Shown here: one piece after another, positions 1 to 14,871 of the stretch
Position numbering within the stretch: the stretch's first letter is position 1
How the letters are laid out: the number at the start of each line of letters is the position of its first letter
IMG/VR virus record: IMGVR_UViG_2541047124_000022
Reading direction: 5' to 3' (one strand)
Length of the DNA stretch: 14,871 bases
DNA from: a virus
Lineage: Duplodnaviria > Heunggongvirae > Uroviricota > Caudoviricetes
Notes under the pieces: generated by a model
Told to the model about the DNA's origin: nothing
Database searches by the model: none
Seen by the model: the letters and a program-made list of their open reading frames with translations, nothing else
Made by a program: the position numbers and the translations under genes

Positions 1-172
1 CTGATTACGCAGTACCTGTTCGATCTTCGCTTTCTCGGATGCCTCACATTCACCATCTGCACAGGCCACCAGGTATGCGGCGTTAATCACCGCCTGTGCC
101 AGATCGCGTTTTTCAAACTTTTTAATTTCCGTTGCCGCTCTGCGGGCTTTTTTTACCAAAAATACCAAACAT
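1..172 (-). CDS. 5' portion of a minus-strand gene running off the window start; product unknown; frame broken at a 7-nt homopolymer
   Basis: ATG at 172-170 with AAGGA SD about 8 nt upstream opens a frame that stops after 16 codons (MFGIFGKKSPQSGNGN). A second frame, offset by one base after the T7 run at 148-154, stays open to position 1 (..KKARRAATEIKKFEKRDLAQAVINAAYLVACADGECEASEKAKIEQVLRNQ). Confidence 0.35.
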
Positions 173-303
173 CGTGACGTTCCTTTGGGTGGGTGAGCCA
201 ACGCCCGGGAGCGATCTGCCCACAGAGAAAGTCACACTGACCACTCCGTAAGCTCCCCCCGAAAGGCTCTGTGGTTGGTATGCGCCGGGCGTGGCGCAGA
301 TAC

Positions 304-329
304 AAAAAAGGCCCGCCGAAGCGAGCCTG
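304..329 (-). terminator. Rho-independent terminator downstream of the tRNA array
   Basis: On the minus strand: 7-bp stem GGCTCGC/GCGGGCC (one mismatch) with a UUCG tetraloop, followed by TTTTTT. Confidence 0.6.
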
Positions 330-340
330 GAAAATAAGTG

Positions 341-417
341 TGGCGCGTTGTACTGGAGTCGAACCAGTGACCGATTGCTTAGAAGGCAATTGCTCTGTCC
401 GGCTGAGCTAAAAACGC
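341..417 (-). tRNA. tRNA-Arg, anticodon TCT (reads AGA), CCA encoded
   Basis: Reverse complement folds as a 77-nt cloverleaf: acceptor GCGTTTT/ACAACGC (one U.C mismatch at 6-67), D arm GCTC/GAGC, anticodon stem ATTGC/GCAAT with loop CTTCTAA, T arm ACTGG-TTCGACT-CCAGT, discriminator G, CCA. Confidence 0.85.
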
Positions 418-430
418 AGAATACCGATAA

Positions 431-507
431 TGGACCGCCATCGGGGACCCGAGCCCCGCGCAGCCAGCTTCGAAGGCTGGCGCTCTGTCACGATGAGCTA
501 ATGGCGG
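431..507 (-). tRNA. tRNA-Arg, anticodon TCG (reads CGA), atypical D and T loops, CCA encoded
   Basis: Reverse complement: acceptor CCGCCAT/ATGGCGG (7 perfect pairs), D stem GCTC/GAGC, anticodon stem CCAGC/GCTGG with loop CTTCGAA, T stem CGGGG/CCCCG, discriminator T, CCA. D loop lacks GG and T loop is CTCGGGT rather than TTCRANY, so it may be a phage-type or degenerate tRNA. Confidence 0.65.
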
Positions 508-514
508 TATGTGA

Positions 515-564
515 TGGTGGCCCTTGCTGGATTTGAACCAGCGACCTGGCGATTATGAGTCGCT
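515..564 (-). pseudogene. 5'-truncated tRNA with CAT anticodon (tRNA-Ile2/Met type); only nt 27-76 retained
   Basis: Reverse complement gives anticodon arm AGCGA-CTCATAA-TCGCC (4 of 5 stem pairs; first pair A-C mismatched), variable AGGTC, T arm GCTGG-TTCAAAT-CCAGC, acceptor 3' strand AAGGGCC, discriminator A, CCA. The expected 5' acceptor strand GGCCCTT and a D arm are absent; the sequence at 565-600 is unrelated and AT-rich. Confidence 0.6.
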
Positions 565-712
565 CTCATCATTTAGCTAAAATGGCTGGGGGAGTGATGA
601 TACATCAGTCACATTAAACATGAAAACAAAATGGTTTTAGGTGAAATACAAAAAGAATAGTGATTAAATATCAAATGGATATGCTTTAAATCTAACCACA
701 GTAAGGACGAGT

Positions 713-1657
713 ATGATTTTTCTCAAGAATGGCGAAAGTTTTATTCGCGTGAATGACTGGGCAGAAATTCAGGCGAGAGAGTCTTACTATCCCAAATTAG
801 AGTTAAATGATCAGCAACTCTCTGACGTTTTTGGTTACTACGATGACCTACCAGAGGAAATTCCATGTGGAAAATCAAATTGCCGCAAAGGGCATAAAAA
901 GGGATTTCTGGTAGTTACGAAAGAAGGATTTGAAACGAATATCGGCCATGTATGTGGAACTAATGTTTTTGGTATAGCCTTTGATAATTTAGCAATAGAA
1001 CTTTGCCGAAAAGCAGATTTCCATCGCTTACTTACCGCACTTAAAGAGGCAAAAGATGATATTTTTAGCTATTACAAACTCAAAGCCAAAATCGAATCTG
1101 GGCGTCCATCACTAACTGAGGTTGCTCATAGAATACTTGACATGAAAGACCCTAAAATCATCGGGCGTGCAGCTTATCAAACATTGAAAAAGATGGCTGC
1201 TTCTGGTGATGGGCGTGTTTTCCGCTCAAGATTAAAAAATACAGAAGAGCTAGAACTGGACGAAATTATGTCCCAGAAGCAAACAAGCGACTCAGCTCCA
1301 AAAGTTAACAACAAAAACAAAACCGTAAATGAACTTATTGGGGTAATACAATACCCTGAATGCTTGCTGAATGATTATGACATTGCTCTTCTTTATGAAA
1401 GAGATATAAAAATGGTTCTGGAAAAATTAAACAAATGTACCCCAGATGAATTGACTGAAAGAGAGGTGTTGTCTTTTGGAATAAAGGTTTCAAGATTAAG
1501 AGAACGCTTTAACTTTGTTCAGGAACGCTTAGAAAAATCCAGGGTTTTTGCAACAAGAGAAAACCTTAAACCTTTACGTGCATTACTTAACATTCAGAAA
1601 TCTGTAAGCAATAAAGACAAATTACTATTTAAGAAATTTATGGAAAATTTACCATAA
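713..1657 (+). CDS. Hypothetical protein, 314 aa; moron-like accessory gene of unknown function
   Basis: ATG at 713 with AAGGA SD 5 nt upstream; long uninterrupted ORF; visibly lower G+C than neighbours; opposite orientation to flanking genes; ends 7 nt before a strong hairpin terminator. No family recognised by eye. Confidence 0.75.
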   Translation: MIFLKNGESFIRVNDWAEIQARESYYPKLELNDQQLSDVFGYYDDLPEEIPCGKSNCRKGHKKGFLVVTKEGFETNIGHVCGTNVFGIAFDNLAIELCRKADFHRLLTALKEAKDDIFSYYKLKAKIESGRPSLTEVAHRILDMKDPKIIGRAAYQTLKKMAASGDGRVFRSRLKNTEELELDEIMSQKQTSDSAPKVNNKNKTVNELIGVIQYPECLLNDYDIALLYERDIKMVLEKLNKCTPDELTEREVLSFGIKVSRLRERFNFVQERLEKSRVFATRENLKPLRALLNIQKSVSNKDKLLFKKFMENLP

Positions 1658-1663
1658 TTAAAA

Positions 1664-1683
1664 AACCCGCTATAAAGCGGGTT
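1664..1683. terminator. Bidirectional rho-independent terminator
   Basis: 8-bp stem AACCCGCT/AGCGGGTT with ATAA loop. T-rich on the plus side (terminates 713-1657) and T-rich on the minus side (terminates the short transcript from the promoter at 1725-1754). Confidence 0.7.
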
Positions 1684-1724
1684 CCGTGTTAATTTTTATA
1701 TTGGCGCTAAACCCCATAATTAAA

Positions 1725-1754
1725 ATGATACAAGACAATTTTATGCAAAGTCAA
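1725..1754 (-). promoter_or_regulatory. Sigma70-type promoter just downstream of the zinc-finger gene, followed about 45 nt later by a terminator (pR'/tR'-like unit)
   Basis: Minus strand: -35 TTGACT (plus 1749-1754), 18-nt spacer, -10 TATCAT (plus 1725-1730). AT-rich -10-like repeats (TAATTAT, TATAAA) lie in the initial transcribed region before the hairpin at 1664-1683. Confidence 0.45.
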
Positions 1755-1793
1755 GTCAGTTGCTCAAAAATCTCTCCGCCAAAGCTGTTCAGA

Positions 1794-2609
1794 TCAGTAA
1801 CTCGTTGCCTTCTCAAATTCTCTAGCCGCATGCCGCTCACCTTGATGCAGGATATCAACCAATTTTTCATAGAATGGTTTCCAATTGCGCGACCATGAAG
1901 ACTGGTGCAGATCGGGAATGTATATTTGAATAGCTCGATGAACATTAGCTGATTTGATAGATACGAATCCCTTTCCACTACAACGCTCGCAGATTTTAAA
2001 CACTGGCACACCACGCTCGCTTGTGGCTTTGCGGTCCAGTACCTCTCCCTTTCCACCACAACGACACCTGGCACTTATCACTCCCTTCCCTTTACATACA
2101 TCGCAAACGACTGGTACAACTTCCGTTACCTCTGTCCATTTTTCCCAGTCTGACGGTCGAACAGCACGGGAGCGACTGGCCCAATATGGTGCTTTACCCC
2201 ATGGGTATGAAACCTTACGAATGACCTGCTTACGGGGTGTTAGTCCGGTACCACTGCAACTATGGCATGTTACGCTGGTGGCCGCCGATCGGGAATACTC
2301 AGCAAAAGCAAACTGAGCCAGTACCAGCATACACCAGCCAAATTCACCACCAGCTGCTTTACGCACATTCTTCGGTGCAATTTCCATCGCGTGACGCGCC
2401 AGCGCCTGGACTGCCATCTGCTCATCAGTCTTGCTGATACCGGCCTTCCCGAAGAAGGCCGCCAGGCCAAACCGCTCACGATTGCTGGTGGTACCAATAG
2501 CCGCCATAACATCGGTGCCTGTAAGACGTTCCGGAGAGGTTCCTTTCACATCGTCGCCGATATACATTCCCTGAGGACTGAAGTATTTTAGCGATGCCTC
2601 AAGCTTCAT
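1794..2609 (-). CDS. Zinc-finger protein with four DnaJ-like CxxCxGxG repeats, 271 aa; possible Q-type late antiterminator by position
   Basis: Motifs CHSCSGTG, CDVCKGKG, CRCGGKG, CERCSGKG. Start overlaps upstream gene stop (TAATG). Last gene of the early-right operon, immediately upstream of the promoter-terminator unit. Confidence 0.8.
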   Translation of the reverse strand: MKLEASLKYFSPQGMYIGDDVKGTSPERLTGTDVMAAIGTTSNRERFGLAAFFGKAGISKTDEQMAVQALARHAMEIAPKNVRKAAGGEFGWCMLVLAQFAFAEYSRSAATSVTCHSCSGTGLTPRKQVIRKVSYPWGKAPYWASRSRAVRPSDWEKWTEVTEVVPVVCDVCKGKGVISARCRCGGKGEVLDRKATSERGVPVFKICERCSGKGFVSIKSANVHRAIQIYIPDLHQSSWSRNWKPFYEKLVDILHQGERHAAREFEKATSY

Positions 2610-3466
2610 TATTCACACTCCCCAACCAGATTGAGAATGACCGCTGCACCGTCGTCTTCCATGCATTCACCCTTACCACTTGCCAGAAACCAGCGGCACA
2701 CCTCCACGGCTTCAGCGCGTGTCACCGGTTTGATAGTTGCCAGCAATTTTTCAAGGTAGCGCTCCCGGTCATATACTGATTCGTGATGCTCAGAGTAACC
2801 AAACTCATCGCCCTGTTCTTTAGTTGCAGTGTGGCGAACACTGTAGAGCCAGTCCCAGTAAACGAACTCGCGAACAACATCAGACAGCGTATAAGGCTCA
2901 GGCAGCACATCGCGATATCCATCAACAAATGCCCGACGCTGTTCATCAATTTCGTTCATGCGGCTGCCGCCAATGCTTCCGGCTTTTTTCTCTGCCGCAG
3001 TCCAGCCCCAGAGATGATCGTTGATAAATTTCTGGGAAGACCTGATGACCCGCTCTGCTTCCACATCTTCGAGCGCTGCTTCATAGCTACCAAACGTAGC
3101 CCTGACTGATGCCGCTTTTTTGATGTTCTCCCGGGCGTTCCTGATAACCTGCGCAGGGTTATCCATGCCGATGATGCCGAACGCAACCTGGAAAGGTTCG
3201 TAACCATTCGCCAGCAGATAACGCGAATAGCGTTCCTGAGCCTCTTTTGGGGAAATTTTAATTTTCACCAGCGCAGCCTCAGCAGCATCCAGATGTGCGG
3301 GTTCGTTCAGACGGATAACCTCCAGCACCCAAAGATAAGCATCAGTCTGCTTATGCCCGGTGATTCTCCGTTGCTCTGGCAGGGGCTTGATGTTTGCGAG
3401 GGCGGAGCTGTACGCTGCCGTCGGGATGGTGAATAGTGCTTTATGTTCGTTGTTATCAGTACGCAT
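2609..3466 (-). CDS. Hypothetical protein, 285 aa, in the replication operon
   Basis: Long ORF translationally coupled at both ends (TAATG overlaps with primase stop and zinc-finger gene start). No recognisable motif. Confidence 0.75.
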   Translation of the reverse strand: MRTDNNEHKALFTIPTAAYSSALANIKPLPEQRRITGHKQTDAYLWVLEVIRLNEPAHLDAAEAALVKIKISPKEAQERYSRYLLANGYEPFQVAFGIIGMDNPAQVIRNARENIKKAASVRATFGSYEAALEDVEAERVIRSSQKFINDHLWGWTAAEKKAGSIGGSRMNEIDEQRRAFVDGYRDVLPEPYTLSDVVREFVYWDWLYSVRHTATKEQGDEFGYSEHHESVYDRERYLEKLLATIKPVTRAEAVEVCRWFLASGKGECMEDDGAAVILNLVGECE

Positions 3467-4434
3467 TACGCAACCGCCTTTTTCTTATGGAAAACCAGCT
3501 CTCGAACCTGATCACCGTTCATGAGCATATTGTTGAAATCATCGTGATCCGGCCAGTACACGCTCACGCGCTGCAGGTCATTCTTTGCCATCAGATTGGC
3601 ATGAGCACATTCGCAAGCCGCAGCCAGCCCGGTGGCGCTGTTCTCGTCACGGTCGGCAAAAATAATCAGGTGCAAAACACCAGTTGGTACGCGGAACTTT
3701 TTCATAAAGCCGCTGTTAATGGTTGCCCAGGTGTTCACGTTATAAATCTGGTGCGCTGACAGCGCTGTTTCGATGCCTTCGGCGATACCCAGAGTGCTGG
3801 CGACAGGAAACATGCGGATAGCTACAGAACGAGCGTGATCCAAATAGTTATCTTCCTGCAGGGATTTGAGGCGCTTTGCACTGCTACCGATATCTGCTTT
3901 TTTATCACCATCAAGCAGAGTCTGGTGCAGATAGCACAACTCCCCTTTATCGTCCGTAGCAAGTGAATAAAGAGACTGGAACACACTCCCGTTGTGTCTC
4001 TGCCTGGCATTGAACCGGATCGCCTCAGCAGGAAGACTGAATATTCCACGAGAATTAAGATACGCTGCGCCGGATGTACCACGCAGTGCCTCCAGTTTTG
4101 AAAACTTGCTCAATACCCGTTTGCGTAAGCTGGTGGCGCTGCTGGTTACCGGGATTTTAACCCGTTGGTAATCATTACCGATCAGGCGGTCTATTTCGGT
4201 ACAAATCTCGTTAAATGGCTTCGCCTGTGTCAGGGTGACAAGTTTCATACCATCGCCACTACCACATACACAGATCCACGTTCCTGCACCGTCGCGGTCG
4301 TCAATTCGGAACTTGCCACGTGCACCGCATACCGGGCATTCACCCTTGAAGTGATTTTTTCCGGTTATCGGCGGCAGACCGAAGTGCTCTAATATTTCAG
4401 GCCAGCGGCCTTTCGCTGCATCTGCTGTTTTCAT
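3466..4434 (-). CDS. DNA primase, zinc-ribbon plus TOPRIM type, 322 aa
   Basis: N-terminal CPVCG...CVCG zinc-binding motif; acidic TOPRIM-like motifs (IAEGIETALS, IFADRDENSATG); start 1 nt after helicase stop. Confidence 0.8.
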   Translation of the reverse strand: MKTADAAKGRWPEILEHFGLPPITGKNHFKGECPVCGARGKFRIDDRDGAGTWICVCGSGDGMKLVTLTQAKPFNEICTEIDRLIGNDYQRVKIPVTSSATSLRKRVLSKFSKLEALRGTSGAAYLNSRGIFSLPAEAIRFNARQRHNGSVFQSLYSLATDDKGELCYLHQTLLDGDKKADIGSSAKRLKSLQEDNYLDHARSVAIRMFPVASTLGIAEGIETALSAHQIYNVNTWATINSGFMKKFRVPTGVLHLIIFADRDENSATGLAAACECAHANLMAKNDLQRVSVYWPDHDDFNNMLMNGDQVRELVFHKKKAVA

Positions 4435-4435
4435 C

Positions 4436-6094
4436 TTACTGACTCAGACTGTTTATATTTTTCTGGAGTTGGTGCTTTGCCTGCATGATGCGCCAGGCCT
4501 CACTGCCTGCCGGTATCTCACGTCGTTCATCACGTTCCTGAGATAAATCAATCGTTGTTTGTGCGTTTTCAGTGACCTTCTGAACCCGCTGGTGGCCTTT
4601 GGCAAACCGGATCAGTTTGTGTCTGATGTAGTTATTTACCTCAGGGGTAATTTCCATCGGAAAGTTACTCAGTCCGTCAGGCCACTCGCCGAACTTTTCC
4701 CGGAAAGTGTGAGCACACCATCCGTCACTGACTGGACGCCCCAGCGAAGCACGCTGGCGCTGATAAAATTTGATCTGACTCCACCAGGACTGTTTCTCTG
4801 CCTTCGTCGACTGATGCTGATTTTTACCCAGCTTATTAAGTTTGCGGCTAGTGTCAGTATCAACGTCTTCACCTCGCAGCGGCTTGTGTCCACATTTCGG
4901 GCAAACATAGACGCCTGCTGGCTTCATGTAGTGGCATTGAGGGCATTCATGTGGCAGTTTTTCGGCCCGTTCCTCAACTGCCCGGCGCGCGCTTTCCTCC
5001 ATGCCGTCAGACTTACCGGGAAGCTCGTCGTACTCGATTGAATCCGGATAACCCAAACGGTGCACGGTGCCGCTGTGATCGAAGATAAGGCAGGACTCTT
5101 TACCCGGTGCGGTGCGAAGCCCACGCCCGAGAGCCTGCAACCAGCGAATTTCGCTTTTTGTTGGCCTGGCGTAGATGATGCAACGAACGTCACTATCGAA
5201 TCCGGCTACCAGAACGCCCACACTAACGATGATTTTCGTTGCACCAGTTTCAAAGCGGTGAATGATGGTCTGGCGCTCATCTACCGGAGTATCTGCGGTC
5301 ATTACCTCAGAGTTAACACCTGCGAGGTTAAACTGGATTGTCAGGTAATTGGCGTGGGCTACGTTGACGCAGAAAGCGATGGTAGGTAGATCCCGACCAT
5401 TCTCCAGCCAGTTCTGTACAATGTCGCCCACCAGCGTAGAGCCGCACATGATTTCAGCCAGCTGTGTTTCGTTGTAATCGCGGCCGTACTCAAGCGAAGA
5501 TGTGGTTTTAACACCTTTCAGATCCGGCTTAGTTGGCGCGTAAAATTCGTATTTACTCAGATCGCCACGCTGGATTAACTCGCCGATGGTGGTCGGTTTA
5601 ATCAGTCGGTCATAGTATTTGCCCAGGAACGGGGAAAACGGAGTACCCGACAGGCCAATCACCTTTACGCCTTTGCCGCGCAGACGTTCGATATCCTTCA
5701 GGATGCGTTTTTTACGCAGGTGCGCTTCGTCGATAATCAGCAGATCGATATTTTCAGGAAAAACACGACGAATAAGCGTATCAGCGCTGGCAATCTGAAT
5801 TTTCCGGTCCGGATCGTAGTTCGGGTGATCCGCCCAGATATAACCGATTTCATCTCCAGGTAAACCATACTGCACGAACCGATTAGCCGTCTGACCAATC
5901 AGGATGGTGTACGGAACACAGAACAGAGCGCGCATACCACGGCTGACAAAACCAGCAACTATGAAGGCTGCCAGACCCGTTTTACCGCTACCTGTTGGCG
6001 AATACACCATGAAGGTGTCGTTTGCCTTCCAGTCACGGCGCAACATGTTTAGCGCTCGTTCCTGTGCAAAATTCGGCGTGATCGTCAGCTCCAT
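4436..6094 (-). CDS. Superfamily-2 DEAH-box helicase, 552 aa; candidate replicative helicase
   Basis: Walker A SPTGSGKT; Walker B LIIDEAH; C-terminal zinc ribbon CPQC...CPKCGH; GGGAG SD 7 nt upstream of ATG. Confidence 0.85.
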   Translation of the reverse strand: MELTITPNFAQERALNMLRRDWKANDTFMVYSPTGSGKTGLAAFIVAGFVSRGMRALFCVPYTILIGQTANRFVQYGLPGDEIGYIWADHPNYDPDRKIQIASADTLIRRVFPENIDLLIIDEAHLRKKRILKDIERLRGKGVKVIGLSGTPFSPFLGKYYDRLIKPTTIGELIQRGDLSKYEFYAPTKPDLKGVKTTSSLEYGRDYNETQLAEIMCGSTLVGDIVQNWLENGRDLPTIAFCVNVAHANYLTIQFNLAGVNSEVMTADTPVDERQTIIHRFETGATKIIVSVGVLVAGFDSDVRCIIYARPTKSEIRWLQALGRGLRTAPGKESCLIFDHSGTVHRLGYPDSIEYDELPGKSDGMEESARRAVEERAEKLPHECPQCHYMKPAGVYVCPKCGHKPLRGEDVDTDTSRKLNKLGKNQHQSTKAEKQSWWSQIKFYQRQRASLGRPVSDGWCAHTFREKFGEWPDGLSNFPMEITPEVNNYIRHKLIRFAKGHQRVQKVTENAQTTIDLSQERDERREIPAGSEAWRIMQAKHQLQKNINSLSQ

Positions 6095-6205
6095 TGTGCA
6101 GCTCCCGTGCTGATGAGATAATAATTTTGTGATGTGGTTTTCATGGATTCCCCCTCACATGGCTGGCGGCCTCCCCAAAGGCTGCCAGCCCCCTTCCGAA
6201 TCAAC

Positions 6206-6568
6206 TCACTTAAATTTCGTCGCACGAATAACGTCAATTCCGTTCTCGCTATATCGAAGAGGGTGCTTACCGTCCCTGAGCAGGACAAAACCTGACATCC
6301 CCTCAGGTAGCTGAGCCAGCTTCATCAACGAACGGTTGCGGGGAGAATTCTTATCGACCTCAATGGCACACTGCTGGCCGTCTGATGATGTAACCAGGCA
6401 ATCAATAAACCCTTTACGACCACCGCTAATGCTGAAATTGCGTTGCAGGTGGTATCCCTGAGACTTGATTTTTTTCTGCATCACATAATCGAAAACGACT
6501 TTGTCATCGGAGCGGATGAATTGCTCTTCCAGGAGAGCGATTAAATTTTGCTTCAGGTCTTCACTCAT
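6206..6568 (-). CDS. Hypothetical protein, 120 aa; possible PD-(D/E)xK / VRR-NUC-like nuclease fold
   Basis: ORF upstream of the helicase in the same operon; segment GFIDCLV...CAIEVDK resembles a nuclease core but is not diagnostic. Confidence 0.5.
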   Translation of the reverse strand: MSEDLKQNLIALLEEQFIRSDDKVVFDYVMQKKIKSQGYHLQRNFSISGGRKGFIDCLVTSSDGQQCAIEVDKNSPRNRSLMKLAQLPEGMSGFVLLRDGKHPLRYSENGIDVIRATKFK

Positions 6569-6583
6569 ACTTTTTATCCATCT

Positions 6584-6761
6584 TGTACTAGCTTTCTGGT
6601 ACAGTCGTTTTTTCAGGGGTATCCCCCTTTAGATCGAGATCTACCTAACCTATGTACCCGTCTGTTGGAAAAGCCTGTTCCAGTGCTTCGCACTAACACA
6701 CGGGCACTCCTCCCCCTCCCCTCCTCTCACTGAATTTTGCGTGTACTCCTTAGCTAGTACA
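6584..6761. repeat. Perfect 10-bp inverted repeat (TGTACTAGCT / AGCTAGTACA) about 158 bp apart, enclosing GTAC-centred repeats and a 22-nt polypyrimidine tract; candidate origin or regulatory region
   Basis: Arms at 6584-6593 and 6752-6761; further GTAC motifs at about 6598, 6652 and 6741; CTCCTCCCCCTCCCCTCCTCTC at 6707-6728. Confidence 0.4.
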
Positions 6762-6816
6762 CAAATGCAATGAGATTTGGGATTCAGCCACCGGACACCT
6801 TTAAGCCCGGTACCAA

Positions 6817-7110
6817 TCAGGAGCGCGATTGCGTTCCTGCCAGGGGCGGCTGAGTTGTATACCCCTGTAAAGCTCTGCCCTGATTTCTCACAAACAAGCG
6901 GAGCCTTGTGTTTGCTTCGTGCCTTGCTCTGTTCTCCTTGCGGAATGAAACAGGCTCAGCGTCAAAAGTGATTTCGTATACCTCCGCATATTTCAGGGCG
7001 ACCTTCCGTCTCAGTGACGGAGGCAGCCCCTGTAACTGCTGCTGAATCCACTCTTCGTCTGCCTGGCAGTACCTAGATGGCATTTCAACCCTGACTAAAT
7101 CCTGTTGCAT
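6817..7110 (-). CDS. Hypothetical early protein, 97 aa
   Basis: ATG 3 nt after the upstream small ORF stop; position between cro-like gene and replication genes. No recognisable motif. Confidence 0.55.
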   Translation of the reverse strand: MQQDLVRVEMPSRYCQADEEWIQQQLQGLPPSLRRKVALKYAEVYEITFDAEPVSFRKENRARHEANTRLRLFVRNQGRALQGYTTQPPLAGTQSRS

Positions 7111-7113
7111 GGC

Positions 7114-7233
7114 TTACTCTTCCCGCTTCGCTATGAGGTTATAAACCCCGCTGATCGGGTCATACCATATGCTGCGTGGCAGCAGCTTCTGGAAGTAGCG
7201 CGGATCTGGCATTACGGTTGACTGTTGTGACAT
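7114..7233 (-). CDS. Small hypothetical protein, 39 aa
   Basis: ATG at 7233 with AGGTG SD 4 nt upstream, starting 7 nt after the cro-like stop. The longer tracked ORF (to 7347) overlaps the cro-like gene in another frame. Confidence 0.35.
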   Translation of the reverse strand: MSQQSTVMPDPRYFQKLLPRSIWYDPISGVYNLIAKREE

Positions 7234-7240
7234 GTCACAC

Positions 7241-7441
7241 CTAACTATTTGTTTTCCGTAATGGAGAAAAAATGAGGCTCTCTTTAGATAATTTGAGGGT
7301 TGGTGAAACTTTAGATACCGCTTCCTCAATTCTTTCAGCCATTGCAACTGAGGGGCGCCTAAAACCCAGAGCCATCTGGTTCAGGTATGCAACGCTAGTC
7401 CCAGATAACTGTGCCAGCCGCCTCCATTCATCCGCGCTCAT
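7241..7441 (-). CDS. Cro-like HTH regulator, 66 aa
   Basis: ATG at 7441 preceded by AGGAG; HTH-like segment WRRLAQLSGTSVAYLNQMALGFRRPSVAMAERIEEAV; divergent from the CI-like gene across an operator-rich region. Confidence 0.6.
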   Translation of the reverse strand: MSADEWRRLAQLSGTSVAYLNQMALGFRRPSVAMAERIEEAVSKVSPTLKLSKESLIFSPLRKTNS

Positions 7442-7579
7442 GACTCCTCTGATTGAGAGCAATACACTGGACATAAAAAACCCCATACTGTATTGGTTAT
7501 TAGCAACGTGCTAACATTAGCACATGAGATCACAATACAGCAATACGCTGTAAAGCATTTAGCTAACAATGAGACAAGC
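7442..7579. promoter_or_regulatory. Right operator/promoter region between divergent cro-like and cI-like genes
   Basis: Palindrome TTAGCA-ACG-TGCTAA at 7500-7514; half-site TTAGCAC at 7517-7523; self-complementary TTAGCTAA at 7559-7566. Confidence 0.55.
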
Positions 7580-8035
7580 ATGGAAATCAAAGATATTCGC
7601 TTAAAAAATCTACAGACGGTAATCCAACGCAGCGGCTTAACCCAGACAGATCTGGCGTTAAAATGTGAGATATCACCCTCACTTATAAGCCAAATAATGA
7701 CTAAGCGCAGGAATATGGGAACTGCTCTCGCTAGAAAACTCGAGGGGCGACTGAGCCTATCAGAAGGATGGTTTGACATCCCCCACTCATTGCTGGATTC
7801 CCCATGGCATCTAGCTAAAATGAGGGAAAAGACTGGTGAGACCACTATTGATGAACAGCAACTAACTAAAAGAGAGACTCGACTTATTGAGTTATTCAGA
7901 CAAATGCCTGAAAGCGAAAAAGACAGGATAATCAGTGAGTTATCTGAAAAGAAACGTAATTTTGACAAACTACTTGATGAGCTAATGGCTGTTAAAGCAT
8001 CAAGAATGCCGATCGACAAAGACGAAAATGAATAA
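7580..8035 (+). CDS. CI-like repressor: N-terminal XRE-type HTH, C-terminal charged helical region, no S24 peptidase domain, 151 aa
   Basis: ATG at 7580 (tracked ORF begins at upstream TTG 7493). HTH segment LTQTDLALKCEISPSLISQIMTKRRNMGTALARKLEGRL; flanked on both sides by the same operator motif. Confidence 0.65.
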   Translation: MEIKDIRLKNLQTVIQRSGLTQTDLALKCEISPSLISQIMTKRRNMGTALARKLEGRLSLSEGWFDIPHSLLDSPWHLAKMREKTGETTIDEQQLTKRETRLIELFRQMPESEKDRIISELSEKKRNFDKLLDELMAVKASRMPIDKDENE

Positions 8036-8069
8036 TAAATACAACGCACTATAAAAAAAACAGCAAATA

Positions 8070-8112
8070 TTAGCATTTTGCTATTGTCAAGAATAACGCA
8101 TAGCGCTACATT
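8070..8112 (+). promoter_or_regulatory. Left operator plus promoter for the plus-strand early operon
   Basis: Inverted repeat TTAGCA-TTT-TGCTA at 8070-8083 (same motif as right operators) abuts -35 TTGTCA (8084-8089), 17-nt spacer, -10 TACATT (8107-8112). Confidence 0.5.
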
Positions 8113-8147
8113 CACCTCAGCAAGTAAAAACAAGTGAGGTGAATGTA

Positions 8148-8591
8148 ATGTTAAATGATAAACATGACTCTTATTCCGTAAACTCTCTGTTGATTTGTGC
8201 TCAAGCGGCACTATTAGGCGGTACCGCTTCAAACCATGACGTCATCAACCTCTTAGATGTTGCACAAGACATCATCTCTTCAACTATGAATTCCTTTACA
8301 GATAGTAGCGCTCCCGGCGCTAATGTTGATTTATTTACCAAAGAAGTTAGCGCTAGTAATTCCCCAGCATTATCTTTCGGTCAACGTATTCTCCAAGCGC
8401 GTAAATCAGCAAGTCTTCAACAACATCATATTGCCAGCGGTGCTGGAGTGACTGTTCAGGCTGTTTCGTTATGGGAAAATGACTCAGCAATTCCTACTTG
8501 CGACAAAATTATCCCATTGGCAAATATTCTTGGCTGCGATCCAATGTGGTTACTGACTGGTGCTTATAAACAAAATCAGGAGGAAGCATAA
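8148..8591 (+). CDS. Protein with C-terminal XRE-type HTH, 147 aa; first gene of the early-left operon
   Basis: ATG at 8148 with GAGGTG SD (tracked ORF begins at GTG 8139); HTH segment FGQRILQARKSASLQQHHIASGAGVTVQAVSLWENDSAIP. Confidence 0.65.
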   Translation: MLNDKHDSYSVNSLLICAQAALLGGTASNHDVINLLDVAQDIISSTMNSFTDSSAPGANVDLFTKEVSASNSPALSFGQRILQARKSASLQQHHIASGAGVTVQAVSLWENDSAIPTCDKIIPLANILGCDPMWLLTGAYKQNQEEA

Positions 8592-8592
8592 G

Positions 8593-8784
8593 ATGAAAAT
8601 GTTCAAAGGCCTTACCAACGAACCGGAGACAGTTTTTCATCACATTGCCGTACTGCTTGAAGCGGGGTTAATCATTTCGGCTTGCGGTGATGAAGAATGT
8701 GATGAACTTTCGGATGATATCTTTTTACTGGCACAACAATACGCCAGAAGCGCATGCGATGCATTTAAGGAGCAAAGAACATGA
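8593..8784 (+). CDS. Small acidic hypothetical protein, 63 aa
   Basis: ATG at 8593 with GGAGGA SD about 8 nt upstream, 1 nt after previous stop; overlaps next gene by ATGA. Confidence 0.55.
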   Translation: MKMFKGLTNEPETVFHHIAVLLEAGLIISACGDEECDELSDDIFLLAQQYARSACDAFKEQRT

Positions 8785-8972
8785 TAACTCCATTAAATAT
8801 TCTTGAGGAAGTGGCAGCACAAATAAAAGAGAATACATCAATGCTTGAATTTATATTTAAGAATTCGCCTGATTCAGGAGAGACAGACGATTATTTATGT
8901 TGCCTCATTCGCTCCATGAATAAAACCTGTGAAATGACTTGCGAGTATATCGACACACTGCGCAACGAATAA
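8781..8972 (+). CDS. Small acidic hypothetical protein, 63 aa
   Basis: ATGA start/stop overlap with upstream gene. Confidence 0.5.
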   Translation: MITPLNILEEVAAQIKENTSMLEFIFKNSPDSGETDDYLCCLIRSMNKTCEMTCEYIDTLRNE

Positions 8973-9054
8973 AGAAAACTCAATAAACAATCACACATAA
9001 AAACATAACGGCCTCTGGTCGGGAATTTCCACAACCTGAAAATGGTGGTGATGC

Positions 9055-9153
9055 ATGAAAAACAGAAGTGCTTATAAAACCGCATTATTAATGGCTAATG
9101 CAGGATACTGGTCAGTTGCAATACTGTTTCTCAGGAAAGCATACGGGAAATAA
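9055..9153 (+). CDS. Possible small hydrophobic peptide, 32 aa
   Basis: ATG at 9055 with GGTGGTG upstream; MKNRSAYKTALLMANAGYWSVAILFLRKAYGK; stop 3 nt before next gene start. Below the ORF-track size cut-off. Confidence 0.25.
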   Translation: MKNRSAYKTALLMANAGYWSVAILFLRKAYGK

Positions 9154-9156
9154 CAA

Positions 9157-9522
9157 ATGACACATGAACCCATTAATACATATCGTCGCCGTATAGCTGT
9201 TGCGGCACTCCATCGAATAAAACGTAAAACAGGTGGTAATCTGCTTATTGTTGACCTTCCGGATGGGAACATTACGACCATAGAAATAACTGAACAGTTT
9301 ATAAACCAGTTGCTGTTACGCTTCGAAGGTATTACCCGTGGTGAATTGGGCCGGGTGGAGGGTGAAACCGAAATCCACACTGCATACCAGAATGCTATCG
9401 GGATTAATCAACATACTGAATACCTGACTGAAACCGGAAAGTTAATTATAGACACCTTTTTCAAGAGGTTATTGATTACGCGAAAGAAAAATATATCAGC
9501 GGAGGAATTAACTGATGGCTAA
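9157..9522 (+). CDS. Hypothetical protein, 121 aa
   Basis: ORF in the early operon; overlaps next gene by 8 nt. Confidence 0.5.
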   Translation: MTHEPINTYRRRIAVAALHRIKRKTGGNLLIVDLPDGNITTIEITEQFINQLLLRFEGITRGELGRVEGETEIHTAYQNAIGINQHTEYLTETGKLIIDTFFKRLLITRKKNISAEELTDG

Positions 9523-9730
9523 TTTATCCTCTGTATCTGTTGTGCACGAAAAAGTGCAGATCGTTATGATAATTGAAAATGGCCAAGTCACAGGTGTCTG
9601 CAAAGTCCGCGATGGCGAGCTGATTGCCAGCATGGATACATTCATACGGCTGGCAGAAAGAGCGGGGTATCAGATAACAGCACCTGCTCAGGAGGAAACC
9701 GGTGGCATTAACAGCAACACGCATTCCTGA
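9515..9730 (+). CDS. Hypothetical protein, 71 aa
   Basis: ATG with GGAGGA SD 7 nt upstream. Confidence 0.55.
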   Translation: MANLSSVSVVHEKVQIVMIIENGQVTGVCKVRDGELIASMDTFIRLAERAGYQITAPAQEETGGINSNTHS

Positions 9731-9920
9731 GCGGATCCACCGGCAGGCATTGCAGGTCCTGTTGTTGTACCGATGCCGACGGATATTTCCGCATCGGATA
9801 CAGCGCACCGGATATCTCAGTCTGAAGATTAACCGTCGCTGGCGGCTGTTATCGAAAGACGACGGCCGGAACTGGGAAGTAATGAGTCATGAACGTTATT
9901 CGGGAGAAATAAAGAAATGA
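9702..9920 (+). CDS. Arg-rich basic protein, 72 aa, GTG start
   Basis: GTG at 9702 with GGAGGA SD 5 nt upstream; stop overlaps next ATG (ATGA at 9917-9920); lies in a locally GC-rich segment. Confidence 0.4.
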   Translation: MALTATRIPERIHRQALQVLLLYRCRRIFPHRIQRTGYLSLKINRRWRLLSKDDGRNWEVMSHERYSGEIKK

Positions 9921-10309
9921 TCGACAACCGCACCGCCAGCGCCATTGACCAGGCATTACAGAAACATGATACACCCGTCGGCCCGTTATTTTTTGTAACA
10001 CGCCACGGAAGAACAAAAAAATGCCTCACCCGAAAAACGGCAATTCGTTACCTGGCATTCTTTATGACCACCCGCGCTTTTGAACGTTCAGGATTCCGAC
10101 AACGCTATCCTGACAAGCGTTTTATCTTCAACGGGAATGAGATATGGAAACGTGGAGAATCAACCACAGAGTATACCCGCGCACACCAGCGAACAATCAG
10201 ACGACTGCGCAGACTCATCGCCAGGAAACAGTATACAGAAAAATGGTTCAGAAAATATGACACATGGAGCGCCGGATATTACGAACTGATGGCAACAAAA
10301 CCATTCTGA
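9917..10309 (+). CDS. Hypothetical basic protein, 130 aa
   Basis: ATG with GGGAGAAA upstream; ATGA coupling to preceding ORF. Confidence 0.55.
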   Translation: MIDNRTASAIDQALQKHDTPVGPLFFVTRHGRTKKCLTRKTAIRYLAFFMTTRAFERSGFRQRYPDKRFIFNGNEIWKRGESTTEYTRAHQRTIRRLRRLIARKQYTEKWFRKYDTWSAGYYELMATKPF

Positions 10310-10369
10310 CGTAAACGAAATTAACCATGACGCAATTAAATAAGGCAAGCCGAATACATCAGGAGGACC

Positions 10370-10558
10370 ATGAACATTTATTTCAGAATAGTTATATCAC
10401 TGGCAATTATCACATGTATTTACGGATTAATCGTTCCGGCCCTCATATCAATGAAGGATACGGTAGCAGTGATTTCTGGCTTTGCTCTGGCGTGTCTGAC
10501 CCCGCCCTGCATTTATGCCATTTATAAGGGTCTTTCTTTTTCTAAGGATAAAAGATGA
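10370..10558 (+). CDS. Small membrane protein with two predicted TM helices, 62 aa
   Basis: Strong SD (CAGGAGGACC-ATG); hydrophobic stretches IVISLAIITCIYGLIVPALI and VAVISGFALACLTPPCIYAIY; ATGA-coupled to the downstream SPFH gene. Confidence 0.7.
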   Translation: MNIYFRIVISLAIITCIYGLIVPALISMKDTVAVISGFALACLTPPCIYAIYKGLSFSKDKR

Positions 10559-11382
10559 AAAAATTACTTTTTGCTTTAGCCCTTGTTCTGCCGACCATTG
10601 GCCTTGTCGGTTGCGATCGCGTTGAGCCTGGTAATGTGGGCATCAAAGTAAACAAACTGGGCGACGATAAAGGCGTCGGTGAAGTGGTCGGTGTTGGGCG
10701 CTACTGGACTGGATGGAACACTGAGGTTTACATCTTCCCGACCTTTAAGCAGATGAAGACCTACGATGATCCATTCAGTTTCCAGATGAGTGACGGTACA
10801 ACCATCGGCTATCACATCGGCGTGGCCTACAAAGTTGATCCATCCAAAGTTACCACGGTGTTTCAAACCTACCGCAAAGGCGTGGACGACATTACCGACA
10901 CCGACCTGCGCCAGAAGATAGCCGACGCACTCAACCGACTGGCCAGCAAAATGACCACCGACAAATTTATCGACGGCGGCAAGTCTGAGCTGCTGGATGC
11001 AGCTCTTAAAGACATTCAGGAAGAAATGACGCCCATCGGTATTCAGGTAATGAGCCTCTCATATGTGGGTAAGCCGGAGTACCCGCCTACTGTTATCGAC
11101 AGCATTAATGCCAAAGTCACGGCGAACCAGAAAACCCTGCAACGCGAGCAGGAAGTAAAACAGCGCGAAGCGGAAGCCAACATGTTGCGCGCGGAAGCTG
11201 CCGGACAGGCAGATGCGATTCGCACAAAAGCCCAGGCCGAAGCCGACGCTATTCGTTTACGCGGTGAAGCTCTGCGTCAGAACCCCGGTGTTATGGAGCT
11301 GGAAGCCATCAACAAGTGGAACGGTACACTGCCGCAATACATGACCAGCGGTGCCAACACACCATTTATTCAGGTTAAGTAA
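10555..11382 (+). CDS. SPFH/band-7 (prohibitin/HflC-like) lipoprotein, 275 aa
   Basis: Signal peptide with lipobox LVGC (Cys20); SPFH-like core; C-terminal Ala/Glu/Arg/Gln-rich coiled-coil region (QREQEVKQREAEANMLRAEAAGQADAIRTKAQAEADAIRLRGEA). Confidence 0.75.
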   Translation: MKKLLFALALVLPTIGLVGCDRVEPGNVGIKVNKLGDDKGVGEVVGVGRYWTGWNTEVYIFPTFKQMKTYDDPFSFQMSDGTTIGYHIGVAYKVDPSKVTTVFQTYRKGVDDITDTDLRQKIADALNRLASKMTTDKFIDGGKSELLDAALKDIQEEMTPIGIQVMSLSYVGKPEYPPTVIDSINAKVTANQKTLQREQEVKQREAEANMLRAEAAGQADAIRTKAQAEADAIRLRGEALRQNPGVMELEAINKWNGTLPQYMTSGANTPFIQVK

Positions 11383-11425
11383 TACATATGCCCGGTATTA
11401 CACGCCGGGCTGTCTGGAGATAAAA

Positions 11426-12175
11426 ATGAATATTGTAACCATCAACAACAAACAGTTTCCGGTAATCGAATATCGCGGTCAGCGTGTTGTGACATTTGCA
11501 ATGATTGATGACGTCCACCAGCGCCCGGAAGGTACCGCCCGTGCTGCGTTTAACCGCAACCGTTCTCACTTTATCGAAGGGGTGGATTTTCTTGAAATGA
11601 CTGCGGACGTAATACGTACGGAGTCACTTTCTGATGCCTTTGCCGCGCGAACTGCCAAAGGGATCATTCTTTTCGAGTCTGGTTACCTGATGTTGACGAA
11701 GCCTTTTAACGATACTCTTGCATGGCAGGTTCAGCGCGAACTGGTTAACAGCTATTTCCGAACTCACGCGCCGCTGACGGAAATGGAGATGATCGCTGCA
11801 ATGGCCGCCGATGCCGTTCGTCAGCAGAAGCGCCTGAGTCATGTTGAAGAGAAGATCGAAACGGTCACCAAAGCTGTGGAGAACATCAAACGCGGCACAA
11901 TGCGCACCGGATATGTCGGTTACCGCCAGGTGGTAGCCAAAAGCGGAATGAGTGACGCCAAGTGTCGGAATCTGGTCAACGCCTACCACATCCCTACCGA
12001 CACGCACGAATTTATGACTCCGGACGGTCTGTTGTCTCGCAGGGCTATCGTCGAGCTTGAGACATTTATGGCGGCATTCCACCAAATGATGTCAGAGGCT
12101 GAACCACGCGGCACACGCTGGTATCACCCGAATATGGGGCTTTTCCAGGTAATCGGATGGGAGGATAAAGCATGA
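11426..12175 (+). CDS. Rha/ORF6N-family phage regulatory protein (antirepressor-like), 250 aa
   Basis: ATG at 11426 with GGAGA SD 5 nt upstream (tracked ORF starts earlier in the same frame); N-terminal segment GQRVVTFAMIDDVHQRPEGTARAAFNRNRSHFIEGVDF matches the Rha/ORF6N pattern from memory. Confidence 0.55.
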   Translation: MNIVTINNKQFPVIEYRGQRVVTFAMIDDVHQRPEGTARAAFNRNRSHFIEGVDFLEMTADVIRTESLSDAFAARTAKGIILFESGYLMLTKPFNDTLAWQVQRELVNSYFRTHAPLTEMEMIAAMAADAVRQQKRLSHVEEKIETVTKAVENIKRGTMRTGYVGYRQVVAKSGMSDAKCRNLVNAYHIPTDTHEFMTPDGLLSRRAIVELETFMAAFHQMMSEAEPRGTRWYHPNMGLFQVIGWEDKA

Positions 12176-12741
12176 TCATCCAGTCAAAACTTATTCGCGC
12201 CGCTCTGGTGTGCGCTGCTAAAAACGACGTTCGTTATTACCTGAACGGTCTTCACATCAAGCCAAAACATATTGAGGCAACCAATGGTTTCGTAGCACTG
12301 CGCATGACTCACGGCATCCGGACGAAGAAAAACATCATTGTCCAGTTCGAAGGTGGCGTCCCGGCCAAAGCCGAAACGACAGAGCTGATTTTTAGTAAAG
12401 AGCCGATCGCTGTTCATCGCGACCAGTTTCAGCGCCGACTGTCCATTACCGGCATTAAATTGGTGGGCGGTTGTTTTCCGGATTTGGAACGCATCATTCC
12501 GAAAAAATTTGACCTCTGTACACACCCGGTGATCCAGGCGGGTTACCTGAGTTATCCAGAGAAGATGTTTGGTCGTGAGCGTAAATTTATTCCCGTCCAG
12601 TTACGTCCCTCCGGTGACGGGCAAGCGGTCAGAATTCAGTTTGATTCCATCATCAACTCAATGTATGGCAATCCTGAATTTGTTGTGATGCCTTGTCGTG
12701 ATCATGGCGATTTCAATGTGGCTCAGGAGCATCCGGAATGA
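12172..12741 (+). CDS. Truncated beta sliding-clamp (DnaN) homolog, 189 aa
   Basis: DVRYYLNG motif plus segments aligning by eye to E. coli DnaN domain II and C-terminus (ITGIKLVGGCFPDLERIIPKKFD; FVVMPCR). Too short to hold three clamp domains. ATGA coupling at both ends. Confidence 0.55.
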   Translation: MIIQSKLIRAALVCAAKNDVRYYLNGLHIKPKHIEATNGFVALRMTHGIRTKKNIIVQFEGGVPAKAETTELIFSKEPIAVHRDQFQRRLSITGIKLVGGCFPDLERIIPKKFDLCTHPVIQAGYLSYPEKMFGRERKFIPVQLRPSGDGQAVRIQFDSIINSMYGNPEFVVMPCRDHGDFNVAQEHPE

Positions 12742-12860
12742 AAATCGAATACCAGGACGCCGCAGGAGGTGAATCAATGAGCTGGCCTGATGCAATCGTA
12801 ACTCTGGGGGTGGTATTCGCAGCAGCGTTTGTTGTGTTCTCGATTTGTCGATGGGGATAA
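12738..12860 (+). CDS. Small single-pass membrane peptide, 40 aa (27 aa from internal ATG 12777)
   Basis: ATG 12738 overlaps clamp-like stop; internal ATG 12777 has AGGAGGT SD 6 nt upstream; hydrophobic core AIVTLGVVFAAAFVVFSI. Confidence 0.4.
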   Translation: MKIEYQDAAGGESMSWPDAIVTLGVVFAAAFVVFSICRWG

Positions 12861-12864
12861 CCAC

Positions 12865-13107
12865 ATGTTCGCTTTGATTCAACGCGGTCAGATATGCACG
12901 GACAGAGCCGGATACCCCGTGGTGATTACTCGCATCACTGAGCACTCAGTGTTCTTTCGACGGATGGACGGACGATCCGGGCGGGTACGCATTGGTGAGT
13001 TAAACTGCCTGTTCGAACATATTGACCACCAGGAGTACCGCAAAATTCTCGCGGACACTGAGCAGGAAAAGCACCTGAAAAAATTACGAGCCATAAAAAG
13101 GAAGTAA
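12865..13107 (+). CDS. Hypothetical protein, 80 aa
   Basis: ATG at 12865, 4 nt after the small peptide stop (tracked ORF starts upstream in frame). Confidence 0.5.
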   Translation: MFALIQRGQICTDRAGYPVVITRITEHSVFFRRMDGRSGRVRIGELNCLFEHIDHQEYRKILADTEQEKHLKKLRAIKRK

Positions 13108-13110
13108 AGA

Positions 13111-13257
13111 ATGAATAAAGCATTTGAACGATGGGTCCACCAGCGTTACGGCAATCGCTATGACCTGACGCGAGATGTTGACGGCTTCTGCTGTCGTGAA
13201 GTTGTGAAGCGAATGTTTGAAGTGTGGTGCCACTGCCGTGGGCTGAGTGTTGTGTGA
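13111..13257 (+). CDS. Small Cys-rich hypothetical protein, 48 aa
   Basis: ATG at 13111 with AGGAAG upstream, 3 nt after previous stop; MNKAFERWVHQRYGNRYDLTRDVDGFCCREVVKRMFEVWCHCRGLSVV. Below the ORF-track size cut-off. Confidence 0.35.
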   Translation: MNKAFERWVHQRYGNRYDLTRDVDGFCCREVVKRMFEVWCHCRGLSVV

Positions 13258-13265
13258 GGTAATGC

Positions 13266-13502
13266 ATGGGCAATGTGATTCAACTGGCTCCCAATGAATG
13301 GGTTTGTGAAAGCGTTCTTATCGCAATTACCGGGCTCAAACCAGGCACAATTCTTCGGGCCCGGAAAGAATGCTGGATGGTTGGAAGAGAGTATATTCAC
13401 GTATCACCAGACGGTAATCCAAAGCCTTCCAGTGAATGTATGTATAACAGAAAAGCAATAGATGCCTGGGTCGCCTCAATGAAAAACAAACAACCCAGGT
13501 GA
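13266..13502 (+). CDS. Excisionase-like protein, 78 aa
   Basis: Immediately upstream of integrase; GAGGT SD 5 nt upstream; pattern resembles lambda Xis (NEW.., GREY..). Confidence 0.55.
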   Translation: MGNVIQLAPNEWVCESVLIAITGLKPGTILRARKECWMVGREYIHVSPDGNPKPSSECMYNRKAIDAWVASMKNKQPR

Positions 13503-13557
13503 TTTAATATCATGAAATATGTAAGCTCGTATCGCTCTTGGGCGTCTGGAGGTATCG

Positions 13558-14871
13558 ATGGATAAAGTCAAATATCCAACAGGCGTCGAAAACCACGGCG
13601 GCACATTACGCATCTGGTTTAATTTTAAAGGTAAACGTGTCAGGGAAAATCTTGGTGTCCCTGACACTGCCAAGAACAGGAAGATCGCCGGGGAACTGCG
13701 GACATCAGTATGTTTTGCCATCCGCACAGGAAGCTTTGATTATGCTGCACAGTTCCCTGACTCCCCCAACCTTCAGGCTTTTGGGGTAAGTAAAAAAGAA
13801 ATTACGGTGAAGGAACTTGAAGAAAAGTGGCTGGATCTGAAACGAATGGAAATCTCTGCAAATGCATTCAATCGCTATGAATCCGTTGCAAGAACGATGG
13901 TTCCGAAAATTGGAGGCAGTAGACTGGTGTCATCGGTAACCAAAGAGGAATTGCTGTATATCAGGAAAGATTTGCTGACCGGGCATCAGAATTCAACGAA
14001 AAACAAAGCAGCAGCAAAAGGACGGAGCGTCGTTACTGTAAATTATTACATGACGACAATCGCTGGAATGTTTCAGTTTGCTGCAGATCACGGTTACTTA
14101 GAAGCAAATCCCTTCCAGGGAATTAAGCCTCTTAAAAGAGCCAGGGCAGAGCCAGATCCGCTAACTCGTGACGAATTTATTCGCCTGATAGATGCTTGCC
14201 GACATCAGCAGACGAAAAACCTGTGGTCATTGGCTGTGTACACAGGAATGCGTCACGGTGAACTGGTCTCCCTGGCCTGGGAAGATATCGATCTGAAGGC
14301 AGGAACAATTACCATCAGGCGCAATTATACGAAACTTGGTGAGTTCACTCTACCGAAAACTGAAGCAAGCACAAACAGGGTTGTGCACCTTATCCAGCCC
14401 GCTATCAGTGTCCTGAAAAATCAGGCTGAAATGACAAGACTGGGTAAGCAGTACAACATCAAGGTGCAACTACGTGAATATGGACGTTCAGTGAACCATG
14501 AATGTACTTTCGTGTTTAACCCTCAAGTGGTTAGAAAAAGCGAACAGGTAGGTTTTGTCTACAAAGTCGATTCTGTAGGTGACTCATGGGAAACAGCCAT
14601 TAAGCGTGCAGGGATCAGGCATCGAAAGGCATACCAGTCACGACACACTTATGCGTGCTGGTCATTATCTGCCGGTGCAAACCCAAGCTTCATTGCCAGC
14701 CAGATGGGCCATGCAAGCGCCCAGATGGTGTTCAATGTATACGGAGCATGGATGACTGACAGCAATGCAGAACAGATCGCAATGCTGAATCAGAAGCTGA
14801 CAGATTATGTCCCAATGATGCCCCATAGTCACCAAAGTGACACCAGAGGATTATTAAAATCAGTAAGTTAA
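13558..14871 (+). CDS. int: Tyrosine site-specific recombinase (phage integrase), 437 aa
   Basis: N-terminal arm-binding-type segment (PTGVENHGGTLRIWFNFKGKRVRENLG); catalytic-region motifs (TGMRHGEL, HTYACW, VFNVYGAW); GGAGGT SD 5 nt upstream; stop at the last base of the window. Confidence 0.9.
   Translation: MDKVKYPTGVENHGGTLRIWFNFKGKRVRENLGVPDTAKNRKIAGELRTSVCFAIRTGSFDYAAQFPDSPNLQAFGVSKKEITVKELEEKWLDLKRMEISANAFNRYESVARTMVPKIGGSRLVSSVTKEELLYIRKDLLTGHQNSTKNKAAAKGRSVVTVNYYMTTIAGMFQFAADHGYLEANPFQGIKPLKRARAEPDPLTRDEFIRLIDACRHQQTKNLWSLAVYTGMRHGELVSLAWEDIDLKAGTITIRRNYTKLGEFTLPKTEASTNRVVHLIQPAISVLKNQAEMTRLGKQYNIKVQLREYGRSVNHECTFVFNPQVVRKSEQVGFVYKVDSVGDSWETAIKRAGIRHRKAYQSRHTYACWSLSAGANPSFIASQMGHASAQMVFNVYGAWMTDSNAEQIAMLNQKLTDYVPMMPHSHQSDTRGLLKSVS

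Follow-up and report, generated by a model that had tools for sequence, protein, structure and literature searches.

The locus examined here, designated psi-ileZ, raises the question how a phage tRNA gene can combine a perfect 3' half with a 5' half that no longer supports a cloverleaf. It is located in a window of 14,871 nucleotides (the whole stretch of DNA that was analysed; IMG/VR record IMGVR_UViG_2541047124_000022), at the head of an array of three tRNA genes. In the initial annotation the gene was described as a 5'-truncated tRNA that marks a recombination junction, with the 5' acceptor strand and the D arm replaced by unrelated AT-rich DNA, and two origins were proposed: a moron insertion that had deleted the 5' part of the tRNA, or an att-site remnant. 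The comparisons given below confirm this observation in part and likewise lend partial support to the interpretation. The features involved are collected in Table 1.

Table 1. Positions of the tRNA array and its surroundings in the window
Feature	Position	Strand	Description and basis
Terminator-like hairpin and T run	309..328	-	3' of argO; consensus scan; sequence kept in Stx2a_1447 and Stx2e-type arrays
argO, tRNA-Arg(TCT), array gene 3	341..417	-	ARAGORN; Rfam 62.3 bits; 87/90 aligned positions vs Stx2a_1447
argN, tRNA-Arg(TCG), array gene 2	431..507	-	ARAGORN; Rfam 46.5 bits; 78/82 aligned positions vs Stx2a_1447
psi-ileZ, degenerate tRNA-Ile(CAT) pseudogene, array gene 1	515..587	-	full length, 73 nt; CCA 517-515, anticodon CAT 557-555
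Intact-type segment of psi-ileZ	515..559	-	anticodon loop, anticodon-stem 3' strand, variable loop, T arm, 3' acceptor strand, CCA
GAGCGA run, site of the 4-nt loss	560..565	-	intact ileZ: GAGC-GAGC-GA; gap in Rfam and DNA alignments
Decayed-type segment of psi-ileZ	566..587	-	5' acceptor strand and D arm
Promoter-like site	597..626	-	TTTTCA, 18-nt spacer, TATCAT; just upstream of psi-ileZ; consensus scan
AT-rich 314-aa ORF	713..1657	+	opposite strand to Q and the tRNAs; ORF list; GC 0.33-0.39
Candidate terminator	1685 to 1662	-	downstream of Q; consensus scan
Candidate late promoter	1754 to 1725	-	TTGACT, 18-nt spacer, TATCAT; directly downstream of Q; consensus scan
Q	1794-2609	-	PF03589, E 1e-51

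A full-length but degenerate tRNA-Ile gene

The 3' part of the gene, from the anticodon arm to the CCA, proved to be intact, as had been claimed. The minus-strand sequence of window 565-515 (GAGCGACTCATAATCGCCAGGTCGCTGGTTCAAATCCAGCAAGGGCCACCA) corresponds exactly to nt 26-76 of intact phage ileZ (76 nt), with 51 of 51 aligned positions identical to the gene of Stx2a_1447 (AP012536.1) and 39 of 51 to the pseudogene of Stx2e-type prophages; the T arm, the CAU anticodon loop, the discriminator base and the CCA are those of intact ileZ. The description of the remainder as unrelated DNA was not borne out. In the alignment, window 587-566 (AGCCATTTTAGCTAAATGATGA) pairs with ileZ nt 1-21 (GGCC-CTTTAGCTCAGTGGTGA), and over window 566-590 the same nucleotide is found at 19 of 24 aligned positions in intact ileZ and at 23 of 24 in the Stx2e-type pseudogene. 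The pattern TTTAGCT.A.TG.TGAGAGCGA was kept between the 5' part and intact ileZ, so that the D arm is recognisable, and blastn matches window 508-590 to Sakai ileZ1 with 89.7% identity. The Rfam tRNA covariance model (RF00005) aligns to window 518-586(-) from end to end (model positions 1-71). Instead of a truncated tRNA, the locus thus holds a full-length degenerate gene, which differs from intact ileZ by five substitutions and a 1-nt insertion in the 5' part and by the loss of 4 nt (one GAGC of GAGC-GAGC). In our reading of the alignment, on which the numbering depends, the changes are G1>A, the insertion and C5>T in the acceptor 5' strand, and C13>A, G15>A and G18>A in the D arm.

These data bear directly on the reading that was originally favoured, in which an AT-rich moron insertion deleted nt 1-26 of the tRNA and set unrelated DNA against nt 27. 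The GC content does fall from about 0.57 to 0.35 just upstream of psi-ileZ, the megablast likeness of the window to Stx phages ends at 565, and the array order and the prophage context fit; that context stands. The proposed mechanism is nevertheless very unlikely, given that D arm and acceptor 5' strand can still be made out (19/24), that the blastn match to Sakai ileZ1 extends to 590, that a diverged promoter-like region persists at the position seen in intact arrays, and that in strain F719 an intact tRNA-Ile adjoins a homologous ORF in this very position. At the position of the promoter-like site the intact arrays have TTGCAG or TTGCAA, a spacer, TATTAT and a GC-rich discriminator. The 45 nt upstream of psi-ileZ agree with the flanks of Stx2a_1447 and F719 at 20-21 of 45 ungapped positions (shuffle P 0.006 and 0.003, respectively), a weak likeness that is seen for one of two flank families; the site is suggestive of a promoter and is listed as a candidate. 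The 314-aa ORF belongs to phrog_7003, a family of unknown function, is annotated as hypothetical protein WP_000576620.1 in the near-identical prophages L001 and L008, and had no match in Pfam or PADLOC. Its homologue in F719 is distant (26% identity) and has the same position and opposite strand; as it adjoins an intact tRNA-Ile, the presence of this ORF family does not in itself destroy the tRNA.

The remaining structure of psi-ileZ was evaluated by model score, gene calling and predicted folding. Its Rfam score of 36.0 bits exceeds the gathering score of RF00005 (29), which speaks for homology and not for function. Intact ileZ genes reached 72.5 (Stx phage) and 71.2 bits, an allele that carries only the 4-nt loss 58.2 and the pseudogene of phage 611R1 32.6, and the Stx2e-type pseudogene had no match to the model at E <= 0.01. 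ARAGORN called only tRNA-Arg(TCT) (341-417) and tRNA-Arg(TCG) (431-507) on the window and none at the psi-ileZ site, neither here nor in L003 and L013, and it does call the 72-nt and 76-nt ileZ alleles (L018, L019). The Rfam alignment has a 4-nt gap in the anticodon-stem 5' strand and mismatches in the acceptor, D and anticodon stems. Seven acceptor pairs are not formed between 5' GCCAUUU and 3' AAGGGCC, where C2-C71 and A4-G69 are mismatched, and the alternative register requires an extra nucleotide before the D stem. With 4 nt missing, the single GAGC must serve both the D-stem 3' strand and the anticodon-stem 5' strand; a separate D stem and a five-pair anticodon stem are lacking, and the D-stem pair 13-22 is A-G. 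The predicted fold (-18 kcal/mol, z -0.96; intact ileZ, -33.5 kcal/mol, z -4.0) retains just the anticodon and T hairpins, with an MFE no better than that of shuffled sequence. A valid cloverleaf with a non-canonical 5' half, an option that the initial annotation had left for inspection, was rejected as a functional tRNA in view of the silence of ARAGORN, the mismatches in three stems together with the 4-nt gap, and the shuffle-level MFE. Judged purely by its structure, psi-ileZ should be non-functional as a tRNA. A Rfam match to Plastid-ycf2 on the opposite strand was discarded as a tRNA-antisense artefact, which recurs opposite every ileZ examined.

The array and its prophage

The placement of psi-ileZ as the first gene of a phage ileZ-argN-argO-like array in the canonical late-regulatory position was upheld: Ile(CAT), Arg(TCG) and Arg(TCT) follow one another on the late-transcript strand downstream of Q, each member is homologous to its counterpart, and the layout is that of Stx2a_1447. 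In the Stx-converting and lambdoid phages (Stx2a_1447; Sakai Sp4 with ileZ1) the ileZ gene is likewise the first of three tRNAs, located after Q and ahead of the cargo and lysis genes, in the same order and on the same strand, and the argN and argO genes of the window are 94-97% identical to those of the Stx-phage cluster. In total, 289 phage records match window 300-720, and roughly 2,950 E. coli genomes carry an array headed by ileZ. From their position, the promoter and terminator at 1662..1754 would correspond to PR'/tR'. In the literature library that was searched, no paper names ileZ, argN and argO together.

The window shares 99.79% identity with prophage L008 and, from position 338 onwards, 99.99% with prophage L001. 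The likeness to L001 stops at 338, just 3' of argO, and this other edge of the array reads as a mosaic boundary as well. In both prophages lysis, terminase, portal and capsid genes are found to the left of the tRNA array, where they had been predicted in case the array belonged to a lambdoid prophage. The DNA from the tRNA to int encodes Q, a primase, a helicase, HTH regulators, Xis and Int, i.e. the early region of the same lambdoid prophage. In L008 int is directly followed by yecE (DUF72), yecN and cmoA, and in L001 the same genes follow after an IS1203 copy; since the int stop codon is the end of the window, its int-yecE junction is taken from these two prophages as proxies. The element is a lambdoid prophage integrated at yecE.

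It is common for integrative elements to leave behind the 3' part of a tRNA as an att repeat, and psi-ileZ resembles such remnants in having a perfect 3' half beside dissimilar DNA and an integrase gene nearby, at the far end of the window. The second of the original proposals, that the tRNA 3' half is an att remnant and that the roughly 14.3 kb to its right, ending in int, constitute a separate integrative element, has nonetheless a next to negligible probability. Across the window and the loci L001 (34.7 kb) and L008 (31 kb), no 15-mer of the tRNA 3' half has a second copy, and the full-length tRNA copy sought beyond int is absent from L001 and L008, where yecE and yecN are found instead; the missing second copy and the abutment of int on yecE exclude the att site. 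In addition, the intervening genes are the early region of the very prophage whose late genes lie beyond the tRNAs on the other side, and homology to ileZ extends into the 5' half, which does not hold for an att remnant.

Breakpoint and allele classes

We scanned the locus for a breakpoint at substitution sites, with Stx2a_1447 (AP012536.1) representing the intact type and STEC276 the decayed type. The informative sites 5' of window 559 were of the decayed type in 29 cases and of the intact type in one, and from 559 on the ratio was 3 to 48. The best cut had a Fisher P of 1.7e-17, with the last decayed-type site at 569 and the first intact-type site at 559, so that the recombination junction is found at about the place where the initial annotation had put it. 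The identities to the intact and the decayed comparator were, respectively, 19/45 and 42/45 for the upstream segment, 19/24 and 23/24 for the ileZ 5' part, 51/51 and 39/51 for the ileZ 3' part, 78/82 and 57/82 for argN, and 87/90 and 76/90 for argO. The 4-nt loss has no bearing on where the breakpoint lies, since it is also found on its own in an otherwise intact 72-nt ileZ allele in 8 complete E. coli genomes; it may stem from either parent or may have arisen twice. The GAGTTAT of the decayed lineage can be obtained from intact ileZ by the GAGC loss and two substitutions, or by a different 4-nt loss and one substitution.

The 72-nt allele, found for example in E. coli 2013C-4830 under the annotation tRNA-Ile, shares the GAGAGCGACTCAT junction and the CCACCATCACATACC spacer with the window; in a comparison with window 508-581, 3 of 74 positions are different. 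Unlike psi-ileZ, it has an intact acceptor stem and D arm, is called as a tRNA by ARAGORN and RefSeq, and has a different upstream gene. It documents the first inactivating step of a scenario of decay in place, in which an intact ileZ gained the 4-nt loss by slippage and then point mutations in its 5' half, and in which the other alleles represent later stages, in line with the graded Rfam scores. We consider such decay unlikely, since the five substitutions and the 1-nt insertion all fall within the first ~21 nt and none within the next 51 nt, the upstream flank shows a weak relationship, or none, to those of intact genes, and the identical 5' half occurs on at least three different downstream arrays and spacers, a pattern that point mutation cannot produce.

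The decayed 5' half and the AT-rich DNA upstream of it were found joined to four different 3' continuations in prophages, and a 23-nt stretch within this half (TTTTAGCTAAATGATGAGAGCGA) was identical in 17 of the 17 retrieved loci that carry it, the window included. The alleles could be divided into: i) class A (the window and 5 other loci), with CTCAT, an intact 3' half and argN-argO; ii) class B (611R1 and 3 others), with GTTAT (anticodon TAT) and then an intact 3' half; iii) class C (3 loci), with TAT, a TTCAAGT T loop and an Arg(TCT)/Gly(TCC) array; and iv) class D (the Stx2e/2i prophages), decayed to about nt 63 and continued by a spacer and an 81-nt argN variant. An intact gene with the class C 3' end is present in L020, and the class D spacer and 81-nt argN variant adjoin an intact ileZ in strain 06-00048. 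The retained decayed sequence is nested across the classes, being longest in D, shorter in B and C and shortest in A. The exchange points of all four classes lie inside the ~75-nt gene, from about nt 19 to the end of the T arm, and those of classes A, B and C cluster from the D stem to the anticodon loop.

The class B allele of Escherichia phage vB_EcoS-611R1 (ON470586.1), annotated as 'tRNA-Pseudo-TAT', occupies the same locus with Q, the 314-aa ORF, argN and argO as neighbours, has an identical decayed 5' half and is 95% identical to window 304-720. Unlike psi-ileZ, it still has G and T, as in the decayed type, where the window has its positions 559 and 557, so that its anticodon is TAT and its exchange point falls a few nucleotides 3' of that in the window. 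The tRNA pseudogene upstream of stx2e/stx2i (STEC276, STEC308, CFIAFB20180511) shares the decayed 5' half and the ORF/Q module with the window, but its anticodon-stem 3' strand, variable loop and T stem are decayed as well, and the place of the second gene is taken by the 81-nt variant, which bears the annotation tRNA-OTHER in cq9 and 06-00048. The tRNA-pseudo arrangement is mentioned in one paper on stx2i strains. As this 81-nt variant adjoins an intact ileZ in cq9 and 06-00048, the Stx2e-type allele was rejected as a uniformly decayed parent with a 'decayed argN', and the allele itself looks recombinant from the T arm onward. A parent with a pseudogene decayed over its entire length was not found among the alleles retrieved; because of this, and because of the apparently recombinant nature of the Stx2e-type allele, the direction and order of events are ones that we infer. 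An exact-pattern scan for the decayed 5' half in one genome per species (with a single E. coli genome) and a search of viral contigs for reciprocal recombinants with the Stx2e-type 3' half had no match.

A probable chimeric origin and its consequences

We consider it likely, with a probability of about 0.8, that psi-ileZ is a chimeric pseudogene in which the 5' part of a decayed allele and the 3' half from an intact array were joined by homologous recombination. The 5' part would derive from an old decayed allele that travelled with the upstream module (Q, the late promoter/terminator-like unit and the 314-aa ORF), and an intact array would have contributed argN, argO and the part of psi-ileZ from the anticodon loop on; the join, made by homologous crossover or by gene conversion, would lie somewhere from window 569 to 559. 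As the presumed inactivating lesions (acceptor-stem mismatches, broken D-stem pair and 4-nt loss) lie 5' of this point, the exchange would not have restored function. The residual homology in the dead tRNA gene may be the only sequence that the upstream module still shares with the tRNA arrays of other phages, and psi-ileZ could therefore act as the left-hand crossover site when the downstream array, along with its cargo, is swapped. As such, psi-ileZ is a routine by-product of phage mosaicism, of an ordinary kind.

Retention of psi-ileZ for a function, as a promoter or processing leader for argN-argO or as an unusual tRNA-like RNA, appears improbable. The 5' half and upstream region are (near-)identical in all retrieved loci that carry both, a promoter-like site precedes the gene, the T arm and anticodon hairpin are still predicted to fold, and the Rfam score lies above the gathering threshold. 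Recent common descent, however, explains the conservation equally well (the flanking non-coding DNA agrees at 42 of 45 positions), there is no covariation to test, the anticodon is either CAT or TAT, the 3' half has been exchanged or has decayed freely from class to class, and the fold is at the level of shuffled sequence. We give a similarly small chance to the idea that the clustering of the exchange points reflects a site-directed process at the tRNA gene, and not just the use of the only homology on offer. Such a process might be recombination of the integrase type at the anticodon loop, or breakage where a tRNA gene is structured or heavily transcribed; lambdoid mosaicism would then be organised by phage tRNA genes as active hot spots of recombination. 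In a milder version, the dead gene might be kept as promoter and leader for argN-argO.

Under the chimeric origin that we prefer, psi-ileZ would be a compact example of a short conserved island that serves as a crossover site for swaps of lambdoid tRNA arrays. The DNA that follows the array also varies among prophages: it is stx2 in the stx2e/stx2i prophages and a TerB-family gene in the prophage of the window. The lineage supplies the two Arg tRNAs and probably not the AUA-reading tRNA-Ile that related Stx phages provide. Beyond annotation and the record-keeping of phage evolution the importance of the locus is slight. With respect to annotation, psi-ileZ is unannotated by RefSeq in L001 and L008, the sister allele is marked as a pseudo-tRNA in the GenBank phage record, and the 72-nt allele that standard tools call tRNA-Ile may be a silent null.

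A degenerate ileZ gene at the head of the tRNA array

The element at 587-515 (psi-ileZ) is a full-length degenerate gene and not a truncation. The minus strand over 590-515 reads CCCAGCCATTTTAGCTAAATGATGAGAGCGACTCATAATCGCCAGGTCGCTGGTTCAAATCCAGCAAGGGCCACCA, the intact 76-nt ileZ of the Stx2-converting phage Stx2a_1447 reads GGCCCTTTAGCTCAGTGGTGAGAGCGAGCGACTCATAATCGCCAGGTCGCTGGTTCAAATCCAGCAAGGGCCACCA, and the Rfam tRNA covariance model matches 518-586 (-) over its entire length (model positions 1-71; 36.0 bits, gathering score 29). From GAGCGACTCAT through CCA, window 565-515 is identical to the Stx2a_1447 gene (51/51 aligned positions), which bears out the initial annotation that tRNA nucleotides 27-76 are intact; its claim that the 5' acceptor strand and D arm were replaced by unrelated AT-rich DNA did not hold, as the 5' part aligns to ileZ. 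The changes in that part, in our own numbering as read from the alignments, are: G1>A, a 1-nt insertion after C4, C5>T, C13>A, G15>A and G18>A, and one copy of the tandem GAGC-GAGC of ileZ is missing. In the Rfam alignment, 4 nt are missing from the 5' strand of the anticodon stem, and there are mismatched pairs in the acceptor (two), D and anticodon stems. By blastn, ileZ1 of Sakai prophage Sp4 is 89.7% identical to window 508-590. The proposed search for a valid cloverleaf with a tRNA-scanning tool (ARAGORN, over the window) called no tRNA at 515-600.

Judged from its structure, psi-ileZ probably does not function as a tRNA. With 4 nt missing, the 3' side of the D stem and the 5' side of the anticodon stem have to share one GAGC, and D-stem pair 13-22 is A-G. 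Of the hairpins, only those of the anticodon and T arms remain in the predicted fold (-18 kcal/mol, z -0.96; 34 of 200 shuffles fold equally well); that of intact ileZ has -33.5 kcal/mol (z -4.0). Rfam tRNA scores across ileZ alleles form a graded series: 72.5 and 71.2 bits for intact ileZ (loci L002 and L020), 58.2 bits for a 72-nt allele with the 4-nt loss alone (L018, E. coli 2013C-4830), 36.0 bits for psi-ileZ, 32.6 bits for the allele of phage vB_EcoS-611R1 (L003) and no match at E <= 0.01 for the Stx2e-type pseudogene. Opposite every examined ileZ copy (window 518-586(+), also L002, L018 and L020) the Rfam Plastid-ycf2 5'UTR model gave sub-threshold matches (23-38 bits), which appear to be an artefact of tRNA-like sequence inside that model.

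Features in and around the tRNA array and in the rest of the window
Feature	Position	Strand	Basis or location
TerB-family gene, 5' end	171-1	-	
tRNA-Arg(TCT), argO	341-417	-	ARAGORN
tRNA-Arg(TCG), argN	431-507	-	ARAGORN
psi-ileZ, degenerate full-length gene, 73 nt	587-515	-	Rfam model and alignments to ileZ
Promoter-like site (TTTTCA, 18-nt spacer, TATCAT)	626 to 597	-	upstream of psi-ileZ
314-aa AT-rich ORF (GC 0.33-0.39)	713-1657	+	between post-Q promoter/terminator unit and tRNAs
Terminator-like 10-pair hairpin, then T run	1685 to 1662	-	downstream of Q
Promoter-like site (TTGACT, 18-nt spacer, TATCAT)	1754 to 1725	-	directly downstream of Q
Q	1794-2609	-	PF03589
Early-left genes (frameshifted CDS, ParE-like, SPFH, ORF6N region)	about 9157-9515, 9702-9920, 10555-11382	+	
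Integrase	13558-14871		

A probable exchange between intact and decayed alleles

The genomes of lambdoid phages are mosaics that recombine at short conserved stretches. Substitution sites were compared between the window, Stx2a_1447 (intact) and STEC276 (decayed, Stx2e-type). The sites 5' of window 559 comprised 29 of decayed and 1 of intact type, and those from 559 onward 3 and 48, respectively (best cut, Fisher P = 1.7e-17). The switch falls between 569, the last site of decayed type, and 559, the first of intact type. From this switch and the identities per segment we infer that the junction is a real exchange between two alleles of one gene and not a fusion to foreign DNA. What stands of the recombination junction originally proposed at the tRNA is that the 3' half is intact and that a real discontinuity lies around nt 19-32; the 5' half is a decayed homologue instead of foreign sequence.

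Identity of window segments to the intact (Stx2a_1447) and decayed (STEC276) comparators
Segment	Intact	Decayed
Upstream, 591-635	19/45	42/45
5' part	19/24	23/24
3' part	51/51	39/51
argN	78/82	57/82
argO	87/90	76/90

The exact 5'-half motif TTTTAGCTAAATGATGAGAGCGA was found in 9 viral contigs and in retrieved E. coli prophage and phage loci. All 17 loci retrieved with this motif were compared, and they share one invariant 5' half and AT-rich upstream DNA, joined to four different continuations. An intact ileZ with the exact class C 3' end and spacer occurs in L020. The diverged stretch of class D is followed by a spacer and an 81-nt second gene, a pair that strain 06-00048 has beside intact ileZ; in strain cq9 this 81-nt variant, too, adjoins intact ileZ, though the spacer differs. 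How much decayed sequence a class keeps is nested: D keeps the longest stretch, B and C less, and A the least, and at least three different intact partners are involved. This is the pattern expected of homologous crossovers that recurred within an old pseudogene; no parent decayed from end to end was found.

Continuations of the invariant 5' half
Class	Members	Continuation
A	window, L001, L008, L009, L013, L017	...GAGCGA-CTCAT..., intact 3' half, argN-argO
B	phage 611R1 (L003), L011, L012, L016	...GAGCGA-GTTAT... (anticodon TAT), intact 3' half, argN-argO
C	L010, L014, L015	TAT, TTCAAGT T loop, different array: Arg-TCT; Gly-TCC also in L010 and L014
D	Stx2e/2i prophages L004-L006	divergence extends through anticodon-stem 3' strand, variable loop and T stem

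Of 5,426 complete E. coli genomes, 8 have the 72-nt allele (L018:2508-2579), in which one GAGC of the tandem pair is lost and the rest is perfect; the window has no copy of it. It carries the annotation tRNA-Ile in RefSeq and is called by ARAGORN (anticodon at position 30). It may be a silent null that such standard tools take for a working gene. Since the 4-nt loss lies at a tandem GAGC repeat, slippage could recur, and since it occurs alone in this allele, it is useless for placing the breakpoint; the loss in the window may come from either parent. Two routes could lead to the GAGTTAT of the decayed lineage: the same loss with two substitutions, or another 4-nt loss with one.

The 81-nt second gene is annotated 'tRNA-OTHER' (L021:2529-2609, L022:2527-2607) in classical Stx2e prophages and strain 06-00048, and the matching stretch in L004-L006 is unannotated. 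Four nucleotides are inserted in it, its anticodon arm is rewritten, and it adjoins intact ileZ; ARAGORN makes no call on it in L004, and it may be a pseudogene or an unusual tRNA.

Prophage context and the region upstream of psi-ileZ

E. coli CAU16175 (L008 14001-28871) matches the full length of the window at 99.79% identity, and there, as in strain 10671 (L001), the tRNAs lie within one lambdoid prophage. To their left are holin, lysozyme, Rz-like lysis protein, terminase, portal and capsid genes, so that the lysis and structural genes suggested left of position 1 are indeed found in these near-identical prophages. To their right are Q, toprim primase, DEAD-box helicase, HTH regulators, excisionase and integrase, followed by yecE (DUF72), yecN and cmoA. 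Integrative elements often leave 3' fragments of tRNA genes as att repeats, and the initial annotation had also considered psi-ileZ as such a remnant, bordering a separate element of roughly 14.3 kb, which a full-length copy of the tRNA with the same 3' 50 nt just beyond position 14871 would have supported. No 15-mer of the tRNA 3' half recurs within the window or the L001 and L008 loci, yecE, yecN and cmoA lie beyond int in these, and a single prophage spans the tRNAs; the att-remnant reading is therefore refuted, and the prophage integration site is yecE.

The favoured alternative had been that a moron insertion deleted the 5' part of the tRNA gene. Its prophage context was right, and the deletion is rejected: the 5' half is present as a decayed homologue, a promoter-like site lies upstream, and in strain F719 a 26%-identical homologue of the 314-aa ORF adjoins an intact tRNA-Ile in the same slot and orientation. 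This ORF matches phrog_7003 (unknown function) and nothing in Pfam or PADLOC. It runs opposite to Q and the tRNAs, between the array and the candidate late promoter/terminator unit, so a late transcript would cross it antisense. Conserved Cys and His residues occur near its N terminus, and the terminator-like hairpin just beyond its convergent stop codon (1657) could terminate it too.

At the position of the 626-597 site, Stx2a_1447, F719 and L020 differ in having TTGCAG/TTGCAA, a spacer, TATTAT and a GC-rich discriminator. Ungapped, the 45 nt upstream of psi-ileZ match Stx2a_1447 at 20 positions (shuffle P 0.006) and F719 at 21 (P 0.003), and do not match the other flank family (L018, L019); the similarity is suggestive, not strong.

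The early-left region of the near-identical prophages holds a frameshifted hypothetical CDS, a small ParE-family toxin-like gene and genes for SPFH-domain and ORF6N-domain proteins, with no PADLOC match where tested.

Distribution and the remainder of the array

Megablast recovered at least 80% of window 508-760 from 22 of 5,426 complete E. coli genomes. Ten of these match at 100% identity, five at 98.4%, which is consistent with class B, and six are of Stx2e/2i type. More sensitive blastn recovered such sequence in 27 genomes, and an ileZ-family gene occurs in about 2,950. The sister allele of phage vB_EcoS-611R1 is annotated 'tRNA-Pseudo-TAT' (GenBank ON470586.1), and in L001 and L008 the psi-ileZ site carries no RefSeq annotation. 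Psi-ileZ is an ordinary chimeric tRNA pseudogene of low interest, situated at a mosaic boundary within a lambdoid prophage.

The argN T loop of the window (~448-454) is CTCGGGT, with the usually conserved T54 and A58 changed to C and G, a variant common to the window, L001, L008 and L009 only; other arrays have TTCGAGC, TTCGAGT or TTCAAGT. With an Rfam score of 46.5 bits versus 55.9 in Stx2a_1447, argN may be impaired. The sRNA family STnc100 has strong matches downstream of the array in related phages (129-154 bits; L002:1421-1636, L018:2067-2257, L003:5764-5963) and gives only a 20-bit sub-threshold match in the window (298-402, overlapping argO); a true copy would be left of the window, or absent.

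A second mosaic boundary lies at 338, just 3' of argO. From there on, strain 10671 and the window share 99.99% identity; to the left they are unrelated, strain 10671 having a DUF6645 gene where the window and CAU16175 have a TerB-family gene followed by DUF3927. The ileZ-argN-argO cluster has reportedly been described upstream of stx in phage 933W, and in Stx phages stx2 occupies the TerB/DUF6645 slot.

Follow-up and report, generated by a model that had tools for sequence, protein, structure and literature searches.

Within the 14,871-nucleotide stretch of Caudoviricetes DNA analyzed here (IMG/VR record IMGVR_UViG_2541047124_000022; hereafter the window), a 314-codon gene lies between the antiterminator gene Q and a tRNA array. 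It is an autonomous AT-rich accessory prophage gene which occupies the cargo slot between Q and the late genes, and its product belongs to PHROG 7003, a phage protein family annotated as of unknown function. The protein combines a small conserved core, a putative CCHC zinc site, with a helical remainder in a fold which is predicted to be novel. It is tentatively proposed, with somewhat less than even confidence, that the protein is expressed in the lysogen as an exclusion or defence factor and is silenced by convergent late transcription. The features on which this proposal draws are collected in Table 1.

Table 1. Features of the segment around the accessory gene, with coordinates in the window.
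Feature	Position	Strand	Basis or details
tRNA-Arg(TCT)	341-417	-	ARAGORN, Rfam
tRNA-Arg(TCG)	431-507	-	ARAGORN, Rfam
CAT-anticodon tRNA, ileZ-like, probable pseudogene	518..586	-	Rfam 36 bits; no ARAGORN call
Candidate tRNA-array promoter	597..626	-	TTTTCA-18-TATCAT, GC-rich discriminator; promoter scan
Candidate ORF promoter	641..669	+	-35-like GTGAAA 641-646, -10 TTAAAT 664-669
Shine-Dalgarno AAGGA	703..707	+	5 nt before ATG, in conserved 5' UTR
314-aa coding sequence	713..1657	+	ATG ORF; WP_000576620.1, PHROG 7003 member
Conserved beta-rich zinc domain, codons 36-90	818..982	+	Invariant columns; predicted secondary structure
Hairpin (1662-1685) with U6, tR' of the late operon	1656..1685	-	Terminator call, folds
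Candidate late promoter PR'	1725..1754	-	TTGACT-18-TATCAT; promoter scan, 10/12 matches
Q antiterminator gene	1794..2609	-	PF03589, Pfam E 9.6e-52

A sequence-only reading of this DNA had singled out the 314-aa ORF as more AT-rich than the flanking genes, as provided with its own Shine-Dalgarno sequence, and as transcribed against the late direction. All three points were borne out. The ORF has a GC content of 36.4% (GC3 30.6%), whereas the N-terminal part of Q has 53% and the replication genes have 51.5%, an AAGGA motif precedes its ATG start, and the neighboring Q and two tRNA-Arg genes are all encoded on the opposite strand. Judging by a dN/dS of 0.05-0.09, it is a genuine gene under strong purifying selection, and copies 100% identical to WP_000576620.1 were found in E. 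coli chromosomes. The encoded protein (36 kDa, pI 8.8) is soluble and predicted to be cytoplasmic, with no transmembrane segment and no signal peptide.

The match to the PHROG 7003 profile (E 2.4e-118) aligns residues 1-313 of the protein with profile positions 1-308 of 309. A full HMMER scan gathered 551 representative clusters (50% identity) of this family, mostly of ~300 aa, which belong to temperate phages of Enterobacteriaceae and Pseudomonas. Members were seen in Kluyvera, Ewingella, Serratia-type, Klebsiella, and Pseudomonas temperate phages as well as in commensal mouse E. coli. In a small sample of members, all were located in temperate phages or prophages and none in chromosomal defence islands. 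Scans of Pfam, NCBIfam, and PADLOC returned nothing meaningful for the ORF protein, for 66 relatives, or for the isolated N-terminal domain. In PADLOC-DB v2.0.0 no family was found at E<=1 for the ORF protein, and the 66 relatives produced only three single matches which were weak and mutually inconsistent. A match to the RIG-I C-terminal domain (E 0.02) in one of 28 family members was treated as noise. Sequence-profile searches of the PDB with the whole family and with the zinc domain gave nothing below E 0.03, and a domain-fusion search with the zinc domain recovered only fragments of 60-176 aa without a Pfam domain. A profile search of genome contigs with an alignment of close homologues as query found no relative, and literature searches for WP_000576620, phrog_7003, and vB_EcoS-611R1 found no match. 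The profile and structure searches which the sequence-only reading had called for gave no informative match in Pfam, NCBIfam, PADLOC, the PDB, or BFVD. Its statement that no family could be recognized stands as far as Pfam, NCBIfam, PADLOC, and PDB relatives are concerned, but has to be amended in that the protein is a PHROG 7003 member and is listed in Table S10 of the DefensePredictor study.

The conserved part of the protein is small. In an alignment of 66 sequences and in a further alignment, residues C52, C57, H61, and C81 are invariant, and these form the putative zinc site. Y43, G64, G78, G82, and F86 are the other invariant residues of the zinc domain, while N284 is the only one outside it in the family alignment. 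Mean pairwise identity is 50% in the zinc domain and 19-27% elsewhere, a distribution which marks the helical remainder as the fast-evolving part of the protein. The AlphaFold (AF2) model is of high confidence (pLDDT 95.7, pTM 0.85). Compared with the PDB it has no significant fold similarity to solved structural families, RexA-like exclusion proteins included as far as the library contains them, and compared with BFVD it has no similarity to viral proteins of known function; the novelty of the fold is that of a predicted structure. With a pI of 5.3 the zinc domain at the N-terminus is acidic, so that a role as a nucleic-acid sensor is not obvious. The domain resembles treble-clef and His-Me-finger (HNH-like) modules in its Cx4C knuckle, beta-hairpin (64-69, 74-77), and helix, in the supply of C81 by the first turn of the helix after the hairpin, and in the spacing of 15 residues from H61 to N76, which is reminiscent of H-N-H. 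An HNH nuclease with H61/N76/H79 was nevertheless rejected, as H61 lies before beta-1, helix positions 79 and 84 are variable, and no Pfam HNH match was found. Being invariant together with the three cysteines, H61 fits a zinc ligand.

Upstream of the gene, the extended -10 element (TG-n-TTAAAT) proposed from sequence was found to be single in the window and conserved among relatives. It is part of a candidate promoter whose 17-nt spacer ends in TG (661-662), and the pattern TGAAA-N14-TGn-TTAAAT occurs once in the window where 0.01 occurrences are expected by chance. The promoter is found at a constant distance from the ATG in 31 orthologous loci, in which the orthologues are 59-100% identical and the spacer sequence is variable. 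Sequence conservation thus supports the candidate promoter. No LexA box (CTGT-N8-ACAG) was found in the upstream region of the ORF or in the alignment of its relatives. An ATATC-N5-GATAT repeat at 668-682 was considered as a palindromic operator and discarded, since it is not conserved.

Downstream of the gene, the strong terminator which the sequence-only reading had placed at its end turned out to belong mainly to the other strand. The hairpin starts 5 nt after the ORF stop codon and is common to both convergent transcription units, but only in its - strand orientation, with U6 behind it, did it score as an intrinsic terminator; in the + orientation UUCCGUGUU comes next. As a terminator on the - strand only, ~35 nt downstream of the - strand promoter, the hairpin is first of all the tR' of the late operon, and as a stop for the ORF it is a weak bidirectional one at best. 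The Stx2f-type allele has an equivalent hairpin. The promoter assigned to PR' from its position follows the Q stop codon after 40 nt, with TATGGGG near the predicted start, and this candidate is conserved between the two Q alleles. A mosaic breakpoint is located inside Q at ~1966, the last ~56 codons of Q have 42% GC, and in 18 of the 40 E. coli genomes which have this Q the shared sequence is limited to 1966-2620. By this mosaic pattern, the ~56 C-terminal codons of Q, PR'/tR', and the ORF are one recombination module.

On the other side of the gene lies the CAT-anticodon tRNA, which aligns with the full Rfam tRNA model above the gathering score of 29 and has mispairs in the acceptor, D, and anticodon stems. 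Its first 25 nt carry six substitutions relative to intact ileZ, of which five are GC to AT, and ARAGORN makes no call because these substitutions break the acceptor and D stems. The homologous tRNAs of two related loci (L003 and L023) are called by ARAGORN. Judged by these substitutions, the copy in the window is probably a pseudogene, decayed and untruncated, rather than a tRNA which has lost its 5' half as had been supposed. The accompanying idea that a recent insertion had cut the tRNA also failed when the Q-to-tRNA junction was compared. In 10 related loci the orthologous ORF is preceded, at 125 bp, by an intact 77-nt CAT-tRNA, and the window has a nearly equal distance of 126 bp. This is among the outcomes which the sequence-only reading had itself named as refuting it. 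Since relatives have an intact tRNA at the matching distance, the junction between ORF and tRNA is ancestral and holds no insertion scar. A second candidate promoter, divergent from that of the ORF, may drive the tRNA array, and L023 has an equivalent TTGCAA-17-TATCTT upstream of its intact tRNA. The two tRNA-Arg genes form an argN/argO-type array which is genomic context outside the module.

The gene was found in 22 of 5,426 complete E. coli genomes, and a 25%-identical allele occupies the same slot in 15 further E. coli genomes. It is absent from Fels-1 and SaltyDalty despite a Q which is 81-83% identical, and Klebsiella phage ST405-OXA48phi1.3 has the same Q type without the gene. In one E. 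coli prophage a 930-bp deletion removes it, in phi467 the family gene is frameshifted, and one allele contains a premature stop (W16*). The gene is therefore facultative among related phages, and it has the attributes of a moron, namely a conserved candidate promoter, deviant base composition, and patchy presence among related phages. Two genomic slots were found for the family. The first is the interval between Q and the lysis genes, where members are always antisense and stand beside the unrelated Q families PF03589, PF06323, and PF06530. The second is the cI immunity region, where in one locus a family gene follows cI in the same direction, 20 bp further on, and elsewhere family genes stand at the edge of the region. 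At the immunity-region loci a two-gene system was considered and rejected, as the small convergent ORFs overlapping the 3' end are not homologous across lineages. The gene is frequent in STEC backgrounds, and the comparison with an stx-type cargo slot drawn in the sequence-only reading was supported by Stx2e and Stx2f prophages, where stxA is separated from Q by a family member.

A possible function was indicated by the DefensePredictor study, in which the cluster of WP_000576620.1 is listed as a 'Predicted novel defense gene' (Table S10; DeWeirdt, Mahoney and Laub, Science 2026, PMC13092281). Its mean log-odds of 4.67 is only just above the strict cut-off of 4, and among the cloned units scoring 4-6, 6/16 were validated (PMC13092281). 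The protein is outside the 118 cloned units and the 42 validated DS systems, and neither HHblits nor Foldseek links its entry to known defence (PMC13092281). Moreover, the model was not trained to tell defence from anti-defence (PMC13092281). The ORF is thus a credible candidate for anti-phage defence, as a prediction.

Taken with the anatomy of the locus, the proposed working is as follows. In the lysogen, the sigma-70 promoter of the gene, with its extended -10, would provide expression. The gene is antisense just downstream of PR'/tR', and once Q-modified polymerase, after induction, reads through tR' and across the whole gene, its expression would be shut off. The lysogen would then contain the protein, and the prophage would go through its own late development without it; this silencing is suggested by the anatomy and by the invariable antisense orientation. 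In the lysogen the protein could then act as a defence of the superinfection-exclusion or abortive-infection type, which is the weakest step of the scheme. No conserved catalytic motif was found beyond the zinc ligands, so the protein would most likely be a binder and not an enzyme, and its variable helical part may bind a component of the incoming phage or a host target.

It was also considered that the gene is a phage-intrinsic regulator of the lysis-lysogeny decision or late switch, an explanation regarded as unlikely. Here either the protein, or convergent transcription from the ORF promoter into tR'/PR'/Q, would dampen leaky late transcription in the lysogen, including that of downstream stx2e/stx2f. 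This would be comparable to lambda's antisense paQ transcript, or to the modulation that has been reported for RexA. The close association with the late switch speaks for such a role. In all loci examined, 127-152 bp separate the ORF stop codon from that of Q, and a family member accompanies this Q allele in 37 of 40 E. coli genomes, with a remnant in at least one of the remaining three. In addition, the C-terminus of Q, PR'/tR', and the ORF recombine jointly, and the remaining locations of the family adjoin cI. The hairpin has no proper U-tract on the + strand, which may let transcripts of the ORF continue into PR' and Q. Against this, orthologues of ~59% identity stand beside three unrelated Q families. 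Since these are equally similar, a Q-specific protein partner is unlikely, and a Q-specific anti-Q protein was disfavored. Phages with an 81-83% identical Q lack the gene, and it has been inactivated repeatedly in otherwise similar prophages. Pure transcription interference, for its part, needs no 314-aa protein at a dN/dS of ~0.06.

A counter-defence or other function early in infection was given a low probability. In this case the promoter would fire on DNA entry, and before late transcription turned the gene off the protein would neutralize host immunity or take over a host process. The promoter looks constitutive and would need no phage factor, the combination of a small conserved core and a fast-evolving body also fits arms-race inhibitors, and the gene is found only in accessory slots of temperate phages. 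However, the lineage in which the gene follows cI co-directionally points to expression in the prophage state, DefensePredictor scores the protein as defence-like (PMC13092281), and the BFVD comparison found no viral protein of known function. It is more improbable still that the stx slot is to be taken literally and that the protein is a lysogenic-conversion factor for host physiology or virulence. The slot itself, the frequency in STEC, Stx2e and Stx2f prophages included, and the moron-typical low GC agree with this idea, but a predicted cytoplasmic protein without signal peptide or transmembrane segment does not, and the range of the family, including Pseudomonas phages and commensal mouse E. 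coli, follows no pathotype. Because the gene is antisense to the late transcript, its product would also not be co-released with toxin on induction. Lastly, a non-functional or decaying passenger ORF, as the W16*, frameshifted, and deleted alleles might suggest, is scarcely credible for a gene with a dN/dS of 0.05-0.09, a constant ~300-aa architecture across 551 clusters, invariant zinc ligands, a conserved promoter, and a confident predicted fold.

The exclusion or defence protein proposed here can be compared with known accessory genes of temperate phages. In lambda, rexAB follows cI immediately and in the same orientation. The PHROG 7003 gene is like rexA/rexB and the prophage exclusion genes (sieB, BstA, Old, Tin) in being a dispensable, patchily distributed accessory gene of temperate phages, and one family member shares the position of rexAB relative to cI. 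Unlike rexA/rexB, PHROG 7003 is a single gene without a membrane partner and without PDB-level similarity; most copies are antisense in the lytic operon and not co-transcribed with cI, and exclusion is so far a prediction. Lambdoid morons are the other point of comparison, with stx1/stx2 downstream of Q and the ileZ-argN-argO tRNAs, and bor and lom located elsewhere. The gene resembles the morons of the Q-to-lysis interval in its slot, its deviant GC, its own candidate promoter, and its facultative presence. While stx runs in the direction of PR' and depends largely on PR' and Q for its transcription, this ORF points towards PR', which would silence it. It also differs from a moron with an insertion scar in that its tRNA junction is ancestral.

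From this, a broader hypothesis can be formulated, which is possible but rather doubtful. PHROG 7003 may be a new family of single-protein anti-phage immunity genes with a new CCHC-zinc/helical fold and without an enzymatic effector, which would be gated by geometry, that is, by antisense placement downstream of an antitermination-controlled lytic promoter (PR'/Q, and possibly PL at the immunity region). The prophage would then read through its own immunity gene on entering lytic growth, and the Stx2e/Stx2f unit between PR' and stx could also set the basal toxin level. With ~550 clusters, no annotation, and a small soluble protein with a confident model, the family is an easy experimental target. 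If it is a defence or exclusion factor, it would add a family without a recognizable effector domain and with a fold absent from the PDB, whose sensor and mode of action would need to be worked out. In prophages which convert to Stx2e or Stx2f production, the toxin genes are set apart from the Q-dependent late promoter by a family member, whose promoter activity could influence toxin read-through and phage inducibility. More generally, the recurrent antisense placement behind PR' or beside cI suggests a simple general route by which an immunity gene may be confined to lysogeny.

The window was found to belong to a lambdoid prophage with its late direction on the minus strand. The same 1.3 kb is present in E. 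coli chromosomes at 99-100% identity; in these copies a DUF6645 gene, holin, lysozyme, and terminase come after the tRNAs, and an excisionase and integrase lie at the opposite prophage end. The 285-aa protein upstream of the late antiterminator Q is conserved with the replication module and is named 'helix-turn-helix domain containing' in some records. On the plus strand, RefSeq annotation of an identical prophage places a ParE-family toxin-like ORF (9702-9920), an SPFH-domain protein (10555-11382), and an ORF6N-domain protein (11426-12175) in the early-left arm, where they are possible further accessory or defence cargo.

Features of the window around the ORF
Feature	Position	Strand	Remark
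DEAD-box helicase	4436-6094	-	late direction
Toprim/zinc-ribbon primase	3466-4434	-	late direction
285-aa protein	2609-3466	-	no Pfam family; between primase and Q
Q antiterminator	1794-2609	-	PF03589 type
Candidate late promoter (TTGACT, 18 nt, TATCAT)	1754-1725	-	starts 40 nt past Q stop codon
The ORF	713-1657	+	
CAT-anticodon tRNA	518-586	-	degenerate
tRNA-Arg	431-507	-	
tRNA-Arg	341-417	-	

The 314-aa ORF (WP_000576620.1) is almost certainly a real accessory gene. As the sequence-only reading had described, it is low in GC and has a Shine-Dalgarno sequence; its GC content is 36.4% (GC3 30.6%), compared to 53% in the N-terminal part of Q and 51.5% in the replication genes. The candidate extended -10 proposed upstream of it also stands, its motif footprint being kept across the loci of relatives. 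A consensus promoter scan demands A at the second -10 position and therefore misses this element. The arrangement TGAAA, 14 nt, TGn, TTAAAT occurs once in the window, where 0.01 would be expected by chance. Exactly one copy, 43 nt 5' of the ATG, is found in 31 loci, in which the spacer sequence differs and the proteins are only 59-100% identical. Judged from sequence, this is the phylogenetic footprint of a putative sigma-70 promoter. Among E. coli alleles of the ORF, dN/dS is 0.05-0.09. A word-indexed search returned 59-69% identical proteins from Kluyvera, Ewingella, and metagenomes, and HMMER, run exhaustively over 1.84 billion representatives, yielded 551 clusters at E<=0.001, mostly full-length and ~300 aa. 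The selection and conservation data rule out a dead ORF. The protein aligns end to end with PHROG 7003, a family with no annotated function, and neither it nor 66 relatives matched Pfam, NCBIfam, or PADLOC. The product is a predicted zinc-binding protein of novel predicted fold, with the zinc domain (codons 36-90) as its sole strongly conserved part.

A strong private terminator had been proposed to close the ORF. This was not supported, as the U-tract of the hairpin at 1662-1685 lies on the minus strand and a terminator is called only there. The hairpin is found ~35 nt downstream of the minus-strand promoter. We infer from their position, and from what is generally known of lambdoid phages, that promoter and hairpin are PR' and tR', the late promoter under Q control and the terminator that follows it; the ORF would thus end against the phage's own late terminator. 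The late-promoter unit is compact (1656-1754, minus strand), with TATGGGG around the predicted start and U6 after the hairpin. A short transcript of ~60 nt would result, analogous to lambda 6S RNA, and TATGGGG is presumably similar to the sigma-dependent pause element of lambda PR'.

Family members were found at two recurrent locations, both in temperate phages. The first is the Q-to-lysis interval, where members are always antisense to late transcription. A convergent Q gene lies 127-152 bp beyond the ORF in every such locus with enough flank, and the upstream neighbor varies (tRNAs, DUF6645, holin, or stx2e). Orthologues of ~59% identity are found here beside three unrelated Q families: PF03589 at most loci, PF06323 in Ewingella, and PF06530 in one locus (L034) with tRNAs between Q and the ORF. 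The window's Q allele occurs in 40 complete E. coli genomes, 22 of which carry the window's ORF. A further 15 have a 306-aa, 25% identical family member in the same place and orientation; they include Stx2f prophages, where Q is on one side of the gene and stxA2f on the other. Of the other three genomes, at least one has lost 930 bp, with just the last 27 codons left. The two alleles agree in the replication genes and in Q up to about codon 215, which is all that 18 of the 40 genomes share, and diverge from ~1966 on. The last ~56 codons of Q (42% GC) vary together with PR'/tR' and the antisense gene downstream. These codons, PR'/tR', and the ORF thus make up one recombination module, and the co-variation suggests that the C-terminus of Q is exchanged as a unit with its cognate promoter/qut region.

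No family member was detected by HMM in Fels-1 or SaltyDalty (Q 81-83% identical) or in Klebsiella phages (Q 67-68% identical). A role in the phage's own switch would agree with the very tight linkage to Q and with the leaky plus-strand terminator; however, it is unlikely, since one and the same orthologue is found with three unrelated Q families and the gene is missing from close Q relatives. Moreover, three independent inactivations were found: a W16* nonsense mutation (L021, 8001-8942), a frameshift in phi467 that leaves the Stx2f-type allele as two ORFs (L011, 5001-5875), and a 930-bp deletion with 27 codons remaining (L049, ~3093-3193). The family gene is readily lost. The ORF was shown to be an accessory unit of temperate phages that is autonomous, under selection, and dispensable, and that has a conserved sigma-70 promoter.

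Fels-1 has an unrelated antisense 130-aa ORF with no Pfam family (STM0904; L051, 3971-4363) in the same slot just after Q, and antisense cargo in general seems to gather there. In Stx2e and Stx2f prophages (L002, 6512-10107; L045, 1056-4644) the family gene is found between Q/PR' and stxA/stxB, which places a ~1-kb convergent transcription unit in the path of Q-dependent toxin transcription.

On the tRNA side, the CAT-tRNA had been read as losing its 5' half. This was not borne out, as Rfam aligns the whole model (36 bits). The window's copy differs from intact ileZ by six substitutions within the first 25 nt, of which five are GC to AT, and the acceptor and D stems are spoiled by them. Homology to the ileZ-argN-argO array, present in >2,900 genomes, weakens near position 581, which indicates a mosaic boundary inside the tRNA. 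The argument that this is an insertion scar fails, because 10 related loci have an intact 77-nt CAT-tRNA 125 bp upstream of the ORF orthologue, compared to 126 bp in the window. The ORF-tRNA adjacency is thus ancestral, and the window's tRNA copy has decayed or was patched by recombination. In Stx-type arrays ARAGORN gives the 'intact' ileZ itself (L003, 4016-4087) a length of just 72 nt and puts its anticodon at position 30, and it is missing 4 nt from the anticodon stem relative to the Rfam model, as is the window's copy. ARAGORN also places a tRNA of undetermined identity, with a two-base 'anticodon' (ag), between the CAT-tRNA and tRNA-Thr; it is found at 7723-7796 in the phage tRNA arrays of relatives (L023, L024, L026, L029, L031, L032, and L035-L037). 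A promoter-like site with a GC-rich discriminator (597-626, minus strand; also ~7880-7930 in L023) immediately precedes the tRNA array and points away from the ORF promoter, and the tRNAs may therefore not rely on PR' read-through alone.

The second location is the immunity region. One family member follows cI on the same strand at a distance of 20 bp; a Klebsiella phage and several genome- or read-assembled prophages carry others on the opposite strand, between cI and the early-left operon. Pseudomonas F116-like phages carry a member divergent from an early operon, and one 63%-identical copy lies where phage genes are not obvious in the vicinity. The search for a conserved partner gene gave none. 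A counter-defence or early takeover role, consistent with the promoter and the arms-race pattern, is quite improbable, the position behind cI being a poor fit. Host-directed virulence is less likely still, as the protein is predicted to be cytoplasmic and the family is carried by phages of many genera and by commensal strains.

Literature searches for WP_000576620.1, PHROG 7003, and the sole phage record with an identical copy returned nothing. The candidate is already known as an unvalidated entry in a published prediction table: DefensePredictor Table S10 lists WP_096111884.1, the Stx2e-prophage allele, under cluster_id WP_000576620.1, the very protein encoded in the window (DeWeirdt, Mahoney and Laub, Science 2026, PMC13092281). 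The cluster is labeled 'Predicted novel defense gene', with a mean log-odds of 4.67 (sd 0.80, range 3.58-5.63; strict threshold 4), and neither HHblits nor Foldseek connects it to known defence (PMC13092281). The 118 cloned transcription units do not include the ORF, as no sequence in the tables contains the family motif ETN[ILV]G. Among cloned units scoring 4-6, 6 of 16 were protective against at least one of 24 phages; 10 of 31 were protective in the band 2.67-6.67, and the overall validation rate was 42/94 (PMC13092281). The listing is an independent prior for defence of roughly one third, and no demonstration.

With a sigma-70 promoter of its own that would need no phage factor, the ORF would be expected to be expressed in the lysogen; such expression fits the member co-directional behind cI. 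Q-modified polymerase would have to cross the whole gene antisense to reach the tRNAs and late genes, so induction should silence it, through collision or antisense RNA, and the protein would be confined to lysogenic and early states. Expression in the lysogen with silencing by late transcription is probable. The expression logic, patchy distribution, recurrent loss, fast-evolving body, and lack of a catalytic signature point to a superinfection-exclusion or abortive-infection type factor that would act by binding. The full chain, from lysogenic expression through late silencing to such a binder, is tentative and falls somewhat short of an even chance. The sequence-only reading had picked out a real and worthwhile gene and guessed its most plausible class, but its insertion-scar and private-terminator arguments did not stand up.

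The ORF is rated a prophage moron and defence candidate with an effector that is not recognised and an unusual regulatory geometry. New here are the size and architecture of the family, its CCHC core, and its conserved promoter, together with a confident structural model that has no structural relative. Also new are the recombination module of Q C-terminus, PR', and ORF, the consistent antisense placement behind lytic promoters, and the family members between Q and stx2e or stx2f.

Follow-up and report, generated by a model that had tools for sequence, protein, structure and literature searches.

The window analysed here, a 14,871-nt stretch of viral DNA (Caudoviricetes, IMG/VR record IMGVR_UViG_2541047124_000022), very probably carries the late-gene antitermination cassette of an E. 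coli lambdoid prophage, as judged by sequence comparison: a Q-lambda protein with a long zinc arm, followed by its putative cognate pR', Q-binding element (QBE), pause element and tR'. A late switch with the architecture of pR'/tR' had been proposed in the original prediction, and both the homology of the protein and the conservation of every element of the cassette support it. The system is a known one. The protein is already named in RefSeq and GenBank as an antitermination protein, it belongs to a family with solved structures and a worked-out mechanism, and its long form, with extra cysteine motifs, is the architecture already known from phi80 Q. For this prophage group, every element of the cassette can now be annotated at single-base resolution, from the -35 through the QBE, the -10 and the pause element to tR'.

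Identity and architecture of the Q protein

The gene at 1794..2609, on the minus strand, encodes a protein of 271 aa. It matches Pfam PF03589 (Q-lambda) with 173.5 bits (E 9.6e-52, against a curated cutoff of 26.7) and phrog_127, 'anti-termination protein Q-like', with an E of 1.7e-98. Using phmmer, lambda Q in the PDB (7ubm_Q) was matched with an E of 5e-33 and with both halves covered, residues 1–123 aligning with lambda Q 1–126 (E 7e-21) and residues 179–260 with lambda Q 115–197 (E 4e-11). On these matches the protein is a clear member of the Q-lambda family, in the phi80-like long-arm form, and the original impression that it did not belong to a described Q family was mistaken. The HMM search that had been suggested as a check, against lambda-, 21- and 82-type Qs, returned the lambda type, with neither Q21 (PF06530) nor Q82 (PF06323) among the Pfam matches of the protein at E ≤ 0.01. 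Q21 and Q82 follow the same regulatory logic of QBE, sigma-dependent pause and terminator (PMC9388147). They also occupy the same genomic position as the Q gene here, with no detected sequence similarity to it.

An AlphaFold2 model was generated from a 26-sequence alignment, and the top Foldseek matches to it were all lambda Q (7ubn_Q, E 2e-9, target-normalised TM-score 0.72), a result that serves here solely to identify lambda Q as the only structural relative. In a seven-sequence alignment, G39 and the C-terminal threonine, corresponding to G39 and T206 of lambda Q, are invariant. The annotation "antitermination protein (Q)" is already attached to identical or nearly identical proteins from E. 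coli genomes and from the phages vB_EcoS-611R1 and Fels-1; the Q proteins of Salmonella phage Fels-1 and Escherichia phage vB_EcoS-611R1, 81% and 99.6% identical to the one described here, are annotated and not characterised.

Lambda Q (PDB 4MO1, 7UBJ–7UBN; PF03589) shares with the protein the nozzle-forming N-terminus, the body, the helix-turn-helix and the cysteine pairs of the zinc ribbon. Residues 1–114 are assigned to the N-terminal nozzle-forming segment and the first half of the body, residues 115–214 to a zinc arm with four cysteine motifs (eight cysteines), and residues 215–271 to the C-terminal body with its helix-turn-helix, whose recognition motif HQSSWSR (235–241) corresponds to TQPTWSR in lambda. 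Four CxxCxGxG repeats had been counted previously. Four cysteine motifs are indeed present, but only three are canonical (115–122, 169–176 and 207–214), the fourth being a CxCxGxG variant, CRCGGKG, at 182–188. All eight cysteines of the arm are invariant in 26 homologues. C182, C184, C207 and C210 align with lambda Q C118, C121, C144 and C147, with an identical 22-residue gap, and are predicted to form a lambda-like four-cysteine zinc ribbon between the two halves of the body.

Residues 115–180 have no counterpart in lambda Q and are shared with phi80 Q, Fels-1 Q and the Qs of Klebsiella phages. This long-arm insert, of ~55–65 residues, carries two additional cysteine motifs N-terminal to the lambda-like ribbon, and C115, C118, C169 and C172 most likely form a second zinc site that would lengthen the arm. 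Since lambda Q lacks the insert, it has one zinc site, versus probably two here. How the motifs pair (1+2 with 3+4, or 1+4 with 2+3) is a guess, because the pLDDT of the AlphaFold2 model, 80–90 in the body, is below 50 for residues 108–216. The long-arm Q is the majority form in phage records; among 250 records with a Q-lambda-type match, 133 cover at least 80% of the long protein. The Q of phi80 (gp17, GenBank JX871397) is a full-length homologue with 41% identity at 99% coverage, and has an equivalent ~65-residue insert with two extra cysteine motifs and a KVSYPWGKxPYW...RAVRPSDWExWT block. It was reportedly studied experimentally by Guo and Roberts in 2004.

The cysteine-rich domain of DnaJ (PF00684), like the arm of Q, is built of repeated zinc-binding CxxCxGxG motifs, and the protein had been described as an atypical DnaJ-type zinc-finger protein. 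A role as a DnaJ-like zinc-finger chaperone or a replication accessory protein, rather than as a transcription factor, would be favoured by these motifs, by sub-threshold matches to DnaJ_CXXCXGXG (PF00684, 27.1 bits, under the 32.7 cutoff) and TIGR02349 (DnaJ, 23.6 bits versus a cutoff of 377), and by the helicase and primase genes that precede the Q gene. However, the PF00684 match is confined to the cysteine motifs, no J domain was matched in the 271-aa protein among Pfam and NCBIfam profiles, and the protein is without the G/F region and the C-terminal substrate-binding domains of DnaJ. The spacing of its motifs (54, 13 and 25 residues), one of which is CxCxGxG, is also unlike that of DnaJ. 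Its homology to lambda Q and phi80 Q is full-length, Foldseek finds only lambda Q, and it is encoded where lambdoid phages have Q, downstream of the replication and nin genes. The DnaJ description was thus incorrect, and a chaperone or replication function is extremely improbable. A confident match to such a family, which the original prediction had named as grounds for abandoning the late switch, was not obtained, the DnaJ profiles scoring under their cutoffs.

Promoter, pause element and terminator

The predicted sigma-70 promoter TTGACT-18-TATCAT, just downstream of the Q gene, was recovered on the minus strand as the top promoter-like site in positions 1–3000, with 10 of 12 positions matching. 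Its -35 (1749..1754) begins 39 nt past the Q stop codon, and its -10 lies at 1725..1730. All homologous loci from Enterobacteriaceae have TTGACT, TTGATT or TTGCTT at the equivalent place of the -35, and all have TATGCT, TATCAT or TAATCT at offset 5 past the QBE. From the usual 7–8 nt distance to the -10, the start site is predicted at ~T1718/A1717. An alternative promoter, TTGAGC-18-TAAAAT (1767–1738, 9/12), was rejected on two grounds: its -10 coincides with the A-rich core of the QBE, and the pair conserved across loci is TTGACT with TATxxT. Downstream -10-like candidates (GATATT, TATAAC in relatives) are conserved neither in the window nor in Fels-1.

Inside the promoter spacer, at 1736..1748 on the minus strand, lies the predicted QBE, TTGCATAAAATTG, identified by its likeness to lambda and by covariation with the protein. 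It differs by one base from the lambda element, TTGAATAAAATTG, at the equivalent place. The lambda QBE was itself placed by matching the description in PMC9388147, which gives for the lambda Q–QBE complex a 13-bp site with contacts at positions 1–4 and 11–13, to the lambda sequence. By analogy, we propose that positions 1–4 would be read by the helix-turn-helix and positions 11–13 by the zinc arm.

The predicted sigma-dependent pause element (1712..1721, minus strand) consists of AATTAT (1721..1716), an nAnnnT hexamer starting exactly 14 nt past the QBE, and a discriminator-like GGGG (1715..1712). The distance from QBE to -10-like element is also 14 nt in lambda, where the pause element AACGAT at +1 to +6 is followed by GGG and the pause occurs at +16 (PMC4005639). 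C and G stand 10 and 11 nt past the hexamer, as they do at lambda +16/+17 and in 23 of 50 loci, and by analogy the pause is predicted at C1706/G1705, roughly +13/+14. Only 3 nt separate the -10 from the -10-like element (6 nt in lambda, 7 nt in phi80), so that the start site would fall inside the latter and the pause, at ~+13, would come unusually early. In lambda, the -35 and -10 are placed 2–3 bp further upstream relative to the QBE, which accounts for its pause at +16 rather than the ~+13 predicted here.

A strong terminator within ~45 nt of the promoter had been noted as well, and a tR'-like intrinsic terminator is found at 1660..1685 on the minus strand. It comprises a hairpin (1685..1662) of 10 pairs with a 4-nt loop and a CCCGC/GCGGG stem core, beginning 39 nt after the -10, and a T6 run (1665..1660). 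The predicted RNA of ~58 nt (57–59) folds with -20.6 kcal/mol and z = -3.6 (0 of 200 shuffles as good); tR' of lambda is ~190 nt downstream, versus ~58 nt in the window. Among the 50 related cassettes, a script placed the end of the hairpin and T-run 55–69 nt past the pause element in 43, three further cases are visible by eye, and that of phi80 is at 74 nt. The terminator stems vary between loci (CCCGC, CCTCGC, CCCTGCC, GCCCC, GGCTCCGC).

Within 3 kb, 7 promoter-like sites were seen versus 4.6 ± 1.9 expected from shuffled sequence, and 3 terminator-like sites versus 3.5 expected, neither number being above chance. The promoter and terminator are held to be real because they are conserved in 50 related loci, and not on account of their match to a consensus. 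That such sites are no commoner than in shuffled sequence is a point for chance, and the hairpin starts 5 nt past the stop codon (1655–1657) of the convergent 314-aa gene, as it would if it merely terminated that gene and the promoter match were fortuitous, with no dedicated pR'/tR' unit. However, the T-run is found on the minus strand only, the plus-strand stem being followed by CCGTGTTAATT, and loci from many genera, lacking any homologue of the 314-aa protein, have a hairpin with a T-run equally far from the pause element. Promoter, QBE and pause element are moreover conserved and covary with the Q protein, and we regard a chance assembly of this kind as highly improbable. The hairpin may also stop the convergent gene, the two roles being compatible.

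Promoters of the pR' type fire constitutively, and lambda, 21, phi80, 82 and P22 are all known to make short terminated RNAs. In a lysogen, the short RNA could be the main product of the unit and act in trans as a small RNA, as does StxS, a proven Hfq-binding small RNA made from pR' of Stx phages (PMC7547250). This would be a function added to the switch, not an alternative to it, and we consider it improbable. A hairpin followed by a U-run is a typical Hfq-binding 3' end, and the tightly conserved length of the short RNA in the 43 loci mentioned above would also favour it. On the other hand, sequence conservation between pause and terminator is low (0.64 bits per column), which makes a conserved seed less likely, and Rfam at gathering thresholds returned the three tRNAs only, with no match for the short pR' RNA.

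Conservation of the cassette and a candidate recognition code

The cassette (-35, 13-bp QBE, -10, nAnnnT hexamer, hairpin and T-run) was found in 50 of 51 homologous loci, lambda among them. A 13-bp element of the TTGnnnnnnnnTG type is present in 49 of these 50, the phi80 equivalent being CGCGGAAAAACTG. The QBE is separated from the pause element by 14 nt in 46 cassettes and by 15 nt in four, the -10 hexamer varies among loci in its offset from the QBE (2, 3 or 5), and GGG follows the nAnnnT hexamer in 27. Mean information is 1.36 bits per column in the QBE and 1.35 in the pause element, versus 0.39 in the upstream flank.

Across loci, the recognition-helix motif and QBE positions 4–6 covary perfectly: xQ[S/P][S/T]WSR is paired with TTG[C/A]AT in 24/24 loci, and xxRTW[T/R]R with TTGTCC in 25/25. 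Both have switched together within single genera. In E. coli, the Q of the window and that of locus L008 are 99% identical over aa 1–214 and 46% identical over aa 215–271. In Photorhabdus, the Qs of L029 and L035 are 92.5% identical, and their C-terminal 60 aa differ solely in ELTQSSWSR versus DLNERTWRR and in the final residue. Independent co-switches were also found in Xenorhabdus and Providencia. Under the inferred code, the counterpart of TTGCATAAAATTG would be TTGTCCGAATTTG, matched by the helix variant HVRTWTR. Covariation and the 14–15 nt spacing together give a simple rule for predicting which Qs can cross-activate which late promoters in multi-prophage strains.

In the GenBank record of phi80, pR', a Q-binding site and a terminator close by are annotated. 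As in the window, GGG comes after the -10-like element and the terminator is ~55 nt past the -10, with a short RNA. In contrast, the recognition-helix region of phi80 Q, IKKTAAYEQ, and the phi80 QBE are unrelated in sequence to those of the window, its QBE and pause element are 15 nt apart rather than 14, and its -10 is 2 nt past the QBE rather than 5. Fels-1 and vB_EcoS-611R1 share with the window the preceding genes (helicase, primase, 285-aa protein), the QBE type, the pause element and the short tR'; Fels-1 differs in having another terminator stem and another downstream convergent gene.

These features could be combined into a broader reading, which we think unlikely on balance, in which long-arm Qs use an unstudied geometry together with a contact made by the second zinc ribbon and a swappable helix code for QBE bases 4–6. 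If so, the promoter would be shifted 2–3 bp toward a fixed QBE–pause module, placing the start site inside the -10-like element and letting sigma re-engage after ~9 bp, and the pause at ~+13 would be the earliest known Q-loading pause. The second ribbon would contact sigma region 4, the flap or extra DNA, for example, a contact that lambda Q is without. A five-residue helix patch (QSS.S versus ERT.R) would then be a simple code for QBE bases 4–6, setting which Q drives which late operon, including that of stx2i, in multi-prophage cells.

Proposed switch and genomic neighbourhood

Lambda Q acts through a body, an arm, a 13-bp QBE and a nozzle (PMC9388147). By homology with it, sigma-70 RNA polymerase would start constitutively at TTGACT-18-TATCAT, sigma region 2 would re-bind at AATTAT/GGGG, and the polymerase would pause near C1706/G1705. 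Without Q, transcription would end at the hairpin and T6 (1685–1660), giving the ~58-nt RNA. Q, made from the early rightward operon, would bind TTGCATAAAATTG in the promoter spacer as one monomer, with the helix-turn-helix (HQSSWSR) on the TTGC end and the zinc ribbon (C182, C184, C207, C210) on the TTG end. It would then contact the paused polymerase and, with NusA, its conserved N-terminal segment would form a nozzle on the RNA-exit channel, so modifying the polymerase that it ignores tR' and later terminators. Read-through would run antisense over the 314-aa gene, then through the tRNAs and then into lysis and late genes, which in a sister prophage include stx2i.

The Q gene sits between replication/nin genes and lysis/late genes on the same strand, with a helicase, a primase and a 285-aa gene upstream. 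In vB_EcoS-611R1, a phage record 98.9% identical, the tRNAs, holin, lysozyme and Rz come after the Q unit on its own strand, and in E. coli CFIAFB20180511 the same Q/pR' unit is followed by tRNA-Arg and stx2i A/B. Because the unit lies directly upstream of stx2i in that genome, this type of Q would be among the switches gating Shiga toxin expression. The unit in the window might nevertheless be a relic in a defective prophage that drives no late genes now: the window ends before any lysis gene, a tciA-like ORF at its left end may be frameshifted, and the matching phage record is just 21 kb. We find this quite unlikely, given that the Q ORF is unbroken, with 100% identity between unrelated E. 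coli strains, that all elements of the cassette are intact, as are the integrase, repressor-like and replication genes of the window, and that sister loci have holin, lysozyme and Rz, or stx2i, downstream.

The convergent gene, termed a moron in the original prediction, encodes 314 aa at 713..1657, between tR' and the tRNAs. It lies on the plus strand and the tRNAs on the minus strand, so the orientations originally given for the read-through transcript hold. The product matches phrog_7003, annotated as unknown function, with no match in Pfam, NCBIfam or PADLOC. Homologues were found only in the E. coli loci L001, L008 and L010, the one in L008 being 25% identical and in the same position. Beyond this gene, ARAGORN and Rfam place a tRNA-like or pseudo-tRNA sequence at 518–586, tRNA-Arg(TCG) at 431–507 and tRNA-Arg(TCT) at 341–417, all on the minus strand. 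By the annotation of matching Stx phages, this cluster (341..586) corresponds to the ileZ-argN-argO block. After the tRNAs, the terminator scan found a second terminator-like hairpin and T-run at 309..328 on the minus strand, which would be expected to act as a further barrier, passable only to Q-modified polymerase.

Family and architecture of the Q protein

The protein encoded upstream of the promoter (271 aa; 2609..1794, minus strand) had been described as an atypical zinc-finger protein that was not recognized as a described Q family. An HMM search placed it in Pfam PF03589, "Antitermination protein Q", with 173.5 bits (E 9.6e-52; cutoff 26.7), and it matched PHROG 127, "anti-termination protein Q-like", at E 1.7e-98. 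Three Q families are recognized, Q-lambda (PF03589), Q21 (PF06530) and Q82 (PF06323) (PMC9388147), and the Pfam search gave no match to either of the latter two. Among PDB sequences, the protein matched lambda Q (7UBM chain Q; E 5e-33) over two stretches, residues 1-123 aligning with lambda 1-126 and residues 179-260 with lambda 115-197. The helical body of the AlphaFold model was confident and the arm unreliable, and for this predicted structure the only significant PDB neighbors were those of lambda Q.

Compared with lambda Q, the protein has an extra ~65-residue insert (115-180) with two additional Cys motifs. The Q of phage phi80 (gp17) has an identical insert architecture, including the block KVSYPWGKxPYW...RAVRPSDWExWT, and the insert recurs in Q from Fels-1 and from a number of phages of Escherichia and Klebsiella. 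Since at least 80% of the protein is covered in 133 of the 250 phage records with a tblastn match, this long form is common rather than atypical. A 99.6%-identical protein in phage vB_EcoS-611R1 is annotated "antitermination protein Q", several E. coli chromosomes contain copies of the 2141-nt unit at 560-2700 (100% identity) with the gene labeled "antitermination protein", and the named database homologs (n=634) likewise carry that name. Such a Q is already known and annotated: the protein belongs to the phi80-like long form of the Q-lambda family. Of the four CxxCxGxG repeats in the original prediction, three were confirmed (115-122, 169-176 and 207-214), while the fourth reads CxCxGxG (182-188). 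The resemblance to DnaJ is restricted to these Cys motifs, and a DnaJ-like or replication role is contradicted by the homology to Q. The DnaJ profiles PF00684 (27.1 bits vs. 32.7) and TIGR02349 (23.6 vs. 377) both scored below threshold.

The late promoter and its conserved spacing

All elements of the putative late promoter lie on the minus strand. The -35 hexamer TTGACT (1754..1749), 39 nt past the Q stop codon, is separated by an 18-nt spacer from the -10 hexamer TATCAT (1730..1725), and with 10 of 12 positions matched this is the top sigma-70-like site in window 1-3000. A hairpin of 10 pairs (1685..1662) starts 39 nt past the -10 and runs into a T6 tract (1665..1660); the ~65 nt from the predicted start site fold at -20.6 kcal/mol (z = -3.6). 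Neither promoter-like sites (7 in 3 kb vs. 4.6 in shuffled sequence) nor terminator-like sites (3 vs. 3.5) are in excess, so a consensus match by itself proves nothing, and the case for both elements depends on comparative sequence evidence.

Where the lambda late promoter pR' has TTGAATAAAATTG, the spacer in the window has TTGCATAAAATTG (1748..1736), the predicted Q-binding element (QBE). In the crystal structure of the lambda complex, a Q monomer sits on a 13-bp site, with the helix-turn-helix at positions 1-4 and the zinc arm at 11-13 (PMC9388147), a description that fits both TTGA...TTG in lambda and TTGC...TTG in the window. Exactly 14 nt past the QBE is a predicted pause element, AATTAT followed by GGGG (1721..1712); lambda has AACGAT followed by GGG, also exactly 14 nt past its 13-bp element. 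The lambda AACGAT is a -10-like pause-inducing sequence at +1..+6 with a discriminator-like GGG, and it brings about the sigma-dependent pause at +16 (PMC4005639). C1706 and G1705 of the window are 10 and 11 nt past the hexamer, and lambda likewise has C and G at +16/+17.

We compared 51 full-length homologs, 41 from species-representative genomes of Enterobacteriaceae, Morganellaceae (Photorhabdus, Xenorhabdus, Providencia, Proteus) and Erwiniaceae, the remainder being phage and E. coli loci. The cassette of promoter, QBE, pause element and terminator is present in 50, at most 230 nt from the Q stop codon in 45 and a further 0.5-1.4 kb downstream in five; one locus, L041, has no cassette in its available sequence. 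The sigma70 promoter and nearby strong terminator after the Q-position gene are thus real. The five distant cassettes (L012, L023, L024, L037 and L044) have 0.5-1.4 kb of inserted DNA between the Q stop codon and the pR'/QBE cassette, and despite the insertion their QBE type still fits the Q recognition helix.

The offset from the 13-bp element to the start of the nAnnnT hexamer is 14 nt in 46 loci and 15 nt in four; the hexamer is followed by GGG in 27 loci, GGA in 13 and AGG in five. The -10 hexamer varies in position: its distance past the QBE is 2 nt for lambda and phi80, 3 nt for the group of Morganellaceae and Erwinia, and 5 nt for the Enterobacteriaceae group, to which the window belongs. 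Because the -10 shifts relative to the QBE/pause module, the constrained quantity is the QBE-to-pause-element distance, as would be needed for a protein that spans the gap from the QBE to a paused polymerase with bound sigma. The QBE and the pause element with GGG carry 1.36 and 1.35 bits/column of information, respectively, compared with 0.39 for the flank upstream and 0.64 for the stretch from pause element to terminator. For 43 of the 50 cassettes, a script located a hairpin and T-run that end 55-69 nt past the pause element, and three more were recognized by eye; in phi80 they end at 74 nt, while the lambda terminator is ~190 nt away. Terminator stems vary in sequence (CCCGC, CCTCGC, CCCTGCC, GCCCC, GGCTCCGC). 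The fixed module with a shifting promoter is of modest interest in a system otherwise already known.

By homology with lambda Q, polymerase would start constitutively at pR', and sigma re-binding at AATTAT/GGGG would pause it. We infer the start site, a pause at ~+13/+14, the zinc stoichiometry and all activities; with the promoter 2-3 bp closer to the QBE-pause module, the pause would come earlier than the +16 of lambda. Without Q, transcription would end at the terminator tR', giving a ~58-nt RNA. When Q is available, one monomer would bind the QBE and engage the paused complex, and its conserved N-terminal segment together with NusA would form an exit-channel nozzle, as described for lambda Q. 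Having passed tR', the modified polymerase would cross the 314-aa gene in antisense, continue over the tRNAs and further terminators, and reach the late genes. The hairpin could instead merely terminate the convergent 314-aa gene, but this is unlikely, as only the minus strand has the T-run, and loci lacking that gene retain the hairpin. As an extra function, the short pR' RNA may possibly act in trans, a role shown for such an RNA in the case of StxS (PMC7547250), although the sequence of its body shows little conservation and Rfam gave no match. The pR'/tR'-like late switch proposed in the original prediction is the right reading, given the Q homology, the QBE-pause spacing and the covariation between helix and QBE.

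Covariation of the recognition helix and QBE

The C-terminal body motif of Q aligns with the helix-turn-helix region of lambda Q. Where this motif is xQ[S/P][S/T]WSR, as in lambda and the window, TTG[C/A]AT opens the QBE (24/24); where it is xxRTW[T/R]R, TTGTCC does (25/25). In Photorhabdus, the Q proteins of loci L029 and L035 are 92.5% identical, and over their C-terminal 60 residues differ, the final residue aside, only by ELTQSSWSR vs. DLNERTWRR; their QBEs are TTGCATAAACTTG and TTGTCCGCAATTG, respectively. Xenorhabdus and Providencia have the identical kind of co-switch.

The Q of E. coli N61 is 99% identical to that of the window over residues 1-214 but only 46% over 215-271, with the motif HVRTWTR and the QBE TTGTCCGAATTTG. 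The recombination junction, at window nt ~1966 (codon ~215) and also seen in H3 and H96-H101, lies where the arm meets the body in lambda Q, at residue 152/153 (PMC9388147). Exchange at this point replaces a single module made up of pR', the QBE and the C-terminal portion of Q with the helix-turn-helix. Because co-switches occur in E. coli, Photorhabdus, Xenorhabdus and Providencia, these sequences indicate covariation that shared ancestry only does not explain. The proposed five-residue recognition code for the QBE is a second point of modest interest. Many E. coli prophages and phage phi467 are 94-99% identical to the window upstream from 1966 and then diverge.

The convergent gene, tRNAs and stx2i

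The 314-aa gene (phrog_7003, function not assigned; 713-1657) lies in plus orientation between tR' and the tRNAs, which are themselves encoded on the minus strand, so the predicted direction of read-through, antisense to this gene, is correct; transcriptional interference is therefore possible in either direction. Searches of Pfam, NCBIfam and PADLOC gave no match for its product. Among the compared loci the gene is restricted to E. coli prophages (N61, 1279-2199; CFIAFB20180511, 1654-2598; L001, 3410-4354). The N61 homolog, 25% identical (E 2e-26), is in the corresponding position behind the other QBE/helix-turn-helix module type and has in common with the window protein a CGxxxCxxxH...GxxCG motif.

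The ileZ-argN-argO block of Stx phages has its counterpart downstream of Q, on the Q strand, in two tRNA-Arg genes preceded by a tRNA-like element. The element at 518-586 (minus), in the ileZ position, scored 36 bits in Rfam (gathering score 29), was not called by ARAGORN and is "tRNA-Pseudo-TAT" in a matching phage record. A second strong terminator-like hairpin and T-run (309-328, minus) directly follows tRNA-Arg(TCT), and in the sister locus L009, which lacks the 314-aa gene, three terminators in a row separate pR' from the tRNAs. In phage vB_EcoS-611R1 (98.9% identical), holin, lysozyme and Rz follow the tRNAs. In E. coli CFIAFB20180511 (NZ_CM143727.1, 230-3549), the Q, pR' and 314-aa-gene unit, its Q 82-91% identical to that of the window, is directly upstream of one tRNA-Arg and stx2i A/B, and a long-arm Q-lambda-type antiterminator would therefore gate the Shiga toxin operon; the link of this Q type to stx2i is the third point of modest interest. 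The whole unit is found in 22 of 5426 complete E. coli genomes.

Upstream of Q, profile matches on the minus strand identified genes for a helicase, for a P4-type primase and for a 285-aa protein (phrog_6204, function unassigned by PHROG). The last of these genes ends in a stop codon that overlaps the start codon of Q (TAATG), which suggests that their translation is coupled. The replication module at 2609-6094 has a DEAD/ResIII helicase and a P4-type zinc-ribbon/Toprim primase, not lambda O/P. A tciA/TerB-like ORF (1-175, minus) runs off the left end of the window; an ATG at ~173 opens a frame that ends after 16 codons, and the conserved frame resumes after an A7 run at ~146-152, which suggests a frameshift or a TTG start. 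The other prophage arm (10555-11382 and 13558-14871, plus) carries genes for one SPFH/Band-7 and one ORF6N-domain protein and for a tyrosine integrase that has an Arm-DNA-binding domain, and an HTH_3 repressor-like gene is located at 8139-8591.

Follow-up and report, generated by a model that had tools for sequence, protein, structure and literature searches.

The rightward early operon of an enterobacterial prophage family carries, between the gene p97 and a helicase-primase pair, a conserved non-coding module that has been unannotated until now. It is described here in a stretch of 14,871 nucleotides from a tailed virus (IMG/VR record IMGVR_UViG_2541047124_000022), hereafter the window, where it occupies the 248-bp gap at 6569-6816 between p97 and p120; the structured and conserved part of the element reaches further, to 6839, inside the last p97 codons. 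The element has a defined anatomy, it is conserved, asymmetric between the strands and linked to replication genes, and it contains covarying stems; from these observations, all of them computational, we infer origin activity and the mechanism proposed below. Our tentative reading, which we hold at rather less than an even chance, is that 6584-6839 acts in cis as an initiation region (origin), helped by transcription via an R-loop or a hybrid G-quadruplex. The prophage replicon, as part of this reading and with the same reserve, would consist of p97, a RadD-like SF2 helicase and a Toprim primase. An origin fits best because the element is linked to the helicase and primase, behaves as a self-contained unit and is replaced at the equivalent place in distant relatives by a RepL cassette with a repeat array. 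The preliminary description had also proposed a candidate origin, and that proposal stands on this fit to context, whereas two of its grounds, iterons and a second GATC site, do not hold generally.

The operon runs on the minus strand in the order cro-like gene, p97 (6817-7110, 97 aa), the gap, p120 (6206-6568, 120 aa), RadD-like SF2 helicase (4436-6094), Toprim/zinc-ribbon primase (3466-4434) and Q. The gap had been called non-coding and indeed a conserved ORF is absent from the region; the reading frames that cross the G tract have no start codon conserved among the relatives compared, and a hidden ORF or pseudogene was rejected on this ground. Scans of three subfamilies revealed no sigma-70-like promoter in the gap on either strand, no sense-strand terminator is predicted in it, and in the window neither a promoter nor a sense-strand terminator was found between cro and the helicase. 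The GC content of the region (48%) equals the window average and the GC-skew profile displays the local skew of the tract and nothing more. There is no AT-rich unwinding region in the element, the sole A/T feature being an A run of 6-9 nt, and no DnaA box was spotted in it by eye. The search against Rfam 15 gave no gathering-score match in the region and, with E up to 10, two chance eukaryotic matches only; five loci from other subfamilies gave zero matches.

The product of p120 (phrog_1347) is optional: B- and E-type relatives lack it and have just a remnant of the 5' end of the gene. An offset PHROG match of p120 is no sign of a lost N-terminus, given full-length matches of 120-124 aa; p120 as a RepL relative was rejected as well, as there is no similarity. 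The helicase most resembles RadD and, less closely, RecG and PriA, and it has its own leader and upstream ORF. Helicases of the RadD, RecG and PriA types are monomeric enzymes acting on branched DNA, not ring helicases. No O-, RepA- or RepL-like initiator was found in the window.

A homologous element is present in approximately 150 related loci, always between a p97 homolog and the helicase-primase pair. This arrangement was seen in all of the roughly 80 loci found by DNA motif, and in all 78 loci found through p97 the element follows that gene, the helicase motif being detected in 65 of them and the rest being mostly too short. In every locus long enough to show both, the helicase-primase pair is located downstream of the element. 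The carriers comprise a large enterobacterial prophage group with many Shiga-toxin phages, Eru1-type Stx2a phages included (VT2phi_272), and the helicase of the module occurs in 191 phage records, mostly of Stx2a-converting or other Escherichia phages. The element may be followed by p120, by a homing-endonuclease gene or by nothing, and among relatives the helicase starts anywhere between +134 and +780 nt from the conserved core. Judged by these comparisons, the element behaves as a self-contained unit regardless of the gene that follows. In two marine relatives, Vibrio phage 1.115.A and Pseudoalteromonas phage HS5, the helicase is 56-58% identical, and neither p97 nor the G-run pair nor the core was found. 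Instead, these phages have an arrangement of the P1 RepL/oriL type, with RepL and an AT-rich region of 4-5 direct repeats directly upstream of the homologous helicase-primase pair, in the same position as the element but entirely different in content.

The most conserved feature of the element is a pair of G runs. The preliminary description had reported a 22-nt pyrimidine run at 6707-6728 with the purine-strand G runs GG, GGGG, GGGGG and GG, and had called it unusual. The run is pure over its whole length; after it, the longest stretch of purines or pyrimidines in the window measures 13 nt, and the expected number of runs of 22 nt is 0.004. On the minus, non-template strand the tract reads GAGAGGAGGGGAGGGGGAGGAG and holds the G-run pair GGGGAGGGGG at 6712-6721, which is G4-A-G5 in the window variant. 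"Unusual" turned out to be an understatement: a G4-8 N1-3 G4-8 pair is the sole universally conserved feature, found in 78/78 loci identified through p97 and always on the non-template strand, with run length and spacer varying. There is a single occurrence of such a pair in the window. In relatives the tract contains 39% G and 11% C against a background of 27% and 25%, respectively. With provisional energy parameters, the difference between RNA:DNA hybrid and duplex energies also reaches its window-wide minimum in the tract, at -13.8 kcal/mol per 30 nt (z = -4.5).

The commonest phage form of the pair, GGGGGGTAAGGGGGG, is the exact complement of gecko CSB-2, AAACCCCCCTTACCCCCC (PMC6295329), a 15-nt match in low-complexity sequence that may be convergence or chance. 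Literature searches with the motif sequences gave matches solely in papers on the mitochondrial control region. At CSB II, an RNA:DNA hybrid G-quadruplex and an R-loop give rise to the primer for mitochondrial DNA (PMC3488243), and a two-tract criterion has been described for the hybrid G-quadruplex (PMC4176368); a canonical four-run G-quadruplex motif is absent from the window's own variant. The phage pair shares with CSB II its two G runs, its 1-3 nt spacer and its place on the non-template strand, in DNA that is transcribed but does not code for protein. By way of an R-loop and a hybrid G-quadruplex, CSB II converts a transcript to a replication primer (PMC3488243, PMC4176368), and the phage transcript might share this fate. 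The two differ in that the phage polymerase is the bacterial multi-subunit enzyme, not a single-subunit one, the window variant (G4-A-G5) is shorter, and mitochondria have nothing that corresponds to the core, hairpin H1 and flanking repeats. As a short match of low complexity, the resemblance cannot go back to common descent.

CSB II halts transcription as well, both with mitochondrial and with T7 polymerase (PMC4176368), and the element separates the early regulators from the genes for replication and late control. Both observations would suit a transcription attenuator, at which the G-run pair pauses or stops the polymerase by a hybrid G-quadruplex and limits helicase, primase and Q, with no role in DNA synthesis. 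We regard this as quite improbable, as it leaves the core, the flanking repeats and the exclusive link to the replication module unexplained; in addition, termination of E. coli RNA polymerase at G-run pairs is an assumption here, and the runs of the window, G4 and G5, are short.

The second most conserved feature is a core, CATAGGTTARGTAGATC, located 45-58 nt downstream of the G-run pair; in the window it is CATAGGTTAGGTAGATC at 6638-6654 of the minus strand. It is exact in 9 of the 11 loci found through p120 (protein identity 47-100%) and present with at most three substitutions in 74/78 loci found through p97. The paired GATC sites noted previously do exist, the first within the core at 6638-6641 and the second at 6632-6635, but conservation supports one of them only: the first is kept in 53/78 loci and the second is not conserved. 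Between the G-run pair and the core, the minus strand has a block (6662-6694) of two small hairpins, AGUGC-GAA-GCACU at 6682-6694 and UGGAA-CAGGCUU-UUCCA at 6666-6682, ending in a conserved CTTTTCCAACAG (6662-6673). The former appears as AGCGC-GAA-GCGCU in loci L010 and L127, a compensatory change. Beyond the core, the hairpin GGGGGAUACCCC (6616-6627, minus strand) is followed by an A run (6607-6614). In relatives the region corresponding to 6607-6627 has two arms, one rich in G and the other containing C, together with an A-rich loop or tail, as in GGGCA-gaaataaaaaaa-TGCCC of Fels-1.

Two further hairpins of the minus strand, missed by the preliminary description, precede the G tract. H0, CAGGAACGC-AATC-GCGCTCCTG at 6818-6839, overlaps the last codons and the stop of p97. 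Its stem covaries among relatives (CAGGATCGC/GCGATCCTG, CAGTAGCG/CGCTACTG, CCGGATC/GATCCG), as seen in 52 distinct variants folded, a few of which lack it. H1, TACCGGGC-UUAAAGGU-GUCCGGUG, is located at 6789-6812 with its loop at 6797-6804 and begins 5 nt past the p97 stop. In 38 distinct variants 93.6% of the H1 cells are paired and five of the seven pairs have compensatory changes; the covariation score is 0.676 compared with 0.31 in shuffles, and 0/500 shuffles match it. There are 35 G-U cells on the minus (sense) strand, the stem is strand-specific, and the 8-nt loop UUAAAGGU is fixed. In every subfamily having H1 it begins 5-10 nt past the p97 stop. B-type relatives and locus L007 have it in two tandem copies, and Eru1-type relatives are without the canonical loop. 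The loop sequence is found at two other places in the window, one of them in the integrase gene, with no hairpin context. By sequence comparison, these strand-specific covarying hairpins point to a role of the transcript or of a displaced single DNA strand; H1 and H0 are on the strand that an R-loop would displace, and the comparison fits RNA and single-stranded DNA use alike. In single-strand initiation signals of the G4, phiX or RSF1010 ssiA/ssiB kind, it is on single-stranded DNA that a primase or primosome recognizes a strand-specific hairpin. A boxA-like CGCTCCTGA was noticed by eye before H1.

The protein p97 belongs to phrog_852, a family with no assigned function, and is always encoded directly upstream of the element. 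It has an invariant arginine-rich helix, ENRARHEANxRLR, and the clade with RKGNRARRSAN in place of RKENRARHEAN is also the one without the canonical H1 loop. The AlphaFold model is a low-confidence three-helix bundle (pLDDT 63) and Foldseek returned no match to it in the PDB with E below 5. Sequence searches gave nothing significant in Pfam, NCBIfam or the PDB and families of unknown function only in PHROGs, and there is no detectable similarity to lambda N.

Such hairpins raise the possibility, the main rival to an origin though not one we consider likely, that the element functions at the RNA level only, as a cis-regulatory stretch of the early rightward transcript. Here p97 would bind H1 in the way lambda N binds boxB and, by termination resistance, Rho protection, or processing or stability, set the expression of p120, helicase, primase and Q. 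The fixed loop on a freely covarying stem with sense-strand G-U cells, the position of H1 shortly after the p97 stop wherever it is present, the invariant p97 helix and its joint change with the loop in the RKGNRARRSAN clade all fit this explanation. The same is true of H0, which covaries despite its coding sequence, and of the folding energies, the sense RNA (-93.9 kcal/mol, z = -4.8) folding better than the antisense (-70.1 kcal/mol, z = -3.2). Rho acts poorly on G-rich, C-poor RNA, and the element transcript would be of this unfavorable kind. An N homolog has been reported missing in Eru1 phages (PMC8044961). Similarly to lambda N/nut and HK022 put, the hairpin has a fixed loop and a variable stem and lies in an early operon beside a small protein with an arginine-rich helix. 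However, nut and put sites occur in both early operons; here there is one site in one operon, and no second, nutL-like hairpin was found in the leftward operon within the window. In addition, the p97 gene immediately precedes the hairpin within one operon instead of opening the left operon as in lambda, and the H1 loop is 8 nt long and not GNRA-like.

Several features of the element as a whole do not agree with an RNA-only function either. No downstream sense-strand terminator that would need read-through is predicted, the next start codon lies at a variable distance, an Rfam match is absent and the p97 model is of low confidence. Conservation is highest not in structured parts but in unpaired sequence, namely in the G-run pair and the 17-nt core. 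RNAalifold found 0 pairs between the G tract and the core and no fold common to all subfamilies, for which reason one RNA fold spanning the whole element was rejected; the one stem it returned was the GTAC stem at the flanking palindrome pal1. A longer stem at this site has little support, with z = -1.3 when compared with shuffles of the flanks, and is largely a composition effect. Finally, repeats that are specific to subfamilies and placed on both sides are atypical for an RNA element.

Repeats had been noted in the preliminary description, all sequence items of which were recovered at their positions and above chance. The perfect 10-bp inverted repeat is real, 6584-6593 (TGTACTAGCT) being fully complementary to 6752-6761 (AGCTAGTACA). 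Inverted repeats of at least 10 bp were obtained in 3/500 shuffles of the region and in 5/118 other 248-bp windows of the sequence. At least five GTAC repeats had been claimed and there are six (6585, 6599, 6654, 6743, 6757 and 6810), compared with 0.66 expected at the window's own rate (Poisson P = 6e-5), a density that is the maximum of the whole 14.9-kb window. The inverted repeat turned out to be part of two 20-bp TGTAC-N10-GTACA sites of no strand orientation, pal1 upstream (6742-6761) and pal2 downstream (6584-6603, TGTACCAGAAAGCTAGTACA), 158 bp apart. In 46 distinct GTAC-type variants the arms of pal1 are kept and its centre is free, and in relatives the pal2 half-sites are GTAYYA, with a hairpin imperfect on both strands in the B-type. 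Other subfamilies have unrelated repeats in place of the GTAC palindromes on both sides of the conserved centre, some with 2-4 dispersed copies. The interpretation of the GTAC repeats as iterons has to be abandoned, as there are two palindromes and no array, and other subfamilies have unrelated motifs there. The GTAC sites were also rejected as CI/Cro operators, given that the operator region of the window has TTAGCA..TGCTAA sites.

The type of the flanking motif was compared with the linked proteins by sliding-window identity, followed by inspection of the helicase C-terminal tail and both p97 halves; it does not track the sequence of p97, the helicase (variable C-terminal tail included) or the primase. 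This bears on an ordinary protein-initiated origin, at which a phage or host protein would bind the flanking repeats and melt the DNA, the G bias and hairpins being side effects of Rho avoidance. The conserved centre flanked on both sides by subfamily-specific repeats, the spacing of pal1 and pal2 (158 bp, about 15 helical turns) and the pal2 half-sites, which are kept while the hairpin is imperfect on both strands and thus suit binding of double-stranded DNA, speak for it, as do RepL and the repeat array at the equivalent position in the marine relatives. Still, we find it improbable. There are two copies of the site only, the AT-rich region is absent, no initiator is recognizable and the three linked proteins do not vary with the motif type. 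Moreover, Rho avoidance explains neither a G-run pair at a fixed distance from the core in 78/78 loci nor the fixed H1 loop.

Mosaicism is evident in and around the element: locus L128 has a different left half joined to a GTAC-type pal2, and L009 and Fels-1 have the N-terminal p97 half in common and different flanking motifs. Such joints would agree with a view of the conserved blocks as boundary sequences for the recombination of phage modules, with no function of their own, which we consider very unlikely. The compensatory changes seen in both H1 and H0 speak for selection acting on structure, and a G-run pair that is always present but variable in length and spacer indicates selection on a property, not on sequence identity.

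On the plus strand, pal2 resembles a hairpin followed by a T run, that is a terminator, and the lambda oop RNA is encoded past the cII gene, a position reminiscent of that of the element after the cII-slot gene. For these reasons an oop-like antisense RNA, or some other small RNA transcribed from a promoter of its own, was considered and then dropped as extremely unlikely. No promoter-like site exists on either strand in three subfamilies, the terminator look-alike is not kept in the other subfamilies scanned, there is no plus-strand terminator inside p97, and the G-U bias favors the sense strand. Furthermore, the look-alike is located 5' of the pyrimidine tract on the plus strand and thus cannot end an RNA containing the tract.

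Returning to the transcription-assisted origin, the following course of events can be proposed. Early rightward transcription, as deduced from gene order, would cross the element on the minus strand. When RNA polymerase crosses the two non-template G runs, the purine-rich transcript may stay on the C-rich template; by analogy with mitochondrial CSB II, this would give either an R-loop or, together with the displaced G-rich DNA, a hybrid G-quadruplex. The duplex would in this manner be opened without an AT-rich region, and either the RNA 3' end would serve as a primer or the displaced strand would allow a structure-specific helicase and the primase to be loaded. The core, 45-58 nt downstream, could be a recognition or transition site, and the subfamily-specific flanking repeats, here the GTAC-N10-GTAC pair, could bind a putative specificity protein. 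H0 and H1 would fold in the transcript or in the displaced strand, and the arginine-rich helix of p97 may bind H1.

As would be characteristic of an R-loop origin, the element is located in the minus-strand early operon with its G-rich strand non-template in every locus (transcription being read from gene order), and two G tracts are found in 78/78 loci at the hybrid-energy minimum, hybrid formation being a prediction. The picture differs from that of an iteron origin: no array of at least three direct repeats was found in the window but two palindromes only, the AT-rich unwinding element is absent, and no cognate initiator changes with the repeats, although another protein encoded elsewhere in the phage is possible. 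In favor of an origin we count the helicase-primase linkage, the universal G-run pair, the CSB-2 match, the RadD-like type of the helicase and the flanking repeats, together with the absence of a promoter, a sense-strand terminator, a conserved ORF and an Rfam family. Against it we count the missing AT-rich element, the presence of two copies only of the flanking motif and a motif type untied to any linked protein. The strand-specific covariation of H1, weaker in H0, and the fixed H1 loop beside an arginine-rich protein would fit a function of the RNA just as well, the window variant has no four-run G-quadruplex and the CSB-2 match is short. Since the origins of lambda-like phages are often inside the initiator gene, the true origin here could be within a neighboring gene.

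Known origins offer several partial parallels. In ColE1 (RNA II primer) and at T4 oriF and oriG, a transcript of the host polymerase hybridized at the origin starts DNA synthesis, with no need for an initiator protein or for an AT-rich region to melt. In ColE1, hybrid formation depends on how the primer RNA folds, and G-rich RNA pairs with C-rich DNA. The element has no sequence similarity to any of these origins; unlike in ColE1, an antisense regulator RNA was not found here by promoter and terminator scans of three subfamilies, and the phage transcript belongs to a long operon mRNA instead of being a primer RNA in its own right. The lambda origin, which requires nearby transcription, is likewise located in the rightward early operon, after the cII-slot gene and at the start of the replication genes, and it shares repeated sites with dyad symmetry with the element, as do P4 ori and RSF1010 oriV. 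RSF1010 has a helicase and a primase of its own and, alongside them, strand-specific hairpin signals. The lambda origin, however, is within the O gene and has four iterons and an AT-rich stretch, whereas the element is intergenic, with two flanking sites and neither an AT-rich stretch nor a recognizable initiator.

A more specific version of the transcription-assisted origin, possible but rather doubtful, is a start that dispenses with a classical initiator. The early transcript would form an R-loop or hybrid G-quadruplex at the CSB II-like G runs, priming synthesis or loading helicase and primase, and p97 bound to H1 would be a switch between read-through and primer, like TEFM in mitochondria. 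With the same doubt, it would cover the whole enterobacterial prophage family, among them the Stx2a phages of Eru1 type found in outbreak EHEC. How much Shiga toxin is made depends on replication of the phage genome, and the element provides a concrete cis target for work on phage induction and toxin dose in Shiga-toxin phages. The CSB II-like G-run pair also makes it testable whether hybrid G-quadruplex/R-loop priming, best documented so far in mitochondria, occurs in bacterial viruses; if so, bacterial viruses would have an equivalent of the priming that takes place at the mitochondrial heavy-strand origin.

Two surveys class the Eru1-like helicase-primase modules of Shiga-toxin phages and name the origin in neither case (PMC8044961, PMC8951638), and the literature and databases describe no origin for these phages, Eru-type and P13374 being covered. 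No natural mini-replicon was found in PLSDB, where the one plasmid match examined is a whole phage genome and the other records are 37-150 kb or larger. The element is an annotation gap, missing from both genome and phage records. It is unannotated in 58/58 E. coli genomes carrying it, and in phage records it is either unannotated or overlapped by CDSs, namely a helicase call in one and hypothetical proteins in four. In phage Fostie the overlapping features are small opposite-strand ORFs that look spurious.

The 248-bp non-coding gap at 6569-6816 is a previously undescribed and widely conserved cis module in a replication system of medical relevance, and its best-supported reading is that of a replication origin that relies on early-promoter transcription. 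The window corresponds to the early region of a prophage of lambda-like type, the closest relatives being Escherichia phage phi467 and Salmonella phage Fels-1. Its rightward early operon occupies the minus strand, opposite the plus-strand repressor, integrase and leftward genes. The operon comprises, in order, a cro-like HTH gene, p97 (97 aa, 6817-7110; phrog_852, function not known), the gap, p120 (120 aa, 6206-6568; phrog_1347, function not known), and an SF2 helicase (4436-6094); beyond these lie the genes for a Toprim/zinc-ribbon primase (3466-4434), for a protein of 285 aa and for the antiterminator Q, and then a tRNA cluster. The cro slot (7114-7486, minus) holds two overlapping candidate ORFs of 77 aa (7114-7347) and 81 aa (7241-7486), and only the 81-aa one gave a weak HTH match. 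The cluster downstream of Q (341-586, minus), a layout typical of Stx-type phages, includes tRNA-Arg(tct) and tRNA-Arg(tcg); a third weak tRNA-like match (518-586) was found by Rfam, not by ARAGORN.

All features listed for the gap in the preliminary description were recovered in place. The 10-bp inverted repeat is perfect (repeats of at least 10 bp occurred in just 3 of 500 region shuffles and 5 of 118 other 248-bp windows) and is part of two 20-bp TGTAC-N10-GTACA sites spaced by 158 bp, the palindromes pal2 (6584-6603) and pal1 (6742-6761). GTAC sites number six against 0.66 expected (P = 6e-5), their density being the maximum of the window, and no other purine or pyrimidine run of the window comes near the pyrimidine run of 22 nt (next 13 nt; expected 0.004). 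Both of the paired GATC sites are present in the window, the second one being found in only a subset of relatives. In the direction of the operon (minus strand), the element begins with hairpin H0 (6818-6839), which spans the final p97 codons and the stop and shows compensatory stem changes among relatives. It is followed by hairpin H1 (6789-6812), whose 8-nt loop UUAAAGGU is fixed and whose stem varies freely, and then by pal1, a purine tract (6707-6728) including a pair of G runs (6712-6721), small hairpins (6662-6694) ending in CTTTTCCAACAG, a 17-nt core CATAGGTTAGGTAGATC (6638-6654), a short hairpin with an A run (6607-6627) and pal2. A long stem enclosing pal1 was rejected as mostly a composition effect (z = -1.3 against flank shuffles).

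Homologous regions were gathered by three independent routes: via p120 (11 loci from Salmonella, Yersinia, Edwardsiella, Buttiauxella and others), via exact matches to a 15-nt DNA motif in IMG/VR (about 70 of 120 being true) and via p97 (80 loci, a sample free of DNA-motif bias). In all three collections the element has a p97 homologue on one side and the helicase-primase pair on the other. The helicase start lies anywhere between about 134 and 780 nt away, since p120 is optional and two relatives have a homing-endonuclease-like ORF (208-219 aa) inserted between the element and the helicase. These inserts lie at +88 to +679 and +125 to +779 from the core (loci L127 and L049), and their HNH/NUMOD resemblance was seen by eye only. 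The helicase retains its own conserved leader at the start codon, with a 19-codon upstream ORF; given this and the variable distance, the element is a self-contained unit, not a translational leader of the helicase. B- and E-type relatives, two subfamilies lacking p120, retain a remnant of its 5' end, which suggests that p120 was lost by deletion in these lineages rather than inserted in that of the window. In three loci (L012, L034 and L058) the remnant, about +90 to +115 from the core, reads TTCTTCCTGGAAGAGTGA, compared with CTCTCCTGGAAGAGCAATT at 6519-6542 of the window.

The G-run pair (G4-8, 1-3 nt, G4-8), which occurs once in the window, is present in 78/78 loci from the p97 route. The core lies 45-58 nt downstream of it and is preserved with at most three substitutions in 74 of these loci, its GATC being retained in 53 of 78. 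No shared fold connects the two (0 pairs in RNAalifold). Common to the relatives is rather a composition: from pair to core G amounts to 39% and C to 11% (27 and 25% in neighbouring coding sequence), and C-free stretches average 39 nt compared with 14 nt. At the tract the RNA:DNA hybrid is favoured over the duplex by -13.8 kcal/mol per 30 nt (z = -4.5), the minimum of the window for either strand, as estimated from nearest-neighbour energies. A canonical four-run G-quadruplex motif is found in about half of the variants, that of the window not being among them.

H1 is the best-defined structure. Pairing holds in 93.6% of cells over 38 distinct variants, five of the seven pairs have two-sided changes, and the covariation score is 0.676 compared with 0.31 for shuffles (0/500), slid registers being only 28-49% paired. 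Because the 35 G-U cells would be A-C mismatches on the opposite strand, H1 is a sense-strand structure, either RNA or single-stranded DNA. It adjoins p97, whose invariant arginine-rich helix ENRARHEANxRLR lies in what is modelled, at low confidence (pLDDT 63), as a three-helix protein with no match by sequence or fold search. In the clade of the Eru1 type, a replication-module type of Shiga-toxin phages, RKGNRARRSAN replaces this helix and the canonical H1 loop is absent, one joint change that is no more than suggestive. A well-supported hairpin beside an arginine-rich protein would suit a role at the RNA level at least as well as an origin. The main rival explanation is a regulatory RNA that depends on p97 and would serve antitermination, protection from Rho or processing.

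Searches of the region gave no Rfam match, whether at the gathering score or with E relaxed to 10 (the window and five other subfamilies), no sigma-70-like promoter on either strand, no sense-strand terminator and no conserved ORF. Both the strand bias and the lack of promoters contradict a lesser rival, an antisense small RNA. A pure attenuator is likewise a lesser candidate. The element is unannotated in all 58 E. coli genomes carrying the region and in six of ten phage records, its match overlapping a helicase or hypothetical-protein CDS in the other four. Four Klebsiella phage records have a 'hypothetical protein' feature under the match, and in phage Fostie (L216, 1441-1729) tiny, apparently spurious ORFs are annotated on the opposite strand across the element.

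The flanks vary by subfamily. In the A, B and several other types GTAC-N10-GTAC palindromes, conserved in the arms and free in the centre, lie on both sides, and in other subfamilies unrelated direct repeats (GATGNCTAAA, TTTAGACGTCCA or GTGAAATAATT) do so, which looks like a swap of putative protein-binding specificity. The motif type tracks none of p97, the helicase (variable tail included) and the primase. One relative combines two types; a recombination boundary is a lesser reading of the region. A role of the GTAC sites as operators was rejected, the operator region having TTAGCA..TGCTAA and no GTAC sites. Flanking repeats AGACGTCT, AGACGTCC-AGACGTGA and GGTGTCT-GGATGTCT occur in L010, L127, L128 and E-type loci; we take them to resemble tandem 8-bp MetJ boxes (AGACGTCT), perhaps by coincidence.

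The helicase is RadD-like (PDB 6jde, E = 2.6e-19; NCBIfam RadD, E = 4e-26; RecG and PriA weaker), and it belongs to a monomeric class acting on forks, D-loops and R-loops, not to the ring helicases. The same helicase is found in 191 phage records, mostly Stx2a-converting or other Escherichia phages. Stx2a phage VT2phi_272 has the element and a gene set fitting the Eru1 type; the two surveys defining Eru replication types give no origin (PMC8044961, PMC8951638). In Vibrio phage 1.115.A and Pseudoalteromonas phage HS5 a helicase 56-58% identical is followed by the primase, and neither p97 nor the G-run pair is present. There, a RepL gene adjoins the helicase upstream, and ahead of RepL lies AT-rich non-coding DNA carrying 4-5 direct repeats, the arrangement of a textbook initiator-plus-iteron origin. 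The slot before the helicase-primase pair may therefore be read as an initiation cassette, occupied in the enterobacterial phages by p97 and the G-rich element. For these phages an ordinary protein-initiated origin is a lesser alternative.

A literature search with the motif sequences returned mitochondrial control region papers only. GGGGGGTAAGGGGGG, the form most frequent in the phages, is complementary to the conserved sequence block CSB-2 (AAACCCCCCTTACCCCCC in geckos), and the element keeps exactly the two-tract minimum of CSB II (PMC4176368) in identical orientation. At CSB II nascent G-rich RNA and the non-template strand form a hybrid G-quadruplex and an R-loop, the RNA becoming the replication primer (PMC3488243). 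Similarly, transcription from the early promoter through the phage site would drive the origin: at the G-run pair the DNA may be opened by an R-loop or a hybrid G-quadruplex, which would also supply a primer or a platform onto which the primase and the RadD-like helicase load, and the core and flanking sites would be bound as recognition elements. As the mitochondrial block is both a primer-forming site and a regulated stop, the origin and regulatory-RNA readings are not exclusive. On evidence that is wholly computational, the origin proposed initially is partly supported: the linkage to the helicase-primase pair favours it, whereas the region has no AT-rich stretch, DnaA box (by eye) or initiator, and few repeats.

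Two minor observations concern the neighbourhood. p120 and its distant homologues share the pattern D..(A)IE.(D/K) (GFIDC...CAIE), which is like the PD-(D/E)xK nuclease motif, with no supporting match in Pfam or NCBIfam. A second conserved non-coding piece (6085-6205, minus), from the p120 stop to the helicase start, contains the hairpin GGCTGGC..GCCAGCC and the upstream ORF of 19 codons (MKTTSQNYYLISTGAAQWS*), the stop of which overlaps the helicase ATG. This piece is also kept in B-type relatives, immediately before the helicase, and ranks second in the window for R-loop proneness.

What the first reader, a model, noticed from the sequence alone, without database searches (positions are those of the whole stretch)
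10370..11382. SPFH/band-7 lipoprotein with a small two-TM partner in the early-left operon
A 62-aa two-helix membrane protein is ATGA-coupled to a 275-aa lipoprotein with an SPFH core and a long C-terminal coiled coil. Cellular SPFH proteins (HflK/HflC) scaffold the FtsH protease, which degrades lambda CII, so a prophage-encoded homolog in the cIII-like position could modulate FtsH and bias lysis-lysogeny decisions. Alternatively, a membrane pair expressed from the lysogenic early region fits a superinfection-exclusion or envelope-level anti-phage function. I do not recognise this pair as a described phage system.
Basis: partly seen in the sequence, partly recalled or inferred. Interest (0 to 1): 0.6.

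Follow-up and report, generated by a model that had tools for sequence, protein, structure and literature searches.

The report
Phage SPFH lipoprotein with membrane-hairpin partner
The two genes are real and form a widespread, mobile phage cassette: a small two-helix membrane protein plus an inner-membrane lipoprotein of the cage-forming SPFH (HflK/C, prohibitin) type. The cassette is already catalogued but nobody has tested its function, so it is an interesting known unknown rather than a new kind of system.

Summary
A 62-aa two-TM protein (10370-10558) overlaps by ATGA a 275-aa lipoprotein (10555-11382) that has a Band_7/SPFH core and a 65-residue helix. Both sit in the early-left operon of a phiP27-like prophage at yecE.

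The genes are not orphans. They belong to PHROG families phrog_1130 and phrog_200. The SPFH gene matches 780 phage records and about 10% of complete E. coli genomes, in lambdoid/Stx, P2-like, P1-like and N4-like phages.

New findings here:
- The hairpin partner accompanies the SPFH gene in 78 of 80 diverse viral loci and is fused in frame to it in at least 13 protein clusters.
- Asp follows the lipid-modified Cys in 101 of 105 recognised lipoboxes, which predicts inner-membrane retention.
- The mature SPFH protein is under extreme purifying selection (dN/dS 0.006-0.035).
- No other neighbouring gene is conserved.

The best reading is a self-contained, early-lytic module that builds a periplasm-facing SPFH ring or cage on the inner membrane, with the hairpin supplying the transmembrane part. 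What the cage holds is unknown. The module is not an HflK/HflC orthologue, not an NfeD pair, not a PADLOC defence system and not a serine protease. No functional study was found.

The parts
10361..10366 (+). Shine-Dalgarno-like AGGAGG, ending 3 nt before the ATG of the small gene
   Evidence: Read from the sequence
10370..10558 (+). 62-aa two-TM hairpin partner (phrog_1130). The conserved inter-helix loop Y-G-x-x-x-P-x-L-I-S-x-K-D-T covers residues 18-31. Pro23, Ser27 and Gly37 are invariant across 13 aligned partners.
   Evidence: ORF. phrog_1130 at E=1.5e-23. 12 of 13 partners from different phages match phrog_1130. Alignment A3. No Pfam or NfeD hit. dN/dS 0.30 against phiP27.
10544..10558 (+). 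Translational coupling region: AAGGA (10544-10548) inside the 3' end of the small gene, and the ATGA start/stop overlap (10555-10558)
   Evidence: Read from the sequence. The same 4-nt or short overlap is seen in P88, N4, Pylas, ORM_20 and the Nevskia and Cohaesibacter prophages.
10555..11382 (+). 275-aa SPFH/Band-7 lipoprotein (phrog_200)
   Evidence: Pfam PF01145 at E=8e-31. phrog_200 at E=1e-114. AF2 model. Foldseek full-length matches to prohibitin, HflK/C, erlin, stomatin, flotillin and QmcA.
10555..10617 (+). Lipoprotein signal peptide (residues 1-19), lipobox L17-V18-G19-C20 and Asp21 at position +2
   Evidence: Read from the sequence. A lipobox with Cys was recognised in 105 of 120 close homologues, and the residue after Cys is Asp in 101 of those 105. 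Cys20 is at least 90% conserved across alignment A1.
10612..10839 (+). Membrane-proximal N-lobe of the SPFH domain (residues 20-95), starting one or two residues after the lipid-modified Cys. It is the most conserved part of the protein.
   Evidence: 28 of 76 positions are at least 90% conserved, against 14 of 81 in the C-lobe and 15 of 67 in the helix. Beta-strands span residues 19-94 in the model.
11086..11280 (+). Single long helix (residues 178-242), the coiled-coil 'wall' element of cage-forming SPFH proteins
   Evidence: AF2 secondary structure. It aligns with the HflK helix region.
11317..11334 (+). Invariant C-terminal motif W255-x-G257-x-x-P260
   Evidence: Invariant columns in the 61-sequence alignment A1
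8084..8112 (+). Context: the only sigma-70-like promoter match upstream on this strand (TTGTCA-17-TACATT). It is the likely pL-type promoter of the operon that contains the pair.
   Evidence: Consensus scan only. No promoter-like or terminator-like site on the + strand lies between 9186 and the pair or just after it.

Best explanation
The two genes are a self-contained phage accessory module, phrog_1130 plus phrog_200, that moves between unrelated phage lineages.

Shown: the genes are translationally coupled, co-inherited almost without exception, and sometimes fused into one polypeptide. The large protein has the complete architecture of ring- or cage-forming SPFH proteins: an SPFH core, one long helix and a conserved C-terminal motif. 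It carries a lipoprotein signal with Asp at +2. The mature protein is under extreme purifying selection.

Inferred: the lipoprotein stays in the outer leaflet of the inner membrane with its SPFH domain in the periplasm. This is the orientation of HflK/C, not of QmcA or YqiK. It oligomerises into a ring or dome. The N-in/C-in hairpin partner supplies the transmembrane 'fence' or anchor that single-chain SPFH proteins carry themselves, and touches the highly conserved membrane-proximal lobe through its conserved periplasmic loop. The module is made early in lytic growth from the pL-type operon, not from the repressed prophage.

Role (a low-confidence commitment): the ring encloses and so regulates or shields a conserved host inner-membrane component during infection. 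FtsH is the single most likely named client, at roughly 25-30%. Generic stabilisation of the inner membrane until lysis is about equally likely. Exclusion of superinfecting phages is somewhat less likely. The confidence given is for the module and its structural mechanism, not for any one client.
For: Real, coupled genes.

SPFH identity and full-length structural similarity to cage formers: prohibitin 8rrh E=2e-13, HflK/C 7vhq and 7wi3, erlin, stomatin, flotillin, QmcA 8z5g.

Partner linkage:
- An HMM built from 10 partners hits 78 of 80 diverse IMG/VR loci. That is 79 hits among 5182 ORF segments, all on the SPFH strand, and 68 are directly adjacent to the SPFH gene.
- The partner is also present in P88, a P1-like phage, N4, Pylas, 4MG, Gekk3-15, ORM_20, PaCe and the Nevskia and Cohaesibacter prophages.
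- At least 13 of the 150 best representative clusters are in-frame N-terminal fusions of the form hairpin-linker-lipobox-SPFH. One further cluster carries the partner at the C-terminus.
- No other neighbouring gene is conserved.

Inner-membrane retention: Asp at +2 in 101 of 105 recognised lipoboxes, combined with the E. coli '+2 rule' (established knowledge). The SPFH fold also starts almost immediately after Cys20, with no linker.

Constraint: dN/dS is 0.006-0.008 against the P2-like and P1-like copies despite dS of 0.5-1.1. The N-lobe is the most conserved region.

Mobility: the gene matches 780 phage records and 535 of 5426 E. coli genomes, on both chromosomes and plasmids.

Early-lytic placement: it lies inside the pL-type operon with no flanking promoter or terminator match, among the early genes of P88 and beside the RNAP2 gene of N4. 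SPFH peptides were detected in lysates of Vi01-like and jumbo phages.
Against: There is no experiment on any member of the family.
- Oligomerisation was not modelled. The monomer pTM is only 0.57 and the tail has low confidence.
- Contact between partner and SPFH is inferred only from synteny and fusions.
- The +2 rule is an E. coli rule. Arg at +3 may weaken retention. Homologues in other hosts carry S, E, R or N at +2.
- A prophage HflK/C-like lipoprotein of Pasteurella was reported in outer-membrane vesicles (PMC9872710). Its relationship to this subfamily was not checked.
- The promoter scan is a crude consensus search and could miss a weak or non-sigma-70 promoter.
- The client is unknown, and none of the proposed roles has direct support.
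Confidence: 0.55

Rival explanations
1. One reading: the phage SPFH protein mimics or competes with HflK/C and modulates FtsH. This would stabilise CII/CIII-type regulators and bias the lysis-lysogeny decision.
For: It has the same periplasmic orientation as HflK/C (inferred from the lipobox). HflK and HflC are among the few solved relatives detectable by sequence. The two closest structural groups, prohibitin and HflK/C, both partner FtsH-family proteases (established knowledge). It occupies the same operon position as lambda cIII, a known FtsH inhibitor (established knowledge). Extreme conservation fits a conserved host target.
Against: It scores far below the HflK and HflC equivalog cut-offs and shares only 15-19% identity with them in structural alignments. 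The same module is found in strictly virulent phages, which make no lysogeny decision: N4, Pylas, 4MG, Kuttervirus and Ounavirinae. Distantly related SPFH genes occur in haloarchaeal viruses, and their hosts lack FtsH (own knowledge). No FtsH-contact residues could be mapped. The narrow lysogeny-bias version is therefore unlikely, but a general FtsH-caging role remains open.
Confidence: 0.2
2. Superinfection exclusion or envelope-level anti-phage function. Early after infection or induction, the pair blocks genome entry of other phages at the inner membrane, as the T4 Imm/Sp pair does.
For: It is an early-expressed envelope pair and a mobile accessory cassette. PHROGs classes the partner under 'moron, auxiliary metabolic gene and host takeover'. 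In N4 it lies next to gp18, which is 'similar to P22 gp17'. In PhiSH19 it lies next to an annotated superinfection exclusion gene.
Against: There is no PADLOC hit and no PHROG hit to any exclusion family. The near-identical mature protein in phages with unrelated entry machinery, together with dN/dS of 0.006-0.035, is not what an arms race with phage ejection proteins would produce. It is probably silent in the lysogen.
Confidence: 0.18
3. Generic membrane homeostasis or lysis timing. The SPFH ring stabilises or organises the inner membrane (proton motive force, holin rafts, secretion of lysis enzymes) until programmed lysis and has no specific protein client.
For: SPFH proteins in general organise membranes. 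B. subtilis YdjI links PspA to the membrane (PMC8581546, listed). The Kayvirus SPFH gene mbpS sits in the lysis module between lysK and tgl. Viral SPFH genes occur in phages of Gram-negative and Gram-positive bacteria, in archaeal viruses and in giant viruses, which fits a target as universal as the bilayer itself.
Against: In this window and most Gram-negative phages the pair is not near the lysis genes. There is no direct evidence. This reading does not explain why the hairpin loop motif is conserved.
Confidence: 0.22
4. Lysogenic-conversion virulence factor. The lipoprotein is exported to outer-membrane vesicles and acts on the animal host as a TLR2 agonist, as reported for Pasteurella PM0222.
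For: A prophage-encoded HflK/C-like lipoprotein of P. multocida activates TLR1/2 and contributes to virulence (PMC9872710). This prophage is from a cattle E. coli strain, and related copies lie in Stx2 phages.
Against: Any triacylated lipoprotein stimulates TLR2 (established knowledge). The module is common in environmental and virulent phages that have no animal host. Asp at +2 argues for inner-membrane retention. No prophage-independent promoter was found.
Confidence: 0.04
5. Database annotation 'putative serine protease', or a host housekeeping operon captured by chance.
For: The gene is annotated 'serine protease' in phiP27 and many Stx2 phage records.
Against: Band_7 is the only Pfam domain, and there is no protease or NfeD/ClpP-like domain. 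The fold is SPFH throughout. The gene is absent from about 90% of E. coli genomes, and every context examined is a phage, a prophage or a P1-type phage record.
Confidence: 0.01

Closest known systems
E. coli HflK/HflC-FtsH complex
   Same: A periplasm-facing SPFH assembly on the inner membrane. It has an SPFH core, a long helix and a C-terminal cap region. It is a weak but detectable sequence relative (E=2e-4 to 4e-5) and a full-length structural match.
   Different: This protein is one gene, not two paralogues. It is anchored by a lipid rather than an N-terminal TM helix, and it has a separate two-TM partner. Identity is 15-19%, and it scores far below the HflK and HflC model cut-offs. It is phage-borne. 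Binding to FtsH is untested.
SPFH-NfeD operons (for example E. coli QmcA-YbbJ, PDB 8z5g)
   Same: An SPFH gene is translationally coupled to a small membrane-protein gene. QmcA is the best profile hit among solved structures (E=2.6e-6). It is the closest precedent for a membrane partner living with an SPFH cage.
   Different: The partner here has 62 aa, no OB-fold or NfeD domain and no Pfam match. It lies upstream of the SPFH gene. QmcA faces the cytoplasm (established knowledge), whereas this protein is predicted to face the periplasm.
PHROG families phrog_200 ('lipoprotein') and phrog_1130 ('membrane protein'), including N4 gp20/gp19, P88 gp12/gp11, phiP27 L05 and Pylas gp29/gp28
   Same: These are true family membership: E=1e-114 and 1.5e-23, with the same gene order and overlap.
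   Different: Nothing differs in kind. This is one more member. The families have no assigned function, and I found no description of the pairing itself in the literature that could be searched.
Lambda CIII (FtsH inhibitor in the pL operon)
   Same: It has a similar operon position, and it is the precedent for a temperate phage targeting FtsH from its early-left operon (established knowledge).
   Different: There is no sequence or structural relationship. CIII is a small cytoplasmic or amphipathic peptide, whereas this is a periplasmic lipoprotein with a membrane hairpin.
Phage early envelope exclusion proteins (T4 Imm/Sp, T5 Llp, Cor, P22 SieA)
   Same: They are small membrane protein and/or lipoprotein products made early and located in the envelope (established knowledge; PMC10883804 and PMC9586334, listed).
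   Different: No homology was detected. Those proteins are lineage-specific and fast-evolving, whereas this SPFH protein is extremely conserved across phage lineages.
Kayvirus MbpS/MbpV and haloarchaeal-virus SPFH proteins
   Same: A viral SPFH gene lies next to a small membrane-protein gene.
   Different: They are anchored by a TM segment rather than a lipobox, and the partner has one TM. Identity is about 25%. In Kayvirus the gene lies in the lysis module.

Membership tests
SPFH / Band-7 superfamily (Pfam PF01145) | Sequence match to the Band_7 model above its gathering score | tested here: met
   107.9 bits against a cut-off of 23.6, E=8e-31, residues 22-208
SPFH / Band-7 superfamily (Pfam PF01145) | SPFH alpha/beta fold followed by a long helix, as in ring- or cage-forming members | tested here: met
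   AF2 mean pLDDT 81. Foldseek full-length matches to prohibitin, HflK/C, erlin, stomatin, flotillin and QmcA at E=1e-13 to 1e-7.
SPFH / Band-7 superfamily (Pfam PF01145) | Assembly into a large homo- or hetero-oligomeric ring or cage | not testable with these tools
   Only a monomer could be modelled. Testing needs multimer prediction or cryo-EM.
HflK / HflC (FtsH modulators) | Match to the equivalog models TIGR01933 (hflK) or TIGR01932 (hflC) above cut-off | tested here: not met
   23.4 bits against 159.4 and 25.4 bits against 134.4
HflK / HflC (FtsH modulators) | N-terminal transmembrane anchor with the SPFH domain in the periplasm | tested here: inconclusive
   A periplasmic location is predicted, but through a lipobox and lipid anchor rather than a TM helix. 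The TM element may be supplied in trans by the partner.
HflK / HflC (FtsH modulators) | Physical complex with FtsH | not testable with these tools
   No interaction data exist. The reported HflK contact residue could not be mapped reliably at this level of identity.
SPFH-NfeD operon | The partner carries an NfeD domain (membrane segment plus C-terminal OB-fold) | tested here: not met
   No Pfam hit at E<=0.01 for the window protein. No NfeD among hits at E<=1 for 13 partners. At 62 aa there is no room for an OB-fold.
SPFH-NfeD operon | Conserved co-transcribed membrane partner next to the SPFH gene | tested here: met
   Found in 78 of 80 loci, directly adjacent in 68. In-frame fusions also exist.
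Bacterial lipoprotein (Lgt/LspA substrate), inner-membrane retained | Signal peptide with lipobox [LVI][ASTVI][GAS]C | tested here: met
   L17-V18-G19-C20. A lipobox was recognised in 105 of 120 close homologues and in all proteobacterial phage examples read.
Bacterial lipoprotein (Lgt/LspA substrate), inner-membrane retained | Asp at position +2 (the Lol-avoidance signal in E. coli) | tested here: met
   Asp21 in the window protein, and Asp in 101 of 105 recognised lipoboxes. Actual localisation cannot be tested here.
PHROG phrog_200 + phrog_1130 | Profile matches for both proteins | tested here: met
   E=9.7e-115 and 1.5e-23. 12 of 13 partners match phrog_1130.
Known anti-phage defence systems (PADLOC-DB v2) | Match to any component model | tested here: not met
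   No hit at E<=0.1 for either protein
Serine protease (existing database annotation) | A protease domain or fold | tested here: not met
   Band_7 is the only domain, and the fold is SPFH throughout

The most novel reading that the evidence does not exclude
The module is a phage-specific 'split' SPFH cage, made of a lipid-anchored wall protein and a separate transmembrane hairpin. Phages of many lineages would deploy it early in infection to capture a conserved host inner-membrane machine from the periplasmic side. The machine could be FtsH, or a channel or ion-motor complex of the kind other SPFH or FliL rings encircle. This would be a general and so far undescribed host-takeover device, present in hundreds of sequenced phages and about a tenth of E. 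coli genomes.
Probability: 0.3. Interest if true: 0.75.

Novelty: new variant of a known kind. Interest (0 to 1): 0.5.

Why it matters
SPFH cages (HflK/C, prohibitins, stomatin, flotillin, erlins) have only recently been understood structurally, and their clients are still debated. Here a virus-borne version has been reduced to two small genes. It is under extraordinary constraint, it is exchanged between lambdoid/Stx, P2-like, P1-like and N4-like phages, and it is easy to manipulate.

Finding its client would show what phages need to control at the inner membrane early in infection. It could also give a minimal model for how SPFH rings select and enclose membrane proteins. If the client is FtsH, that would link a common Stx-phage and phage-plasmid gene to the stability of regulators and of LpxC. 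If the module excludes other phages, it would be a new exclusion principle.

The pairing rule, the fusions, the inner-membrane prediction and the selection data turn a vaguely annotated 'lipoprotein' or 'serine protease' into a defined two-gene system that can be tested.

Tried and rejected
- **NfeD-like partner:** rejected. There is no Pfam hit and the protein is too short.
- **HflK or HflC orthology:** rejected. Scores are far below the model cut-offs, and the profile search ranks QmcA, HflK, HflC and prohibitin all weakly.
- **Known defence system:** no PADLOC hit.
- **Serine protease annotation:** rejected.
- **Host housekeeping operon:** rejected.
- **Own promoter or terminator (a classical moron):** none was found, either here or in the P1-like context. 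The scan is crude.
- **Third conserved gene:** none was found in 80 diverse loci.
- **Mapping the reported HflK-FtsH contact (Arg191) onto this protein:** the alignment register did not place an Arg at that position, so I dropped this line.
- **First IMG/VR scan:** the window protein returned only near-identical loci (97-100%), which was useless for testing co-occurrence. The scan was repeated with a divergent alignment.
- **Literature:** eight searches on SPFH, HflK or band 7 combined with phage, prophage, superinfection, anti-phage or lipoprotein terms found no functional study, only annotations and speculation. One further search failed on a term that was too short.
- **Not attempted:** a second structure job on the natural fusion P0002. 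The tool returns no inter-residue confidence, so it could not test the partner-SPFH contact.
Full report
**1. The observation**

The window holds a 62-aa ORF at 10370-10558 and a 275-aa ORF at 10555-11382 on the + strand. The stop of the first overlaps the start of the second as ATGA. Both have Shine-Dalgarno-like sequences: AGGAGG at 10361-10366 and AAGGA at 10544-10548.

The large protein matches Pfam Band_7/SPFH at E=8e-31 over residues 22-208. It begins with a signal peptide that ends in the lipobox L-V-G-C20. An AlphaFold2 model built on a 61-sequence alignment has mean pLDDT 81. It shows an alpha/beta core (residues 19-176), one helix of 65 residues (178-242), a short helix (244-254) and a low-confidence tail.

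The small protein has two hydrophobic segments joined by a short polar loop, with positive charges at both ends, which suggests an N-in/C-in hairpin. Compared with phiP27, both genes evolve under purifying selection: dN/dS is 0.035 for the SPFH gene and 0.30 for the small gene.

**2. Where the window comes from**

The 1.1-kb region is 100% identical to the chromosome of E. coli strain 10671 (cattle faeces, UK). There it lies in a prophage integrated at the yecE (DUF72) locus.

The gene order is as follows. On the - strand lie two tRNA-Arg genes, a Q-type antiterminator, a toprim primase and a helicase. On the + strand lie two HTH regulators, a string of small genes, the pair, an ORF6N anti-repressor-like gene, a clamp-like gene, xis and int. 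The closest sequenced phage is phiP27, where the SPFH gene is L05, in the same position next to xis and int. A set of Stx2a/Stx2d phages follows.

The only sigma-70-like promoter match on this strand upstream of the pair is at 8084-8112, just after the repressor-like gene. No promoter-like or terminator-like site flanks the pair. 'Early-left operon' is therefore a fair description. The pair is probably transcribed with the delayed-early genes after induction or infection, not from the repressed prophage. This step is an inference from a crude scan.

**3. The family**

The pair is not an orphan. The large protein is phrog_200 ('lipoprotein', E=1e-114), and the small one is phrog_1130 ('membrane protein', E=1.5e-23), which PHROGs places under 'moron, auxiliary metabolic gene and host takeover'.

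- tblastn finds the SPFH protein in 780 of 50,697 phage records. These include lambdoid/Stx phages, P2-like P88, P1-like phages, N4 and N4-like phages, Vequintavirinae, Ounavirinae, Kuttervirus and jumbo phages. They also include phages of Pseudomonas, Burkholderia, Aeromonas, Ochrobactrum and Caulobacter, crAss-like phages and Lak megaphages. At about 25% identity there are also Staphylococcus Kayvirus MbpS and haloarchaeal viruses.
- In E. coli, 535 of 5426 complete genomes carry the gene, at 422 chromosomal and 198 plasmid places.
- In the library of 50%-identity representatives, 227 clusters match at E<=1e-30.
- Two chromosomal homologues in Nevskia and Cohaesibacter lie in prophage-like regions.

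This rejects the idea of a host housekeeping operon.

**4. The pairing is the rule**

The small partners of P88 (gp11), a P1-like phage (unannotated ORF), N4 (gp19), Pylas (gp28), 4MG (gene 114), Gekk3-15, ORM_20 and the two prophages are homologous to the window protein. They share a loop motif, roughly Y/F-G-x-x-x-P-x-L-[IV]-S-x-x-[DS]-[ST], with Pro, Ser and a downstream Gly invariant across 13 aligned partners. Twelve of the 13 match phrog_1130.

An HMM built from ten partners was run against all six-frame ORF segments of 80 diverse IMG/VR loci. These loci were chosen only for encoding an SPFH relative (46-68% identical to the ORM_20 protein, about 40% to the window protein). The HMM hit 78 loci. 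There were 79 hits among 5182 segments, all on the SPFH strand, and 68 were directly adjacent to the SPFH start. In Pseudomonas phage PaCe a divergent copy lies two genes upstream.

At least 13 of the 150 best representative clusters are single polypeptides of the form hairpin-linker-signal/lipobox-SPFH. One cluster has the partner at the C-terminus. A P1-like variant (P0002) is fused through loss of one A in an A7 run, which may be a sequencing error. No other neighbouring gene is conserved across the 80 loci. The module is therefore exactly these two genes, and the fusions argue that the two products act together physically.

**5. Location and shape**

Asp follows the lipid-modified Cys in 101 of the 105 close homologues in which a lipobox was recognised. 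In E. coli, Asp at +2 is the Lol-avoidance signal that keeps a lipoprotein in the inner membrane (established knowledge). The SPFH fold starts almost immediately after Cys20, with no linker. The predicted location is therefore the outer leaflet of the inner membrane, facing the periplasm. Among E. coli's own SPFH proteins, only HflK/C has this orientation (established knowledge).

Foldseek aligns the whole model to ring and cage formers: prohibitin (8rrh, E=2e-13), HflK/C (7vhq, 7wi3), erlin, stomatin, flotillin, major vault protein and QmcA. By sequence the family is equally distant from all of them. Against the sequences of solved structures, a profile of alignment A1 scores QmcA 2.6e-6, HflK 4e-5, HflC 3e-4 and prohibitin 2e-3, and it fails the HflK and HflC equivalog models by a wide margin. 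It is a distinct SPFH subfamily.

The most conserved part is the membrane-proximal N-lobe (residues 20-95), where 28 of 76 positions are at least 90% conserved. There is also an invariant W-x-G-x-x-P motif near the C-terminus.

The simplest structural reading is a 'split' version of a single-chain SPFH protein. The lipoprotein forms the periplasmic wall, and the hairpin provides the membrane-spanning part through its conserved periplasmic loop. Oligomerisation and the contact itself are inferred, not shown.

**6. Evolutionary behaviour**

Nucleotide similarity between this prophage and the P2-like and P1-like copies starts at the lipobox (about 10603) and ends about 30 nt before the stop (about 11349). 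The signal peptide and the partner differ between lineages. Across that shared segment dS reaches 0.55-1.1, but dN is only 0.004-0.009, giving dN/dS of 0.006-0.008.

Such constraint fits a protein with many self-contacts, or one that binds a conserved host component. It is not what is expected of a protein in an arms race with the ejection machinery of other phages.

**7. What it does**

No experiment exists. Genome papers call the phage SPFH gene unexplained or speculate about HflKC/FtsH, lysogeny, Sec-dependent secretion or adsorption (PMC13239085, PMC8540360, PMC10269572, PMC4936722, PMC7150955). A prophage HflK/C-like lipoprotein of Pasteurella was studied only as a TLR1/2 agonist (PMC9872710).

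I weigh the options as follows.

- **FtsH caging.** In favour: the orientation, the fact that the closest structural groups (prohibitin and HflK/C) both partner FtsH-family proteases, the lambda cIII precedent and the strong conservation. Against: the lack of orthology, the module's presence in virulent phages, and distant relatives in archaeal viruses whose hosts lack FtsH (own knowledge). A role limited to the lysis-lysogeny decision is unlikely. A general FtsH role is possible, at roughly 25-30% including the narrow version.
- **Generic membrane stabilisation or lysis timing.** This fits the very broad host range and the Kayvirus lysis-module position, but has no direct support (about 20-25%).
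- **Early superinfection exclusion.** This fits the timing, the location and some gene neighbourhoods (N4 gp18, the PhiSH19 exclusion gene), but not the conservation pattern. There is also no PADLOC hit (about 15-20%).
- **Virulence lipoprotein, protease and housekeeping capture.** These are minor or rejected.

**8. Verdict**

The finding is real and the description accurate. The thing itself belongs to catalogued but uncharacterised phage families. It is a phage-specific variant of the SPFH-plus-membrane-partner theme: lipid-anchored, periplasm-facing, and with a non-NfeD hairpin partner.

Interest is moderate. The system is widespread, well defined and testable, but its existence would not surprise a specialist.

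Noticed in passing
window 341-417 and 431-507 (- strand); 1794-2609 (- strand): Two tRNA-Arg genes (anticodons TCT and TCG) lie downstream of a Q-type antiterminator gene. This arrangement usually precedes stx genes in Stx phages (own knowledge). In the identical genome the next gene is a DUF6645 protein, not stx.
   Followed up: partly
window 12172-12741 (+): This 189-aa protein is named 'RusA-like Holliday junction resolvase' by phrog_3007. It gives weak hits to DnaN and to sliding-clamp or processivity-factor models (TIGR00663 E=8e-4; phrog_947, phrog_6615). It may be a half-size clamp-like protein, and the PHROG name may be wrong.
   Followed up: no
window 9702-9920 (+): In the identical genome PGAP annotates this 72-aa ORF as a 'ParE family toxin-like protein'. 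It overlaps its neighbours, and no antitoxin partner is obvious.
   Followed up: no
window 9157-9522 (+): The ORF is intact here (121 aa, phrog_1737 at E=2e-46), but PGAP marks the same stretch as a frameshifted pseudogene in the identical genome.
   Followed up: no
window 11390-11410 (+): A 6-bp GC-rich inverted repeat (GCCCGG ... CCGGGC) lies just after the SPFH stop codon. No T-run follows it, and the terminator scan did not report it.
   Followed up: no
window about 10603 and about 11349; L002, L003: There are mosaic breakpoints. Nucleotide similarity to the P2-like and P1-like copies begins at the lipobox and ends about 30 nt before the stop. The mature SPFH coding segment is therefore exchanged or conserved separately from the signal peptide and partner.
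   Followed up: partly
L003 3731-3967 and 3948-4775 (P1-like phage MH445380); protein P0002: The partner ORF is unannotated in the P1-like record, where it overlaps the SPFH start at an A7 run. P0002 (347 aa, 8 member sequences) is an in-frame fusion that fits loss of one A. This could be a real fusion, slippage or a sequencing error. In these P1-like phages the pair lies between the dmt methylase gene and the ban helicase gene, where P1 itself carries tciABC (own knowledge).
   Followed up: partly
L085 2224-2538 (phage N4 gp18): The gene just upstream of the N4 gp19-gp20 pair is annotated 'similar to P22 gp17', a gene linked to escape from prophage exclusion (own knowledge). This hints that the region holds conflict genes.
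   Followed up: no
L092 16626-17839 (outside the window, E. coli 10671): An IS1203 element sits directly beyond the prophage int gene and interrupts the yecE (DUF72) attachment region.
   Followed up: no
L177 2166-3265; L176 1180-2191; L178 855-2028: Distant viral SPFH genes (Kayvirus mbpS, Haloarcula virus HJTV-3 gp82, Caulobacter phage CcrSwift gp177) also have an adjacent small membrane-protein gene, but of a different type (one TM or multi-TM). 'SPFH plus small membrane partner' may be a general viral theme.
   Followed up: partly

Follow-up and report, generated by a model that had tools for sequence, protein, structure and literature searches.

A beta-clamp-like gene in an early-left phage operon

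The window, meaning the whole 14,871-nucleotide stretch of viral DNA that we analysed, carries on its plus strand an ATG-initiated reading frame of 189 aa (12172-12741), hereafter the mini-clamp gene. Its product is RefSeq WP_021501358.1, for which the newest PGAP name is "beta clamp domain-containing protein". The gene is part of a lambdoid prophage's early-left operon, with the immunity region on one side of it and xis/int on the other. Promoter and terminator scans found no element specific to it, an Rfam scan of the window returned only tRNAs far from the locus, and the opposite-strand ORFs at 12184-12525 and 12658-12945 are mechanical, unsupported by any search. The window's replication module contains no DNA polymerase gene, and the PADLOC-DB defence-system models matched neither the mini-clamp nor 7 neighbouring proteins.

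Immediately upstream, and ATGA-coupled to the mini-clamp gene, lies a gene for an ORF6N-domain anti-repressor-like protein (11426-12175, plus strand; 250 aa from the PGAP start). The C-terminus of this protein, ...HPNMGLFQVIGWEDKA, is common to the Klebsiella loci and resembles a clamp-binding motif. We considered the ORF6N protein as a specific partner and rejected it, since it is absent from the Salmonella and Providencia mini-clamp loci and its C-terminal domain occurs without a mini-clamp in phiP27 and D6. Scanning all 24 ORFs of the window for clamp-binding motifs was uninformative (4 loose matches where 1.4 were expected, and none of them terminal).

On the downstream side, the original prediction had coupled the mini-clamp to a small membrane peptide of 27-40 aa, and the elements it described are in place: an ATGA overlap, a GGAGG Shine-Dalgarno sequence (12765-12769) and a hydrophobic 27-aa single-transmembrane ORF opened by an internal ATG, MSWPDAIVTLGVVFAAAFVVFSICRWG (12777-12860, plus strand). 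The 40-aa reading of the same ORF (12738-12860, plus strand; PGAP WP_021501359.1), which provides the overlap with the mini-clamp stop, did not hold up elsewhere. Its N-terminal 13 aa are not conserved in other genomes, where homology starts exactly at the Shine-Dalgarno sequence of the 27-aa ORF; among the loci aligned, the ATGA-coupled form is seen only at this junction, and the 27-aa form alone is conserved elsewhere. A diverged copy, MMNWPEAFTAVGVAIAVAFILYSLFRWG, keeps the start, the stop and the hydrophobicity, and about 1,080 of the 5,426 E. coli genomes carry the segment, preceded there by unrelated genes. A mosaic breakpoint maps to 12746-12763, with lambdoid prophage homology starting just past the mini-clamp stop; in homologous prophages, the segment follows Ea22, DUF551 or pyrophosphohydrolase genes at this point. 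Judged from these alignments, the 27-aa ORF is part of the downstream DUF4222-xis-int module and does not belong to the mini-clamp. Because the genes that precede it in other prophages are unrelated ones, we set the peptide aside as a functional partner, contrary to what had been proposed. The genes downstream of the mini-clamp differ among other family members, and no phage-encoded neighbour is conserved across the loci compared, the latter fitting a ligand supplied by the host.

Clamp homology, architecture and family

As a single sequence, the mini-clamp matches the available models marginally (Pfam PF02767, E 0.023; TIGR00663, E 7.7e-4) and falls far below the curated DnaN family thresholds, scoring 15.4 bits against a cut-off of 27 for PF02767 and 18.5 bits against 137.65 for TIGR00663. 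Of 54 family members, only 13 reach E<=0.01 for PF02767 and 10 for PF02768. Given a family profile, the similarity to DnaN is far above chance, at E 2e-12 for hmmsearch against the PDB and a probability of 98.3% (E 1.6e-14) for hhalign, which bears out the likeness to DnaN domain II and the C-terminal strand that had been noticed by eye. The alignment of the mini-clamp to E. coli DnaN 136-254 is colinear and takes in the pattern KLVxGxFPDxxRxxPK, and FVVMPCR at the C-terminus of the mini-clamp aligns with YVVMPMR (359-365) of DnaN.

The architecture that emerges is DnaN domain II fused straight onto the second half of domain III. By hhalign and HMM alignment, aa 1-98 (12172-12465, plus strand) are equivalent to domain II (~residues 132-237). 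This part includes the predicted DVRYYLNG motif (aa 19-26; 12226-12249, plus strand), a loop in which R21 and L24 correspond to R152 and L155 of beta in pocket subsite I, and the stretch ATNGFVA (aa 36-42; 12277-12297, plus strand), which corresponds to ATDGHRL 171-177 of beta, with T37 equivalent to T172 and G39 to G174. The connector (aa 99-121; 12466-12534, plus strand) is the equivalent of the beta II-III linker, GGCFPDLERIIPK matching DGRFPDYRRVLPK, and pairs P103 with P242, R107 with R246 and I108 with V247. Profile, Foldseek and HMM mapping then place aa 122-177 (12535-12702, plus strand) on the second half of domain III (320-366), where Q122 corresponds to N320, Y125 to Y323, and VVMPCR 171-176, which forms pocket subsite II and the C-terminal strand, to V360-R365. 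On DnaN 306-366 the profile of the family's C-terminal part reaches 27.5 bits (E 7.7e-10), versus 3.2 bits on 245-309, and the Foldseek alignments span about 254-260 columns, consistent with an alignment that jumps over the first half of domain III. This C-terminal mapping depends on the HMM or family profile, as simple pairwise alignment to a spliced DnaN misplaces the diverged C-terminal segment. The protein ends in a variable tail (aa 178-189; 12703-12738, plus strand), which shows no conservation in the family alignments and is modelled with low confidence (the final two blocks have pLDDT 82 and 58).

DnaN domain I and the first half of domain III have no counterpart in the mini-clamp. With 189 aa and 1.5 domains it is, as first supposed, too short for a beta-type protomer, which comprises three complete clamp domains (~366 aa). 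The homologous clamp fold is nevertheless retained, and structure prediction gave a compact, very confident clamp-like monomer model (pTM 0.89). Helices in the model are confined to residues 5-14 and 123-133; DSSP assigns none between strands 55-59 and 69-73, so that the mini-clamp does not have two channel-lining helices per domain. The second channel-lining helix of domain II (DnaN 197-208) is replaced by the loop EGGVPAKAE, whose P64 is 96% conserved across the family.

The gene had been described as a truncated homolog; it is no one-off truncation and proves to be an intact member of a large, length-conserved phage family. Relatives of the mini-clamp number 1,197 matches, and the full-length members among the matches listed are mostly 176-192 aa. 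At 50% identity, 402 clusters match with E<=1e-10, nearly all of 170-215 aa and stand-alone, and dN/dS values of 0.09-0.16 indicate purifying selection. Many phage groups carry such short clamp-fold proteins. The profile phrog_3007 matches aa 1-179 at E 2.9e-64, placing the protein within that family. Two longer members, considered as possible fusions, were uninformative: P0013 (282 aa) owes its length to C-terminal read-through into a downstream coiled-coil gene, and P0035 (255 aa) has a mis-called start. A literature search found no study of the short mini-clamp family.

The clamp-binding-motif pocket and a proposed function

The beta clamp is the central hub of bacterial replication and repair. 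Domain II and the second half of domain III are three half-domains that lie side by side in beta; with the II-III linker and the C-terminal strand added, they form a hydrophobic pocket in which the clamp-binding motifs (QL[SD]LF-type) of Pol III alpha, the clamp-loader delta subunit, Pol II/IV/V, Hda, MutS and MutL dock. It is also this pocket that makes the clamp an antibiotic target.

We compared the mini-clamp with a published list of pocket residues (PMC11139829). The family consensus is identical to E. coli beta at 14 of 18 pocket-equivalent positions, and 8 of the 11 family positions conserved at >=90% are pocket positions (hypergeometric 3e-7). Pocket positions are also more conserved than the other family positions (Mann-Whitney 1.9e-6), and the window protein itself matches E. 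coli beta at 11 of the 18 pocket positions versus 29 of 135 elsewhere (Fisher 9e-4). Counting against this argument, DnaN proteins in general also conserve their pocket residues more than most others. Read from the sequences, the clamp-binding-motif pocket appears to be kept, and its positions are the most conserved of the family, a selective pattern that fits the idea, raised at the outset, of a mimic of beta toward clamp-binding proteins. The window copy carries two deviations at bridging or polar pocket positions, F40 in place of H175 (the family has H in 90%) and Q122 in place of N320, and its specificity may therefore differ.

We interpret the mini-clamp as, more probably than any other function and with somewhat better than even confidence, a soluble, pocket-only module that serves as a decoy or an adaptor for proteins with clamp-binding motifs. 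The protein would be produced from the early-left operon during lytic growth, and the retained pocket would then bind motif-bearing proteins. As a decoy, it would titrate host clamp clients away from beta; as an adaptor, it would tether one clamp client to a phage process. Peptide binding, timing of expression, oligomeric state, ligand and biological benefit are inferred parts of this best explanation; should the orphan half-domain have an exposed core, this could drive homo-oligomerisation. The decoy version has two constraints. The phage, being lambdoid, presumably needs host Pol III and beta, so an indiscriminate decoy would harm it. Moreover, the affinity of clamp-binding-motif peptides for beta is generally no more than moderate, so that a decoy would have to be highly expressed or make additional contacts.

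A broader reading, which we hold tentatively and with the balance leaning against it, is that a pocket-only mimic of the host clamp occurs in many phage lineages as a soluble decoy, titrating motif-bearing proteins and so rewiring access to the replication hub in lytic growth. Candidate targets of such a decoy are the SOS-induced translesion polymerases, Hda, MutS/MutL and the clamp-loader delta. If this were true, the family would represent a new class of host-takeover factor, one that imitates the docking site of beta instead of binding beta, opposite to the known strategies of binding the clamp (Twort Gp168, Mu MuC) or raising its level (lambda PreS sRNA). The protein might also serve as a natural minimal pocket scaffold (21 kDa, possibly monomeric) for inhibitor screening and structural work, as a probe for clamp clients that limit phage growth, and as a case study of a ring protein pared down to a single functional surface.

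Alternative explanations and comparison with known systems

An alternative in which the pocket is also used is a loader-independent tether akin to UL42, with a basic surface binding phage DNA directly and the pocket holding a host polymerase or repair enzyme on it without encirclement. The mini-clamp is basic and DnaN acidic. Basicity is not universal, as 22% of members have a pI <6.5, one channel-lining helix is lost, and few basic positions are conserved besides R21, R107 and R176 of the pocket; we regard this alternative as unlikely.

The remaining structural alternatives turn on contacts between protomers. Published dimer-interface residues of beta are I78, F106, K74, R96, R103 and R105 in domain I and I272, L273 and E298-E304 in the first half of domain III (PMC11139829), and all of them fall in DnaN segments that have no counterpart in the mini-clamp. 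With both sides of the interface and one channel-lining helix lost, a beta-type ring or pairing with host beta is most likely impossible. A ring of a new type could still be imagined, in which 1.5-domain protomers self-assemble, for example two through dyad-related pairing of their orphan half-domains, or four, into a true sliding clamp or half-ring. Clamp domains have an internal pseudo-twofold symmetry that might let the orphan half-domain complement another copy, three half-domains times four give 12 as in the beta ring, and length is strictly conserved. Such an assembly nevertheless seems quite improbable: only 2 of the 3 expected channel-lining helices remain, the monomer is already modelled as compact at high confidence, putative new interfaces carry no conservation signal, and neither a polymerase nor a clamp loader belonging to the lambdoid carriers is seen in the window.

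Very improbable, too, is the clamp poison contemplated in the original prediction, whereby the fragment would pair with a host beta protomer or cap an opened ring and so block closure or loading. In its favour, the protein is a beta homolog expressed by a phage, and phages are known to target beta, as Twort Gp168 does (PMC8565349); yet the two interface halves that a heterodimer would use belong to the absent domain I and first half of domain III, and the conserved positions are those of the pocket, not the edge strands. That a full-length phage clamp gene has decayed here to a non-functional remnant is barely credible. The protein is shorter than DnaN, and the copy in Fels-1 is truncated further (aa 80-187), but the selection and family data already contradict decay, with low dN/dS, hundreds of diverged clusters of the same length and a confidently predicted fold. 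Finally, a RusA-like Holliday junction resolvase, a reading that comes solely from the PHROGs label "RusA-like resolvase" for phrog_3007 and the many phage records seen to copy it, is almost certainly wrong, as the mini-clamp has no RusA domain or fold, and this widely used annotation is hereby corrected.

We return to the pocket-only module and compare it with known systems. E. coli DnaN (P0A988; PDB 1MMI, 2POL) is homologous to the mini-clamp in sequence and in fold from domain II through the II-III linker, and again in the second half of domain III, and the pocket residues R152, L155, T172, G174, (H175), P242, R246, V247, (N320), Y323, M362, P363 and R365 are kept. It differs in its 366 aa, its dimer interface and the channel helix that is a loop in the mini-clamp. 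A precedent for a binding-competent pocket outside a ring is the monomeric beta variant I272A/L273A, whose pocket is intact and which binds delta about 50 times tighter than the ring does (PMC11139829). That variant, however, is an engineered, full-length three-domain protein, and the loop of domain III that supplies additional contacts to delta is missing from the mini-clamp as well. Full-length phage clamps (phrog_947; for example Ralstonia phage Heva, Gordonia phages) are DnaN homologs of about 350-380 aa with three domains and a weak profile match (E 8.7e-5); they presumably act as true clamps for polymerases of the phage or the host. Also comparable are the herpesvirus factors HSV UL42, CMV UL44, KSHV PF-8 and EBV BMRF1, viral proteins that bind a polymerase peptide and, as we propose for the mini-clamp, use a clamp fold without a closed, loader-dependent ring. 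Among phages, lambda raises dnaN translation to support its own replication (bioRxiv 10.1101/2024.10.31.621285), and Mu MuC, through which beta is recruited to the transcription of late genes, has a clamp-binding motif (PMC12867686). MuC and Twort Gp168 manipulate clamp-client interactions, and both bind host beta; the mini-clamp, as we read it, would be their mirror image, imitating the docking site of beta itself.

Homology to the sliding clamp and the parts retained

The ORF at 12172–12741 (+), which starts with ATG, encodes a 189-aa protein, hereafter the mini-clamp. Searched as a single sequence, it gives marginal matches to PF02767 (E 0.023 over aa 6–44), TIGR00663 (E 7.7e-4) and PDB beta clamps (E about 0.02). 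A family profile built from 54 sequences matched E. coli beta, the sliding clamp DnaN, at E 2e-12 (hhalign probability 98.3%, E 1.6e-14; reference sequence checked as identical to 1MMI chain A), confirming the original prediction of a clamp homolog. The alignment is colinear with DnaN 136–254 and takes in DVRYYLNG and KLVxGxFPDxxRxxPK, while alignments and HMM mapping assign the N-terminal 115 residues to domain II and the II–III connector.

Clamp domains are internal duplications, so a single sequence leaves the assignment of the C-terminal motif ambiguous. A C-terminal profile made from 166 diverse representatives (consensus eigfnaeYL...liiMPmRl) scored 27.5 bits (E 7.7e-10) on DnaN 306–366, in the second half of domain III, versus 3.2 bits on DnaN 245–309, in the first half; at the level of sequence profiles, this settles the C-terminal region as the second half of domain III. 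Foldseek alignments spanned about 254–260 columns for the 189-aa query, as would fit a match from domain II to the C-terminus with a ~65-residue gap. Published pocket and interface positions (PMC11139829) suggest the half-domain order I-2nd, I-1st, II-2nd, II-1st, III-2nd, III-1st round the beta ring, and given this order the mini-clamp would be a contiguous three-motif arc (II-2nd, II-1st, III-2nd). In the predicted model, the channel-lining helix of the second half of domain II (DnaN 197–208) is replaced by a loop carrying P64, which is 96% conserved.

The same prediction had regarded the protein as a truncated copy; instead, it belongs to a large, length-conserved family. Profile searching returned 1,197 relatives, the full-length ones among those listed being almost all 176–192 aa, and an exhaustive search of 1.84 billion representatives yielded 402 clusters at E ≤ 1e-10, nearly all stand-alone proteins of 170–215 aa. 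Carriers include prophages of Escherichia, Salmonella, Klebsiella, Yersinia, Providencia, Xenorhabdus and others, and virulent siphophages (Skate, relatives of Salmonella phage IME207, Yersinia P400 and Vibrio phages); short clamp-fold proteins of 163–250 aa in BFVD (TM up to 0.82) come from phages of Pantoea, Serratia, Burkholderia, Rhodococcus, Xanthomonas and Bacillus. Several E. coli genomes contain an identical copy, and a related sequence is found in 332 of the 5,426 complete ones. Salmonella phage Fels-1 (NC_010391.1, 2529–2849, H11) retains only the C-terminal part of a mini-clamp gene (aa 80–187, 71% identity) across two “hypothetical” features, probably a decayed or recombined copy. 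The metagenomic P0013 (282 aa), a read-through fusion to a downstream coiled-coil protein in which the VVMPCR strand reads VVMRCR, could reflect a frameshift artefact or gene decay.

Records name the protein variously as “hypothetical”, “DNA polymerase III beta subunit”, “beta clamp domain-containing protein” (newest PGAP) or “RusA-like Holliday junction resolvase”. PHROGs gives this last name to phrog_3007, and many of the phage records listed carry it (e.g., NC_054653.1, NC_021563.1, NC_054651.1); RusA identity is supported by neither sequence nor fold, and the name looks like an annotation error on a clamp-fold protein that has spread from record to record. The mini-clamp is a member of this short phage clamp-like family, on which a full-text literature search found no study. 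Although homologous to the beta protomer, it lacks the three domains, the dimer interface and the full helix complement, and it falls below the curated thresholds of DnaN models. The name “DNA polymerase III beta subunit” should not be used for it.

Conservation of the docking pocket

Beta docks clamp-binding-motif peptides in a pocket comprising subsite I (R152, L155, T172, G174, H175, R176, L177, P242, R246, V247, V360, M362) and subsite II (H175, N320, Y323, V344, M362, P363, M364, R365) (PMC11139829). We placed these 18 residues on the mini-clamp via family HMMs and scored conservation over 166 representatives with a median identity of 30% to the query. The consensus is identical to E. coli beta at 14 of 18 pocket positions, with R21 (99%), L24 (94%), T37 (90%), G39 (99%), His at position 40 (90%), P103 (99%), Y125 (90%), M173 (97%), P174 (93%) and R176 (81%) conserved. 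Of the 11 positions with conservation of at least 0.9, 8 belong to the pocket (hypergeometric P 3e-7), and conservation is higher for the pocket, 0.71, than for the remaining positions, 0.38 (Mann–Whitney 1.9e-6). The window protein itself matches beta at 11/18 pocket positions and 29/135 elsewhere (Fisher 9e-4). Selection in this family has thus concentrated on beta’s protein-docking pocket; the other highly conserved residues are D19, Y23 and G26, all in the DVRYYLNG loop, and the family-specific P64. The window copy deviates at two pocket positions, having F40 (12289–12291) where beta (H175) and 90% of the family have His, and Q122 (12535–12537) where 70% have Asn (N320); therefore, this E. 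coli lineage may differ in ligand specificity.

Operon setting and neighboring genes

The window corresponds to the early region of an E. coli lambdoid prophage that adjoins a DUF72 gene and yecN. A first block holds tRNAs, the gene for a Q-like antiterminator and a replication module that includes a toprim protein and a DEAD/DEAH helicase; a second holds HTH regulators. The long, co-directional early-left operon then encodes ParE-like, SPFH and ORF6N anti-repressor-like proteins, the mini-clamp, a small ORF, DUF4222, a 48-aa ORF, xis and int. A scan around the mini-clamp gene found no promoter-like site and no convincing terminator, so the gene is one cistron of this operon, and we infer its expression timing from operon position alone. 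The ParE-like toxin-family protein (9702–9920, +) has no obvious antitoxin annotated alongside, and neither it nor the SPFH-domain protein (10555–11382, +) matched PADLOC models. Two tRNA-Arg genes (341–417 and 431–507) lie beside a third tRNA-like Rfam match (518–586, −, 36 bits), uncalled by ARAGORN and absent from the RefSeq annotation, possibly a degenerate tRNA like those that follow Q in Stx-type phages.

At its 5′ end the mini-clamp gene overlaps the stop codon of the preceding gene (ATGA, 12172–12175). That preceding gene (11426–12175, +) encodes the ORF6N protein, whose C-terminus (about 12128–12172) ends ...RWYHPNMGLFQVIGWEDKA; its NMGLF resembles a clamp-binding motif (Pol II QLGLF, delta AMSLF). 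The same end stands behind a different N-terminal domain (pRha) in Klebsiella loci, and since phiP27 and D6 have this C-terminal domain but no mini-clamp, the connection is probably a coincidence.

Downstream, the mini-clamp stop overlaps the ATG of a 40-aa ORF (12738–12860). The ATGA coupling and the strong Shine–Dalgarno described originally are both present; the membrane peptide belongs with DUF4222-xis-int. From about residue 9 on, its sequence recurs in 69 phage records, many Stx/lambdoid phages among them, and in 1,080 of 5,426 E. coli genomes (tblastn, blastn). At each locus inspected its immediate downstream neighbor is the DUF4222 gene, and the genes that precede it are unrelated (Ea22, DUF551, a dATP/dGTP-pyrophosphohydrolase-domain protein). 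Elsewhere, what follows the mini-clamp gene is either a different gene or a terminator; we therefore rejected the peptide as a partner. Copies lie at about 1519–1600, 1536–1620 and 1529–1616 in loci L016, L017 and L018, and the ORF is unannotated in 3/3 records inspected. Homology among loci starts exactly at the Shine–Dalgarno, and a copy ~30% diverged in DNA still has the same start, stop and length and remains hydrophobic (MMNWPEAFTAVGVAIAVAFILYSLFRWG versus MSWPDAIVTLGVVFAAAFVVFSICRWG). The real unit is therefore a conserved 27–28-aa single-TM ORF of that module (12777–12860, +; internal ATG 12777, GGAGG 12765–12769), and the 40-aa form is the product of a mosaic junction at about 12746–12763.

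Proposed function and relation to known systems

The best-supported reading is a pocket-only module, most likely unable to complete a ring of the beta type or to pair with the host’s beta, yet predicted still to take clamp-binding-motif peptides. Monomeric beta I272A/L273A, which binds delta about 50 times tighter than the ring does (PMC11139829), sets a precedent for a binding-competent pocket outside a ring. No phage-encoded neighbor is conserved across the family among the loci compared, which makes a client of the host clamp the likelier ligand, with the mini-clamp acting as a putative decoy or adaptor. The replication module (2609–6094, −) encodes a 552-aa DEAD/DEAH-box helicase, a 322-aa toprim-domain protein and a 285-aa unknown, and is not lambda O/P. 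No DNA polymerase was seen within the window; the phage therefore presumably relies on host Pol III and beta. An attractive but unproven scenario for SOS-inducible prophages is that the mini-clamp might titrate translesion polymerases made in the SOS response, or other clients competing with Pol III for beta.

A UL42-like DNA tether stays alive as an alternative, given a pI of 9.3 (DnaN, 5.25), although this basicity is only partly family-wide. The originally suggested heterodimer poison of host beta is disfavored, as the published dimer-interface residues (I78, F106, K74, R96, R103 and R105 on one side; I272, L273 and E298–E304 on the other; PMC11139829) all lie in segments missing from the mini-clamp. 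Likewise disfavored are a novel self-assembled ring, a resolvase, which would take the unsupported RusA label at face value, and a dead remnant, with dN/dS of 0.09–0.16 (unsaturated pairs) implying strong purifying selection on the gene.

Phage lambda raises dnaN translation in support of its own replication (bioRxiv 10.1101/2024.10.31.621285). In function, the pocket-only module may be akin to monomeric beta or to the open clamp-fold factors of herpesviruses. Whereas Gp168 of Twort (PMC8565349) and MuC of Mu (PMC12867686) bind beta, the mini-clamp would imitate it; if this reading is true, the phage strategy is the mirror of theirs.
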